A DNA stretch of 64,000 bases. It comes from Perna viridis. Taxonomy: Eukaryota. Positions within the stretch are counted from its first letter, which is position 1. Every line of letters begins with the position of its first letter. This document shows, in pieces, positions 1 to 64,000 of the stretch. The notes below the pieces were generated by a model, which saw only the letters and a list, made by a program, of their open reading frames with translations, did no database searches and was not told where the DNA came from. Where the stretch lies: the NCBI GenBank assembly GCA_037379345.1, contig CM074515.1, forward strand, positions 24,056,001 through 24,120,000, written 5' to 3'. The translations under genes were made by a program, and so were the position numbers.

Positions 1-3000
1 TTCGCTGCGCATTTAACAGATAGATATCTAGAACAACCATTCTTGCATTTTAAGTTGAAACTAGAAACAATATTAGAAATGAGGAAGTCCGAACTTAAAA
101 ATTCATATAATGATATAACGTCAGTACGTGATAAGATTAAATAAAGTACAGTCACAATATTTCATCCCAGATAAGCTTCGTAGATTAACCGAAAAAAAAA
201 AATGAAACTATCATTCGAGGGGGAATTCGTCATCCTATTGTGCAATTTAAGCTTCAATCGGGAGGACTTTTTAAACGCGGACCTAAGATATGGTTGGCAC
301 AGGGTAAATTTTATCCCACTGAATCGTTTGTTCAACTGTAATGTTTACATCATATGTACGTCAAATAGTGAAAATGATTATTTTAAATTAACAATGGATG
401 ACTCGGAAAAGGATTTTGAGGTTCCCAAATAAGCAACCAAATTGTGCACAAAAAATAAAGTTATCTCCCTTTTTCAATGAAGTTCTTTGCTTTCTATGAT
501 TTTAAATCTCTTTATACCGTTGCAATTAATCAAAAACCAATATTCAACTTTTAGAAAGGATGCACTTGTGATATGAAATGGATGAAAATGTTTTGAAATC
601 AAATTTTGTCATGTGCAGCCCACTGCCAGGTTTTCGCATGGACACACTTATACGCAACTGATTCCTAACATCTTGTTTACCCCCCACCCCCACCCCCAAA
701 AATAATCCATAAATAAACAAATGTTATAGTCATACCGTTGACAATAACTAATAGTATGTACCTTATTACGTTTAACAAGGCAATGCTAGAGGTTGGCTGG
801 CAGCAAGCTATTTTCTGCCAATCTAGCAATAGAGTGTTGAGGAGCGGAACCTCCTGCATTGAAGTACATACACATTAACTTAGACCCACGTCCCTCAAAA
901 ATATTTCCCTATAACACTTTAACGATAACGACAAACAAGAAAAAATCGAAAAAGTGAAAACAAACGCATTGGTTATCAAAATTGAAAGAAATTTTACTTG
1001 ACTTTAGATAAAAAAAAATGTGATGTGACAGCACTCTCTACTGACACAGCATCCACATTACGTTCCTAGACCTTAATCGTGTCATAATAAAGATAAACCT
1101 GTCTACAGCGAAATCAAAATTATGGCAACACGGTAGTTCTCATATATGTATTCGCATTTTACATAGAAAACACTACACAGTGAAATCTAAATCGTGATCG
1201 TTAAGGCATGTTGGACTGTAACAAATAATTTACTTCTATGTAGATTTCAAGCAAATTAATAATTCGCTGTACTTTTTGATTAACCCGGTCCTTGCTATTA
1301 CAGCATATAAAGGTCAGTAGTAAAGAGGACAATACAAAAGTGCATTATTCCAGAGCAGACGTTCTTTGCACGTTTCAAATTTCCTCGTATATTGGAATGC
1401 AAATATATGCACATTAGAAAAATCAACCTGTACTGATTCTTTTCATCAATTTTAAATATTTCAAAAATACGGAAGTAGGGCAAAGTATGAAGATAATTCA
1501 ACACAACAACAAAGAAACAGTATAAAGGATTTAGAATTCCTCATTTTGATCTTTTACAATATTAATTGGGATCTACTATTTATCAGTACTGAAAGTTCCA
1601 TGAACACATGTCCTACATCCTGTTAGTTTCAGAGGAAAATACCAGTCATCCTAATACAATGATTACAAATCAAAAACCCTAAAATTGAATATACCTAAGA
1701 AATGAAAACTACATCACATCTTAAATTATGGAATTCCAAAGGAACCTTACAACTCCAAGGTATGACATAACTACCATGACCAGACAAACAAATATCAGTA
1801 ACAAAATCAATAATAAATCTGTATATATATTTTTATTACAGCTTCAATATACAACCTACCGGTACAATATCATGTGGTGAAATAAATATAAATAAAACCA
1901 ACCAAATTATAATATTCCATAATTGATACAAGAGAAAAAACACATATTTTGACCACATTATACAAAATAAAGGGAGACAAATCTGTAGCACACCCTCCCA
2001 AATAGAGATGCATGGCGAGCAAATTGATTTTTTCCTTTCTAAATATTTTTGTGATGTGAAATACTACTAAAACTAACACTTAAGGTCACAGAAACTGTAA
2101 ACAGCTATAGTCACACGAGTAGAAAGTAAAAAGAATTAAGATAACAAGATACCAAATTTGCTAGAAAAGACTATTCTGGCCATGCTTTAAAAATGCTTTG
2201 TTTGCTGCTAATAGAGTAATTTTTTGATAACATTCATTTTCCAAATTATACTCTTTTAGGTGTCTTTCAGAAAAGCAAGTTCACCCAGTTATCTACCAAC
2301 ATTCAGGTAAACTACACCTAACCATTTAGGATGGTCTCATAAAGCAGGAAAACAAATTACATATAAAGAGCATTTCAATGAAATTCTATCCTTCAAATTT
2401 GATTTGAAACATCGGTGGTAAATGATTAAAATACCAGCAGTGATCACTTAGAACTGTGTAAAAATCTCATTAAATACTTATGAAATAAAAAATTGATAAA
2501 AATATACTTCAAAAGTGATTGTTCGACCAGCTTTTTACAACCAACAATAATTGAGCTTAACTCAAGTGATATGTTAGACACATCTAAAACAACCGACATT
2601 TTAAAAGAGTATATTGTTGTCTAGTAACATTTAAATGTGAAAAATAATATACATTGTACATGTAACATGTTTGCCAATCAATAATCTGGGCAAAGTTAAA
2701 AGATCTTCTCTCACTATGAATAATTTAACTTAATGACTTATTCAGTGTTTTAGGTCTCCCTACCTCAGACGACTTTAATGAAACAGTCCTTAGTACACCA
2801 AGTTTTCTCAACTGCACATACAGATGTACCTGTCATCACCATTACATTGGATTTACCACACAATATGTTTTTTTCTCGCATTGATGGTGAATATTAAATA
2901 ATCTTTGTGTCTAGAAGAGGGTATTTTTTCCCAGGAAAAATAATTATTTTAGTAATAACAACCTCATAAAGATGGTTATGAGAGCGACCTTATCATACAA

Positions 3001-6000
3001 TTTTAGACCCATACCAGTAAACTGAACACTGGGCAGTTGATTTGATTTTTAAGACTTGTGTACATGTATATATTCATTGTAGTTACAAAAATCATTTTTC
3101 TTACAGTAAAGTCATATGTCTTTTGCATATCAAAAACATTTTAAAAAATCAACCTGGTATTTTACCACAATCATATAATTATAAAATATTCTTAATTCTA
3201 ATGAACAAAGAAAAGAACATGTCTTAATTCTTTTACATTAAATTTGGGGAAAAAATGCTTACTCGTTTTGCAGTGTGAGGTTATAGAATAATAAATGTAT
3301 GAAAGGGAAAACCTTTAAATATTTACAGTAAAATCTTAATAAAATCAAGGTCAATTATAAAAAAAATATGGGTTTTCAGACCCCCTCAACCCTTCCTTAA
3401 CATTTACCCTATTTTGTTGCCATATCAATAAATAAAAAACAAGAAATATCACTTCCTTAATCATCTTCTTGGCTATTAACTTTGTAAAAGACATACTCAT
3501 CACTTTCTTTGGCAATGAAATTGTAAAAATAAATGTCTCCCTCCATCATTGGTTCTAAAAAACTAATGTCCAGGGAACCAAGAAAGTTACAGGTACCTGA
3601 ATGGCCCAAAATACAGAATAATAGTTGTTGAATTATTTATGCTGAAAACGACTTGTGTAAGTAAGCAAACATTGAAAACCTAATTAAATTCTATAACTAT
3701 ACATAGAAACTATGTACATTCAAGTTAACAACAATAAAATACGAAAAAAATAAACATTTAAACACTCGCACAATAAAAACCACTTGTTTTTCATATTTGA
3801 AACACTACTGTGTACAAAACATTTCATAAAGCCATCTTATTTTTGGCACGATAAAGAATACAGGTAGAAGAAAGCACTGAAAATAGAACAACATAAAAAC
3901 CTGAGAGATCTCAGCAATAGAATATCTACTGTCCAAAAGTGTAAATAATAACAGAGAAAAATGTACTAAAATATTCCCCCAAAAATGGGGAGAGTTGGTA
4001 CAAAATTGAACAAGTTAAGAAGATTACTTACAAGTTACTTAGTTAACAGAATTTTTTTTTACCTAAACTTTTCATCTACTAATTAAAAAATATAGATGTA
4101 AATTTTGCATCAAAATATTTATGTATCATTTAAAGAATCAAATTTTGTTATAAATATACTATCATTAACCAATCTTACAAAAATACCTTTTCCAGTGTTC
4201 TAGGATTTTTCAAAATTTTTGGGCTTCCACATGCAAACTCTAAAAGATTGACTTTCCACACTTGAAGTTTGCTTCTAAACTTAACAAATCCTTTAAAAAT
4301 TTGAAACTTTCTACTTGCCAAAAGGAAACTGAGGCATAACAATCCACTTTCCTATACCTCATCAACATCTGCTCCAGGTGACACTGGTTTACTGCTGTTA
4401 AAGCTATTGCACAAACAAATCTTGGTCTAAAAATAACTGTCCTATAAAAAAAGACATCTCTAGACCATAAGATCTAAGAGAATTCATTTTTGGCAAACTA
4501 CACTGTATTGCAAAAAAAATAATGCAACCTTGACCAAGAATATCAAATTCATTGCACATGATAATTTGCATCATAAAAGACAGTTCACAAGGTTTGACAC
4601 TAACTGTACTTACTACAAAAGTGGTTCAAAGGACAAGTATAGAAAAAAATGATAGTCCTTAATGTGGGTGGTACTCCTGAGGACCAAATCTTTTAAAGGA
4701 GTTTGGACCATACAAAATCTTGGGAGGAATTTGAGCACTCTAGCAGATATACCATAGAGCTCTTTAGTTTAGATTTTTTTCTAGAATGATGAAGAGGCAG
4801 ATAGATGAAGAATATTTGGAAGGCCAAATTCATTTCAACGGATTTGAGGGATTTGTCCCCTAGACAGACAACAGGCTTGCACTATTTCAAGGCCTTAGAA
4901 AATCTTTCATTGGTTTAACCAAACTTAGCAAAATCTCCTGTAGTCCAAAGAACTATTCCTTACATATTCATGACCCTGATGAATTACAGCAGATGAACTT
5001 GATACTACTGTTTAGATACTACAATGTTCATGGTAATAACCATATATAAACCCTTTCAACTCTCTAAAAAAGTAATACCAATTCTAATAACTTCTTACCC
5101 TGTTACCTACAAACTAACTACTGTATATGCTTTTGTTATTTTGTAAAAAAAAAACTGGAACAGGTGATGCTGGTAAAACACATAAGAACTCTACTCTTGC
5201 CCACTTTTCGTTTTTTTTTTCCAAATTCAAATAATATGACAAGAACGGATATATTGAATTTGTCAAAAGACAACAATCCCAGTGTTCATATGATTAATAC
5301 TTTATCTTGGTAGCTTTGAAACCAAAATGATTGATATGTAGCCGTTTCTACTTTTTTAGAAGTGTATTTTTATTAGCCCTACTTAGTTTAATAGATATTA
5401 CAAATAAGAAAAAAAACTAATTAACTGAAATATACTGTTAATCTGAATTCATCAAAATAGATTTAATAATTTTAATACTGGAATTTTCTTTAGAGATACC
5501 TGGCAAATCTACCATATTAATGTGCAAAAAAATGGAACAATGCTTTCTCTGTATACTAGTAACTATTTTGTTGGAACCCCTGACAATAGGTACACTAGTG
5601 TTTTAAAGCAATTTTCATAGATGCAGCTGACATTCCCAGTACTACAGTGTCCCAAATAACATAAAATTAGGGAGGGGGATGCAATGCCCCTCCTCTTGAT
5701 ATGCCCCTCAGTAGAACATAAAATAATTTCAATAATGGCCTTTGGCTCTTGAACAGTAATATTTAGTAGTTATGTTGAAATGCTATCTTGAACCAAGATA
5801 TAAATGCATACAACAGCATTTGTCACTAGTTTTACCTAAAATGTAGAAATTTTTTCCTTATGGTTTTGGTTGGGTATGCTCATATGCCCTCTTCTCCAAG
5901 ATTCCTTCTCTATCCAAATGTTCTAACTGGATCACTGCTTAACATTATATTACAGTGTGTTAATACCTTTTAAAGAGATTACTCTACTTTTTGTACCATT

Positions 6001-7559
6001 TTATCATGTTTACAATAGTGATTAACATCAAAACTGAAAGCATTCCGTTTAACAAATTTGGATGAATATACAACCTTGATATATAACCGAGATTCTAAAC
6101 AAAACTGAAAAAGTGTTTTAGTCTATCAAAACTAGAAGTTAATAAAAAATATTTCTACACATACAACATCAACAATAAAGTCACCAGAAAGTCTCTCACT
6201 TTAAACCTTTTGCAACTGATTAATTACAAATCTGTAAATTCGGAGAATCTCAGCATTATCTAGAAATTACTGATTAAATTAACATTTAAATAATTTCAAG
6301 ACTGAATATGGTTTGTAAGCCTTGTTCTAGTTTCATTTTCCTCATCTGAATTTCCAATGAAGAAAGTATTCAGATCTGCATTTTATAGTTTACTCCTGGG
6401 ATTTCAAAACACTGCATTACAATGCGAAATCAATTTATTGCTGGTATCATGAAAAAATAGATCTTTGTCATTTTTTTTCAACATTTTTACACAAAAAGAT
6501 GCTTTGCTCTTAATACTGAACTCAAAACTATCTCTATGCATTTGAATGGTAAATTAAAACCCATTTTCTTGAAACCAGAGTCACATGATGAGACTTACGT
6601 ACCCTACAAGGTTAAATGACATTGCTTCTTTAATATTGGTCTCAACAAATTGACCAAAAAATAAAAATAAAAATAATGCTGCCTGACTATTCTCTGTTCT
6701 CAGCAGGTGACAATTAATACAGATGTATGATAATAATATACAAAATACATGTATACATACTGAATAACACTTATGTAAACATACACAAAGATACTGCATG
6801 ATTCTAAAAAAAAAACCTACATGTACATGTAGCCATCGCAGAAACAATATGAATGAGTATGAAGTATAATTAAGAAGAATAAAAAAACTAGCTAAAAAAA
6901 TCAACCTCTTGCAGATGTTTGAAAAAAAGAAAATTGTTCATGAGAATTTGTCAAAATAACATTCAAAATGATAAAAAAACTTCAATCATGTTTTATCCTA
7001 ATTTTAATTTTCGTTGTGAATTTTTTTTTTTAAAAACTGACAATTAGCAATCATCTTTTTTTGCATATCTACACATTTTTCTACACAAGTGGTATGGGGC
7101 CAACCCAAAGTGGAAATTGCCAAAATTGGAAATAAATATATGGAAAAAAAAGGATGGGTAACAGTAAATTCTGGATTTTAAAATGAGGAATTCAACATTA
7201 AAATGGAAGAAAATTGTGTCTGATTTTTACAACAAACAGGTGATATGTGTAAAAAAACTATATGCAAAAGATTGATTCTTGTGTATTAAATGTGATTTTA
7301 ACAATACCACAAGATCTATATTTGACAAGTAAATGACTTCTGAACTGAATATAAACTATATGATATAAATGAAAATGTTGCAGTCTTGTTGTATTAAGGT
7401 AAGTATTTCTGGCCACAAAGTAAAAAAAAAACGCTGAAAATTTATTTTAAGACGAAACACACTACAACAAGGGTAAATTTTGCAACATCCACGTGCTACA
7501 GTGGACATAATTGCAAAAAAATATATTCTATTCCAATCTTTCAAAATATATGTCTTTAA

Positions 7560-7896
7560 GTACTTCTCTGTCTAAGAATCAGGCAAAATGTGTGGCACGC
7601 AAAGAAAAGAAACTCAGAGATTTTATTGCATTTTCGAAGTATTTATACATTATAACATCCAGAAAATGATATCAAAGTGTTCGTAAAGTTTGCCTTTTAA
7701 TTATATTGATTAGTCAAGTTTAGGTGAAATGCCCTATATAACTAGTAAAAAAAAGATCTACATCACAGATGCTTCAGGATAAATTTAAATAGCTTTTGGT
7801 TGCTAACTAGATGCATTGAATATATTTGATGCAAAAAAGACCAAATTGAGAAAAATGATGTGCCACCCATTTCCTGATTTGTACAAGGAATTGTAC
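7560..7896. mobile_element. MITE with ~30-bp terminal inverted repeats, TTAA-flanked (copy 1)
   Basis: ttaa|gtacttctctgtctaagaatcaggcaaaatgtgtggcac ... gtgccacccatttcctgatttgtacaaggaattgtac|ttaa. Interior is the reverse complement of the copy at 27544-27806. Confidence 0.7.
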
Positions 7897-8211
7897 TTAA
7901 AACAGTTTGGAAGAATGTTGCTTGTGTTGTCTTTAAAGTACATCATAAACATATTCCCCATTCCAAATAACTCTGAATTATTTCCTTAAAAGCTATTGAT
8001 AACAAAACTGAGACATCGCAACTTGTATTATGCCAAATATTCAATAGCATAGAATAATGTATTTAAATGGAGATCTAAAAAAGCAGCACCATTTGGAACA
8101 TTTATGAGCTCATAATTTTGAAAATCAAAACTAAGTTAAAAGATATTCTGCACAACTCTTCTTGTCACAGAATTCCTTTAACTGAATTAACAACCATAAC
8201 CCTTAAAATAT

Positions 8212-11200
8212 TTAACAATCATCATAGTTTCTACTGGCATGTCCGACACAGTAGTACAGTACACTAGACAACAAAGCAAATGCTCCAGCACCAACAGCCA
8301 CCCAAAATCCCCATCCATAAATTAGCTGTTCCCCGGTAGAGCTTTCCTTGGTGAGTACTTCAGCATTGTGATCCAGGTAAGACTTTGCACCGAACACACA
8401 AACTGACACGGCAATCAACAGGACTGAAAAAAGCAAACATGAAGTTTATTACATGTACTTAAACTCAGGGATAAAAACTGGCATTAGCCTAGTCCCCCAT
8501 GGCTACTAGAATTTAAGATGGGCTCCCAAACTTTTGGGTAATATTTACATGTAGTTGAACATATAGCAAGTATTCAACAGAAATGTTATCTGGGATACCA
8601 GCTTGAAATTTCAAAGTTTTACCCCTGACTACAAATGTCAAGTATATGACTAAATTGATGATATATTTGAATAACAGCACTACACAAGAACATTGAATTG
8701 AAATTATACACTTTTTCAGGTTACATGTGTGCTCTAAAAAAGTCATTGAACTAATATATATACAAATTTATATCCCTAGGCTATTGTCCCTCAGATATAT
8801 CATATTCATACTATGAAAAGGTTAAAATAAGTCAATTAATCAGTTTAAATAGGCTTCTGATATTACTACTGATATATGGAGATCGATTGATTTATTACGG
8901 TTTTATGTCCTATGGTAAATATTTCATACATTTCTGGATGAGAACGGTTGACCAATCAAACAAACCCTGTTACTCTGAAACACTAAGCTGGCTCTTTCCT
9001 GTGCTAGCTCACAGAGGCAACAGCCCACAGGAAGCCATGTCACCCAAATGAGACACAAAATTCTGACTACAAACCAACTGGTCATCACTCCATCTCCTTA
9101 AAAAATATGTTTGGCAAAGGAGCAGTTACTTCCAATTTTAAAGTCTATGGTGTGACTCGGATGTGGATCAAGCCAACCACCTCTCTCACTCAAGGCAAGA
9201 TTGCTACACTTAGACTAACTAGACAGTTATGAAGGCCAAGATGATTGAGATGTGTACTTCTGGAAACTTAGTTCCAAGGGACATATCTATTACAAAATTC
9301 TAGGGATAAGAATTTCTTGGTAATATGCACTACTACATATTGTGTCCTTGGTACATACCAAGTCAGACGAAATTCTGTTCAGTATTTGATAGGAGTTGGA
9401 ACGACATAAAGAAAATTGATGGAAAAACATATTCCAGGTTAGGGTGAGGGTTGAGTGCTAAAAAACCTGTTTAACCCTGCCACATACTTTATGTGCCTGT
9501 CCCAAGCTAGGAACCTGAGCATAGCCAAGTCTTATGTTCACTTATTTGTTGAATTTTTTTGTACATATTACATGTAGGTCTATTTTCATCTTTTATGAAC
9601 AGTTTCACTTCATTTATTGTGGGGCCTTTAACAGCTTGCTAATGGTAAATTATCAGATATGAATTATGACAATTCCACTTTAAAACAGAAGAAAATCAGA
9701 TCTGATGTACAAAATGTTACTATTGTAAGTCCCAACAGAATATATAGATTAAAGGAGAATAGCACTATTGACCTATAATTCTTTTATCAAACTTAATCTG
9801 TTTTATTTAAGATTTATTTCCTCTATTTTACAGGGAAGACATGTAAGGTAAATATGAAGATTACAACTCAATTTACACTAAATACAATGTACATTGTACA
9901 TGTATATACATGCACTGTACACATACATTTGTAAATTTTTTTTATTAGTAGAAAACATTCATTCAAAACATTGTTTGAAAACACACATACAGTATATACA
10001 TGCAAGAGTAAAAATATGGCTCCATATTATATATATTTTTAATAATATAACCAGATCTGGAGGTTTGATCCCCTTTAAATTAGAAAATTGTGTAAATTTT
10101 GCACAAAAATTTGATTAAAAATGAACAAATAACAGCTTCCTTAATTAATAAAGATCTTTGGATCTGCCTGTATACCAGTATATTACTCACAGGTTAAATT
10201 AGCAAATGCTCCAGCAGCCTGATGAGCATTACACCCCTTACAGACATTGCACAATGACAACAGACCAATCAGGAGAGCCAACATGGTGGAGGCAATGGCA
10301 CAGGACATCAGTCCTTGGACTGCTTTGAACCAATCTGAAATAAATGGTGAGAAAATGGTCATTTAGTACACATTTACATCAGCTACATGTTCATGTATGA
10401 TAATAGCAAAGTTCTGATATCATGTAGCGATACATTATACATGTGTCAATTAAGGCTTTTAAAAATTATGAGTATTATAAAAAAAACCACACAATCAGGG
10501 GTTAAAAAATGATGGAGAGAGTAACTATGACAGAAAATTTAAATCAATCTTGAAATGAAAGTCGATACACATGTAGACTTGAGTATTGGCATTTCTAATT
10601 AAATTATTACCACATAAAAATACTGAAAAATTAAATTGTGAAAAGAGCAAGTAAATGTACATGTATATAATTTGATGTTGGTGATGTATATTTTTACATG
10701 TATTTGAGCAGGGTGATACATTTGTAGAGACATTGTGGCTTGCCCATTTTGACAGCTCATGTCCATTTCCTAGAGGTAACCTCTCTTTGAGTTGTACATG
10801 TACATGTATACATTGAAAATGGAAGAAATTCATAGGTCACTGAACAGTCATTATGCATAGAACTGCTTGTACATGTAGTTCTCTGTGTATTGTTAAGTTT
10901 TATGCTTGGTTGTTTTGTTCTTTACTTTAATATCGACTTTGGTTCTTTTTTCAATTACAATGTTAATTTCAACCTGTGTTATTGAAATTTGTTACCTACA
11001 TTTATTTGAGGTAAGGGAAGGGTTGAGCCCGATCAAACTAGATAGTATACAGCTCAACTACCGTCAACCAAAATACATGTGTATCTCTACAGTGGAATCC
11101 CTCATGTCCTCCACAAAAGTAAAAACTAGGACAAAATTGCTCCATTTCATTACTTTTTAGTATATTTTTCTGTCCATAACTGAGAAATACTACTAAACTG

Positions 11201-14200
11201 CTAGAACCATTAAATATACCTTGGTATAAAGACAGGAGTAGTAAACAACATACAATTTTTGAAGTGGTGCACCACCGTGGAGAATTTATACATGTACATT
11301 TATGTTGACTGTAGTGTACACACATGTACATGTACATGCAAGTACAAAATAATAACAAAAAGCTGTGGATACATGTACATGTACATTGAAATACATGTAT
11401 ATCATTCTGAATATTTCATAATCTGACCTTTAATAATTGATCATTCTATGCATGTTTTATAGAATACATGTACTTATCTCACAAAGTTTAAGATTAAAGA
11501 ATCCCTTGGTACAGTACATTATGTAATGTGCCATATGAATGTCATTGCTTTTTATCTTGGCATTTGCACAAAGACATTTTATGATATATTTTCAATAAAT
11601 CCTTTTTATATTGATACTTTTGTTTGAGTGAACAAGGTTTGCTTATCAGTCGATTTTGGATGTACATGTAGCTTACTGAAAAAAGCAGTACTCTCTCGAG
11701 GCAAATACAGCTATTTGTTAAAGTTTTTGTATTCTGTAACGATCTCAAGAGGTACATGTAAATCCAAATTCAACAGATTATTATAGTTTGTTTTATTCAG
11801 GGTTCTCCCATATGAAAATTTAACAATGATAAAAAAATTTTATGGCACAATTTTTGCTGACAAGGAAGCATTTAAGAATGAAGATATAACCATGACTAGA
11901 AAAAGTAAGGGAAGAATGAAATGACTACATGCTAACAAAACCCATTTTTTGTTTCATTAAGTAAATTCTTCCTATTTTCCTAATTTTTCTATTCCTTTAA
12001 CTAATACCATATACATTTACATGTATTACTCTGGCCTGAAAAATATGTTTCCAGAACCAATATTCAAGAAGCCATTATAATGAAACCAGTATATAAATGT
12101 AGGTGCAAACTAGACATTGCCCCTAAAGGGACTGGACTAATACCCCCGCAGCCAGTTGAACCCTTTAAATTTTAGGACCAATGTGGACATACACTGTATG
12201 ATTCATATTGGACACAATTTTTACGTTCGGATAGATTATGCAGTTTTGGCACACAATTTGCTGCCATTTCTAAAACATTCAACTTCAAACAGCAATCAGC
12301 ACTATTTTTTGCTGATAACACTAACAGAATATGACTTATTCCTGACAATATACTCATCTCCATATGGATATCTAACACTACAATTGAGTTTGACAACAAT
12401 CCCGCAAGTCCTTAAAGTAAGGAAGAGTCGAGAACAATGCATCAGACCAAGTTTTGCCACAAAATGTGTAACTTCCAACAGTCATCATTTCTACATGTAC
12501 ATTTTTTTGTTCCTGATAAAATGCATATCCCAACATGGTAATCTAAGACCCCATTAAGTTTCGTAACAATCCTGCAAATCGTTGAGGAGGAGTTGTGGAC
12601 AATGCATCAGACCAAGTTTTGCTACAAAATGTGTAACTTCCAACAGTCATCATTTCTACATGTACATTTTTTTGTTCCTGATAAAATGCATATCCCAACA
12701 TGGTAATCTAAGACCCCATTAAGTTTCGTAACAATCCTGCAAATCGTTGAGGAGGAGTTGTGGACAAGGCAACCAAGTTTTGCTACAAAATGTGTAACTT
12801 CCAACAGTCCATGAAAACTGATTTGTTCAACGTATCATAGTTTTCCTTTCCTCTTTTGTCAACAATGAGCAACTTGGCAGGTGTTTCTAGAAAAGCAGCG
12901 GATGCTTACCCTACCAGTGCACCTGGTCCATGCTCCCAGTTTTTAGTGGAGTAAGAGTTGCTCATTTACATGTACACTGTCCTTTCGTTACTTTGTACAT
13001 GTATGTAATATTTTGGTAATTTTATGTTCTTTGTTGTGTATGTCTGTTTTCCTTGTCGGTCTTTGCCCCTGGATTACATTGCACATTCTTTTGATTTCCA
13101 CTAGAATCTTGGTTCCCTTGATAACTTTTCCAACAGCCGTCATTTCTAAAATTTTTGTTTAAACATAAATTCCTGACAATATGTACATCTCAATATCATA
13201 ATCTAACACCCCATTAAGTTTCATAACAATCCTGCCAGCCTTTATGGAGGAGTTGTGGACAATGCATGTGACCAAGTTTTGCTGAAAAAATGCCTAAGTT
13301 CAACAGCCATCATTTGTACAATTGTCATCCAAACATAAATTCCTGACAGTATGCACATATCCATGTAGTTATATTACATGTACATGTTCATCCCACAAAG
13401 TTTTATAACAATGTTTCAAGCTGCTAAGAAAATAGTTCGGACAGACAGTTAGTTTGAAAACTATATACATAATGTACATGTATCCCCAAACTTTGTTTGT
13501 AGTGGTGTAAAAACATGTGCATGAATCAAATTAAAGAAGTTTACACAGGGAGGATTATTAATAAGAAGTTCATTCATGACAGAAACCTGATCTACATTCA
13601 TAAACCAGAACTAATATGGATCCAAAGCATGAGCAAACATTAACTGAACAGTCCAATTTTCTTAATCCCGGCAGACCAGCTATTGGAACATTGTACTACT
13701 TGTACATGTACATGTATAATAAGACTTGGGAAATTTTACTTTCTATTTCTTATCTATTTTTCCCACAACAAAACGATAGCATGACAGTGTAAACAAGTCA
13801 GCCATATTATTTTCAATTAAAAGTAAATTAGCAAATATCAGATGGAATACATGTAAACAATTTTAGGAGCACTTATATTTTCCTTTATTAGGTACATCAG
13901 TTTCTTTATGTTGAAAATGGTTTAATAAATGTATTCCATCTTCATTCAACTCAACGTATAAAAATAGCCACATGCATTTGGCCAAGGTTTTAATTGGCTC
14001 ACTATGAATATTTTCATCTGATTGACACATCCTACAGATTCAATTCATGGGGTAACTAATTATCAGCAATTACAGAATCATTTTCAAATTGGCTTCAATC
14101 ATAAATTTGTCATTATTAATTGGTTTACATGTTCTGAGTCAGTATTGGATGGGTTTCTCAAACAAAAAAATAATTAAAGGCTGATAACGGTAAAAGTAAA

Positions 14201-15732
14201 TCATGGCGAACAATAATCTAACAGTGGCCCTGATTCTTTAACCAATGCGGCCTGCCATGGTAAAACAGCTCTTGGAGAACCCAGTTTATTGTTGTAGTTT
14301 TTTACCCCACCATCGTCCAAGGTTAGGGTGAGGGTTGAGGGCTCACAAACATGTTTAACCCTGCCACATACTTTATGCGCCTGTCCCAAGCCAAGAACCT
14401 GTAGTCTAGTGTTTGTTGTTTTTTTGTATGATAATTGTTATTGGGTATACATGTATGTTTTTTTCTAAATATTAGGTCTTTCTTGTCATTTATGAATAGT
14501 TTCACTTCATATATTTTAGGTCCTTTTACAGCATGCTTTATGGTATGAGTTTTGTCCATCATTGAAGACAGTGTGATGACCAGTAGATGTTAAATTGTCC
14601 ACTGCTTGAATTTTGGTGGATGACTGTCTCACTGGCAATCATACCACATCTCCTATTTTTATACAATACAGAAACTGGAATTTTGGGATTGCTATTATTC
14701 AGGACATTCCTTCATGATCAACATGTGCCTTGCAATAGCACAACAATGTTTACAAGGCCAGAATAAGACAAAAATTTCTGAGTTGGTCCCTTGACAAAAA
14801 AAAAAGGGTTGCAATAACAGAGGAAAATAAAATAGGACTAAGGCCAAGAAAAAAATGTCTGTTTAGGCTTACAGTCCTCCCAAAAAATAGGTAGGTAGGC
14901 ATTTTCAATTAATATTTTTCATTTTATTTTTTTTCCACTAAAGTTGCACCTACATTTGTAAAATAGCATCATGTTTAAGTCATGAAAGTGTATAGTTTTA
15001 AGTAGAAAGTTTAATTTTTAACATACGCACCTATTAATCATGTCTTTTATTACAATACACTTATTTTTTGTAGGAATTTTGAACAAAATATAAGTACACT
15101 GTATTTTTAAATCTTACCTGCAAATATATTCAAACGCCATTGTGACCTGGTTTTAAACATACTTTCGGTTTTACCGGAAATGATCTATATTATACTGGAA
15201 ATTGGTCGAAATTACCGATTTTGTAAATTTTTGAGAAAAAATGTATTAAGGTCAGGAGAAAAAAATTATGGTCGGTCGGGAAACCTGAAACAGACATATT
15301 TTTATTTTTGGCCTAAATAAAATGACACACACTTTTAAGGGAAGATAAAAAAATCCGATATTATTGTACTAATGATAATGTACAAATGTTCATGTACAAA
15401 TACAATTATGAACCACACCCATTAACACTCAAGCAATTAACAGACCAGTTCTACATTTCACCCCCTTTTGTATGATCAGTACCTGGTAGACTTTTCTCAA
15501 TAAAAAAGTTATCAGAGAAGAACCATCGACAGTTGTCTAATATTCCTGTAGAAGCAGATCCACCAAGGCAGTTGATCCACAAACCACAATCGCAGTTGTT
15601 GTTTTGACACATGCACAAGTTGTCTATTTTGTTTACAAAGTGTAACCAGTTCGGCATCGCAAAACAAACTATAGTGGCTACCGTAGTGATAAGAACACAG
15701 AGAACAGCTGTAACAACAAGACAGGATGCCAT
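8212..15732 (-). CDS. Claudin/PMP22/EMP-superfamily tetraspan membrane protein, 3 coding exons (15483-15732, 10191-10334, 8212-8423), 201 aa
   Basis: Exons join in frame at GT-AG sites (CCAG|gtactg, tttcag|ATTGG, ACCT|gtgagt, tttcag|TCCTG), total 606 nt. Four hydrophobic helices. First loop has the claudin signature W...GLW..C...C (PNW...CGLWINC...NC), then DWFKAVQGLM, and YGWGFWVAVGA before TM4. Confidence 0.9.
8886..9222 (-). mobile_element. Degenerate tRNA-derived SINE
   Basis: Decayed tRNA-like head near 9222-9150 (minus strand, ending ...gagtcacaccatagactttaaaattgg) and a SINE-type tail ending in aatcaatc near 8890. Boundaries approximate. Confidence 0.45.
9435..9517 (+). ncRNA. Twister-ribozyme-like motif (type P5 permutation) in a dispersed repeat, copy A
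   Basis: P5 CAGGTT/AACCTG; P2' AGGG; TGAGGG; T|AA at 9472/9473; P2 CCCT; GC; P3 CACATA/TATGTG; P4 CCT/AGG enclosing GTCCCAAGCT (twister L4 GUCCCAAGCC). Repeat body continues to about 9650. Confidence 0.65.
12106..13513 (+). mobile_element. Non-autonomous Helitron/Helentron (pearl-like) element with internal ~165-bp tandem repeats
   Basis: Subterminal tacccccgca at 12141; near-identical units starting at 12435 and 12600 (period 165) plus diverged units; gacagacag remnant at about 13440; decayed 3' hairpin ccccaaactttgtttgtagtggtgtaaaaa. The layout matches bivalve pearl/HINE elements. Confidence 0.65.
12810..13128 (+). mobile_element. 3' end of a Penelope-like element inserted in the Helentron repeat
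   Basis: Starts with atgaaaactgatttgttcaacgtatcatag (MKTDLFNVS*), homologous to the ORF end at 46380. Followed by the shared tail ending gaatcttggttcccttgataactt. ttccaacag occurs on both sides (candidate TSD). Confidence 0.75.
14320..14400 (+). ncRNA. Twister-ribozyme-like motif (type P5), copy B; repeat body extends to about 14662
   Basis: P5 AGGTT/AACCT; AGGG-TGAGGG; T|AA at 14356/14357; CCCT; GC; P3 CACATA/TATGCG; CCT-GTCCCAAGCC-AAG. Near-identical to 9435-9517. Confidence 0.62.
14842..15313. mobile_element. PIF/Harbinger-type MITE
   Basis: taa|ggccaagaaaaaaatgtctgtttagg ... cctgaaacagacatatttttatttttggcc|taa: imperfect TIRs, GG..CC ends, 3-bp TAA duplication. Confidence 0.7.
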
Positions 15733-15817
15733 TATGCTCGTTTAAGGGACAGATAAAGACGAAAATTCCTTAATTTGTTTGTTTTACAACTTTCTTTCTG
15801 CTCTGATGCTTCAAGAA

Positions 15818-15848
15818 ACTTCCGGTCTGTACATTATGAATTCCGGTT
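15818..15848 (-). promoter_or_regulatory. Paired ETS-type motifs upstream of the claudin-like gene
   Basis: ACCGGAAGT (15818-15826) and AACCGGAATT (15839-15848) on the minus strand, about 90-115 bp upstream of the ATG, near where CpG content recovers. Confidence 0.45.
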
Positions 15849-18269
15849 ATAGTCTATTTTTCAAACCCTCAAAGGTAAAGATAAGATATATATTCAATGC
15901 AAAATTCTCGTAGGAAAAATAAATTTTGAATTTTTTCAATCTCGGAGGTAAGAACGAAAAATAATTGTATGGGAATCGTAGTACAGAACGACATGAATAA
16001 AATGGCAAGTTTTTGAAAGGAACCGTCGAGTAATTACAAAAATAAACGCAAAAAAACGCAAACAATCTGAGGTGACTTGGACTATAGTCTGCTTCATAAT
16101 TATTGTAATTGAATTTTTTTTTCTATTTGTCAAACAAAATAATGATAAGAATATGATTATCCACCTCGCTTGGACCTTTTATTTAGATTTCTCCACGCCA
16201 CTTTAAGTTCACTTGTTAAATAATTCATTTTAGACTGTGAGAGACGCAGAATCTATATTTGACTCTAAAGTCATTTTAAAGCTGCTTTGGCTGCTTCGAT
16301 TCTACTGATTTTTGCTGAATAAGTTTGTAGTAATGCAATTAAAGTAATAAAAGTCGATAATACCTATAAAATATTGTGAAACCATTTTAATCAAAGAAGA
16401 TAGATAGCTCCAATCTAATTATGTTTTGCCATTACTTCCGAAGATTGCCGACAAGATAACGGATAAACATGTAAGCACATATCTTGTTTTCATTTCATTT
16501 TGTCTATTTCTTATTTAGTTTTCAAATAAATAATGACAATTACTGACACATTTGTGCCGTATTATATCACTATACGTAAATTACAAAAGGATCTTTGCGT
16601 TATATTCGAATTTTTTTCTTTTACGACTTGAGTCCGTAAAAGAAAAGGGTCGTCCTTGCCGTTGATTAAACACTTTCGCTTTGCAATAAATTTAAAAAAA
16701 AAAAAAATCGACCCTTAAGGCACATGCGCGGATTAATGTCACCAGAAGTTACATGTATACGAATTTTCTCGAGGTTGACTTTTTGTTTTTTGCTTGCATA
16801 AGAACGGAAAGTTAACATTAAAGATGAAATGATCGGTTAGCATTAATCTAATATTACTCAGTCTCCGACTCGAACACAGGGGCTCGTTACAAGTGACTAT
16901 AGGCTAGAAACCACTAATTCCACTTCCCATAGGCTTCTATGCTAATTTCACAATATTCAATGGCTTTTCTGGACTTTACCTTAACTTTCACCTGCAAAGG
17001 ACTACATATCATCATGATTCTACATATGTCAGCTCACAATCCTCAGAATGGCATGTGGGGTTAGCAGACTTGCAGTGCAGTACTGGTCACCGGAAGTGAA
17101 GGGTCTATAAATAGCATGGGGAATCCCAGTGTTTTCACAAGATAGGGGTATATTTAGAAATCATTATGGAGATTAGGCTTCACATCACAAGAAGCAAAAT
17201 GCACCTATAAAATGTACAGAAATGTTTTTTCTTTCAGAAACTGTTTAAATTTTGTAAATAAGATGAGAACTTTTTTCACAGCACTATGAGGAACAGGGGT
17301 AATTTCTGCGTAGGACTATTTTCCAAATGCTCATTGGTTGAATTGGTGGTCTGTAACCTATTTAGGTCATAAACATTATCAGGGTCCCGATATCTATATA
17401 TAGTCATTGCCAGTTTTTAATTTAATTTGGTTCCTAATCTGGTCCCCTGGTCAATATCACAAGCAATCCAAATATTGCTAAAGAATTGAGAAAAACTTGT
17501 GGAACGAAAACATTACCCGCACTTCCTTATAACCAGTTGTTTTGATTGAGAAGCATTCTGGCCATCAGGGTTACGAAAGAGTAATTATATCAAGGTTACA
17601 CTCATATACTGATTTTGTTCACTCGGATAGTAACCTATACAGAGATGGGGACAGTATCAGAGAAAACTTGAAGACCCTGAAAAACCAATATGTTCAATCA
17701 AACAGGAAGACATACATCTATTTGAGATCCTTCCATTGTATTACCGTTACATTTTGCATTTTCTACAAGCTTAGATATATATAAAAATCATCGTGCTCAT
17801 TATTAACAATCTTTTGTTGCTTTAGTACCATATAAAATTCAGACTGTCAATGGTAGAGATCATTCATGATGCAGAAAAACCCACCTAACAAACAATAATT
17901 TTGCGTTCAATATAATAATTATACATACACTTTATTTTTATGTAATTATCAAATTCCTGCATATAAATCTGTATTTTGGAGAAAACCGTACATTTATCTC
18001 CCTTTTAATCAAACAAATAATACTAAAAAAAACAACTACTCTTTCAAGACTGCCAATTTCAACCTATATACATAAATATATATCAAAAAGCAAAAATACA
18101 ACGGAATGACAAACTAAGGCTGATCATGAATTAGAAAATATATCATGTGTACGTCGGAGTTGCCATTGAAGTTTCTCATTTGATGTACTGTGAAAGTGTA
18201 CCCTATTATTTCACAGTGAGCGTCGAAACATATCCAAATACATAAACGGTAAAGGCCATACCAGTGGCT

Positions 18270-20000
18270 GATTGGGGTGGGGGAGGGGATATTTAAGTGA
18301 ACCAAGATTCGAAGCGGCATAGAGCCTTACTATACAGATTACAACAATACGGTATAACTTGACGTCTTTTGCGATGGTTTAGTAGTTATATGTATGACCG
18401 ACATCAGTGAGTTGTTTTAAACGGTTGCTTTTCTAGTTGGAAGCCAGTGAGAGCTGGAGTTCCGCAAGGATCTATACTCGGTCCTTTATTATTTATTGTT
18501 TTATTAACGACATCGATGCTTGTATTAAATTATTCGCCGACGACACTAGTCTTTATGTCATAGTAGAGACGCCAGATATTGCAACTCGAACATTGAATAG
18601 TGATATGGAAAAAATCCACCAATGGGCTATGGTTGCAATGGTTGGTGCGATTTAATCCTCATAAAACGGAAGCGATGTTGATAACACGTAAAAATGCAAG
18701 ACAGGACCACACTCTTTTACAGATGAATGATTCTGTTCTTCAAGAGGTCATTAGTCACAAACATCTTGGTATCTACTTCTCTGACACGGTTCCTGGCATG
18801 ATCATGATTATATCATTAAAAAGGCATACACTAGGATAAATATCCTGTGACGTGTGCGATTGGTTCTTGATCGTTGTACACTAGAAAAAATATATATGTC
18901 GTTTATCAGACCGATCTTAGAATACGGAGACGTTGTGTAGGATAACAGTTTACAAATCTTGATTAACAAGATCAAGGGAGTCCAAGTAAAAGCCATGCGA
19001 ATTGTTACAGGTGGTACCAAATTAGCTTCGTTGGACGAGCTATATCACGAAACCGACTGGGAAAAACTCTCCGTTAGGAAGAAAAATCATAAACTTGTGA
19101 TGATGAATATGAAGGTTAATGGTGATATCCTCGAGTATTTGAGTACCCTGGTGCAAAATGCGCCGACTAACATCCATGACCACTTTACCCGCCAATCACA
19201 TGTATCTTAACCGAGTTACGTACTAGGACGTCATTATTCTCTAATTATTTTCTGCCGTCCACTATCAAAATGTGCAACGACCTTGCAGTCACCACTCGTG
19301 ATTCTAGGTCTTTGAATATATTCAAAACGCGTGTTTAATATTTCGAACGATTGTAAAAAACCTATGAACTATAATATTGGTAGTAGATCCGGTCAGGTCT
19401 TGCACGCCAGATTGCACATGGACAGCAACTCCCTCAATGAGCATCTGTACAAGCGAGGTCTGGATTGCTAGTCCGATCTGCATCTACGGACAAAGAGAAA
19501 CAAACAGCCACTTCTTACTTGAATGTAACAATTGCTCAGAGATTCGACGTAACACTATACATACTTTGAATTTTCATATCGATATTGACATTCTTCTCAA
19601 AGGGTGTGATGCTCTAACTTTAGAACAAAATACATTCATTCGTAAAGGTGCAAACTTACATTTTAAAAAGTAAACGTTTTTGTCAATACTTAATTGTATA
19701 TATACATATATCTCTTTGTATTGTTTGTTATCTTCTGTGCATTTCAACTTCTCAATATCCTTTTTGTATACTTTCCTATCTATCTCTCTTCAATTTAATA
19801 CACATTCCATATTCAACCCTTACATCTTCAATAGATAGCTGCATCGAAGATACATATATAAGAGCATGCTATTATTGTCTTATGATAGTTCGTTGTTTTT
19901 TAGGAGACGGATTAGCATTAGCATCAGCTTGTTTCCGAATCATTGTGTTGTATTATAATATATTGATGTATTCTTTGAAATAAAATATGTTTAAACTAAA
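18270..20000 (+). mobile_element. 5'-truncated, frameshifted CR1/L2-clade LINE (RT and C-terminal region)
   Basis: Across frames: [65 protein letters not shown]-terminal C..G.RET.SHFLLEC. 3' end aaataaaatatgtttaaactaaa. Confidence 0.88.
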
Positions 20001-20009
20001 AGAATATAT

Positions 20010-20870
20010 ACCAAGGATAACGACTTCACAGTCAACAAAGAACATGAAACAACGAAACAACCAAAATTGCATGTACAAAAAAGCAAAAGTAAATGGGCGC
20101 CCGGACTCCATTAAAACAGGGGGCACGGACCCGTAGGGTAAGTGTCCTCTGATTTTCTAGAAAAACCCGACTATTGTATTAACGTCCGGGATAGATGGAT
20201 GAGGAAAATACTATGTACATGTATGACACGATGAACTTGAAATCGGCGCATTTCGATGGATACACCATAACGATCTACGAGTTGATGGTGACCACCATGA
20301 TGACTCTAATTTTATAGCAACACAACGTTGTTCCAAATGCCTACTTGTGAGAAGTTTAGAACGGTACAAAAAGTCCGCATAGTTTCGGCAGGCTCTTGCA
20401 TAACGTATGAGTTGCTATTTACTCCATACACAGTTGCTACAGATGAAAAAATAGTTGACAATACGGAATGAGACAAAATCTTCGCGTTTGTCGTACAGTT
20501 TAGTGTATTGAGTTTTCCTTTTCAATCGATCCCTATAAGAGTATAGGTCAAGATACGAAGCTGACTTCAAAGTGTCCTTGGTGTCACTTTTCTCGAGTAC
20601 TTTGGGGCAGATGCGATGTATAAAAATCCCGAAACTAAGATAGTTTAAAGACAACATTTCAACTATATAGCTGAAAACAGATCAAAGGGTCTGACTAAAC
20701 GATAGTCCTTAAGCTTTTGGATAAGATCAGTGTTATAAAAGTTGAGGAAAAGGTCAGCGAGCAGCTGAGCACAATCAATTTGTTCCCCTAGGAATGCGAC
20801 CACCTGTTCAAAACACGCCCACCACACTTGAGAACTGTTTTGTTGGAAAATTTAGTATATTTCGTGCAAA
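20010..20870 (-). mobile_element. Degenerate Penelope-like element (RT C-terminal half plus 3' tail)
   Basis: Minus-strand CGGRVL..., LSLN..FG..IHRI.PK, DT.KSASYLDL, TKLYDKREDF..FRIVN, followed by the shared tail (20010-20230). Homologous to 45290-46533. Confidence 0.8.
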
Positions 20871-21780
20871 CATTTGGGAAAATGAACAAATAATACCTTG
20901 GAACCTTCCTTATTTTTTGAAACCCATCTGGACCTCGGCCCGTTTTAATATCTCTGTATCCACTACTGCCTATAGCGTGATGTATACAGTTACAAGCCTC
21001 GCATTTTGTGCTTTCTCTAAGCCGCATACATGTAAGTAATCAGGTTGTATTTTTCTACAATATCTTAAAGTTGTTTTAAACCCTCGGATTATCAATTTGT
21101 GAAGGCATTCTATCTTCCCCAATCCTAATCTTTTCATCTTTTGTCATTTTCGGGAGCTGAATGCGTAAAATATTGTGAGGAAATTGAGTTGCAAGTGTGT
21201 AAATCAGGTTTAAGCATGTATTTTCTACCACAAGACAATTAAAGTGTGGTATTTGTAAAAGTCTTAAACTTTATACCATTTTATCATGGGTACTATGAAG
21301 AGATTCACTATTCGTAGAGCGTATTGATTATACAGTCAAGTTCCGTAGAAACTAAGATGAAATCGTACGGGTGAACATGTCTGCTAGTATGCTTCATCTA
21401 TATATGAATAAGAAAAGACGCCCACTTCTGTCTAGAGAGCTACCCGTAGAAGACATTAAACAGTCAGGTGACTGCGGTAAAATATGTTTGGCCAATTTGT
21501 TATGTTTTCACATTGATCCTTGACTGATTTGATAAAACGGATATTAAAATGGCTATCACTTTTATGTCATTTAGATTGAAAAACGTATGATCTGTTCATT
21601 GTAATAGTCATATAATACTGAAGACTGGACAACTACTATTTAACATAGTGCCATCCATCGAACGTATACCTTGAAAAGTACACTATAGACTATATAAACG
21701 TCTCAGAATGTGACGACTCTATTCGCTACACTGGCTCCATCGGATCATATTGATACAGGGCAAATAACGTCAACTTATAG

Positions 21781-21938
21781 AAGGGTCTGAAAAATTCCCA
21801 ACGATGTTAGAACTGTCAAATTTGCGATGCAAATTTTTGGTCGTCCCCTCCGTGGGACTCGAGCTCGTACCGTTGTGACATCTATGGCAACACCGCCTGC
21901 ACTAAGTCCAGCGCCCTAGACCACTCGACCATATAGGC
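21781..21938 (-). mobile_element. tRNA(Leu-like)-derived SINE
   Basis: Minus strand gcctatatggtcgagtggtctagggcgctggactt (A box) ... gagctcgagtccc (B-box-like), tail ...gttgggaatttttcagaccctt. Further copies at 21979-22053, 22952-23028 and 51788-51935. Confidence 0.8.
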
Positions 21939-21978
21939 TATATAGCCTAGCAACATTTGTATATATATATTTTTTTTT

Positions 21979-22053
21979 CCACGGAGGGAACGACAAAATA
22001 TTTGCATCGCAAATTTGACAGTTCTAATATCGTTGGGAATTTTTCAGAGCCTT
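21979..22053 (+). mobile_element. 3' half of the same SINE, inverted relative to 21781-21855
   Basis: ccacggagggaacgacaaaatatttgcatcgcaaatttgacagttctaatatcgttgggaatttttcagagcctt followed by a TA-rich tail. Confidence 0.8.
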
Positions 22054-22543
22054 ATATATATGTGTATATGTATAGATGATAACATTGAATAATAAGACAA
22101 ATGGCAACTGAGACATTTTATCTCTTTCAAACTGACATTTTCGTACATAATAAATGGTCACTGCATGATATTAAATGACACATCGAAGTTCGCAAAATGG
22201 AAAATATAATCACTAATCCAATCTCCAAGATAGAAATTCTAATGTACAAGATAGATATGAATGAGCTACGTGTACATAACCGCTAATTTGAAGCTATTAT
22301 ATGCTGCCTCCTATATTGATTGATTGATTTGTGCCTTTAATGCTTGTCTATTTGTGTGCATGTTTATCGGGCAGATCTAAGTCTTCGTAATTCAGGTACA
22401 TCTTCAGCTTAAGGCAATAAATCATACGTTTTTAGGCTTTATACGTTTTTTACTCGAACCAGAAAAAAATTGTATGTAGCTGAATTCGTGACCTAGACTC
22501 GCCCAGAATGATTCAAAATATGTAATAAATGAAGTGACATTTT

Positions 22544-25500
22544 TTAAGCACAATTGGCATCATTAAATGTTCGACGGTCTCTGATTCTTGGAATTCGTTC
22601 GTAGGTCAAAGAACCACCATCTGTTGTAGATGTTTCCTCCCAAGGATCAACAGGAGGTGGTGGTAGGGGTAGCTGGTCAATCTCCTCCAATGATGTCAAA
22701 CTCTTCGACTTTGTCACTACTTCCATATCAACATAACGTTTTATCCTGTAACAGTGCAGTAAGAATATGCAACGTAATTGGATAGCAATATAATTCCCCC
22801 CCTAGAAAGCAATGCAATGTCAGCGTGCAATAAATTTCCGTATTGCAGTAGTGCAAATGTAAAAAAAATTGCGACGTTATCCGTGACAAAAGTTCATTTA
22901 AACAAGACTAAAATATATTGCCATACAATAAAAGGTTTATTGCATGAATACTCCACGGGACTCAAACTCGTACCGCTGTGATATCTATGGCAACGCCGCC
23001 TGCACAAAGTCCAGCGCCCTAGACCACTTTCTCTCTATATATATATCCACTTTTGTTATCATATCAAAAGATAAAGGACGCATATCATGTGTTTAATCTG
23101 ATATTACATGTATGTCTACATCGCTTTTTTAACAAAAAGTAGAACTTGTTGTACGAATTCCAGAAAGATAAAAATAGACAAAGTATATCTGATATATATA
23201 GTGATACAGAGTGACTCATAAGGAAAATTTCTAACCAAGATCTAAAAAATGACGCCGAATGTACTGATTTTTTTGTGTACACGTGTCACTGTATAAATAT
23301 TCAAGTATTTACTTTCAATAACATCATAAACGCACATAAACGTATTACCAATTGAATGCACTTTTCTTTGCCAAAATGTTCTGCTAATATCTTCCAGAAA
23401 TGTTGCCAACAACCAGAGGATTACTTTGAATGACGTTGTTGTGCCGATTTATTGTTTTTTTTTTTTTATAGTTTATCCCTATTTTTTTCAAATTTGAAAT
23501 GTAAAATTCAAGTGAAGCGGAAAATAGTGAATCAATTTCAATTTCTTAAACTTCATGCAGGTGCAGATAGGTCTGGAAAACAAATAAATAACTTTGAATA
23601 GCCTTCAGTTTATCAATCCATTTATTTCAACTATGTACTCATGGTCAAAGTGTATAACTTGTGCATATTAGGTCTATGCACATCAATCCATTATAATGTC
23701 AGAAGAATGGAGGAAAAGAACTTACAATAAAGGTTGACTATACCGATGCGATTGAGGTGGTGATTGTTCTGGAAGTTTTCCTGCAAAAAATACAAAGGAA
23801 ATTTTTTTGGATTGCTACTCCAGCGTCTTTGTGATGCCGCTGTGAACTCGGAGATCTCAGACATCGTTTTCTAAAATTTTGATACAGGCCAGGCTAACCT
23901 CGATGTACTATACACAGTATATCTGTATATGTAATATATATTATCTGTTGTTTTTTTATTGCTTCTACTTAAAATTATAGGTGGCAAGCAAGCAACCGGA
24001 CTCAAGACCCTTTTAACAAAATTTAAAATATATCTGTATATATGTGCATGTACATACTGCGTATTGTGTTGTCCTACTTCAAGTGTATATGTGTATGTAT
24101 TGCAGCCAGAAACGAGGCGATTGAAACAATCATGCATTTTAGACAAACAAGGTAAAATACCCAAGCACGTGCAAGATAGCATACAATAAATATATTGTAT
24201 TGATGCTTAGGGTTTGGAAAGGAACTTATAACGAAAAGTGTCGTTAATTTAGAAATATCTAGATTAAATATTGCTTACTTGGTTGCTTTCGACATTTCAG
24301 ACAAATAACACAGCAGATTACAGACAAGACAACTACGGCCGCGGAAACCACAATACACACCATCAACAAGTTATCTGTTAATGTTATTTCTGAAAAAAGA
24401 TAATGTTTAAAATTAATGCCAACCTAGAGCTCCTGTTGCATTTAAGCAATTGCAAACGGTTGTGATCAGGTGGCGTTGAATGGGGGAAAATGCATTCAGT
24501 TTCGATCATTCGTTGTGACTCGCTTTTTCAAAATGCTTCGAATATTAATCGTATGTAATTATATTATCACTGGCTGTTCTAACTACCTTTTATAATTGTT
24601 TTAAGCTTTTTTATTACGTTAACATTAACATTCAGTGGCAAAATGAACAGTTTTGGCAGCATAGTGTGAGTTTTGAACCATATTCATTAATGAGCATCTC
24701 GTCCATACTTTGATTACATTCATTACATAGGTATATCAATTCCAATTAACCTAATGATGAAAAACAAATTTCCAGTTTAATAGGGCATCAACCATTTTTA
24801 TACTGAGGGAGTGGGGGTTGGGTACTGAGATTATTTTGAAAAAAATAAGAATTTAGCACAAAAATGATTATTCAATATATCTCTCATTACTTAACAATGT
24901 AGATTTTCAAATACTTTTTTTAGCTCCATCTGTAGCTGAAGAAAACAACAATTTTTGCACTTGTACGAAGAACAAATGTTACTCCGCATAAAATCCCAGC
25001 CCCCTCCTTTGAGAAGAAAATAAGCTGTACCTAGCTTGCGATAAGTTAACACATGTGCTCAAAAAGAAACCAGAGGATATAAGCAATTTAAATCACCCAC
25101 CTGGGTCTCACGTATCCATAAATCAATAATGTTAGAACATCAACGCAAACAAAGAAAGGGCAATTTCACCTATACGGACTCATCTTACGACTACGACCAA
25201 GTGATGAAAGTTATTGAACACTTGATGCTGCATATAAAACCTCTTCTAGTCATACACATATGCCCAACCACACAGAATTCACACCCAATTTCTACATTGT
25301 ACTACAGCAGGGGCCTAGAAATTCCGAAAAGTGTCGGCGATGGCAGGAAGAATGGGTCAGCTTCAAAGATTTTCAGTTTTTCTATATAATCAAATATTAC
25401 GAGCATAAAAGAGGGACGGTGCCTCATGCTCACCTATTTTCTACTTATACATGTAACCATGTCAGCCGTTTTGGTTTGATTACAAATGTGACGATACAAC

Positions 25501-28500
25501 TTTGAACTTTTCAAGGTCAACGCATCAGCATTTATTAAATAAAAAGTTTGATGCAAACTATCATAGTCTACATTCACATTCACACAACCGAACTTTTGTT
25601 GTCGGCATAAGAAAAAAGACAACCATATAACATAGATACGTACTTTTGACAGTGACGAACAAGGATGATTTAGTCGGTTCAACTGTATCTGAAACCTCTT
25701 TACACTCGTAATTACCGGTATCCGTTGCAGTTACACTATACAACACAAAGTGACCATTCTCAACATTGTCATAAGACATAAAGTTGTGGCGGGCATCGGT
25801 CTTGGATATTTCAATGCCGTCTTTATACCACGATATGGCAGACAGGGGATATCCTGTCTCTTTACAATATAAATGGAGTGTTTCACCCTCTGTCACTTTA
25901 TCCAGCCCTTTCAGTTCCAATTCCGGTCGCGCTGGAATAAAATAATTGCACAAACATATTATATACAATAGAATGTTCATAAATGAATAGCTTAAGTTGA
26001 CTTATATTCATCCAATGTACTAAATGGCATTTTATCCAGTCACATGTCCCGCGTCTGACAACATGAAATATTAATATCCAAGAATTCGCTTAAATTATAG
26101 CAAATATCCGAATCTAGGACAGTAAAATAAATTAATTTACCGTGAACCTCAACTGGAATGGGAAAATGTTGGTGCTGGTTTTTCCCAAACTTTATTAGAA
26201 TATTGCACTCGTAATGACCTGCCACGGTTTTATCTAAAATGTAAAGGCATAGAAAAATGTTAATTCAAAAATATAATTATTCCACCATTTATTCACCATA
26301 TAAACCCAACTCTAACCAATACCTCATAGTGCAAGGCGTACAAAATCCAACTCTAACCGACACCTCATAGACACCTTTTCGTCTGGAAAGCGGAGGACAC
26401 ATTTTTATCTTAATCTCCATTTTGAACATTTGTTAATTTAGTATTGCTCCGTCTAAAAGTCATGCAGCGTTTAATATATCACATATTTGATCTTTAATCC
26501 TAATTAGGATAGAACTATTTCGATTAAAGCGCTTATATAATCCTTAAATTGAGAGATACTTTTGACCATAGTTATTTTGTAAAAAGTTGTACTAAATTTG
26601 TCGGAAAATGTTCTTGCACATTATCCTTGTAGATTTCCATCGGTATGTGCAAAATCCAGCTCTAACCGACACCTCACAGTGGAAAGTGTACAAAACCCAA
26701 CTCTAACCGACACCTCATAGTGCAAGGTGTGCAAAACCCAACTCTAACCGACACCTATTCAAGGTGTGCAAAACTCAACTCTAACCGACACCTCATAGTG
26801 CAAGGCGTGCAAAACCCAACTCTAACCGACACTTCATAGTGGAAGATGTGCAAAACCCAACTCTCAGTGGAATGATCTTCGTTTAATACCAGTAATATGA
26901 CATCTGAAAGATTTCCAGTCAATAAATATGTACAAGTATGTCTATACTTTTGCATGATTCTTAGATAGAGCAATGATTCAGTCTGTTTCCTTTTTTGAAT
27001 ATCTCTAACCGAAATATCAAATATAAATGGTTTTTTATATAATACAATGTTATAACTGTGAACTGAAAAAAAACCAAAACAAAACAATAACGTCCATAGG
27101 CAATCTATTTACCCACTGAGGATATAGACTTGACTATGGACGTAACTATGGACGTGATTTATATAAAAGAAAATTTCATATTTGGGTAACTTACCCAAAT
27201 ATAAAATATAAAATGTTCTTTTATATACTACAATGTTATGACTGATCGATTTTTGACGCTACTCTTTTGGATGTGCAAAGTTATAAACGCACCCGGATCG
27301 CTGATGATGACTTTTCTGGAATTCGAACTGTACCGGAATTTCCCTTTCATGGATTCTATTAAACTGAGGGGTTGCTGATTCTTTGTCCAGTATATTTCCA
27401 AAAGTGTCTTCCCATCATCGAAGATTTCATCGATGTTACAATGTAGACTTAGCTCTTTGGAATCTCTTTCAAGAGTTTCAATGACTTTTTCCCCTGTGTA
27501 ACAAGATAAATTTTATAAGATAGAACATAAATTTGCCAATTAAGTACCTTTCTGTATAAGAATCAGGCAATGTGTGGCACATCATATTTCTCAATTTGGT
27601 CTTTTTTGCCTCAAATATATTCAATACATCTAGAAAACAACTGAAAATTTATCCTGAAAGAAGGAAAAGTTTACAAACACTTTGATGGTTATTCATAGAG
27701 GTAATAGTGTATAAATACTTGGATAATGCAATAAAATCTCGGTGTTTTTTCCCTTCATGTGCCACATCTTATACATATTTTGCCTGATTCTTAGACGGAG
27801 AAGTTCTTAATATTATAGAAGCATGTAAGTTTCGAGCTTTACTATTTGTATTTATAGTTTGTACTACTTGGTGAAATTTACGTGTAGTTGATGAAAAAGC
27901 CAACAATTTAATTTTGTTTGTAACAAGTTTTCTGAATGCTTGGTTATCTTTGAACATTTATAAGGAATATTTCTATTTTTAACAGGTTATGCAAAATAAT
28001 ATGGTTTGGGCTAGTTTAAATGTAAACTGCAGCTAACCTTGTTATTGGGTATAATCTGTTCCAAATTAAGACACGTTCCTTAAGTTTCTTATTAAAACTT
28101 GACCTACAAACCATTCCATTCAGTTATGTGAAGGTTCTAAGAACACTCCATTCTGATTTTCTCTTCAGAATCAACCATTTAGATTACAGTTTTTATGACT
28201 GAGGTAACATTTTTTACAGTGTCTGGATCGGTAGCCCCCTTTCATGAATTTCTGGATCTGCCCCTGGACGGTATTCCGCCTCACGTTATAGTTAACCTAC
28301 CCGTGATTATTTTTAGTTCGGTTTGGCGGGAAAGACTTCCTACAGAACAACTTATATTGATGGAATCTTTAATTGAAACTACATCTTTTCTTAAAGTTGA
28401 CGTTGTCATGGAAACACCACTCTCTACCCTCTTGTGCATGGAAACATAAAACCCGTTTGTTTGAATGTTGTCTATATTTGCCCATTCTATTTCCTTGTGG

Positions 28501-31500
28501 TTTGTCCCTCTGTATTCACATGTTAATTCGAAAAGATCGTCTTTCATAATCCACAAATGTGAAAAAGAAGGTATCATGTCCAATTCAGCTGAAAAATAAA
28601 GTTCATTGATGTCAGTTAGCAAAGTTTATTCTGAAGGTTTTGTTTCTTATATCAACTATTAAGTCCAAACAAAATAACCCCAAGTAAACTCCTCGAAACT
28701 GAGATTATAGCAGAATACAATTTTTTAAGGCTAAGATAACTGACGCAAGCCATATAGATGGAAGTCAAAAGGAAGGCTGAAAGCAATTAGAAGCACACAT
28801 CCCACTAAGAATTTGGAGCACAGACTAAGTAAACCAATAGGATAAGCATCATCAACTTTTCCAAAACACAGTGATAGTCTTACATATTAGAACCAGAAAG
28901 TTTGGAAAAGGTTTTTGATTTATGTTTAAAAATTTTGTTAGAGAATGTGTTGGTCATTTACCTAAGTTGTACTGTGTTTCCTCTCAGTGACACATGTATA
29001 GTTACCATGGTGATATCTACTAAGTCTGAAATCAAAACTCAACACTATTGTCACTTACAGAGAGTTTTTTTTAACATACTGCGGTTTTGGTTATTATATT
29101 TGTCTTATGAAATTTTTATAGCCTTTTACCTGCTGTAACATCTATAGTCTTGTTTAGTCTCGTAATCGTGTCTTTACATGTATATTTCCCAGAGTCTGCA
29201 AACATCGTTGTCATTTTCTTCAATACAGCAATAGTTTCTATTCTGTTTCCATACCATGTCAAGTTGGTTGACTGTATGTATTCCGAACTACCAAGCAATC
29301 TGGTGCCATCTTTATACCAGACAATATTTGGTAGTTTGGGACCGGTAACGTTACATGTCAAAAACAGTTGGTCAGGTACAATGATGCCTCGTGATTCGCC
29401 ATGGGTAGATATTTCTATAAGAATGAATACTGTAAACCAACTAATTTTCGCGACTTTCGCGGACGTAGAATTATCATGAAAATAAAAAGTCGCGAAAAAG
29501 CATACATATACGCTATCTGCATATGTTCAAGCAATTATTTAAATTATTAAAAACGCAAAAATAAATCTTCGCGAAATGAGCCAACGACAGCATAACGCGA
29601 AAGAAAGTAGTCGCGAAAATAAGTTGGTCTATAGTAGTCAATATTAACCTATTATCTAGGAACTATTATGATAAACATTTTACTCAGTGTTTCTTTCGCT
29701 GACGAGAGTAAAACAAATCAAGCCATGAAAATGAAATATTTATAATGATGCAGTAGACTATTTCATTCCCTTCCATGGAACAAATAATTTTAAATCGATC
29801 TTAGAAAAAAATGGCGGCGAAAGTTGGAATATTATTTTTTTAAAACATAATCATACAATGAATCTGTACATATACTAACTAGTAGGAAGTGTACATCCTT
29901 GTAACTCCAACCTCAAAGATATCTTTCTATGCCAGGTCAGTGGATGGATACGCACGTGCTTAGTCACAATGGGTACAGGAAGCTTTGTGGTCACATACGA
30001 TTGGGAATCAAAATTCCCTTCAAATATCTGAAATAGGAATTACAGAAATTAGTTGGGCTGTAGAATATACCAGTACTAGCTAGATGGTGAGTACGTATAT
30101 TGTACTGCCAGCCTTTAAATATTGTTTATAATGGGTCTATTCGTAAAAGAATAGATATAGACAATGTTTGCTTCAAAATCATATAAAAATAAATATTAAA
30201 AAAATAATAAGGAAGAAAAAAACGAAAAACAAATAAAATCATGTATTCATAACCCACAAGAGCTGGATAGTTTAAAGAAATTAATAAGTTTCTATTCACA
30301 ATTATTTGTAGTTTATTTTTTTTATTTTGATACGAACCGTTGCATTTGTATCGTAGCTGCTATATATTCTCCATTTCCGACCATCCTGACTAAACGACAG
30401 TGTGTATGACGTCACCCACTCTTCTCTGCCATCACTTACACGACGTCCAGACAAATTGATTTCTCTAATAATTTTCAGTATCGAAAATGAAACCTATCAT
30501 GAAATCCCAAAATTACTGTTTAGCTAAACCATAAGGCTTATTTGACGAAGCTGATATTTTTATTATTATGTGAGTTTTAGAGTCCGGGTTGCCCATTCAC
30601 TTTTGTTTCTTTGAACGCGTTATTTTGGTTATTTCATGTACTTTGTTGTGTGTCTATTTTTCCTGTCCAGTCTTTATCCATTGAATATATGTTTCAGATT
30701 GCCGTTCAAATTTTTGTTCCCTTGATTACTCTTTGTAAATGGTCATAGCAGTATTGACATTACATTTCTGAAAAGTAGGTGCAATGTTCTTGCAGGGAAC
30801 GTGGGAAAACTAACCTGTATCCATTGTTGTTTGTCTGATATAACGGGGGACCAGCCACCACAGACTGACTGGTTCCATTTTGCACAATATGGTGAGTCGT
30901 CATGGAGAATATCTTTGTAGTATGAGGACGCTGTGACTGATTGATCTGGTACTCCTTCCGGTGCAGATATCAATTTACCATTACAGGAATCTGGGAGTTT
31001 TAAATTAAAAGCAATAGTTTGAGTTCTACTGATACTGTAGAGTTTATAAGTTTGTTTCAAAGTCCAACATTTGTTTACGATATTAATGCTTACTGGACGC
31101 AAAATCAGGATATAATAACCAAAATTAGAAGAGTAGTTAAAACTACCAACAGACTCACTCATTAAAGAAAGTTTGTAGCTTCATGTTTCATTTTCAGTAA
31201 AGAAATCTAAATATTTGTACTATTCATGTACATGGTGTATTTTAAAGCAATAACAAGTTTAAAGAACTGGAACATGACAAACTTTTCATACGTATGACCT
31301 GTTAGCCGATATATCAAAATGGAACCGATAGTCTGAACTACATCTTGATTTGGTTATGAATAAGTACGAATTTCTTCTTACTGACGGACTTTTTTTCGAG
31401 TTAAGTATGCTTTTGAACTAAAATCATGAAAAAAATATTTTTAATAATTGAAGTATATTAAACCTGTGGAATTCGTTTTTATCGCAGCTTCACTTACATT

Positions 31501-33911
31501 AACCATAGCCGTTGCTTCTAAGACTTTTTTTTGTCATATCACAATTTTACTCAAATATTTCTAAAACAGATAAGAATAAAAAACATAAACTACACGAACC
31601 ATTTAAGACATAAAGTGTGAACACATGTAGGAGTGGCCCTGCTTGGCAGTAGTAAATTCCACTATCAGACACGGTCAGTTTGTCTTTCGATGCCTTCAAA
31701 ATTGTTGTCACAATTCTGTTCTTAACTGTTTGTCTGCGAGAGGTAAAGCCATATTTAGATAAGTGTTCCTCTTTATCTTTCACCCATGAAACCTTCAACT
31801 TGATATTTCCTTCGTATTTGCAGAAAAGCATCAGACTGTCTCCTTCAAAAGTTGTAATTGTACCCGCGAAATTAATCGCCAGTTTTCCTGTAAAAAGAGA
31901 TATTTTTTGATTATCACTGTAAACAAAATGGCCGGTTTTCTTTCAAGAGTATAAGAATACTACACTATTGACAAATACATGTACGTCCATGGGATGTGGT
32001 CTAATTTTTTGGTTAAGAATGAGTCTTTCTTTTTTTAAATCTCTTTGTGTTTAATATGTATCGGTCACTTTATGGTATTTATTATTTACTTCACTTTTGG
32101 GTCTTGACTTTGGTGTTTCCTTGCTTTCACCACAATTTTATCAAAAAATAAAGGATGTGTATTGGGGAACACAACAGTAGGAGGTAAAACAGATTCAAAA
32201 GCACAAAAAGTCAATAAACGATACACGCACTAATGAATGGGAATTTAAAACTTCTGAAAAAAGTAATGCATCCTTCTTGTTAGCTTATTCTCGACAATCG
32301 GAACTCTTCAGTCATTTACGCTACGCTGTAGTTTTTTTTCTCCTGTGTAACTCTTCAGTAATTTACGCTACGCTGTAGTTTTTTTCTCCTGTGTAACGAG
32401 AAGTCTAAGTTGTGCCGATTGATACTCGAAAAAACGTATGAAAGGAACTTCTCTGTTATTCATATGCATTTCTTTCGTTAAAAGTGACATATCTATTCAT
32501 TTCTTAATTAAATATGTCTTACTGTTTTACACGAATAAAAGGAACAACTGTTTCGTTACTTGAGCAGCCAGTCACCCTTTTACAAACGTACAAATGAAGA
32601 GAACGAACCGTGGTTTTAACATGAAACATTATGAAAACATTTTGTAGTGGTGTCCCCTCGTTCGGTCGGAACAGCGTTGCCCCCAAAACTGATGGACTAA
32701 AACAAGCCTAACATAAAAAAAGATAGTTCATGCATGTAAGGACTGAAAACATTGAGTACAAACACTGTTGCATTCTAAAAGAAATAATATTCTAATGCAA
32801 ATGTGAAACTTCATTTCTCTCATTCTCATTTGCGTGCAACTTTTTGACAACTGGACCATTTTTACAATGTTTATTTATAACATATTCTTCAACAGCAAAG
32901 TCTTAATTCGAAAGATTTCTTCACACTCGATAGTAAAATTTTTGATATACTGGCTGAAACTTGCGTGTTGAAAAGTGAAGAAATAATTCAAACATCTGAT
33001 ACCTGAAGGATAATCTAAATGTGTGAGTGTATCACACCAGGAAAGAGTTAGTCCGACCACAATATATCCCAATTTACAGTTTTTGTATAAAGTAACAGAC
33101 TTTTGTCTAGGGAGAATGAAATTTAACTTAAAAGTTAAAACTTCATTGGTGGTTAGAACAAACCTCGAACAACTTTGACTTTTCTTGTCTTGAAATTATT
33201 GCCATCTGAACAGTTATATCTCCCAGAATGGAAAGACTTAGCTTGGTTTATTCTGAGTATAGTCTTGTAGTACTCATTGCCGTTTATAATTGAGGTGTGT
33301 TTGCTGATGATGACGTGATCGTCACTGATGACAGGCTTGCTATCTTTGTACCACGTGATATTTCTGTCTCCTGCACATGTAAGCTGCAGTGACTCAGAAT
33401 CCGTCACCCATATTGGGTTGATGATAGGAGTGATCTGTATTAATGCTAAAAAAGAGAATGATGTCAGCTCTACAAATTTCTTTCACAATTGAAGCAGAAA
33501 ATTCATACCTATTTCTATAGAAAACATTTATATCTTAATTGTCACCCTATTTCATTTCATAGTTTCGTGCCTGCTACTAACAAGAATTCTAGATTTCATT
33601 TTTTTTCTGAACTATTAGAAGTTTCCATTTTTAAAAAGAAATCGAGACCATAAGAAAATATAAACAATCCAAAAAGCAAACGTATTCAAGGCTTTCTTTT
33701 ACGTGTGTCACAGTATACTCTAGTCATATTCCGTGAGTTTCGGTATGAAATGAACCGAATTCTTATATACGGTATAATCTTAGTGAAAATGTTTACAATG
33801 AACCGTGTTTGTTGTTGTTGTTTTTTAATATTTTTGTTTTGAGAATAACGGCTCCTTACCTGTACAGATGGGTATTGAAGCAAACACCACAGATCCCAGC
33901 GTCAGAATCAT
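22544..33911 (-). CDS. Type I membrane protein SP-Ig-Ig-FA58C(discoidin)-Ig-Ig-Ig-Ig-TM-cytoplasmic tail, 14 exons, about 874 aa
   Basis: Exons: 33860-33911, 33164-33445, 31600-31887, 30815-30990, 30338-30493, 29880-30027, 29130-29414, 28301-28588, 27293-27493, 26141-26233, 25644-25931, 24279-24389, 23726-23780, 22544-22745. All GT-AG and phase-consistent, total 2625 nt. Ig motifs (L.C..W.KD..DSG.Y.C); FA58C motifs (SVTASS, W.P, QWIQV, WVTSYTLSFSQDG, FEGN.D, VRIHPLTW...SLRLELQGC); TM LLMVCIVVSAAVVVLSVICCVICL. Confidence 0.9.
22952..23028 (-). mobile_element. Fragment of the tRNA-Leu-like SINE in the last intron of the Ig gene
   Basis: Matches 21849-21925 (ctccacgggactcaaactcgtaccgctgtg...ccagcgccctagaccact). 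Confidence 0.75.
26303..26865. repeat. 41-bp minisatellite in two blocks (26303-26370, 26648-26865)
   Basis: Unit caaaacccaactctaaccgacacctcatagtgcaaggtgtg, with starts at 26650, 26691 and 26732. Confidence 0.9.
27544..27806. mobile_element. TTAA-flanked MITE (copy 2, opposite orientation to 7560-7896)
   Basis: ttaa|gtacctttctgtataagaatcaggcaatgtgtggcac ... ttgcctgattcttagacggagaagttc|ttaa. Confidence 0.75.
29430..29634. mobile_element. TA-flanked (Tc1/mariner-type) MITE
   Basis: ta|ctgtaaaccaactaattttcgcg ... cgcgaaaataagttggtctatag|ta, with internal tcgcgaaa repeats. Confidence 0.75.
30580..30733 (+). mobile_element. PLE 3'-tail fragment
   Basis: gagtccgggttgcccattcacttttgtt...gttcccttgattactctt matches the tail family. 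Confidence 0.65.
32302..32397. repeat. Tandem duplication of ~47 bp
   Basis: aactcttcagt(c/a)atttacgctacgctgtagttttttt(t)ctcctgtgt occurs twice. Confidence 0.9.
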
Positions 33912-34765
33912 TGTGTAACAACTTTGTTGTCCATCTTTTATCAGTCAATTATTTTTCTTATTAAAGCGACATTAAAAGTCAATCCGACATTAAGGTTTAT
34001 CTATTGTTTTAGTTAATTATTCTATCGTAACGTCAATCAAATACTAAATGAGGGTCTAAAAGGAAGAGGTTCGGGTATAAGGACTTCTTTTTGTCAATTA
34101 AAATAGATTTTTGAGATAGTAATACACACATATCATCTTTGGGCACTTATGGACTCGTGAGTCCGTTCAACTCCCCTCGTCATCTCATCTCCACTGCTTC
34201 AGTCCCATCCATTTTTCTTTTTCCCCCTATTCAACTGTTCTTCTCCTAGTACTTTGAGAGAGAAATACCATCCGAGTTTTGGTACCATTGAGCTAGAGTT
34301 TGCTAATTTTAAGGAGAGTCATACGAATGATTATAATACATGCATGTAACCTTGTCCCCAATTCCAATTGTACGGGTATCCGCGTGAACACCTGCACTAG
34401 TGACTATACAGTTGCACATTGATAAAGGAATAATAAGTCATAAAGAGTTAAAAAAACACTATGATAAGGGGGCTAAGTCGGTGCTTAAGATGACATAGTT
34501 GATGATATTGGCAATATTTTGTTAAAGCAAAAGTATCTTCCAAGAATTGATGCATTACATTGATATCTAAGTTACGACCCCTTCATTAATGTTATAAACG
34601 CTATGGTGAAATGATTTGTCACTAACGCTTTGTGAACACACCCGTAGTAAAACGACGTTACAGCATGCACAAGTTAGTATACCCCTTCACAGATTGCGAT
34701 ATGTGTAATTCCTTATTGAAAGCTAAATTATGTAATGCATGGGAGGGTGAATTTGTCGCAGTTTG

Positions 34766-34901
34766 ACCACAGGAGCTTGCTCCCACTATCAAATACGCAG
34801 CCCCACTACTATATTACACAGGGGCTAGCACTCACTAGTACATGTATATAACCTATACTAGTGGGGCTGCATATTTGATAGTGGGAGCAAGCCTCTGTGG
34901 T
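34766..34901. mobile_element. Small foldback/MITE, ~43-bp inverted arms
   Basis: accacaggagcttgctcccactatcaaatacgcagccccacta (34766-34808) pairs with tagtggggctgcatatttgatagtgggagcaagcctctgtggt (34859-34901), about 3 mismatches. Confidence 0.8.
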
Positions 34902-37196
34902 TTGTAGTCAATTTATGTTAATTTTCTCCTTCCGCTAAGAATAGACGTGCACATGTAGTCAAGTAGGGTCAGTCTCAATCATTATGTTTTTTTTTCTAGA
35001 CACAAACTTCAACAAAATAAAATTTTTCATCATAGGAAACTAGTGAAATATTTTGAAGAAGATTTTCAGTGTAACTCCAGTAAGACCCTCGAATCAACAG
35101 ACGTATTAAGTTTCGTTGCTTTATAATCTATAATCAAGTTGTATACAGTGTTAGGTTTTGTTATTTGGGTGACGACAGCAAAACAAAAGGAATACACGAG
35201 CGTCGATTTAAATTTTGACCCTTTTCCTAAGTGTGAAATATTTTATACATTTTTGCAAGCATAAATGTATGTTTTGTATTCATGCATAGCATAACTGCAT
35301 ACGAATATTTTCGAAATTTAGGAAAGGCTTGAAAGTTTTTCTTAACAACGCAAGGAAAAGGGTAATGATAAGAGCCAATTACTAGGTATGGTAATTGTCC
35401 GTGATAAATATGCCATTGGAAATAAATAGAAATGTATATCAATCCTCTAACGACTTAAAAAGACTAATGCTTAATTAAATTGCGATTTTTTTTTACTGAA
35501 ATGGTACAAAATGACAAATAAACGATGATAAAATCAAAAGCATATTAAGTATTTACATGATATACATATCCATAGGTTAAGAAAAGACTAGCTTAAAACA
35601 AATAGCTATAAAAACGGCATAAAATTGGCATTGAAATGGGTTTTAAAATACCCATTACAAACAAGCAAATTACATACATACATACATACATACATACATG
35701 TACACATACAATGTAAAATCTACGATGCAGGCGATGAATGCGAAGAGGGTTGGTAAATGGTAAATATCAATGTAAATAAATAAATATTTATATATTTTTT
35801 CTTCTCTTACATAAAGTTAGCGTGGAATCAATAAAATTAATATTCGTTCTACAGTGCGCCTGAAATCAACAAAATGAACGGATCATAACCGTGTAGCCAG
35901 AGACATGCACTATCACTTTTTAAACATTATTAGAATATACATCAATGATATATTGACACAAGATATGTTTTTTTTACATTTTTTCCATAATCACATTTTT
36001 TTTTCACACACACTCATTACATTAACAATGGAAGTGATTTTGGTTTGAAATAGTAATTAAACAATCAATAGTGAAATTCATTTTCCGGTTTGCACCTAAT
36101 TAAACACCAATAACAATTAATGGGCTGTGTAATTGTTTCCCCTTCGGCGCACCTGATTGGTTTACAAGGGGAGACAATTTAATTGCAGTAATTACAATTA
36201 CTTGTGAATGAATAACATTGGTCACACAACGTTAAGATTCCATGGTATAAAATCTCATCATTGTGATATATGATCATTATTACATTTTCCTTTAAAAAAA
36301 GACATTTGATCTAGTTTGCATTTTTGCATTGATTTTCACTCAAAGTCAGAAGAATCTCTTATTTGGTAAGGTTTATTATCACTATCTAAAATTTCCCCTT
36401 TAAGTAAGATGTTAGACTGCTATTGTGACAGGGACACTTTCGGTACTAAACATAACATATGAAATTATTGGGTTTAAAAGTTAGCTAAAATCCAAACAAC
36501 TATGTGTTCCCTCGATTATCAAATTTTACAAAATGAAAGTTTACATTTGAAATAATAAGAGTGAAATTAAATATTTATCATTCAAATTGTTTGCTAGATG
36601 TACAGTTGTCTGGTATCAGATACAAATCAAATATATTAATCTTTTAAAATTTCATTAAGATCCGACTAACATTTTTGTTTTGTATTCAATGTCATTATAA
36701 ATTCTTTTATTGCGAGATAATAATCACTGTTTTTTGATTTAAAAATATTAACTCCGTTGTTTGGTCAAGTGGAATGCACGAGTATGAACAAGAACAACGT
36801 GTAATCAACAAGAAAGTTTTCATGGCATTTTACACATTTGTTTAGAATTCCTCAAAGGCAAACAAAACAATAGAAGATAAAATCAAGAGCATAGAATTCA
36901 ACGATTTATTTTCTTTTTTGGTCTCGGAACTGTTAAAAACACAAAATGTGTGATTTACATGGTTATATAAATGGAGTAAGAACATTTTCTTTATCTGCGA
37001 TCATGTATTCTATTAGGATAATTTATATTACTATATTCTTAGTTTGAATGTAAAATTTTGTTATCTAAAACCATAAAAAAATGTTTTCTTAAAGAGCTTA
37101 TCTTCTACGCTTGTAAATTTTTAACGTCACGGCATACGTTAGCCATTGTTCCAGTATTCGGTTGCCTATACAAAACATCCTTAATATTTTCAGACC

Positions 37197-40100
37197 ATGA
37201 TGAATGCGGCACAGTTAACAAGAACAGTATCAGTTGGGACGTTTGTGACATCTTGTTTTGCGACAACTATAGGAGTAATTGTATCTGTCAGTTTCCTGAC
37301 ATTTAATCTCTTCCACAGAGAGAAAAGGTAAATTTTGTCACTAGAACATTGACATTATCGGTTTATCTGCTTAAAGTAAACTTTCGCAATTATTCTTTTG
37401 GCTTAGCTTAATTTGATAATCAGCAAAAGGATATGGAGTGGACTGATTCAAATAGGATGACATGTTTAAAACATTTTTAATCACATAACTTCTTAAAGTC
37501 CAAATTGGATTCCTGTGAGGAAATAGTAATTCAAGCTTAAGCCTTAAGTAAAGTCACTCGTTGTACGCAAGAATATTGTATAGTGTTATAACGGCCTGCG
37601 TTATACTATTTTAAGTTTCATTTTGTTTTTCAGATTCATGAAAATGTCGAGTCCCAACTTAAACGTTCTGATAAGTATCGGGGGTGTAACCTTAAACACG
37701 GTATGTCTTCTATATGGAATGGACTACTTCTTCGCAGAGAGATACGATGAAGCCACTGTTACGTGCCAGGTACGAAAGTGTTGTTTTACTATTGTCTTAA
37801 ACGTTATCACAAATTAACTTTTAAAGGTGATTTTAAAGCTTTTGACTGTGATTCAAGGCTTATTCATTACTCTTACTTTTTTTTATTTATCTATTTCATC
37901 CTCGACAATGTTGATTGTTTCCAATCATTTTACGACTTTTAATTTTTCGGTTCCATGGTTCCATTTAATAACAAAATTACTTGGTCAACAGAAACAAGAT
38001 TTTAATACCAGTTTGACATTACGAATCTTTGTCAGATTTCGAGTCTTCAATTTGAAAGTAGGGTATTTGACGCGTGAAACAATTCATTGAGATATATGCT
38101 TGTTTTTTTCATTTTTTTCAGATGAGGTTATGGATGATTTTGCTTGCAATATCACTAATGTTTGGACCCATATTTACAAAAAGTTGGCGTGTATATAAAA
38201 TATTCCATTACGCAGGCATCAAGAAAGTGGTAAATATTTCTTAACACCATATCTCCCTATGTCGCCTTTTGTATTGGAACTTTGAATGATTTAATTTGTG
38301 TTATGATTTTCATGGACCCTTTCTTCTGCAGTGGTTTGATTGTGTTTTTATACGTATATCTTGATAATCTCTATATCGAAATGTTAGTGTAATCCCCTCT
38401 CCGATCTGTTCATAGTCAGGTTAAAAAACGGCGAGCATACAAGAACACGACCAATGCGTTGTTTGTTGTTTGCGGTAGGAAGATGATTGCTTTGTTAATG
38501 GACTAATTCAGAAATTTAACTTCTGTCCATGAAAACGACGTTGCGCCGTCACAGCGTACCAATCAGGAGTGTCACGAACAATAACAATCCCAGAGTTACA
38601 TAGAGTTTCTGAATTGGTCCTTTGTGTTGGAAAAAATTTCGTTGGTAACCGGAATACACATTTTCTCATTGTTCATCAATACTTTAAAATAATGATTTTT
38701 TTTAAATTTCAGGTCATAAAAGACACACGTCTGTTTCTGATTTGTGGAATCATAATGTGTATTGACGCAGCTTTGTTATTTATCTGGCAAATTGTAGACC
38801 TTTTACGATCTCAACAAGTCAGGTTACTGGAAGAGGTAAAACAAATAACATTTTGAAGAGATAAATAGTCAATTCCAATCATTTAATGAAATATGCGTGC
38901 ACCTAGCATTTAATATGATCGGTCATTTTAATGCCGTACACCAACTTATTTCTGTCAAACTTTCGACTATTATCCAGTTTCTCACGAGTATTGGTCTACG
39001 TAATTCCTCTTTACGTTTTCAAAGCTGTACAGTGGTTTTCAAAGGGATTGGCACGACCATGAATTATACAGATTCACCAGATAGCGTCACATTAAAAATA
39101 TTGTTCTTAATAATTAAAAGAACGACAACACTTCCGGCGCAAGCCATCAATCATCGAATGTAATAATACCTCTGATCTATTTGTATTCATTAAAACCAAA
39201 ATAATGTTATTCATGCTTTACTTTCTTATCTTCATTAAAGTATGTTTTTATCTACTAAACATTTTATTTTGTTTATTATAGGATGAAGTAACTAACACAA
39301 CATCCGTACAAAGAAATATCATCCAAGTTCAGACGTGTTCATCCAACAACATCAACGTCTGGATCACCATTATTGTCACATGGAAAACCTTATTCTTTTC
39401 CTATGGATTATTTGTGGCATGGAAAACGAGAAATGTTTTACTTCCACCGATGAAAGATTCACCAAGCATAGTTATAAGCGTTATTTTTACCATGTGTTGG
39501 ACGTCACTGGCTGTTGTGATATCGTCATCACTTCGTCACGACCCGGATGCAGTATATGTTCTTCATATTTTATGTATCACTGTTTGTAGTATTGTTGTAC
39601 AGATTTCTGTTTTCTTTCCAAAGGTAATTGTTATATTGAAAAGAATCTTCATTTTCTTTAAACATGTATACATGTATTAGTGCATATCTACCGACACCCC
39701 AGTCATTGCTATATAATGTCATGTTATCTCCCCTTTCAATCAAATTATACGTGTGAAAATGAGTATCAAAAAAGAAAAGTAGCACGCACTTGCTATATAA
39801 TGTCTTCTCATTGCTTTTTAGAATGTGTTCCAGACATTTTCAAAATTTTAATTATTCAATATGTATAGCACATACACAATTAGTTCAGGAGGAAGGTTAA
39901 TGTAAAAAAAAAGCAATGGATCCAGGGGTGGAATGTCGGAGGTTTGACATATTCTTTTGTAATCTCTTGATAATTTTGCAAATGATGGCACTTAACCGAC
40001 CTACATGTATGTAAATTAATTGAATTTTCCCCTTTTTAATGGTTAATTTCTAAAATCACTCCTGAATATTTAAGTAGCGTGTTTGCTTACATTTATTATT

Positions 40101-41339
40101 CAAACTTACACATCGAAGACAATTTTACTTAATTTTTCATGTCATTCAATTATACACCATTAAATGTTTCGATTCAGGTTATGTATTGGTGGAAGACGCC
40201 TATAGAAAATCCTGTACGGCTATCGACGTCGGTTTACGACTATGGAGGAACGCATACCGAGGAGGAAATGTGTCAGCTCATTGCAGAAAACAGGGTTCTG
40301 AAAAAGACACTCAACGAGGTAATCGTTCATCGGGTCTGATTCAACGGATATTATTTCGATGAAAAAAAAAAAGGAATATTTTTTCTTCAAAAATGGATAC
40401 ATAAGCCGTTGCAACCAATACAACCGACTTGTCCGTTCTAACCTCTTGGTTGTTTTAAAAAGTAAAAAATACTGTTAATTATGCGCTATTCAATCAAAAA
40501 GAATGCATCTACATCTGTTATGTACGTCAAATTTATAATGATGCCATTACTTCTATTTATTGCAGAAGTCAACTCGTTTATCAAAACTTGAAGCTAATTT
40601 ACAAACAGCAAAAGACAGATTAAAGATCATATCAATTAAAGACTTCAAACTAGACACGGGTATTGATGTAGATTTAACTGAACTTAAACTTGACAGTGGC
40701 TTAGATGTGGATTTGTCGGAGTTATCGAGTACCCATGAACATCCGTCCTTTAAAACTTTCGACAATAGACGTGCAGTCGACAGTTATCTTAACTTCACTT
40801 GCACGACGGAAGAACAAAACGTCGAAAGTGGGAAGAACTCGCCGGAAAAGGTTCAAAGGTCTAATTCATTCAGTGGGCGTGATACAGGATTTAGAAAACA
40901 AAAATCACGATCAAGCATATGCAGTATACAAAGCTATTTCCGGTCCTCGGAGTATTATGAAGAACTCCGAGAGACAATGAAATCAAAGAATGATATTGTA
41001 GGTTCAGTTGCCAAAAGTTATAATTTAGATGACACTGACGATACCCATTCCTATGTCAGTAGCTATATACCTCTCAGAAGTACGCGTCGGAAACTTAGTT
41101 ATCCAATCAGAGACAGCGAGTTTTATGTACCTTCTGATATCAGTACTACCTTGTCTAATGACCAGCTTTATCCAGACGATTACGATATTAATGAGACAAA
41201 AGTATCTAGACCAGAGAACATTGATAAACCAGCTGGGTCAAAGACAAAGCGACAGAAGAAGTACAAAAGACCAAAACCCTCATACGAAAGAACAAAACGA
41301 GGTGACAAAATTGTTGTTAGAAAGTGTTATTATTTGTAG
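37197..41339 (+). CDS. GPR156: Class C GPCR of the GABA-B-related group lacking an ectodomain (GPR156-like), 7 coding exons, about 584 aa
   Basis: Exons: 37197-37327, 37634-37769, 38122-38229, 38713-38835, 39282-39623, 40178-40318, 40566-41339. GT-AG, in frame, 1755 nt. Motifs FL.FN...R..R.MKMSSPNLN, FGPIFTKSWRVYKIF, VIKD..L, C.S.....W, YGLFVAWKTRNV, VFFPK, then a coiled coil (LIAENRVLKKTLNEKSTRLSKLEANL). Kozak-like ACCATG; AATAAA at 41370. The symbol is inferred from architecture; orthology was not tested. Confidence 0.85.
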
Positions 41340-41796
41340 ATTGTCGTTGTACTTTGTGGTGATGTATAAAATAAAGTTTTGAAATCCTATATATTGCTGT
41401 TTTTCTCTGTTAGTCACATCTACAAGCCTTTAGTCGGAACAAATGGATGCATTAATGTGCGGATGAATATTTCTCTTTAATATATAGAAATTGGAGAGAA
41501 ATATTTTAAAACTTGTGTGTTGGCTATTCGGAAAAGTTTCAGGTATCGTGCTGATATCACCTGGATTCTCTATTTATTGAAAATACTATGACCTAAATTG
41601 GGCTGAAATATTCATCTCGGTGGGGTTGTTGTCTCTTTGACATATACACCATACCTATTATCGTTATATGACGTCAAGAAGTTTGGAAGAACGTGGAAAG
41701 CTGTGCTAAATTAGAACTTAATTCATGAGTCTGCATTCGTAGGTGGACAAAAAGTTCGGACTAAACGTTATACTGACATAATTCTACATTGAGTCA

Positions 41797-42011
41797 TACC
41801 GTATAGCTGATCATTTTCTCCGGTGTAAAATTTCGCGGTAGGTTTATTCAATTTTTGTGGTCTTTATTTTTCGAGTTTTCAGATTTAATGGAATGAAAAT
41901 TATATGTAAAACATCTGTAATTAAATTCTGCGAGCTTTTATCATCGCGATTCCCCGAACCTTCAAATACTGAAAAACTTAAAACCTCGCGAAAATTTCAG
42001 ACACACTCGTA
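41797..42011. mobile_element. Degenerate TA-flanked MITE related to 29430-29634
   Basis: taccgtatagctg...aaatttcgcgg ... cgcgaaaatttcagacacactcgta. Confidence 0.45.
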
Positions 42012-42478
42012 ATGAACTCAATTTAAACTTCCAAAGAGTGAAACTTGCCATCATGTTAACCAAGAGTCGTAAATGTAATATATGATCAAAGTCAGGGTGT
42101 CACACTAAGAATTTTGAAAAAAATACTTTGACTTGATGACGTGCGTTAAGAAAACCGTTCAGAGATTTTATTGCATTGATGTCTTGTAAATACAGTTCGC
42201 TCATATTTTACGCACACTTTTTATCAAGTAATGCAATATTGTCTCATACGTATATGTCTCATTAATTTTGCTTTTATCTGTTGTTGGATAGAGTTGGGGA
42301 CAATTTTTATAGGTTTAAACTGGTCTGCGGCTGGCATGTTAGCTAAACTGTGCGTAGTCGTTAATTTGTACATATGTGTCAGTTACAAATCGGTTTCTTT
42401 ATTTCCGTTGTAAAAAAGGAACCATACCTTTTTGAACTGATTTCAGGTATGTTTAGTTGTGTAATACTTTTCCACAAT

Positions 42479-42800
42479 GGCCAGATTTTAAAGGGACAGG
42501 GAGTGGTCACGTCAAATTACTTTAACGCCGCCGCATTTTTTGTGCATGTTCACAAGTCAGGAGTTTCTAGCCTTTGTATGTCTCGTTTTGTTTTCACCTT
42601 CGCTTTATTTTCATGTTACTTGAGTATATAGGGGCAACTCTTTCGTTGTACCTGTGTATAAAGATGTTTTTGGGCCAGCTCCAGCCTGCCCTGTGGTGTA
42701 ATGGTTTCCTTGAAGACCAATTGGTGGCTTTGCGCTGATATTTTCAACCCGGTGGTGTTGTTGTGTCTTTGATATATTCACCAAACATATTCTCGTTATA
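42479..42800 (+). mobile_element. Dispersed repeat (second family) starting with a degenerate twister-like motif (42479-42572)
   Basis: ggccaga...aagggacaggg-agtggt/attact hairpin-ttaa-cgcc-gc-cgca/tgtg-catgttcacaagtcagg...tctagcc. Homologous to the minus-strand copy at 60767-60863. Confidence 0.55.
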
Positions 42801-42843
42801 TAGTATACGAATTTCTAGTAAAAAACTATTTGCAGATTTATAT

Positions 42844-45800
42844 TTATGCAACACAAAAACCAGAGTGCTGTATTTGTATCGATGGGTCGTCACAATTCAC
42901 CTTATCCAGTGCACATCTACAAAATTGCAGAAATTATTATTGTTGAGGTTGAAAACAGAATTGTATATTGAACGCTGTGCGCAACGTCATAGCATATTAC
43001 AACTTTGATAAAAAGTTATACACAGTCATTCGGAGAACTTTCAAATTTGTTTTCATGAAAGAGTGCTATCATACTTGCTATCTCAGACTGTACCATACTT
43101 TTGAACAAATATTTTTTCTTATGATTTGAAAAGAAACCAAATATATTGTGTATGCCTAACCGCATTACACGTTTGAAACGATTAATAAAACAAAGAAGTT
43201 TTCATTCTAATATCAGAAGCAGAATATTGCATTATATCTAGAAAAATAATACAAAAATGCATATCTATATATATATATATACTTATTCAGATACGTCCTT
43301 CCATCTGTACCACATACAAGTGCTTTGTCAGCAAGAGAACACGAAACTCTGTCTTTGTTGTCACAGAACAGTTGTTGCATTTGATCACGCGATGGAGTAG
43401 GTCCTTGTCTAATTGTTGTTGGTATTGTTGATGGTGAAGGTGTTGTGGTGCTTATGGTAGTTGACTTTTGTTGACTCGTTGATTTTGATGGTTGTGTAGC
43501 AATTGATGTTGTCTTGCTCATCACAGTTGTTGTTGGATGACGTGCTAATGTGGATGGCTGCGTGGTAATAGATGGTTTGATACCTAGTGTCGTTGGTTGA
43601 CGTGCTAATGTGGATGGTTGCGTGGTACTAGATGGTTTCATACCTGGTGTTGTTGATTGCTCTGTGAAATAGTTAGTTGTAACTTGTACTGAAGCCGATG
43701 GAATTTTTGTTTTTAAAGATGTCGATTGTTTCATCGATACCACCATTGTTGTAGGGTGTGTTTTGGATATTGTAGAACTCATTGACGATTCAATCATATT
43801 TTGCGTTGTTTTTATCTGTGAAGTGGAAGATGAAAGCAGATTCATTATTTTAGAAGATGTAGTGGTTGAAAATGGTGCTTCAGATGTAGAGGAAATTCGT
43901 GTTGATGATTTAATTGGTTGCCTTGTAGTAGTTCTGATCTGCGCTGTAGTTTTCGTAAACAATGTGGGTAATCGGGTCGCTGACATTGTAGTTTTTAAGG
44001 ATAATTCCGTCTTCATGGACAAAGAAGTTTGTGTTGGTGCATTAGTTGTTGAAATTGGTGTTAGTGTTATTGGCTTTAACGATTGTTCTGTTGACGCTAC
44101 AGTTGATGGCGTCGATGGCATGTCCAAACAACCGAAGTTTGTGTCGAAAATGATGGAACTATCTGCACATTGGGCTTTATCAAAATAACAGCTGAAATGA
44201 GGAAAAATAATTGATATGGAAAAAATTCCTTATAACCAGTGATACTGTATTCAAGTTAAAGGGAATGCCTATCACCCTAGTAGTAGTTGAGTATACATAG
44301 TTGTAGAACAAAAGAAAAAAAAGAAGCAGACCATCAACACCTGTTTTCTTTCCACGCATAAAATAAAGTAAACATTTGTTGATGTAACGTTATTAAACAA
44401 ATCATAACGGCGCCACGCGTTAGCAACTGGCAGAGCCTGAGATACACATAAGCTCTTGGGTTGATTTCAGTAACTTCACGATTGTCTTCTTAACTTTGTT
44501 ATCAACAGTTTGTAGAAGCTTAATTCTGAATGTAGGTTCAATCTCAGGAAATCCACTGCTTATGTCCCGCATGGAAACTTATCCTGTTTGATTATTTGTG
44601 ATTTTCGTTTTCGAAAAAAAAAACATTTGGTAATTAATTTTGCATTGGAATACATTTAACATGATGTAATTACTTTTATGTCCTGTTATAAATGCAGGTT
44701 TTCCAAGTCGGGATGCGTTACGGGTCATTTCTTTTGCAAAAATGGATAGAATTATTACTTATCAAGGAGTTTCGATGTAATTTTGGCATGAGATATGATA
44801 ACTTACAAATTCGAGTAGACGTGTCCTTGTGTATCGCAAACTCTTTCATCTTTATCAACTGTCATCTTGCTACAGTCTAGATGGACAATCTGGAAACATA
44901 ATTCATGGAGACTGGTGGTTCCAAATACACCTTGAATCACCATTACTACAATGTAATAACCTTATCTATGATATTTCAATTCTTTGATTAAAATAAATGC
45001 AGAGTGAGATACATCAACAGACCAAAACATGTAGTCATATAGATACACGAATATAACACCAGGAAAGGAAATAAAATTTAAATTTTCACTTCAAAGTTTT
45101 TTTTAATGAACATACATGGGGATGTTGTGCTCTCAGTTGCTTATTACGCAAAATGGAATGGTCATTTAAAACCTCCTAAATTGCATTTAGTGATTTTATC
45201 AATATAAAGTGTAAAATAATTGCAAGGGGTCAAATAATTTATCAATGTATTACTTCAGAGCATTTATCTATGCCCTACAACCCGTGTGGATCATATGGCC
45301 ACAACAAGTTCCCTCAACCGGGCGTTCAACAGACACCAAATTCTTGGAAGATGGTCAATTGAAGCTTTTCAAACCTCTTTCAATACGTTTAACATCTATA
45401 CTCACAACCATCAAAGAGGCTCTGCAGTCCTACCACAACACTTGTTACTCCCGTAGTGGTATTAATTCAATGTGGATCCTGAAAAATTCGAAAGATCTTT
45501 TGGAGACAATCAGTTCAAGACTATTATCTGAATATAATAGCATTATAACCTATGATTTTTCAACATTGTATACTTCTATTCCCTATACTCAGTTAAAATC
45601 CCGACTTAAAAACATTATACATTGTTGTTTTTCCAAAAAAAAGATGGTACACCTAGATACAAATATATAGTTATTGGTAGAGATTCCTCATACTTTGTAA
45701 TACATAATTCCAAATCATCTTCTAAATAAACAGATGAAGATGTTTACAAAATGCTGGAATTTGTTATCGACAACATATCTGTCCAGTGTGGTGGACGTGT

Positions 45801-47475
45801 TTTCAACAAACGGTCGGCATTCCAATGGGAACAAATTGTGCTCCTTAACTTGCTTACCTATTCCTTCACTCTTATGAGGCTGACTTTATAGCTGATCTGA
45901 TCCGAAAGAAAGAATATCGTGTGGCTAGACCCTTTAATCTCAGTCTCAGTTTCCGCTGTATAGATGAAGTATTATCTTTAAACAATTCTAATTTCGGGGA
46001 TATGATACATCGCATCTACCCCAAAAGAACTTGAGATAAAGGATACTAGAGACACTGTGAAGTCAGCCTCAAATTTTGACCTACACTTAGAAATCTATAA
46101 TAAAGGAAAACTATTGACCAAACTTTACGACAAACGCGATGACTTTTCATTCAGAATTGTTAACTTTCCTTTTATCTGTGGCAACATCCCTTCAGAACCT
46201 GCATGAGGAATGTTCATATCACAAATCATACGTTATGCAGAGCTTGCCGAAACTACGCAGACTTTTTGTATCGCGCTAGAACTCTAACAAATAGGCTTCT
46301 GGAACAGGGTTTTGTTGCTACAAGATTGAAGCCATCACTACAGAAGTTTTATGGTCGTCGTCATGGATCCATCTGCACCATGAAAACTGATTTATTTGCT
46401 TTTGTTACTTTGTATATATGATTTTAGTTACTTTATGTTCTTAGTTGTGTATGTCTGTTTTCCATGTCTGGTCTTTGTCTCTGGATTTCATTCTTTTGAT
46501 TACCGCTATAACCTTGGTTCCCTCGATAACTCTTACATAAGTCTATATAGGCTTGGTGTTATTCTTTTATTTTATGTGATTGTATATGCTGATTGTTCTG
46601 TAAGATAAATGCGTGACACTTTAAAAAAAAACTAATTATTATCATAATTATTATTTACAGATTGTGACGGAACTACATATTGATGCATTGTACGGTGTCC
46701 GTTACCATCTTTACCCTAATTAAAACGAATTACTATTGCCACACATCAAACTATCAAAAAATTGTTTTGATGTCATTTTTGCCAGAAATATTTCATTCAA
46801 TGTTGTAAAAAAATAAAAGATACTTTTTACCCAATTTTCCAAGAATGTTCTTTACAACAATGTATCTTCATCTTTTACTTCTTAATTTTGAAAATATATA
46901 TTTTAGAAAAAAATCTCTATGCATGAATACAAATTCGGTAAATAAAGTAATAAGGTATTAGAAGAATTACTTGATTAGTATCATTTGATTGAATGTTGTA
47001 AAATTTTAAAAAGTGCATTAATTAATTATTGCAATTTCGATATTTAGTTGAAAATACGATTTTTATTTTCGCAATACTGAGAAAATCACAACCTTACCTT
47101 ATCTGCAATTATAAATGTTTCAAATATTAGGTTTTTTTATTGCGATTTTAAGCAGTTTTTTTAAGGTCAAATAGAAGATTTCAAATTGAATGTCCTAATT
47201 ATTCAATGTTATAATATCAGTGAGTACTTTTATATAACTCCTAGGCCTGACTGGTACTATCATGATTATAACATAATGTGAGGTGATTGTCAGCAAAATG
47301 AATATGGTGTGTAACATTATGCCAAAGCATTTATTAGCCAGCAGAAGCTTTCTTGTACAACTCTAAGAATTGTTTAACCATGACGGTATCGTAACAAATT
47401 TCTCTTTACTGACATTTTGTACAATGTAAACATTTCAATTAACATACCAATAGTAAACACAGCATATGATTCCAT
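42844..47475 (-). CDS. Secreted Kazal-like / Thr-Ser-Pro mucin / Kazal-like protein, paralog K3 (intact, 382 aa)
   Basis: Exons 47448-47475, 44807-44945, 43283-44191, 42844-42916, in frame, 1149 nt. Signal peptide MESYAVFTIVMVIQGVFG; domain 1 LC..DC..RVCDTQGHVYSNF|CYFDKAQC..GC; about 250-aa T/S-rich stalk; domain 2 FC..SC..VCGTDGRTYLNK|CALDKVNC..HSGFC. Probable non-coding exon ending at 47689. Confidence 0.88.
45290..46533 (+). mobile_element. Penelope-like element RT pseudogene with 3' tail, antisense in a K3 intron
   Basis: MWILKNSKDLL, YDFSTLYTSIP, VGIPMGTNCAP, FRCIDEVLSLNN (decayed YIDD), TKLYDKRDDFSFRIVNFPFICGNIP, RACRNY.DF...L..QGF....L...LQKFYGR. Frameshifts and stops present; tail 46396-46533. 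Confidence 0.9.
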
Positions 47476-48394
47476 TATCCTGAAATTTCTTCCTACACGT
47501 GACTGTATCTTATCTTTATTACGTAAGTATTCTTATACTTTAATAATCATATCTTATTATTAAGAACTTGTCTGGCCAATGTTATTGTAAATATATGTAG
47601 CAACATTAAGTCTCGTATATAAAATTATACTGAATTGTTAGATTTTCACCTTGTAAAATTGGAGTAAGTCAAGGAGAAAATCTCTTACCTATTTTGTTTT
47701 GTTTGTATCTTCTTCAATGATCTAGACTTGATCCTACAAAGTAAAACATTGTTGGGTTCAAACGATATAATTTTTGATATTGAAGAAGAATTAAATACCT
47801 TTTAAAGCTGTTCATTGTTTTATATGGTGACAACACTGTATGTATGGCAGAATCGAAAGAATACTTGCAATTGCAATTAGATGCCTTGTACGATTATTTT
47901 GGTTGTAGATAAAAGTAAGGTACCTGTTTTTCGCAAGGCAGACTGCAAACGAATCTTTGTTTCAAATATGACGATATTGAATTTGAATTTGTAAATAAAT
48001 TTATTTATCTCGGAATAACGTTTCCAAAATCAGGGAGCTTCTCAAAGGCAAAGGAAGGAAAAAATAGAAATAGCACAATGTACAAAATTGTAAAGAAAGG
48101 TAGACTACATAATCCATCTTTTGACTAAAACCCTCTGACAAGTAATTTAACCTTTTTGTTACATGAATGTGAACTTTGGGAACCAGGAGATAATCGTATT
48201 ATCGAAATGAAATGGTACATTTGAGATCTGTAAATTATTATTGCATTAAAAGACATACACACCTGTTTTCATGATATATGCGGAATAAGGCAGATAACTA
48301 CTTGATATATATATTAAATTGAGAGAAATTAATTACTGGTGCAAATAAATTCTTAGAATGCCCGAAAAGCTAACCTTTATTTTATATAATGTAA

Positions 48395-49890
48395 GAGTAA
48401 TCAAGGGAACGAGGATTTCAGCGGAATGCTAAAGATTAGATATGGAAAACATACACACATAACAAAGAAAATGAAATTACCGAAATATCACGTACAAAAA
48501 ATAGAAGTAATTGAGAAGTAATTGAGAACCTCGGGCACTGAAAACTGTGAGCATGGACAAGGTGCACTGATAAGGTATACTTTCCTAGAAATATCCACCG
48601 AGTTTCTCATAAAATGTCAAATCCTGGGTAGAATAAAGAGGAAAGGAAAACTATGACACGTTGAAAGAGCAACCAAGGGAGCCAAGGTTATAGCGGCAAC
48701 GAAAAGAACGCAACCCAAGGACAACGACCAGACATGGAAGACACACACAACAAAGAACTTAAAGTAACTAAAATAATACATACAAATAAACAAAAGCAAA
48801 TGAGCAACTCCGCTAAAACCTGGGAGCATATGGACCAGGTGCACCAACAGGGTAGCGTCCTAAAAGTTAGTTGAAAAATTCTGAATGAAAAGTCATCACG
48901 TAACGTTTGTCGTAAAGTTTGGTCAATAGGTTTACCTTACCGTCGATTTCACAGGCTGACATCACAGTGCCTTTAGTAACCTTTATCTCAAGTTCTTGTG
49001 GTAGATGCAATGTATCAAATCCCCCAAACTAGGATTGTTTAAAGATAATACGTTGAACAAATTAATAATACTAATAGCATGGACAAGGTGCACCGATAAG
49101 GTAAACTTTTTATAGACATACCGACCGAGTTTCTTATAAAATGTCAAATTCGGGGTAGACTAAAGAGGAAAGGAAGACTATGACACGTTGAAAGAGCAAC
49201 CAAGGGAACCAAGGTTCTAGTGGCAACCAAAAGAACGCAACCTAGGGACAAAGACCAGACATGGAAAACAGATACACACAACAAAAGAACAAATTGGTTA
49301 TCATAATGCAGATAGATACACCATAACGATCCACGAGTTCATGATGGTGATCATAGAACTTCTGTAGTGATGACTATAATTTTGTAGCAAAATATCTTTG
49401 CCCCGGCAACCCAATTTGTAAGAATTCTAGCATGATTGAAAAATTCTGTGTAGTTTCGACAAGCTCTGGCATAACGTATGAGTTGTAATATGAAAACTCC
49501 ATACGCAAGTGCTGAAGGGATGTCACCCAGATGAACGGAAAGTTGAAAATACTGAATGAGAAGTATTGTCGTATTGCTTTGTCAATATATATCCTTTACC
49601 ATCAACCTGTAAGTGTATGTATGATATAAGACTTACTTAACAGTGTCTGTATGGTATTTTTTCTCAGTTTCTTTGAGGTAGGTGCGGTGTATAAAGTACC
49701 CGAATCTATAATTTGTTTTTAAATACTTCATTTACACAGCGGGAATTGAGATCAAAGACAAAATAATATACTTTCTTTGGAATCATATCAGCTTTAAAGT
49801 CAGTATCATTAGGATAAAGGAATAGGTCAGAAGCGTAGCACAATTTGTTCTCATTGGAATACCAACCGTTTGTTGAAAAACCTGCAAGTG
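48395..49890 (-). mobile_element. Degenerate PLE RT fragment (49310-49890) followed by a head-to-tail array of PLE 3' tails
   Basis: Minus-strand GIPM.TNCA, IHR.Y, FNFPFI.G.IPSA.AYGVF.SQLIRY.RAC. Tail segments at about 49076-49290 and 48395-48860. The junction gttgaa|agagcaaccaaggg occurs twice (about 48660 and 49187). Confidence 0.8.
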
Positions 49891-50838
49891 TCAGAACATT
49901 CTATAAAATCCATTCTTAATAATTTGTCATGCAAATGGCATTCACAGCGCGTTGTTAGAGATGCTTTGTTATACAACTCTGAAAAACAAATCGAATTGAT
50001 CAATTTGTTTAAAGCTTTAATTTGTCTTTACACAATTCGCCAAAAGTTGTTTAATAGTATACTTTAAAAGACAAATTTCAAATAGTTCTAGACAAATATA
50101 TTAAACGGTTAGTCCTGTATTACATTTTGTAATTAAATAACACTATAACAATAAAGTTGAAAAAGATAGCACTTTCCGTATATCCGTTACATCCTTCACC
50201 TCGTGCATTATAAAGCTAGAATATCGTTGGTTTTAGGAGATAATTCGACTGTCTTTTTGGATATAAACCACTATTATTCCCAAAAAATCTTTCGTAACAC
50301 AGTTTTAACCAATCATTTGCACGATATGAGTGACGCTGACAATCATGCAGCTGACTGTTCCTATACTTGGTTTAATTCATTTTCGTTTTCATGCTAACAT
50401 GTATACTAAGTACTGTTAGACTCGGTTTGCACTCATATGTGTAATACATAACGGACTAAGGGGTTTCTTAATGTCCTTGGCTATCGTTTGGGGTCTTTCA
50501 GGCACAGTGTAAATCATCAGTGTTTACCCAGTCCCCGGGCATGGTCAAACCCGTAAATGCGGGTCATTGTGCATTCGGAGGAAATTCATTGTCATGTGAC
50601 GACGTTAATTCATTGAATTTATTAAAATCAATGCATTATCATGTGATTTAATGTCGATCCGTGACCTAGTTATCCGATTTGTGATATGCACGCTATATAC
50701 AGCATTGTATAGCCTACAGGATTTGCTGAATCTTTGACCCCGCAATTTTTTTTTTTGGGGGAGGGATAAAATCAACACTTTCCAGTTCATGTAAGACAGA
50801 TATTGGTGCATACCAGTCAATGGATGAGCAATTTCCAA

Positions 50839-51265
50839 GGCCGAAAAAAATAATGTTATATTTACGAGCACTATTGTAAAATTTTGTAGGGTCGGTAGGT
50901 AGGGATTTATTTTGACTTGCTTTTTTATAATGAAATAAGTCATAAAGATACAATGAAAACCAAATATGCAAAGACTAAACAAGTAAAAGACTTAGTCCAC
51001 AGCCTAATCCCTTTTGGGATTCGGCTCTTGAGAGATATTTTTTGTTTTGTTTTGACGGAGGTGGTCAAAACAAAAAAACATTTCATGTACGGAATCCCAA
51101 AAAGGTATTATCCGCGACCAGGAGCATGTGTGTTTTCAATTGTCGTCTTTTTTCTGAAGGACGATCGGCAGAATGTTTAGTTATTTACTTTTTCAAGATT
51201 TCAAATAAAACTCTTGAGTAGGGGGAAGGAGTGTCAGTAGGGTGACCGGAAACACCTTTTAGGCC
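50839..51265. mobile_element. Harbinger-type MITE related to 14842-15313
   Basis: ggccgaaaaaaa...gtagggtcggtaggtagg ... gtagggtgaccggaaacaccttttaggcc|taa. Confidence 0.55.
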
Positions 51266-51787
51266 TAAACGGATGGTCTATTTATTACTCCAGCAGTGCT
51301 AGAGATTGTTTGGCAAGTTTTTTCTTACTTGGCTTGGGGTATGAAGGAATGGAATTCCAACCTCTTATATTGTAGGATTAGTCTATATATACAAATAAAG
51401 ATTGTAAATAAAAGTTAATGACAGTGTTGTGAAGTGCAGAATGTACATACACGTTGTGTTGGTTCTGAAACCCAAATGATACTGGCAATGCCTCTTGATA
51501 TAGTTTATACATACAAATCAAGTATACAGTTTTTATGTACAAGGAAACATTTTTCAGACTACAAATGTAAGTGACTTTTTAGAATTAGATAAAATTGTTT
51601 GACACAAGATTTAGTTGAAATATATTGATTTTAAAGTGTTAATTGTGAGTCAGTACCGATTGGTTTAGCATTAAAGTCCTTTAGACACAGGTATTGTAAT
51701 TTTATTTCATACGAATTTCGAATGTTTTTCGTTGAGTACATGACTTTAATGAGAATTTTTTGTGATTAATGTGAAAACAAAGACTGA

Positions 51788-51935
51788 AAGGGTCTGAAAA
51801 ATTTCCAACGATGTTAGAAATGTCAGATTTGCATTGGTCGTTCCCTCCGCGGGACTCGAACTCGTACCGCTGTGACATCTATGGCAACACCGCCTGCACC
51901 AAGTCCAGCGCCATAGACCACTCGACCAGCTAGGC
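51788..51935 (-). mobile_element. tRNA(Leu-like)-derived SINE
   Basis: gcctagctggtcgagtggtctatggcgctggactt...gagttcgagtccc (A and B boxes), same tail as 21781-21938. Confidence 0.8.
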
Positions 51936-52044
51936 TATATAAAATATAGCTTCCGCTGGCGGGTCATTCCTCCTCGTATATTTAGTAACACATGTTAATA
52001 GATATTTATCAACATGTGCCTGATTCAATTATTGATTTCAGTAA

Positions 52045-52271
52045 ATGGAGTTTTCTAGACGATGCAAACACGTTCACCCTACCGGTGCACCTGGTTCATG
52101 CTCCCAGTTTTAAGTGAAGTCCGAGTTCCTCATTTACTTTTGTTACTTTGTATGTATTATTTTAGTTATTTCATGTTCATTGTTGTTTATATGTTTTATA
52201 TGTCTGGTCTTTGTCCCTGGATAACATTCCTTTGATTTCCGCTAGAATCTTGGTTCCATTAGTACTCTTTC
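52045..52271 (+). mobile_element. PLE 3'-tail copy
   Basis: accctaccggtgcacctggttcatgctcccagtttt...gatttccgctagaatcttggttcc. Confidence 0.75.
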
Positions 52272-53193
52272 AAGACAAAACGTATGTATGTTTAAATTTG
52301 CTCACCGGGCAATACCAGTCTGCGTTCATACTTGCCCCTCGGACAATACCAATCTGTGTCTACACTTGTTTTATAATAAAAATTCTTAATCTACCTATTG
52401 AAACAGCACAATTGAGAAATATAGACAGAAATGATCGTTTAGGTAAACTATGTAATATGGAGAACTCGGTGATGAATTTCACTTCTTATTTGATTGCCTT
52501 TTTCAATATGAATAAAAATACACACTTGAAATTTTCGTATGAGTTCAATCAAGTACATGTACTCTCAAGATGAAGAAATTGATGTAAACTCGAAATCGTT
52601 AAGATCTCATTAACATTTGGAAATTTATTTGAAAGTCTCCGGGCTAGCTTTATTTTATAAATATACTACTTACATATGAAAATGATTCAGAATGCAAGAT
52701 ATTATATCATTTATTTATATTTCATGTATAATTCATGTTTTTTCTTAGTCATTATTTATACTCTATACCTCTGTTATAAATATAGTATGTATAGAACCAC
52801 TTATGCCCATTTGATTGACTGATTTTGAATCATTACAGTTAAATTTTAGTTCTTTTTAATGTCAAACGATCAGTTGTGTTTTTTTTTTCTACTTTTCTTA
52901 GATTACTGAATTAGAATGGCTTATAATTTGAATAAGAATATTTCTCTACACAGACTTTGAATGTAAGAAATACCGTTTATCTTAAGGGATTGAAAATCAA
53001 ATAACCTACTATTTAATCGAAACCCTTCCACTGACACCATTTTGTCACTAAAGCCATCAGAAGAGATTTTACTTGAAACACACACAAAGAAATGCATAAT
53101 AAATTGTCATCATTTATAAGATTAAACTATCATATAGTATCTTTAAAAAAATTCATTTTTCATGAAACTATTTTATATAAAAAAATAAACTAG

Positions 53194-53806
53194 TTATTTA
53201 ATACACAATCTAGTGTGCTGTATTTGCTGTGGCTCGTCACATTCTCTAGATAGCATCTACAAAATAAACAGATTATAAAATATATGTTTTTGTCCACAAA
53301 AGACATGCAGGTATCGTTTACTACTGCTGCGTATGTATACAACTGCAGCAAAACATAAATCACGTAATCAAAAGTTCCGCATAATATAAACTTTCATTAA
53401 TTGTGAAATCATAACCTAAGTTTTTTAATGTCAGATATACAATCGAAACACGCATAGCCAGCCAAAATACGGGTACGATTGATGTGCTATCATCATGGTA
53501 ATATTGTTAATACATTAAATGTATTCATATTAGATGCTGCTTACAGAAGATACGAGATAATGTATAAAGAAGTCATTAAATGTGTTGTGCTGGGATGAGT
53601 TATTATTTACTGCTGTATAATAAGAAAAGCATTTATTAATTTTATCGTTGCACCTATTTATAAGTGTTTCACTGCTTACCATTTGCAGTTTTAGGTACAG
53701 GTGATGAACGAACACAACTAAAACTCGTGTCTAAAATGATGTCGTTATTTGCACATTGTGCCTGATCAAAATAACAACTGAAAATGAAAACAAAATTAAT
53801 TAGTAT

Positions 53807-53851
<45 letters not shown>

Positions 53852-54802
53852 ATTTTCAGCTCTTATTACCTTATAACTTTAAATCAACTTTTTGTTATTA
53901 TAATTTTTTTTATCTTAATGTGTAAGAGACATAGAAGTTCAATATCAGACAGTTATAAGCCAATAGATACGTTTAGAGAGGAAGCAACGACAACGGTCAG
54001 AAACCTATACAGCAAAAAACACGTTTTTCTTAACCTATTGAAGAATTTTATTTCAGTTGATTCTAAGATGATTGCACATGTTAAAAGAACTATCTGTCCT
54101 GGAATTTTTTGATTTGTATTGCATTTTTCATTGTAATTGTAAATCGTTTTGACAAAAACAGTCATTATTTGACTTCTAGTGAACATGTTTTGAATTTATT
54201 CCATTAAAATGAAGGCTTTACTCTTACCATGTTGAACAAGGTCAGATGACGCTTACCTTTCTTGAATTAATTTGTCCTCGATATAATTATTTCATGGAAT
54301 ATAGCCACACCTAATCGACAACATCAGGAGAAAATTTTATATTGTGTTTACCTTAAATGAGCAATCGCTTCAACAACTATTATTACCACTACACAGGAAA
54401 AAAATAATTTCCTCTCATCTCTCTAACATTTGAAGGTATAATATATCCTTACGTATTACAAACGTTTACTTTATCTGTTCGTATACCACTGGTGTTTATT
54501 TTTCATTGGCCATTCAAGCCCTGTCGTCTTTGAACATATAAGAAAACGCACACACACACACGCGCGTGCGCGCGCGCGCTCGCTATCTCCTCTCTTTCGC
54601 TCTGTAAATTGCAACTCATTTCTGTTGCCGAGGTGAACAATGAGATATAAAAGGGTGTCTTACAAATTTGAATACACGTTCCCGCTTGTGTCACAAACTC
54701 TTTCATCTATATCAACTGTTAACTGGCTGCAGTCTAGTTTCACAATATCGTGGCAAAGTTCCTCAAAACTGAGCGTTCCCGATACACCACATAGCAATGT
54801 TA
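53194..54802 (-). pseudogene. Kazal-mucin paralog K2, truncated (single Kazal-like domain, mucin lost, frameshifted last exon)
   Basis: Exon 54664-54802 (TLLCGVSGTLSFEELCHDIVKLDC..ERVCDTSGNVYSNF) and exon 53680-53777 (CYFDQAQCANNDIILDTSFSC..., donor gtaagc or stop at 53669) are open and keep their splice sites. 53194-53256 resembles K3's last exon but is frameshifted. No ATG exon was found. It could still encode a short protein. Confidence 0.7.
54546..54579. repeat. Alternating purine-pyrimidine (CA)n(CG)n tract
   Basis: acgcacacacacacacgcgcgtgcgcgcgcgcgc. Confidence 0.9.
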
Positions 54803-54965
54803 CTGAAATAAAGCTCAGTCATGATATTACATGTAGACAGTTGCTCTTTCTTATTTAATTTGGTTAATTGTTGCTTTATTCATCAAGAATACTAATTCCA
54901 AAAATCTAAGAATTGCTGAAAGGGGTGCATTCAAAAAGAAAGGAGAATATTTAGTACTGTTCTAT

Positions 54966-55135
54966 AGTTTAAACTATAGGTCAAGCTTTGTTGAATACCA
55001 ACTTTGAGGAGAGATGATACAAACTACATGAGTTTAAACTATAGGTCAAGCTATTGTTGAATGCCAACTTTGAGGAAAGATGATATAAACTACATGAGTT
55101 TAAATTATAGGTCAAGCTATTGTTAAATGCCAACT
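54966..55135. repeat. ~65-bp tandem repeat, about 2.6 copies
   Basis: agtttaaactataggtcaagct..gttgaat.ccaactttgagga..., starting at 54966, 55031 and 55097. Confidence 0.9.
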
Positions 55136-55549
55136 AGTATTGGCCAAAAAAGTGAACAACTTCCTTTTCTCATTATGATAAGAAATGAGGTACATTGTAT
55201 GCACTTGTCTATAAGTGTGTACCGGTACTCAAAAAATATCTTGTTTAAAATGCAATCAGTTATTTCTTTTTTTATTTAGTGAGTTTTTGTTTTACAAGGC
55301 GTTAAAACTCCTCATCAAATATCATATGAACAAATATTCGTATAATAATTGATGATATCAACGTAAATACAGGTAATCCAAATGGCAAGCCAGGTAAAGG
55401 ATCTTGATGTAAAGCGTTTATATACTGGCCACAAAACATGCAGTAGCTTTAATGTGTTTTTTTTAATACTTTTTTCTTGACTCTTCACATCTATGAATGA
55501 TTTCAACTACTTTTCATGACATTGTTATCTATAAAACTATGAATATCTT

Positions 55550-56429
55550 AACAAACATACCAAACGTAAACACAGTCAATAATTCCATGATCCTTATGTT
55601 TCTTAAAATACAATCACGTGGCAACCTTTCTAATCTGTAACATGCAATGCCCCATCGACTCTCAAAGGTTATCATTGAATCATTTTGAAACAAAGAGGAT
55701 ATTCCATTTTACCAAGGAAAGCTACAATTAAGGTATGTCTATGCTTCAAGAATTCAAGTGTTTCAAGAACGCAGCAACTCGAATTGGCCATTTAAATCTA
55801 CACAAATGTAAGTGATTGTTAATACAGATATTTGCGCTAATAGATTTCCAAACTTAAAAATAAATTAGAGACCTTAACCCGCTACTGAAAATATGTTTAC
55901 AATATTGTCAAATTTTTCTTGTTCAAACCGCGGCATTTACACGATGAAATACGGAAGTCGTGGTTAACATTAAGATGTTAAATTGCTCCGTTGGAAAATC
56001 ACATTTTTGTTTAAGATTTAGAATTGTTTCAATTCCGTCGCTATTCGTTAGTCTTACAATATGATTTAAACATTTATTACACGGTAACAATGGATCTGAT
56101 TAGGTTATTCATGTTAAAGTGTAAATCATTTGTATTATTTTGCTTGTTTAGGGCACAAAAATATTGCTTAACTTGGTATTAATGTTTTTTTGTTCATTAT
56201 GCAAACGCCACACACTTTTCGGGGTACGCACGTCTTGTTGTTCAACATGCAAATATCATAAACCTTTGAATAATATAAACGTAATTTTAGCTGGGGCCAT
56301 TGAGAAAACAGATATTGCGGCAATTTCCATGTAAGTTCAGTAAAATTTGTACTTCTGTGTGCACATGCTTTTCAAAATTACACTGCTTGAAAGCCTGGCG
56401 TAAACATATATTGATTCTTAGTTGTAGAA
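55550..56429 (+). repeat. 880-bp direct duplication, copy 1
   Basis: Near-identical to 57465-58345 from aacaaacatacc to gttgtagaa. Confidence 0.95.
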
Positions 56430-57305
56430 AAAAAGTGCCTCGACTGTCCGGTATATAATATCCGTTAAAAATATAATTTGCAATCTCTAACTTTCGTAGA
56501 TGTCTTTCACCTCACACCGGACCAAATTCTGAACCCTCTCCTTCAAGGAGAAGCATTCTGGATGCCTTGCAAGAAGTAGAGGCTGTAAACCATGTGGAAC
56601 ACCCATAGTTATAAGTTGATAATCTTTTGTACTTTGTGTTCATTTTAGTTTTTTTTTGTGTCGTGCGGTTTGTTTTTCTTATGCTGTTTTTTTTGTGGTG
56701 TTGTCTTGTGGAAGGATTCCCCCTTGTCTTCGCTCTCTGCATTGATACTTCTTCGCACACTTTATCTTTGGTATGAATGAACAACAACAGTTTCTTAAAA
56801 TATAATTTTACTATCCCAGTATTGATAATAATCGTTGACTGTTTAGCATGACCCGCTGTGAGCAATCTTGATGTATATGTTGTCACATTGGGCTTTGGCA
56901 AGCATACAACTAAGGAATGAAAAGAATGAATATTATTAAAAAAATAGCAAAGTAAGCGAAGTGTTAGCTAAGCATACTATTTGACCGAACTTTTGATATC
57001 AGAAATGCATTCAAATGCATTAAAACATGGAAAAAACTCTTTAAACAGATAATTGTTCTCAATCATCTTTGTAATCTTCGGGTGTGTATCAATTACATTA
57101 AAGTATCAAAAATTCCCCAAAAAGCTTTTTTTACCAAAGAGCTTCCCCTTTCACAATACGAATATTTAATTATGCTTTTATTATCATTTGACCTTTTTTA
57201 AAACCATTTCTAGCTTAATTCAGCATGTTTTAATAATTTTATATATTAAAATATAAAAAAACTCTTGAAACAGATAATTGTTCTCAATGACATTTGTCAT
57301 CTTCT

Positions 57306-57463
57306 GGGAGTCAAGTTACTCATTTATTTTTGTTACTTTGTATGTATTATTTTAGTTACTATATGTTGTTTTGTTGTGTATGTCTGTTTTTCATGTTTGG
57401 TCTTTGTCCTTGGATTACATTCGTTTGATTACCGCTATAACTTTGGTTCCCTTGATTACTCTT
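57306..57463 (+). mobile_element. PLE 3'-tail copy abutting the duplication
   Basis: ggagtcaagttactcatttatttttgttactttg...ttggttcccttgattactctt. Confidence 0.75.
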
Positions 57464-57464
57464 C

Positions 57465-58345
57465 AACAAACATACCAAAAGTAAACACAGTCAATAATTC
57501 CATGATCCTTATGTTTCTTAAATACAATCACGTGGCAACCTTTCTAATCTGTAACATGCAATGCCCCATCGACTCTCAAAGGTTATCATTGAATCATTTT
57601 GAAACAAAGAGGATATTCCATTTCAACAAGGAAGACTACAATTAAGGTATGTCTATGTTTCAAGAATTCAAGTGTTTCAAGAACGCAGCAACTCGAATTG
57701 GCCATTTAAATCTACACAAATGTAAGTGATTGTTAATACAGATATTTGCGCTAATAGATTTCCAAACTTAAAAATAAATTAGAGAACTTAACCCGCTACC
57801 GAAAATATGTTTACAATATTGTCAAAGTTTTCTTGTTCAAACCGCGGCATTTACACGATGAAATACGGAAGTCGTGGTTAACATTAATATGTTAAATTGC
57901 TCCGTTGGAAAATCACATTTTTGTTTAAGATTTAGAATTGTTTCAATTCCGTCGCTATTCGTTTGTCTTACAATATGATTTAAACATTTATTACACTGTA
58001 ACAATGGATCAGATTAGGTTATTCATGTTAAAGTGTAAATCATTTGTATTATTTTGCTTGTTTAGGGCACAAAAATATTGCTTAGCTTGGTATTAATGTT
58101 TTTTTTTGTTCATTATGCAAACGCCACACACTTTTCGGGGTACGCACGTCTTGTTGTTCAACATGCAAATATCATAAACCTTTGAATAATATAAACGTAA
58201 TTTTAGCTGGGGGCATTGAGAAAACAGATATTGCGGCAATTTCCATGTAAGTTCAGTAAAATTTGTACTTCTGTGTGCACATGCTTTTCAAAATTACACT
58301 GCTTGAAAGCCTGGCGTAAACATATATTGATTCTTAGTTGTAGAA
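57465..58345 (+). repeat. 880-bp direct duplication, copy 2
   Basis: Near-identical to 55550-56429. Confidence 0.95.
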
Positions 58346-58554
58346 TATCAAATATTATCTACCCTTTTTATGAAATTGTGCAGTATTCCAAATTTAAAAA
58401 TACGTAAAACACCGAAGCTTCATTCCTTGCATTGCATATGGTAGAACCTCTCGGTGATGGATTTGTTTTCCTCTTTCGATAGATTTGGTTACGAGTACTT
58501 CTTGTATACAAGTAATATTTTGATTATGATCTTCCTACATATTTGATTTTAATA

Positions 58555-58592
58555 CTGCTGATGAGAGGTTACTCCTTGAAACACGTGTACAG
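58555..58592 (+). ncRNA. Minimal type I hammerhead-ribozyme-like motif
   Basis: ctg-CTGATGA-gagg(ttact)cctt-GAAA-c(acgt)g-TA-cag: stem I ctg/cag, conserved core boxes, palindromic mini stem III, GUA cleavage triplet. A PLE tail end follows at 58636-58675. Confidence 0.6.
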
Positions 58593-59627
58593 CATATCGA
58601 AATTTACAATGCATAAAACTGGTATTGTTTTTGCATTTGATTTCTGCTAGAATCTTGGTTCCTTTGGTTATTCTTTATTACCTATGATCAACTTATTCAT
58701 TTGAGTAGCAGTCTTTTAAAAATCAGAAAGTGATTAATACATGTCAAAAACCTACCAAATTTGCCTTTATTTATAATTCAGAAACAGTAACAAACCACAT
58801 ATCAGTCTTGTCACTCGGTTATTGCACTTTGAGGTAAGATTCATACAGTTTGTGTATGAAATTTGATCTTTGCACGAGTTAAAGTTCTTGATTTTGTTTT
58901 ATGTTAGGGTGGGTGTGTGGTTTTTCCAAAAGAGATCTGAATATAGAAAGGACCATCGTCACGTAAGAAAAATGTGAGATGACCGAAAAAAATACCGTTT
59001 GTTTGGCGGATTTTCTACACTATTAATCATCTCTACTAAAAGCAGTGGTGTCTGTATGTTAAACTGATTGCTACTTAATAGAAATGATATAGAATGTATT
59101 TGTTTACTCTAGATATATATGCGATACATTTCTTCATCATTTTGAACCACTAAAAATTAATAAATAGAATGTAGACTTTTTAGCAACTGTTTTTTATTTA
59201 AATTAGGAAGAAAGGATGGATTCTTTTATAATTTTTTTTTATTTTCAATTTCTATTTAAATGTATCTGTGTATACGTTTGTTGAATGGAATGATTTACAG
59301 AATTGAAATTAATTACTCCTGATTTGATCTACCTGATAGAAAAGCTACAAAGAAACACTTTTGTTGTGATTAGTTTTTGACACAATGGTTCAAAAGCAAG
59401 GTTTTAATTGACAACCAAAATAATTAAGTCGAGAAACAAATTCTAACCTTTACAATCCTAAACCACCAAAAACTAAGATAAACAAAAATAGTAGCCCCAT
59501 TGAAAAGAATATATACAAAATATGTTAAATAAACAACCTTTCCTTAACCACAATTAAGAAACATGAAATTGTTGTTAGGTAGGTAAGGTAGGCAAAGCAA
59601 AATCCAAAATTCAGTTCCCATACTTAC

Positions 59628-61956
59628 TTGTTGGCGTAAGTTATTCCATCCGAACCACACACTTTTTGAGTATCTCCAGTACAGATAACAATATCCTTGT
59701 TTTCACAGAATATTTTTTGTATTTCATCTTGAGTTGGCACAGGTGTAGTAGGTTTTCTTGTTGTCGCTGGTTGAGTCAGTTTCATAGTTGTTATTTTGGT
59801 TGTCGGTGTTGTTGTTGGTTGTAGGGTTGTTGTTGGTTGTCGGGTTGTTGGCGTTGTTGTTGGTTGTTGGGTAGTTGACATTACCGTTTTTGATGTAACG
59901 ATAGGTTTGATCGATGATGGACCCTGCGTTGTGGCAACAACTGTGTTTGACATCGACGATTGTTTAGATGTACTCGTTAATGGAGGTATTGTTGTACTTA
60001 GTAAACACATGTAAGCTGTATCTAATTGTATACTGTTATCTGCACACTGGGCTTGATCGAAAAAACAGCTGAGAGAAGTAAAAATTTAAACAAGATTCAT
60101 TTCAATATAGGCAGATCTTTTAAGTTTTCCTAGAATTATATAAGTCCTATGAATGTAAAACTCAGAATAACCCCAGGGGATTGACAGAATCTCTTCATCT
60201 TCTAACATTTACTTTATCCGTTTTAGAGTACAAACAATTGAATTTGGCAAAATGGTCATATCCAGCACTAGAACGACACAATAAACCACATTGTCAGCCA
60301 ACAAAAATGAGTGTTGCTAATGCTTAAGTCAATGACATGAATGGTTCATTATAGGATGTAATCTCTTCATCGCCCATCCTAAAGCAAGTGTGTACCCACT
60401 GGTAAGATTAGAATAAAACCATCGTTAATGTTGAAATGATGTCTTCCTGTTTTACCCAAGGCAATGTATAAATATGCGCTCCCTTTGAAATTAACAAAAT
60501 AGACAAAAAAATTATAGTCAGTTAGATTTATTTATCAAACGAATGGTTCAATAGAGCCTGTTCGCTTTAGACTGAGATCCATGTAATGGAAATTTATAGG
60601 CTTTAAGAAAAATGTCACCTCAAGGCCATCCATGGGTTTTTAATGAACACTCCACAGGGCAGGTTGCATCTGATCCCAAAATAACATTATACACCGAAAT
60701 ATTTCCCCTGTATATTCCAGCAACATAAAAGTAAACTGAAAGTGTTAACGAAACAATACAAACATAGGCCAGAATTTCCTGACTTGGGACAGGCCCCTTA
60801 AAAAAATTGCTGCGGGGTTTGAGTACTTTGGTATGATCACTACCCTCCCCGTTTTTAAAATATATTTGTTTGTTTGTTTGTTGGGGTTTAACGTCCGAGC
60901 AGCAATATTTCAGCTATATTTAGACGATGAACATGAAATTGATGATAAAATGAACATGAAATGATGATGAAATGAAAAAGGGATGGGACACAAGGACAAT
61001 GGGGTCGACAAATTTTGATTGCCACTGGAAATAGGGAGAGGTGGGTAGGGTCAGGCAATTTAGCCTCCTGTGGCGGAGCCCTATGGTTCCTACTCCGGGA
61101 GAATACCACAGTAGGGTTCCTTAACGTGCGAGGAACGTGGCATCTTTCCCAACACGGTGCACCACTATGGTTTGCGGTCAGGTTTTCCGTATTATAGCCT
61201 GACAACCCCAGCATGTAACACGCCAGGGGTACCCCATTCCACCACCTGGGGCACACATTCTAGTTGCTCTGTGGGCAGAGCGCCCTAGCCCCCGGCTTAG
61301 CACTATTTAGTCGCCTTTTACGACAAGCCGGTTTTAAAATATGGCCACTGTGGAGAACATATTCAGTAACTACATACAGTGACTGAATGGAATCATTGAT
61401 AGGTCTAATTTTGATGAGACTGACAATTAAACACACCTAAAAATCAGTTAAAAGATATCCGAAACCCTTGATAAACATATATAAAGGAACAGATTATATA
61501 GGTTACACGAAGGAACGTTAACTGTAATGCCAGCTCCAGACCATTTTAAACCTACAAGAACTTATGCCCTCACGTATATCTTTCCAAATTCTTCCATTGA
61601 GGATTTGAGAACCACTGTACATCATAAGTCATACAATGGGGATACAAATAATGTCATGCCGAAAACTCATTTTAAACGTAGTATTTTATTTCTGTGTAAA
61701 GACCCTGTAAGTGAATCAATTTTGATACTAAAAAATTACATCTTTAACGATTTGACAACAATATCATAACAATAACTCTTACGAATAAAATATGGTTACA
61801 TTTATACATCTTACAAATTTTTGTAAACGTTTCCCTTTGTATCACAGACTCGCTCATCCGAATCCACAGTCATAGTACTACAGTCCAGGTTCACGATTTC
61901 TCTACATAAATCTTGATGACTAACGGTAGCGTATACCCCATATAGTATTGTCACAC
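59628..61956 (-). CDS. Kazal-mucin paralog K1, two open exons (61815-61956, 59628-60068); first and last coding exons not located
   Basis: VTILYGVYATVSHQDLCREIVNLDC..DERVCDTKGNVYKNF|CFFDQAQCADNSIQLDTAYMC, T/P-rich stalk, then IFCENKDIVICTGDTQKVCGSDGITYAN|gtaagt. Same exon phases as K3. Confidence 0.78.
60767..60863 (-). mobile_element. Second-family repeat with twister-like motif, interrupted by the 60864-61331 insertion
   Basis: Minus strand: (ggccata)ttttaaaaacggggaggg...aaaccccgc...cctgtcccaagtcaggaaattctggcc. The host sequence resumes at 61343. Confidence 0.6.
60864..61331 (-). mobile_element. Young ~470-bp SINE-like retroposon with 11-bp TSD, Nin/Deu-like central motif, (CAAA)n tail and no tRNA head
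   Basis: TSD ttttaaaatat at 60853-60863 and 61332-61342; GC-rich body; gcacgttaaggaaccc...gagtagg; tail atatagctgaaatattgct...gacgttaaaccccaa(caaa)n. Confidence 0.85.
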
Positions 61957-62740
61957 CTGAAAAGACGTTTTTTTTAAAGTTAAAATTAAAAATGTATAAT
62001 GAAAATGTAATTTCAATTGGACCCAGTGTGGTTTGTAGTACATAAAATAGATGCAGTTAAAGGTAATTCCCTAGCTTCAGTATCGATAAAAGGCAAGAAT
62101 ATAACGTTTTTAATAGTTTCATTGTTTATTTTTTTTTCTAGATATCGATGCATCTATACTTAGCAGTAAAGTTGATTAAAATTAAAGTATTCAAGTGATT
62201 TCTACAAAATTCCTTCGATGTGCTTTGTGAATGATATTTTTGTCAAGAACCTATATCGGATCGAGAAGCTATTTAGTCGACTTACCTATTGCATAACAAT
62301 AAAACGTATCTCAATTTAATATATGAGATTTTATGTCATAATATGTTCAACGATATAACATGTTTACCTAATTATCGATGTCGGGATAATATGTTTTGTT
62401 TTGTCTTTGGTATTGAGAACCAGGCTTGCCCCATTAATTTCACGTGACAGGAACCGTGATGAAATTATTATCAAAACAAATGCGAAGTATAACAGAATAC
62501 AAATGAAATATTTGATGAAATGGCATATGAATATCGGCAAAAAAAAACCAAACAAACAAAAATCAAAAACCAAACAAACTTAAAAACGGGATGTAGGAAC
62601 TACACCAACAAAAAATAAAAAACAAACAAAAAAAAAAAAAAAACAAAAAAAAAAAACAAAAAAAAAAAACCATGATATTTTGATTATGTCTTTGAGAGAG
62701 ACCCCAACGTTTATTGTATGTATAACTGACATTAAATTAA

Positions 62741-62888
62741 GAAATAAATCACGGAAACCTTATGTTATCATTGTTTTACCACGGGCTGACAATTTTTGTT
62801 GCATTGTTTTACCCGAGGGCTATTGAAGAATTAAATAACGATATAAATGGCCAGGCCGTGGTAAAATAATGATACAATGATTTATTTC
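62741..62888. repeat. Imperfect inverted repeat (probable transposon remnant)
   Basis: gaaataaatc...tatcattgttttaccacgg versus ccgtggtaaaataatgatac...gatttatttc. Confidence 0.55.
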
Positions 62889-64000
62889 GATTCTGATAGG
62901 AGTAGTTTCTTTATATTTTTGGATAGACACAGCCTGTGTGTTTCACGGTATGTTGCTCATTTGTTCATCACTTTTTTACCATGGCTGTGATCTAAAGAGC
63001 TTTAAAGCACGTCATATTAGAATTGTTATTCCTTCCCATTCCCTTACATAATGACGTAACATAGTTCTGATTACTTCAACAGGTCAACAGAGTTATCATG
63101 TTCCATTTTCATGTAAAATCTATTGATAATCCTAAAAGTGCAACAAACAATGAAGACACTTAAAGAGGCGAAACAAATTGTTAACTATATGTAAAATATA
63201 TAAATCAACATACCGACTAATATTTCTTTTAGAAGAAACATTCTGCTCGTAACCCTTTTTCAAACTTTAGTAAACTAGTTGACTTCTGCCTTATCTTTGT
63301 TATGAAACAAATTTTACCTGTAGCGTAACTATTATTTATTCAAAATCTACACATCACGAAAGTCGGATCCGATTCCATTACAACTTTGATCTATACATCC
63401 GAGCGTTGGCCCAGTTTGATAAATAATCAAATGGTATGGTCGAAAGTGTTATAATTGAATAGTCAGACATAAAAAAAACTGATAACTAGACTAAAAACAG
63501 CGATTTAAATCAAGATTTCCTCATTATCCTTTTCGTAATAGTGACATCAAAATACTTAATCCTTCATTTAATTATATATAGATCTCAATTCCAAATGTAA
63601 ACTGCTGCCAAATAAATGTTTAAGTACAACTCCAGCTAAGAATCATGCAAAATGTAATTCATGGGTGAAAAGCCTACATATTTTTATATTTGATATTTTG
63701 TTTGAAATGCTACAGAAATTAACATTTGGTTTTTCATATAACCCATGCTCTTAGGAGATAAAAATTATATAGAATGCACTGTAGATTTCAAAATTAAGGG
63801 AGATAACTCTGTAAATGACACTCAAATACAATATAATCTATTGGATTTTCTATGTTGATTATCTCCTTAGAGAATTCAGATTTGAATGAATAATTACATA
63901 TTTCATAATATAGACCCATAAATCAACTTCATATCAAAAATAAAAATATGTAACCTTTTTTGACGTGTATCACATTTTACAGAGTTTGCATGATTCTTAG

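What the first reader, a model, noticed from the sequence alone, without database searches (positions are those of the whole stretch)
9435..9517. Dispersed repeat encoding a circularly permuted (P5-type) twister ribozyme: candidate twister 'retrozyme'
Seen: twister landmarks in P5-permuted order: closing stem CAGGTT/AACCTG, P2' AGGG, (T)GAGGG, T|AA, P2 CCCT, GC, a perfect 6-bp P3, and P4 CCT/AGG around GTCCCAAGCT. Both pseudoknots are possible (CCC with GGG; GC with GC). Established: the rice twister reads UAA-CACU-GC...CCG-GUCCCAAGCC-CGG...AGUG-GAGGG; twisters occur with non-LTR retroelements, and hammerhead-bearing retrozymes occur in animals. Inference: this short non-coding repeat is a self-cleaving non-autonomous retroelement that uses twister rather than hammerhead, possibly mobilised by the abundant local PLEs. 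I do not know of this being described for molluscan repeats, but cannot check. Weak point: P1 next to the cleavage site does not pair canonically.
Basis: partly seen in the sequence, partly recalled or inferred. Interest (0 to 1): 0.85.

Follow-up and report, generated by a model that had tools for sequence, protein, structure and literature searches.

The report
Permuted twister ribozyme module in repeats
The 83-base stretch is a decayed copy of a very abundant non-coding mobile repeat whose original sequence carried a rearranged (circularly permuted) version of the known self-cutting "twister" RNA, but nothing here shows that it still cuts or that it makes RNA circles.

Summary

- **The repeat.** The block belongs to an abundant non-coding repeat (450 to 2,600 first-look candidates). 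Copies share a fixed 3' end and have ragged 5' ends. Each element carries one block.
- **Fit to twister.** The family majority fits twister better than the window copy does. It has every conserved loop letter, P2 GGGG/CCCC, a 4-bp P4 around UCCCAAGC, P3, a 6-bp closing P5 and both pseudoknots.
- **Second family.** A second abundant family, also in this window, keeps the same conserved letters with a different P5, P3 and P1-region sequence.
- **Related elements.** The genome also holds ordinary P1-type twisters.

I therefore read the block as a genuine type-P5 twister module of mobile elements.

Against activity:
- No Rfam model reaches its cut-off.
- Family 1 has no P1, and its predicted best fold buries the cleavage site.
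- Copies decay neutrally.
- RNA reads show no ends at the predicted cut and no circle junctions.

The "retrozyme" reading is not supported: there is one ribozyme per element, no tandem or LTR layout, and no link to Penelope-like elements was seen.

Other first-stage readers of this scan flagged the same motif elsewhere in this genome. Cleavage remains untested.

The parts
9435..9440 (+). P5 5' strand (CAGGTT); pairs with 9512-9517
   Evidence: Paired in 83% of cells across 29 distinct copies.
9441..9445 (+). P2' AGGG plus an extra U at 9445. The family majority has GGGG or AGGG directly before GAGGG.
9446..9450 (+). L1 3' strand GAGGG. Its GGG is complementary to CCC of L4 (pseudoknot T1).
9451..9471 (+). 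P1 position. There is no canonical P1. This copy holds a decayed form of the family palindrome TGAGCGCTCA.
9472..9474 (+). U|AA; the predicted scissile bond lies between 9472 and 9473
   Evidence: and the alignment to the Rfam twister-P1 consensus
9475..9480 (+). P2 CCCT, then L2 GC (pseudoknot T2 with GC 9506-9507)
9481..9495 (+). P3 hairpin CACATA-CTT-TATGTG
9496..9511 (+). P4 CCTG/TAGG (inner pair G.U in this copy) around L4 TCCCAAGC
9512..9517 (+). P5 3' strand AACCTG
9435..9647 (+). Family-1 repeat copy A. It starts exactly at the block, is 78% identical to the family majority, and has lost its 3' part.
14285..14659 (+). Family-1 repeat copy B (majority positions 389-751). Its twister-like block is at 14320-14401, and it runs to the family 3' end.
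11471..11797 (+). 5' part of a family-1 element (majority positions 35-394). It is probably the other half of copy B, split by a 2.5-kb insertion.
42479..42572 (+). Family-2 copy of the same permuted twister module (decayed). Its P5 is GGCCAGA/TCTAGCC.
60767..60862 (-). Family-2 copy. GAGGG, CCCC, GC and CCTG-TCCCAAGT-CAGG are intact.
   Evidence: (24.8 bits, E 3.4e-5)

Best explanation
The 83 bases are one decayed, 5'-truncated copy of an old, abundant, non-coding interspersed repeat. Complete copies are about 0.75 to 1.2 kb, with a fixed 3' end and ragged 5' ends. That pattern fits copying from the 3' end by a borrowed reverse transcriptase.

The founding sequence of the repeat carried a genuine twister-class self-cleaving ribozyme in the circularly permuted, P5-closed order: P5 - P2' - GAGGG - (P1 position) - U|AA - P2 - GC - P3 - P4/L4 - P5'. 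The same module, with different P5, P3 and P1-region letters, sits in a second abundant repeat family.

Inferred mechanism: in transcripts of source copies the module folds through P5, P2, P4 and the two pseudoknots. It then cuts between U and A (9472/9473 in this copy), which splits the element RNA into a 5' piece and a 3' piece of about 300 nt that carries the 3' tail.

Shown: the sequence anatomy, the abundance, the sharing between two families, and the neutral decay of copies. Inferred: catalysis and its role in the element's life cycle. The window copy itself is probably weak or dead.
For: 1. Family-1 majority. From 30 copies chosen by the block and 30 chosen by the whole element, it reads: CAGGTT-A-GGGG-GAGGG-...-T|AA-CCC(C/T)-GC-CACATA CTT TATGTG-CCTG-TCCCAAGC-CAGG-AACCTG. 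Every conserved twister loop letter is present, as are a 4-bp P2, a 4-bp P4, an exact L4, and T1 and T2. The T at the last P2 position follows a CpG-decay pattern from CCCCG.
2. Rfam twister-P1. It aligns the UAA-P2-GC-P3-P4-L4 half letter for letter. It fails only where the permutation moves GAGGG.
3. Family 2. It has 29 and 128 exact pattern hits, against 0 for the reversed-pattern control. It keeps GGGG-GAGGG, T|AA-CCCC-GC and CCTG-TCCCAAGT-CAGG. It closes with a different 7-bp P5, GGCCAGA/TCTGGCC; at the homologous pair, family 1 has G-C and family 2 has A-U. Its P3 is also different (CGCA..GCG). My family-1 covariance model finds the family-2 copies in the window at E 3.4e-5 and 0.022.
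4. Context in the genome. It holds canonical P1-type twisters: 56 RF03160 hits at 24-57 bits, E down to 7e-10. Their P2 is CUCC/GGAG, so P2 covaries between the two classes.
5. Chance. The core pattern has 0 matches in shuffles. Of 80 chance matches examined in prokaryotes, none had both P2 and P4.
6. Fold. With the conserved loops kept unpaired, the minimum-energy fold of an intact copy is exactly P5+P2+P3+P4.
7. Literature. P1 is dispensable and P1/P2 imperfections are tolerated (PMC11662667). Twisters process non-LTR retroelement RNA in Schistosoma (PMC8501958).
Against: - No Rfam family reaches its gathering score in the window. The best match is twister-P1 at 14.3 bits, E 3.6, or 20.7 bits in a better copy. 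RF02684 (type P5) found nothing in the genome, although its control also found nothing anywhere.
- Family 1 has no P1. Its unconstrained best fold (-28.7 against -19.6 kcal/mol) pairs GGGUUGAGCG with UGUUUAACCC, which buries the cleavage site.
- There is no covariation among copies: 87.7% of cells are paired, the same as in the shuffles. In an unbiased sample the block is no better conserved than the rest of the element. The copies therefore carry no sign of selection.
- Two raw-read RNA runs show low, two-strand coverage. 96% of the laid reads continue into unlike sequence. There is no pile-up of starts or ends at the predicted cut, and no RNA-only back-joints.
- Only 4 exact intact cores were found genome-wide with a strict pattern. 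Six of the 57 blocks I held keep the core plus the helices.
- The window copy has an inserted U between P2' and GAGGG.
- The cross-family covariation rests on two families. One of its changes (P3 pair 2) can arise by two CpG deaminations.
Confidence: 0.6

Rival explanations
1. Twister-derived but catalytically retired. The module descends from a twister, but the repeat families keep it for another reason. Possible reasons are a compact structured domain or palindrome used for RNA dimerisation, reverse-transcriptase recognition or stability, or a DNA-level protein site. On this reading it does not self-cleave.
For: - Family 1 has no P1, and a stable alternative helix sequesters UAA.
- A palindrome sits just after GAGGG-UU in both families and differs by compensatory changes: TGAGCGCTCA against GTGATCAC.
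- RNA reads show no cleavage signature.
- Rfam models fail.
Against: - All catalytic and pseudoknot letters (GAGGG, U|AA, GC, UCCCAAGC) are retained in the founders of two families that have diverged elsewhere. That is hard to explain without selection for the twister active site.
- P1 is dispensable in tested twisters (PMC11662667).
Confidence: 0.22
2. Twister retrozyme. The repeat is transcribed, cut at two ribozyme sites, circularised, and the circle is the template for retrotransposition, possibly by Penelope-like elements.
For: - The repeat is non-coding, non-autonomous and abundant, and carries a self-cleaving-type motif with an internal cleavage site.
- Hammerhead retrozymes exist in molluscs (PMC7761336).
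Against: - There is one block per element, including the longest copies, and no tandem unit-length arrays or LTR-like repeats carrying it.
- Ragged 5' ends with a fixed 3' end fit linear 3'-primed copying.
- No RNA-specific 'goes back' joints were seen; the only such joint with any RNA reads (2 reads) also stands in DNA contigs.
- No link to Penelope-like elements was found.
Confidence: 0.06
3. Chance resemblance: an ordinary repeat that happens to look like a twister.
For: No covariance-model hit at curated thresholds. The fold z-score of the window copy is not significant (-0.96).
Against: - 18 to 19 fixed letters plus four helices and two pseudoknots fall in the right order and spacing.
- There are 0 matches in shuffles.
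- The chance matches examined lack the helices.
- A second family preserves the same letters with a different P5.
Confidence: 0.03

Closest known systems
Type-P5 (circularly permuted) twister ribozymes, Rfam RF02684, clan CL00120
   Same: The order of elements is the same: the RNA opens in P5 and the P1 position is internal. The conserved L1, L2 and L4 letters, P2, P4, an optional P3, and pseudoknots T1 and T2 are all present.
   Different: - It is not detected by the Rfam models at their thresholds.
- P1 is absent in family 1. In family 2 it is reduced to 3 bp after two U.U mismatches.
- A palindrome occupies the P1 5' side.
- It is carried by animal interspersed repeats in hundreds to thousands of copies.
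- Activity is untested.
Twister variants (T-variants) at the 5' end of Perere-3/RTE non-LTR retrotransposons of Schistosoma mansoni (PMC8501958); truncated twisters in RTE 5' ends (PMC7761336)
   Same: Both are twister-class motifs multiplied by a retroelement. P1 is poor or absent yet tolerated. GAGGG is followed by UUG in both.
   Different: - Those are P1-type motifs at the element's 5' end, cutting upstream of the element body, and the elements encode RT and endonuclease.
- Here the module is permuted, lies 420-860 nt from the 5' end of complete copies, cuts inside the element, and the element has no ORF.
- This genome's own P1-type twisters (P2 CUCC/GGAG) resemble the Schistosoma ones far more than the block does.
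Metazoan retrozymes and Penelope-like-element hammerheads (PMC7761336)
   Same: Both involve small self-cleaving motifs in non-autonomous, non-coding animal repeats. Those hammerheads need dimers, and here a conserved palindrome hints at dimer formation.
   Different: The ribozyme class is different. Retrozymes carry two or more ribozymes (tandem or LTR) and accumulate as circRNAs. Here there is a single motif per element and no circle junctions were seen.
Central conserved domains of SINE superfamilies (e.g. MESC, V, Nin-DC; PMC4758252)
   Same: A module of about 100 nt is shared by otherwise unalignable non-autonomous repeat families within one genome.
   Different: No tRNA head was found, and the elements are longer than typical SINEs. 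The shared module here has a recognisable ribozyme architecture. I could not compare it with published domain sequences.

Membership tests
Twister ribozyme (clan CL00120), type P5 | Conserved loop nucleotides: N|AA, GC (L2), (G)UCCCAAGC(C) (L4), GAGGG (L1) | tested here: met
   All are present in the family-1 majority and in the window copy. The window copy has the L4-flanking C changed to U and an extra U before GAGGG. Family 2 has UCCCAAGU.
Twister ribozyme (clan CL00120), type P5 | P2 and P4 helices and complementarity for pseudoknots T1 (GGG/CCC) and T2 (GC/GC) | tested here: met
   85-91% of cells are paired per helix across 29 distinct copies, against 23-46% when the partners are slid by 1-3 columns. 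P2 is CCCC/GGGG here and CUCC/GGAG in the genome's P1-type twisters.
Twister ribozyme (clan CL00120), type P5 | Closing helix P5 that joins the two ends of the permuted motif, supported by covariation | tested here: inconclusive
   P5 is 6 bp in family 1 and 7 bp in family 2. There is one compensatory pair (G-C against A-U), and family 2 has an outward extension. Only two families are available, and there is no covariation within either family.
Twister ribozyme (clan CL00120), type P5 | P1 helix abutting the cleavage site | tested here: not met
   Family 1 has no canonical pairs in register. Family 2 has U.U, U.U, then G-C, U-A, G.U. The literature says P1 is dispensable (PMC11662667).
Twister ribozyme (clan CL00120), type P5 | Score at or above the Rfam gathering threshold | tested here: not met
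   The best match is the twister-P1 model at 14.3-20.7 bits against a cut-off of 67.2. RF02684 gave no hit, and its control was silent too.
Twister ribozyme (clan CL00120), type P5 | Site-specific Mg2+-dependent self-cleavage at N|A | not testable with these tools
   The RNA-seq proxy shows no pile-up of read ends at the predicted site, at depths of about 14-39. This is not decisive.
Retrozyme | Two or more ribozyme copies per unit (LTR-borne or tandem) that allow excision of a monomer | tested here: not met
   One block per locus. A full-model scan of 12 loci, including 10-kb stretches, found one block each.
Retrozyme | Circular RNA with a junction at the ribozyme cleavage site | tested here: not met
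   No back-joints specific to the RNA runs X9 and X10. The libraries are ordinary RNA-seq, so the test has weak power.
5'-terminal processing ribozyme of non-LTR retrotransposons (RTE twister, R2 HDV-like) | Ribozyme at the element's 5' end, cutting upstream of the element body, in an element that encodes RT | tested here: not met
   The block lies about 420 nt (750-nt form) to 860 nt from the 5' end of long copies. The cleavage site is internal, and there is no ORF of 110 aa or more. However, 5 of 57 copies begin within 8 nt of the block start.

The most novel reading that the evidence does not exclude
The module is a dimer-dependent, P1-less permuted twister. P1 has been replaced by a self-complementary segment just after GAGGG-UU. 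That segment differs between the two repeat families by compensatory changes, including the central pair, which cannot form within one strand. Two element RNAs would therefore have to pair, or domain-swap, to build the active site, as Penelope/retrozyme hammerheads do. This would be a ribozyme module shared like a SINE 'core domain' across repeat families.
Probability: 0.15. Interest if true: 0.75.

Novelty: new variant of a known kind. Interest (0 to 1): 0.55.

Why it matters
Twisters are known in bacteria and in animal retroelements, but their biological role is established only for 5'-end processing of one Schistosoma retrotransposon.

If the module is active, this would be a permuted, P1-less twister carried in the middle of two abundant non-autonomous repeat families of a mollusc. 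It would widen the known architectures of natural twisters. It would also show that Rfam-type searches miss whole families. And it would give a tractable system, with hundreds of natural variants, to ask what an internal cut does for a mobile element and whether a palindrome can stand in for P1 through dimerisation.

If it is inactive, it is a well-dated fossil showing how ribozyme modules are shuffled between repeats.

Tried and rejected
- **Rfam scans.** Gathering scan of the whole window: nothing. Permissive scans of the block, of 20 other copies and of family 2 gave only weak twister-P1 half-matches.
- **RF02684 on the whole genome.** No hit, but the control genomes were silent too, so this is uninformative.
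- **Natural P5/P3-type twisters from prokaryote contigs.** I sought them with an exact core pattern to build an independent model. All 80 stretches I read were chance matches lacking P2 and P4. That was useful only as a null.
- **Covariation among family-1 copies.** None, as expected for neutrally decaying copies.
- **Excess conservation of the block.** It appeared in the sample chosen by the block and vanished in the sample chosen by the whole element. It was a selection artefact.
- **Target-site duplications.** None convincing.
- **tRNA head or ORFs.** None.
- **Second ribozyme copy in long elements.** None.
- **Further permuted families with another P2.** Only decayed family-1 and family-2 copies turned up.
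- **P1-type twisters within the 307 kb I held.** None.
- **Literature search for the block's letters.** Nothing relevant.
- **RNA evidence for cleavage or circles.** None.
- **Limit reached.** I could not fetch unbiased copies to map 5' ends, the P1-type twister loci, or more family-2 flanks. After that I relied on the short matched strings that pattern searches print.
Full report
**Observation**

- CAGGTT, AGGG, T, GAGGG
- a 21-nt unpaired stretch
- T|AA, CCCT, GC
- a perfect 6-bp hairpin
- CCTG-TCCCAAGC-TAGG
- AACCTG

The minimum-energy fold recovers P5, an extended P2, P3 and P4. It is no more stable than shuffled sequence (z = -0.96).

A second copy lies at 14320-14401. The core pattern occurs 3 times in the window and never in 100 shuffles.

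As an empirical null, I read 80 of the chance matches of the same 19-letter pattern in 596 Gb of prokaryote contigs. Two had a complementary P2, and none had P2 together with P4.

**Covariance models**

- No Rfam family reaches its curated score in the window.
- Permissive scans give only the twister-P1 model, at 14.3 bits on the window copy and 20.7 bits on a better copy.
- In both cases the UAA-P2-GC-P3-P4-L4 half aligns almost letter for letter. The other half fails because GAGGG lies upstream.
- The type-P5 model RF02684 found nothing in the genome. Its control genomes were silent too, so that result is uninformative.

**The repeat**

- First-look candidate counts in the genome were 450 with the 83-nt query, 2,649 with a 766-nt query and 2,183 with the 3' part only.
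- Copies share a sharp 3' end (...GGCAATCATACCACATCTCCTATTTTTATAT) about 340 nt after the block start.
- The 5' ends are ragged, from the block itself back to about -855. The longest shared homology is about 1.2 kb, with internal duplications upstream of about 230 nt.
- I found no tRNA-like head, no ORF of 110 aa or more and no convincing target-site duplications.
- Each element has exactly one block.
- Depth of DNA contigs rises towards the 3' end. This fits 3'-primed copying with 5' truncation.
- The window copy A (9435-9647) starts at the block, is about 78% identical to the family majority, and has lost its 3' part.
- Copy B (14285-14659) is probably the 3' half of an element whose 5' half is 11471-11797. 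A 2.5-kb insertion appears to split them.

**The family majority fits twister better than the window copy**

Two samples of 30 copies give this majority: CAGGTT-A-GGGG-GAGGG-TTGAGCGCTCACAAACATGTT-T|AA-CCC(C/T)-GC-CACATA CTT TATGTG-CCTG-TCCCAAGC-CAGG-AACCTG.
- L4 and its closing pair match the rice twister P4/L4 pattern (PMC11662667).
- P2 is GGGG/CCCC, with a C-to-T change in CpG context.
- GAGGG follows P2' directly.

The window copy has a G-to-T change that inserts a U between P2' and GAGGG.

Of the 57 blocks I held, 12 keep all the invariant letters. Six of those, including window copy A, also keep the helices. A strict pattern finds only 4 intact cores genome-wide.

**No signal within the family**

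- Paired cells are 87.7%, identical to the column-shuffled control.
- The block looked better conserved in the sample chosen by the block. In the sample chosen by the whole element it is no better conserved than its surroundings, 0.85-0.92 everywhere.
- The copies therefore decay neutrally and say nothing for or against function.

**A second family**

My family-1 model finds that site (E 0.022) and 60767-60862 on the minus strand (24.8 bits, E 3.4e-5).

Pattern searches of the genome print the matched letters. They gave 29 and 128 exact hits, against 0 for the reversed-pattern control.

The family-2 majority reads: CACAGT-GGCCAGA-TTTTAAA-GGGG-GAGGG-TT-GTGATCAC-GCCAAAGTACTT-T|AA-CCCC-GC-CGCA TTTTTT GCG-CCTG-TCCCAAGT-CAGG-AATT-TCTGGCC.

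All conserved twister letters are kept. The rest differs:
- **P5.** It is 7 bp. At the homologous pair, family 1 has G-C and family 2 has A-U. Family 2 also adds three outer pairs.
- **P3.** Pair 2 is A-U in family 1 and G-C in family 2. Two CpG deaminations could produce this change.
- **P1.** Family 2 has a weak P1 in register (U.U, U.U, G-C, U-A, G.U).
- **Flanks.** They are not alignable between the families.

A search for further permuted families with a different P2 found only decayed copies of these two.

**Context in the genome**

- The twister-P1 model gives 56 full-length hits at 24-57 bits, with E down to 7e-10. None reaches the 67.2-bit cut-off.
- Exact-pattern hits show P2 CUCC/GGAG, as in the Schistosoma twisters tabulated in PMC8501958.
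- Twisters are therefore resident in this genome. P2 differs between the two classes by a compensated change.

**Arguments against activity**

- Family 1 lacks P1.
- In near-intact copies the best fold pairs GGGUUGAGCG with UGUUUAACCC, which buries U|AA (-28.7 kcal/mol). The twister nested structure scores -19.6 kcal/mol. That structure becomes the best fold only when the conserved loops are held open. Pseudoknots are not scored in these calculations.
- RNA evidence is negative. I laid two raw-read RNA runs on the best family-1 copy (L032; block 1922-2004; predicted cut 1959/1960).
  - Depth is low and comes from both orientations.
  - 96% of the laid reads continue into unlike sequence, which suggests passive transcription of scattered copies.
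  - There are no places where molecules begin or end.
  - The only back-joint with any RNA reads (2 reads) also stands in DNA contigs.
  - These are ordinary libraries and most copies are dead, so this is weak evidence.

**Literature**

- Twisters at the 5' end of Perere-3/RTE elements process retroelement RNA (PMC8501958).
- Truncated twisters in RTE 5' ends are mentioned in PMC7761336.
- P1 is dispensable, and P1, P2 and P4 imperfections are tolerated. Twister candidates were predicted in gastropods and bivalves (PMC11662667).
- I found no description of a permuted twister in molluscan repeats. That paper's supplements were not available to me.

**Palindrome**

Just after GAGGG-U(U), family 1 has TGAGCGCTCA and family 2 has GTGATCAC. 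Aligned as GAGCGCTC against GTGATCAC, pairs 2-7 and 4-5 differ by compensatory changes. The central pair cannot form within one strand. This hints at an intermolecular duplex or a DNA-level site. Other first-stage notes (s1-776400, s1-766558) raised the dimer idea. I could not test it.

**Verdict**

The block is best read as a genuine, circularly permuted twister module that was multiplied by two non-autonomous repeat families. The window copy is a decayed member. Catalysis is plausible but unproven. The retrozyme reading, with circles and mobilisation by Penelope-like elements, is not supported. Other first-stage readers noted the same motif in other windows of this genome.

Noticed in passing
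G000 genome-wide, e.g. G000:C2:53654043-53654103, C10:24851628-24851687, C5:19157984-19158042: The genome holds dozens of canonical P1-type twister candidates. RF03160 gives 56 hits at 24-57 bits, with E down to 7e-10; all are below the 67.2-bit cut-off. Their P2 is CUCC/GGAG, as in Schistosoma RTE-associated twisters. I could not fetch their surroundings.
   Followed up: partly
window 11798-14284 (with 12338-13379): A stretch of about 2.5 kb holds a 165-170-bp tandem repeat (5 or more units). It appears to be inserted into a family-1 element, splitting it into 11471-11797 (majority positions 35-394) and 14285-14659 (389-751). The 5-position overlap could be a target duplication.
   Followed up: no
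L030:1800-2830; L032 joints 2005>1971 and 2016>1981 in DNA contigs: The L4-P4'-P5 part of the block plus about 20 nt downstream has been amplified into tandem arrays with a period of about 36-39 nt at some loci. This inflates DNA depth over that half of the block.
   Followed up: partly
window 9435; L008, L017, L030, L006 (block start): Five of the 57 family-1 copies begin within 8 nt of the block's first base. That is more than a smooth 5'-truncation gradient predicts (rough Poisson p about 0.01). The sample was chosen by the block and is small.
   Followed up: partly
family 1: window 9452-9461 region; family 2: window 42505-42512 region: A palindrome directly after GAGGG-U(U) is kept in both families with different letters: TGAGCGCTCA against GTGATCAC. 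They differ by two compensatory pair changes, including the central pair.
   Followed up: partly
window 11003-11108 (+): A weak hit of the family-1 model (15 bits, E 0.034) shares only the 5' half (GAGGTAAGGGAAGGGTTGAGC...). It may be a third, more decayed relative.
   Followed up: no
L005, L012, L013: Three loci on two contigs (C4, C10, C9... as listed) share 93-98% identity over at least 2.3 kb around a family-1 copy. These are segmental duplicates, not independent insertions.
   Followed up: no
upstream of the block, majority ...CACTGTCCCAGGTTAGGGG: The letters just 5' of P2' (CTGTCCC-AGG-TTA) resemble P4/L4/P4' with AAGCC deleted. The letters 3' of the block (GTAGTCCAGTGGTTG) loosely resemble P2'-GAGGG-TTG. 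The permutation may have arisen from an old tandem pair of twisters.
   Followed up: no

What the first reader, a model, noticed from the sequence alone, without database searches (positions are those of the whole stretch)
14320..14400. Second twister-like copy has a palindrome at the cleavage site: possible dimer-dependent twister
Seen: where P1 should be, the sequence is TTGAG-GG-CTCAC followed by the perfect palindrome AAACATGTTT, which ends at the scissile U. Established: minimal PLE hammerheads with palindromic loops cleave as dimers. Inference: P1 could form intermolecularly or between tandem copies, restricting cleavage to multimeric transcripts. Both intronic copies (9435, 14320) are antisense to the host gene, as expected if sense copies were purged for cutting pre-mRNA.
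Basis: partly seen in the sequence, partly recalled or inferred. Interest (0 to 1): 0.7.

Follow-up and report, generated by a model that had tools for sequence, protein, structure and literature searches.

The report
Twin-palindrome twister in Naiad retroelements
This is a decayed intronic fragment of a bivalve jumping gene (a Naiad Penelope-like element) whose tail carries a twister-type fold predicted to be a self-cutting RNA, with two self-complementary stretches in place of its first helix, which likely let two copies pair up and would switch cutting on only in such pairs.

Summary
Both copies (9434, 14285-14666) are 5'-truncated 3' ends of a dispersed Naiad Penelope-like family, antisense in introns of a spliced claudin-like gene. 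The motif has the type-P5 twister layout. A near-majority copy hits Rfam RF02684 below threshold (E 0.0035); the window copy does not hit. P1 is absent. Across related families both palindromes change sequence yet stay self-complementary to their centres, which points to pairing between RNA copies, not hairpins. That pairing cannot rebuild P1, and P1 is dispensable in tested twisters, so dimer dependence is not forced. In several families the lone motif is predicted to bury its cut site in a hairpin that the pairing would open. No orientation bias was found (8 antisense, 5 sense). Naiads were published as lacking hammerheads; 5 of 11 published bivalve consensus ends show this motif by eye, and I found no paper noting it. 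This scan reached the same reading earlier on another genome (e1-9558858). Cleavage is untested.

The parts
14285..14666 (+). 5'-truncated 3' end (pLTR/3' UTR) of Naiad family A, antisense in the host intron
   Evidence: local alignment to the family majority, positions -67 to +305 from the cut site; fixed 3' end and variable 5' end in 30 copies
14320..14324 (+). P5 5' strand, pairs with 14396-14400
   Evidence: sequence; P5 differs in sequence but pairs in other families
14325..14329 (+). P2 3' strand; G>T at 14329 leaves a mismatch or bulge next to the catalytic G
14330..14334 (+). GAGGG: general-base G (by homology), A, and T1 pseudoknot strand
   Evidence: aligned to RF02684 in the near-majority copy L004; T1 covariation
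14336..14345 (+). palindrome 1, broken in this copy by C>G at 14340
14347..14356 (+). palindrome 2, intact; its last U is the predicted N-1
14357..14358 (+). A+1 (general acid by homology) and A+2; predicted cut between 14356 and 14357
   Evidence: U-A cut site as in PMC8501958 section 17
14359..14364 (+). P2 5' strand and T2 dinucleotide GC
14366..14378 (+). P3 hairpin, terminal pair lost (T>C at 14378)
14380..14395 (+). P4 with loop L4 (T1 and T2 partners); G>A at 14394 gives one C-A mismatch
14396..14400 (+). P5 3' strand
9434..9647 (+). second family A fragment with the same motif; both palindromes broken
15483..15819 (-). host gene exon upstream of the intron holding the finding
   Evidence: spliced contigs; open frame
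10191..10334 (-). host gene middle exon
8000..8423 (-). host gene last coding exon, claudin/PMP22-like (runs past the laid stretch)

Best explanation
This is a decayed, 5'-truncated tail of a Naiad Penelope-like retroelement carrying a type-P5 twister fold whose P1 helix is replaced by two palindromes, which likely pair between two copies of the RNA and would thereby switch on a self-cleavage that is predicted, not shown. Shown: the parent element, the fold layout, the two palindromes and their covariation. Inferred steps: (1) Naiads insert as partial tandems, so one transcript can hold two motifs. (2) A lone motif folds its GAGGGUU strand onto the cut-site strand, a hairpin that buries A+1. 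(3) Palindrome 1 pairs with palindrome 1 of the partner and palindrome 2 with palindrome 2, giving two side-by-side helices of about one turn each; this frees P2 and T1 in both copies. (4) Both cut U/A, releasing a unit-length RNA that could be circularised and copied, as proposed for hammerheads of other Penelope-like elements. My odds: Naiad tail 0.93, twister fold 0.9, pairing between RNA copies 0.75, cleavage gated by that pairing about 0.5. The copy at 14320 has lost palindrome 1 and is likely a passive relic.
For: Parent: reverse-transcriptase and thumb remnants lie directly upstream of the motif in family A copies (L251, L256, L361, L365, L366). Sister family B has an N-terminal GIY-YIG-like remnant (L122, by eye) and the DKA motif (L363, L378). 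Five of 11 published bivalve Naiad consensus ends show the same motif (by eye). Fold: RF02684 hit on L004, 23 bits, E 0.0035. T1 pair A-T in 68 and C-G in 10 of 84 metagenome loci with the full layout. T2 changes on both sides in 5 of 16 rows. Palindromes: two non-overlapping palindromes beat linker shuffles at p<=0.004 in 7 of 11 sequence groups, p 0.02-0.03 in 2, p about 0.1 in 2. The innermost pair changed on both sides in 8 of 16 rows for palindrome 1 and 5 of 16 for palindrome 2. Palindrome 2 centres are CATG, GTAC, CCGG and CTAG, and a hairpin cannot pair its centre. L230 is family A's closest outside relative and differs by a compensating change in the centre of palindrome 2. Predicted monomer buries A+1 with P 0.98-1.00 in A, B, M1 and M4. 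In family A, leaving that fold costs 2 x 12.0 kcal/mol and the two duplexes give -18.7 and -8.8. Precedent: Penelope hammerheads with palindromic stem III are thought to cut as dimers (PMC6765202 passage).
Against: No cleavage data exist here. P1 is dispensable and P2/P4 defects are tolerated in natural twisters, and P1-poor Schistosoma twisters cut (PMC8501958 abstract and passages), so a monomer may cut. A+1 is not buried in the predicted monomer of M2, M6, M7, M8 and M9 (P<=0.11), and only partly in M3 and M5 (0.71, 0.60). The folding program ignores both pseudoknots, which favour the active monomer. Unconstrained two-strand folding did not give the two-helix dimer in any of 5 cases; it used one palindrome in 4 and swapped P5 in family A. 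Several families have a weak or odd-length palindrome 2 (duplex about -4.5). Tandem copies are rare: a second same-strand motif within 3 kb in 2 of 98 loci. An unrelated Naiad 3' motif also has two covarying palindromes, so dimerisation may serve the element rather than this ribozyme. No endonuclease was found in any fetched family A copy. The covariation counts come from few lineages.
Confidence: 0.5

Rival explanations
1. The twister cuts as a monomer, because P1 is dispensable. The palindromes are family-specific RNA dimerisation signals for another step, such as template switching or tandem formation during reverse transcription.
For: P1 dispensable. A different Naiad 3' motif at the same position also has two covarying palindromes in 9 of 30 published ends and in 12,647 exact matches here. 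A+1 is free in the predicted monomer of 5 of 11 groups.
Against: 73 of 86 copies read through the cut site, so efficient monomer cutting would need re-ligation. Palindrome 2 ends at N-1 or N-2 and palindrome 1 starts 1-2 nt after T1 in most groups examined, which ties them to the active site. The T1 strand is predicted sequestered (P>=0.95) in 7 of 11 groups.
Confidence: 0.3
2. The palindromes act in DNA or bind protein (promoter or endonuclease sites in the pLTR), or are small hairpins, and do not pair between RNAs.
For: pLTRs of Penelope-like elements hold promoters (PMC6765202 and PMC8557442 passages). Odd-length palindromes could close a 3-nt loop.
Against: Centres differ between families (four different self-complementary tetramers) while staying paired, which fits neither one binding site nor a hairpin loop. 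G-U compatible variants occur (family B and groups M6, M8), which is an RNA-type tolerance.
Confidence: 0.1
3. One reading: P1 itself is rebuilt between two molecules through the AAACATGTTT palindrome.
For: The palindrome ends at N-1 and is conserved and covarying.
Against: Self-pairing of palindrome 2 joins two pre-cut strands and leaves the post-T1 strand out; the two palindromes are not complementary to each other. P1 is not needed for cleavage.
Confidence: 0.05
4. The fold is twister-derived but no longer catalytic and serves only as a structural or protein-binding element.
For: Scores are below Rfam gathering thresholds. Most copies span the site, and the excess of 5' ends at the site is weak: 3 clean cases vs 1.4 expected, p 0.17.
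Against: The catalytic G and A positions and both pseudoknots are kept across mytilid and clam Naiads while helices change.
Confidence: 0.05

Closest known systems
Type-P5 twister ribozyme (Rfam RF02684, clan CL00120)
   Same: Strand order P5-P2-GAGGG...UAA-P2-GC-P4-L4-P5, conserved core, both pseudoknots; hit on L004 at E 0.0035.
   Different: No P1 helix: a 21-25 nt linker with two palindromes takes its place. It has a P3. The score of 23 bits is below the gathering score of 37.6.
Minimal type I hammerheads in pLTRs of Penelope-like elements (Cervera and de la Pena 2014; Lunse et al. 2017; seen only through the review PMC6765202, and PMC7761336)
   Same: Same element class and position; a helix replaced by self-complementary sequence; proposed cleavage as dimers in tandem transcripts.
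   Different: Different ribozyme class. One palindrome there rebuilds the missing helix III; here two palindromes cannot rebuild P1.
Naiad clade of Penelope-like elements (Craig et al. 2021, PMC8557442)
   Same: C-terminal RT, N-terminal endonuclease (sister family), DKA motif, 5' truncation, high copy number in bivalves.
   Different: The paper reports no canonical hammerhead and has 0 mentions of twister in its main text.
T-variant twisters of Schistosoma Perere-3 and truncated RTE twisters (PMC8501958; PMC7761336 passage)
   Same: Twister with poor or absent P1 in a retrotransposon; same GAGGG-UU and GUCCCAAGC core (type-P1 examples also appeared and score on RF03160).
   Different: Those are type P1 at the 5' end, where the cut defines the element's start. 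This one is type P5 in the 3' UTR, about 300 nt before a fixed 3' end, and most copies span the cut.

Membership tests
Twister ribozyme, type P5 (RF02684) | Conserved core: N-1/A+1/A+2, general-base G, L4 AA | tested here: met
   aligned in L004; all present in the window copy
Twister ribozyme, type P5 (RF02684) | Pseudoknots T1 and T2 | tested here: met
   T1 A-T 68 and C-G 10 of 84; T2 paired in 80 of 84; few independent lineages
Twister ribozyme, type P5 (RF02684) | P2, P4 and closing P5 | tested here: met
   P2 and P4 change on both sides in the Scon and Mmer consensus ends (by eye). P4 in my own scans was fixed by the pattern and is no evidence. The window copy has one defect each in P2 and P4
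Twister ribozyme, type P5 (RF02684) | P1 helix closing the cut-site loop | tested here: not met
   linker does not pair as P1; hence filed as a variant, not as a plain member
Twister ribozyme, type P5 (RF02684) | Rfam gathering score 37.6 bits | tested here: not met
   23 bits on L004; no hit on the window copy
Twister ribozyme, type P5 (RF02684) | Self-cleavage at U/A | not testable with these tools
   only contigs were available; genomic 5' ends inconclusive
Naiad Penelope-like elements | C-terminal PLE reverse transcriptase with thumb followed by the 3' UTR | tested here: met
   RVT_1 E 3e-4 on the family B piece
Naiad Penelope-like elements | N-terminal GIY-YIG endonuclease | tested here: inconclusive
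   remnant upstream of RT in family B copy L122 by eye, resembling published Naiad proteins; no Pfam hit; absent from all fetched, truncated family A copies
Naiad Penelope-like elements | DKA motif | tested here: inconclusive
   present in family B copies L363 and L378; the region is missing in family A copies
Naiad Penelope-like elements | CxC linker motif and insertion-in-fingers domain | not tested
   no family A or B copy intact enough was fetched
Naiad Penelope-like elements | Partial-tandem pLTR arrangement | tested here: inconclusive
   second same-strand motif within 3 kb in 2 of 98 loci; a roughly 1 kb tandem in L049/L051
Dimer-cleaving minimal ribozymes of PLEs | Missing helix rebuilt by a palindrome between two copies | tested here: not met
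   the two palindromes cannot rebuild P1; works-like claim only
Dimer-cleaving minimal ribozymes of PLEs | Cleavage depends on dimerisation | not testable with these tools
   needs in vitro assays

The most novel reading that the evidence does not exclude
Naiads replaced the hammerhead with ribozymes gated by a pair of family-specific palindromes. The twister form is a natural obligate dimer: two one-turn helices cross-link two active sites and open an auto-inhibitory hairpin, so only tandem transcripts of the same family are cut. The second Naiad 3' motif, with its own two palindromes, would be an undescribed ribozyme using the same gate.
Probability: 0.3. Interest if true: 0.88.

Novelty: new variant of a known kind. 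Interest (0 to 1): 0.68.

Why it matters
Craig et al. concluded that Naiads, which dominate bivalve genomes, succeed without the hammerhead that other Penelope-like elements carry. A conserved twister at that position fills the gap and suggests that self-cleavage matters to these elements, with the ribozyme class interchangeable. A twister gated by dimerisation would be a new natural design. It would explain how hundreds of solo copies sit in introns on either strand without cutting host transcripts, and it would give a concentration- or tandem-sensing RNA switch with swappable recognition arms. All of this can be tested with roughly 95-nt RNAs.

Tried and rejected
Rfam on the window and on 14290-14430: no twister hit. 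Rfam on seven cleaner outside loci gave only weak type-P1 hits. Orientation bias by flank skew: 49 vs 49 downstream; one of six measures reached nominal p 0.016 in upstream flanks that may hold element sequence; the proxy calibrated poorly on the window's genes. Orientation by Pfam-hit exons: 300 of 1,756 candidate frames were scanned and 18 of 98 loci gave a host-gene hit, 10 antisense, 7 sense, 1 ambiguous; two transposon hits and one low-complexity hit were dropped. This is underpowered. 5' ends at the cut site: 5 in -4..+1 vs 1.4 expected (p 0.015, window chosen after looking), 3 after removing one internal deletion and one diverged copy (p 0.17); inconclusive. Sequencing runs: no RNA holder listed, contigs only, so no read-end test. 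Unconstrained cofolding did not reproduce the two-helix dimer. No full-length family A copy among 40 long loci. SECIS search in 7 own-genome copies: none. The RT with DKA in L046/L121 belongs to family C, not A. The CHiTA supplement could not be read and may list bivalve twisters of this type with cleavage data. Lunse et al. 2017 is not held.

Full report
Observation. The stretch is as described: GAGGG at 14330-14334, a 21-nt linker ending in the perfect palindrome AAACATGTTT whose last U (14356) precedes AA, then P2, GC, P3, P4/L4 and P5. A second copy lies at 9434-9647. Spliced contigs from RNA-labelled runs (the label is a guess by the tool) join exons at 15483-15819, 10191-10334 and 8000-8423. 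The minus-strand frames read as a claudin-like protein. Both copies are therefore intronic and antisense. Rfam finds no twister in the window.

What it belongs to. A genome search gave 592 candidates, of which 40 were scored and all 40 matched at 86-100%. In the 30 fetched loci the 3' end is fixed about 300 nt after the predicted cut and the 5' end varies. Longer copies run upstream into reverse-transcriptase and thumb remnants of Penelope-like type. A sister family B with the same core has an endonuclease-like remnant upstream of its RT (L122, by eye; no Pfam hit) and the DKA motif, which Craig et al. give as Naiad features (passages). No family A copy among 40 long loci reached the endonuclease. 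I read by eye the last roughly 500 nt of 30 published Naiad consensus sequences, of about 55 (supplement of PMC8557442). Five show this motif (Mgal, Bpla, Mphi, Scon, Mmer; 5 of 11 bivalve ends). Nine show a different conserved motif and 16 show neither. The host is likely a mytilid bivalve (inferred from these similarities).

The fold. A near-majority family A copy (L004) aligns to type-P5 twister RF02684 at 23 bits, E 0.0035, gathering score 37.6, with the linker standing where P1 should be. The free T1 pair is A-T in 68, C-G in 10 and other in 6; T2 is paired in 80. These come from few lineages, and P4 and most of L4 were fixed by my pattern. On a 16-row alignment the structure beats column shuffles and slid controls (87% paired, 10 of 23 pairs with two-sided change), with some rows out of register. 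The Scon and Mmer ends change P2, P4, T2 and P5 on both sides (by eye).

The palindromes. The family A majority has two, TGAGCGCTCA and AAACATGTTT, one base apart. Among the 30 best-scoring copies, chosen for likeness to the window copy, the first is intact in 8 and the second in 19. Family B has GTGATCAC and AAAGTACTTT. Nine further groups, sorted by eye from 71 of the 120 metagenome loci, give GAGATCTC, GGGATCCC, GGGCCC, GGCGCC and GGCGCGCC for the first, and centres CATG, CCGG, CTAG or an odd form with one central base for the second. Shuffle tests give p<=0.004 in 7 of 11 groups, 0.02-0.03 in 2 and about 0.1 in 2. The innermost pairs covary. Hairpins need a loop and a protein site needs a fixed sequence, so pairing between two RNA copies is the simplest reading. 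That is an inference.

How it likely works. Pairing like with like cannot rebuild P1, and P1 is reported dispensable (PMC11662667, passages and section 32 part 1), so the missing helix alone does not make a dimer necessary. A better reason is auto-inhibition. In A, B, M1 and M4 the predicted monomer pairs the GAGGGUU strand with the cut-site strand (A+1 paired, P 0.98-1.00). In 5 other groups A+1 is free, though the T1 strand is predicted paired (P>=0.95) in 7 of 11 groups. For family A the cost of leaving this fold (2 x 12.0 kcal/mol) is about matched by the two duplexes (-18.7 and -8.8). Pseudoknots are not modelled, and free cofolding did not return the two-helix dimer. In a partial tandem, the typical Naiad arrangement, one transcript holds two motifs. 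Cutting both would give a unit-length RNA that could be ligated into a circle, the model proposed for Penelope hammerheads (PMC6765202 passage). That fits 73 of 86 copies spanning the cut site (sample = 98 of the first 100 listed of 693 matches, two near-tandem neighbours left out, 12 copies of other families set aside). The excess of 5' ends at the site is inconclusive. The window copy differs from the majority at 14319, 14329 (P2), 14340 (palindrome 1), 14378 (P3) and 14394 (P4). Its core letters are intact but it is likely a relic.

Orientation. No bias was seen: 49 vs 49 by skew; 10 vs 7 by neighbouring Pfam-hit exons, 8 vs 5 among likely intronic copies. Sense intronic copies exist (L304 sits just after a dynein exon). 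Power is low. Dimer gating would in fact predict little purging of solo sense copies.

Known or new. Library searches found no paper joining Naiads and twisters (0 papers; searches gave none on a dimeric or Penelope-borne twister by listing). Craig et al. has 0 mentions of twister, as does the 2026 retrozyme preprint 10.64898/2026.07.22.740005 (passages). P1-poor twisters at 5' ends of Perere-3 and RTE elements are known (PMC8501958 passages and section 17; PMC7761336 passage). CHiTA added bivalve twisters, but its supplement was unreadable, so some of these sequences may already be listed or even tested. Subscription papers are not searched. The helix names and the roles of G and A+1 are recalled from the twister literature and consistent. 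An earlier agent of this scan reached the same reading on another genome (e1-9558858); I had stated mine before looking, and it is not counted as support.

Verdict. A real, conserved variant of the type-P5 twister in Naiad 3' ends, with good comparative evidence for pairing between copies and only modelling for dimer-gated cutting. New variant of a known kind; interest 0.68.

Noticed in passing
window 12870-12960 (+) and about 20100-20180 (-): A third Naiad family (C) ends in a different conserved motif with two palindromes (TTTCTAGAAA, ACCGGT) around a GCTYAC loop; 12,647 exact pattern matches in the genome, 0 in control. The same layout with other palindromes and covarying helices is in 9 of 30 published Naiad ends (oysters, ark clam, pearl oyster, hemichordates). 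No Rfam hit. Possibly another ribozyme; unexplained.
   Followed up: partly
L230:531-595 (-), L233:469-533 (-): SECIS_1 hits (33 and 32 bits, gathering 35) about 200-250 nt upstream of the twister in relatives of family A. The family A majority has a similar ATGA...AAA...TGA stretch, but 0 of 7 own-genome copies scored. These families may be selenoprotein Naiads, so far described for clams and spiders.
   Followed up: partly
L243, L214, L132, L173, L144, L231, L208: Type-P1 twisters with the same P4/L4 and GAGGG-TT core in other metagenome contigs (RF03160 hits on L243 and L214), probably the truncated RTE-type twisters. They are a possible source of the Naiad form by circular permutation.
   Followed up: partly
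window 14329 and 9445: Both copies in this gene share the same G>T change in P2, seen in 3 of 30 family A copies; shared origin or conversion not tested.
   Followed up: no
window 20150-21000 (-): Degenerate Naiad family C reverse-transcriptase remnant just upstream of the host gene.
   Followed up: partly
window 25500-29600 (-): Exons of an immunoglobulin-domain protein, by eye from open frames.
   Followed up: no
window 34778-34890: Long inverted repeat, probably a small DNA transposon; scores as MIR1862 far below threshold.
   Followed up: no
L264, L265, L283, L319, L337, L353: Older, diverged twister-bearing families in this genome with the ACC/GGT form of T1.
   Followed up: partly
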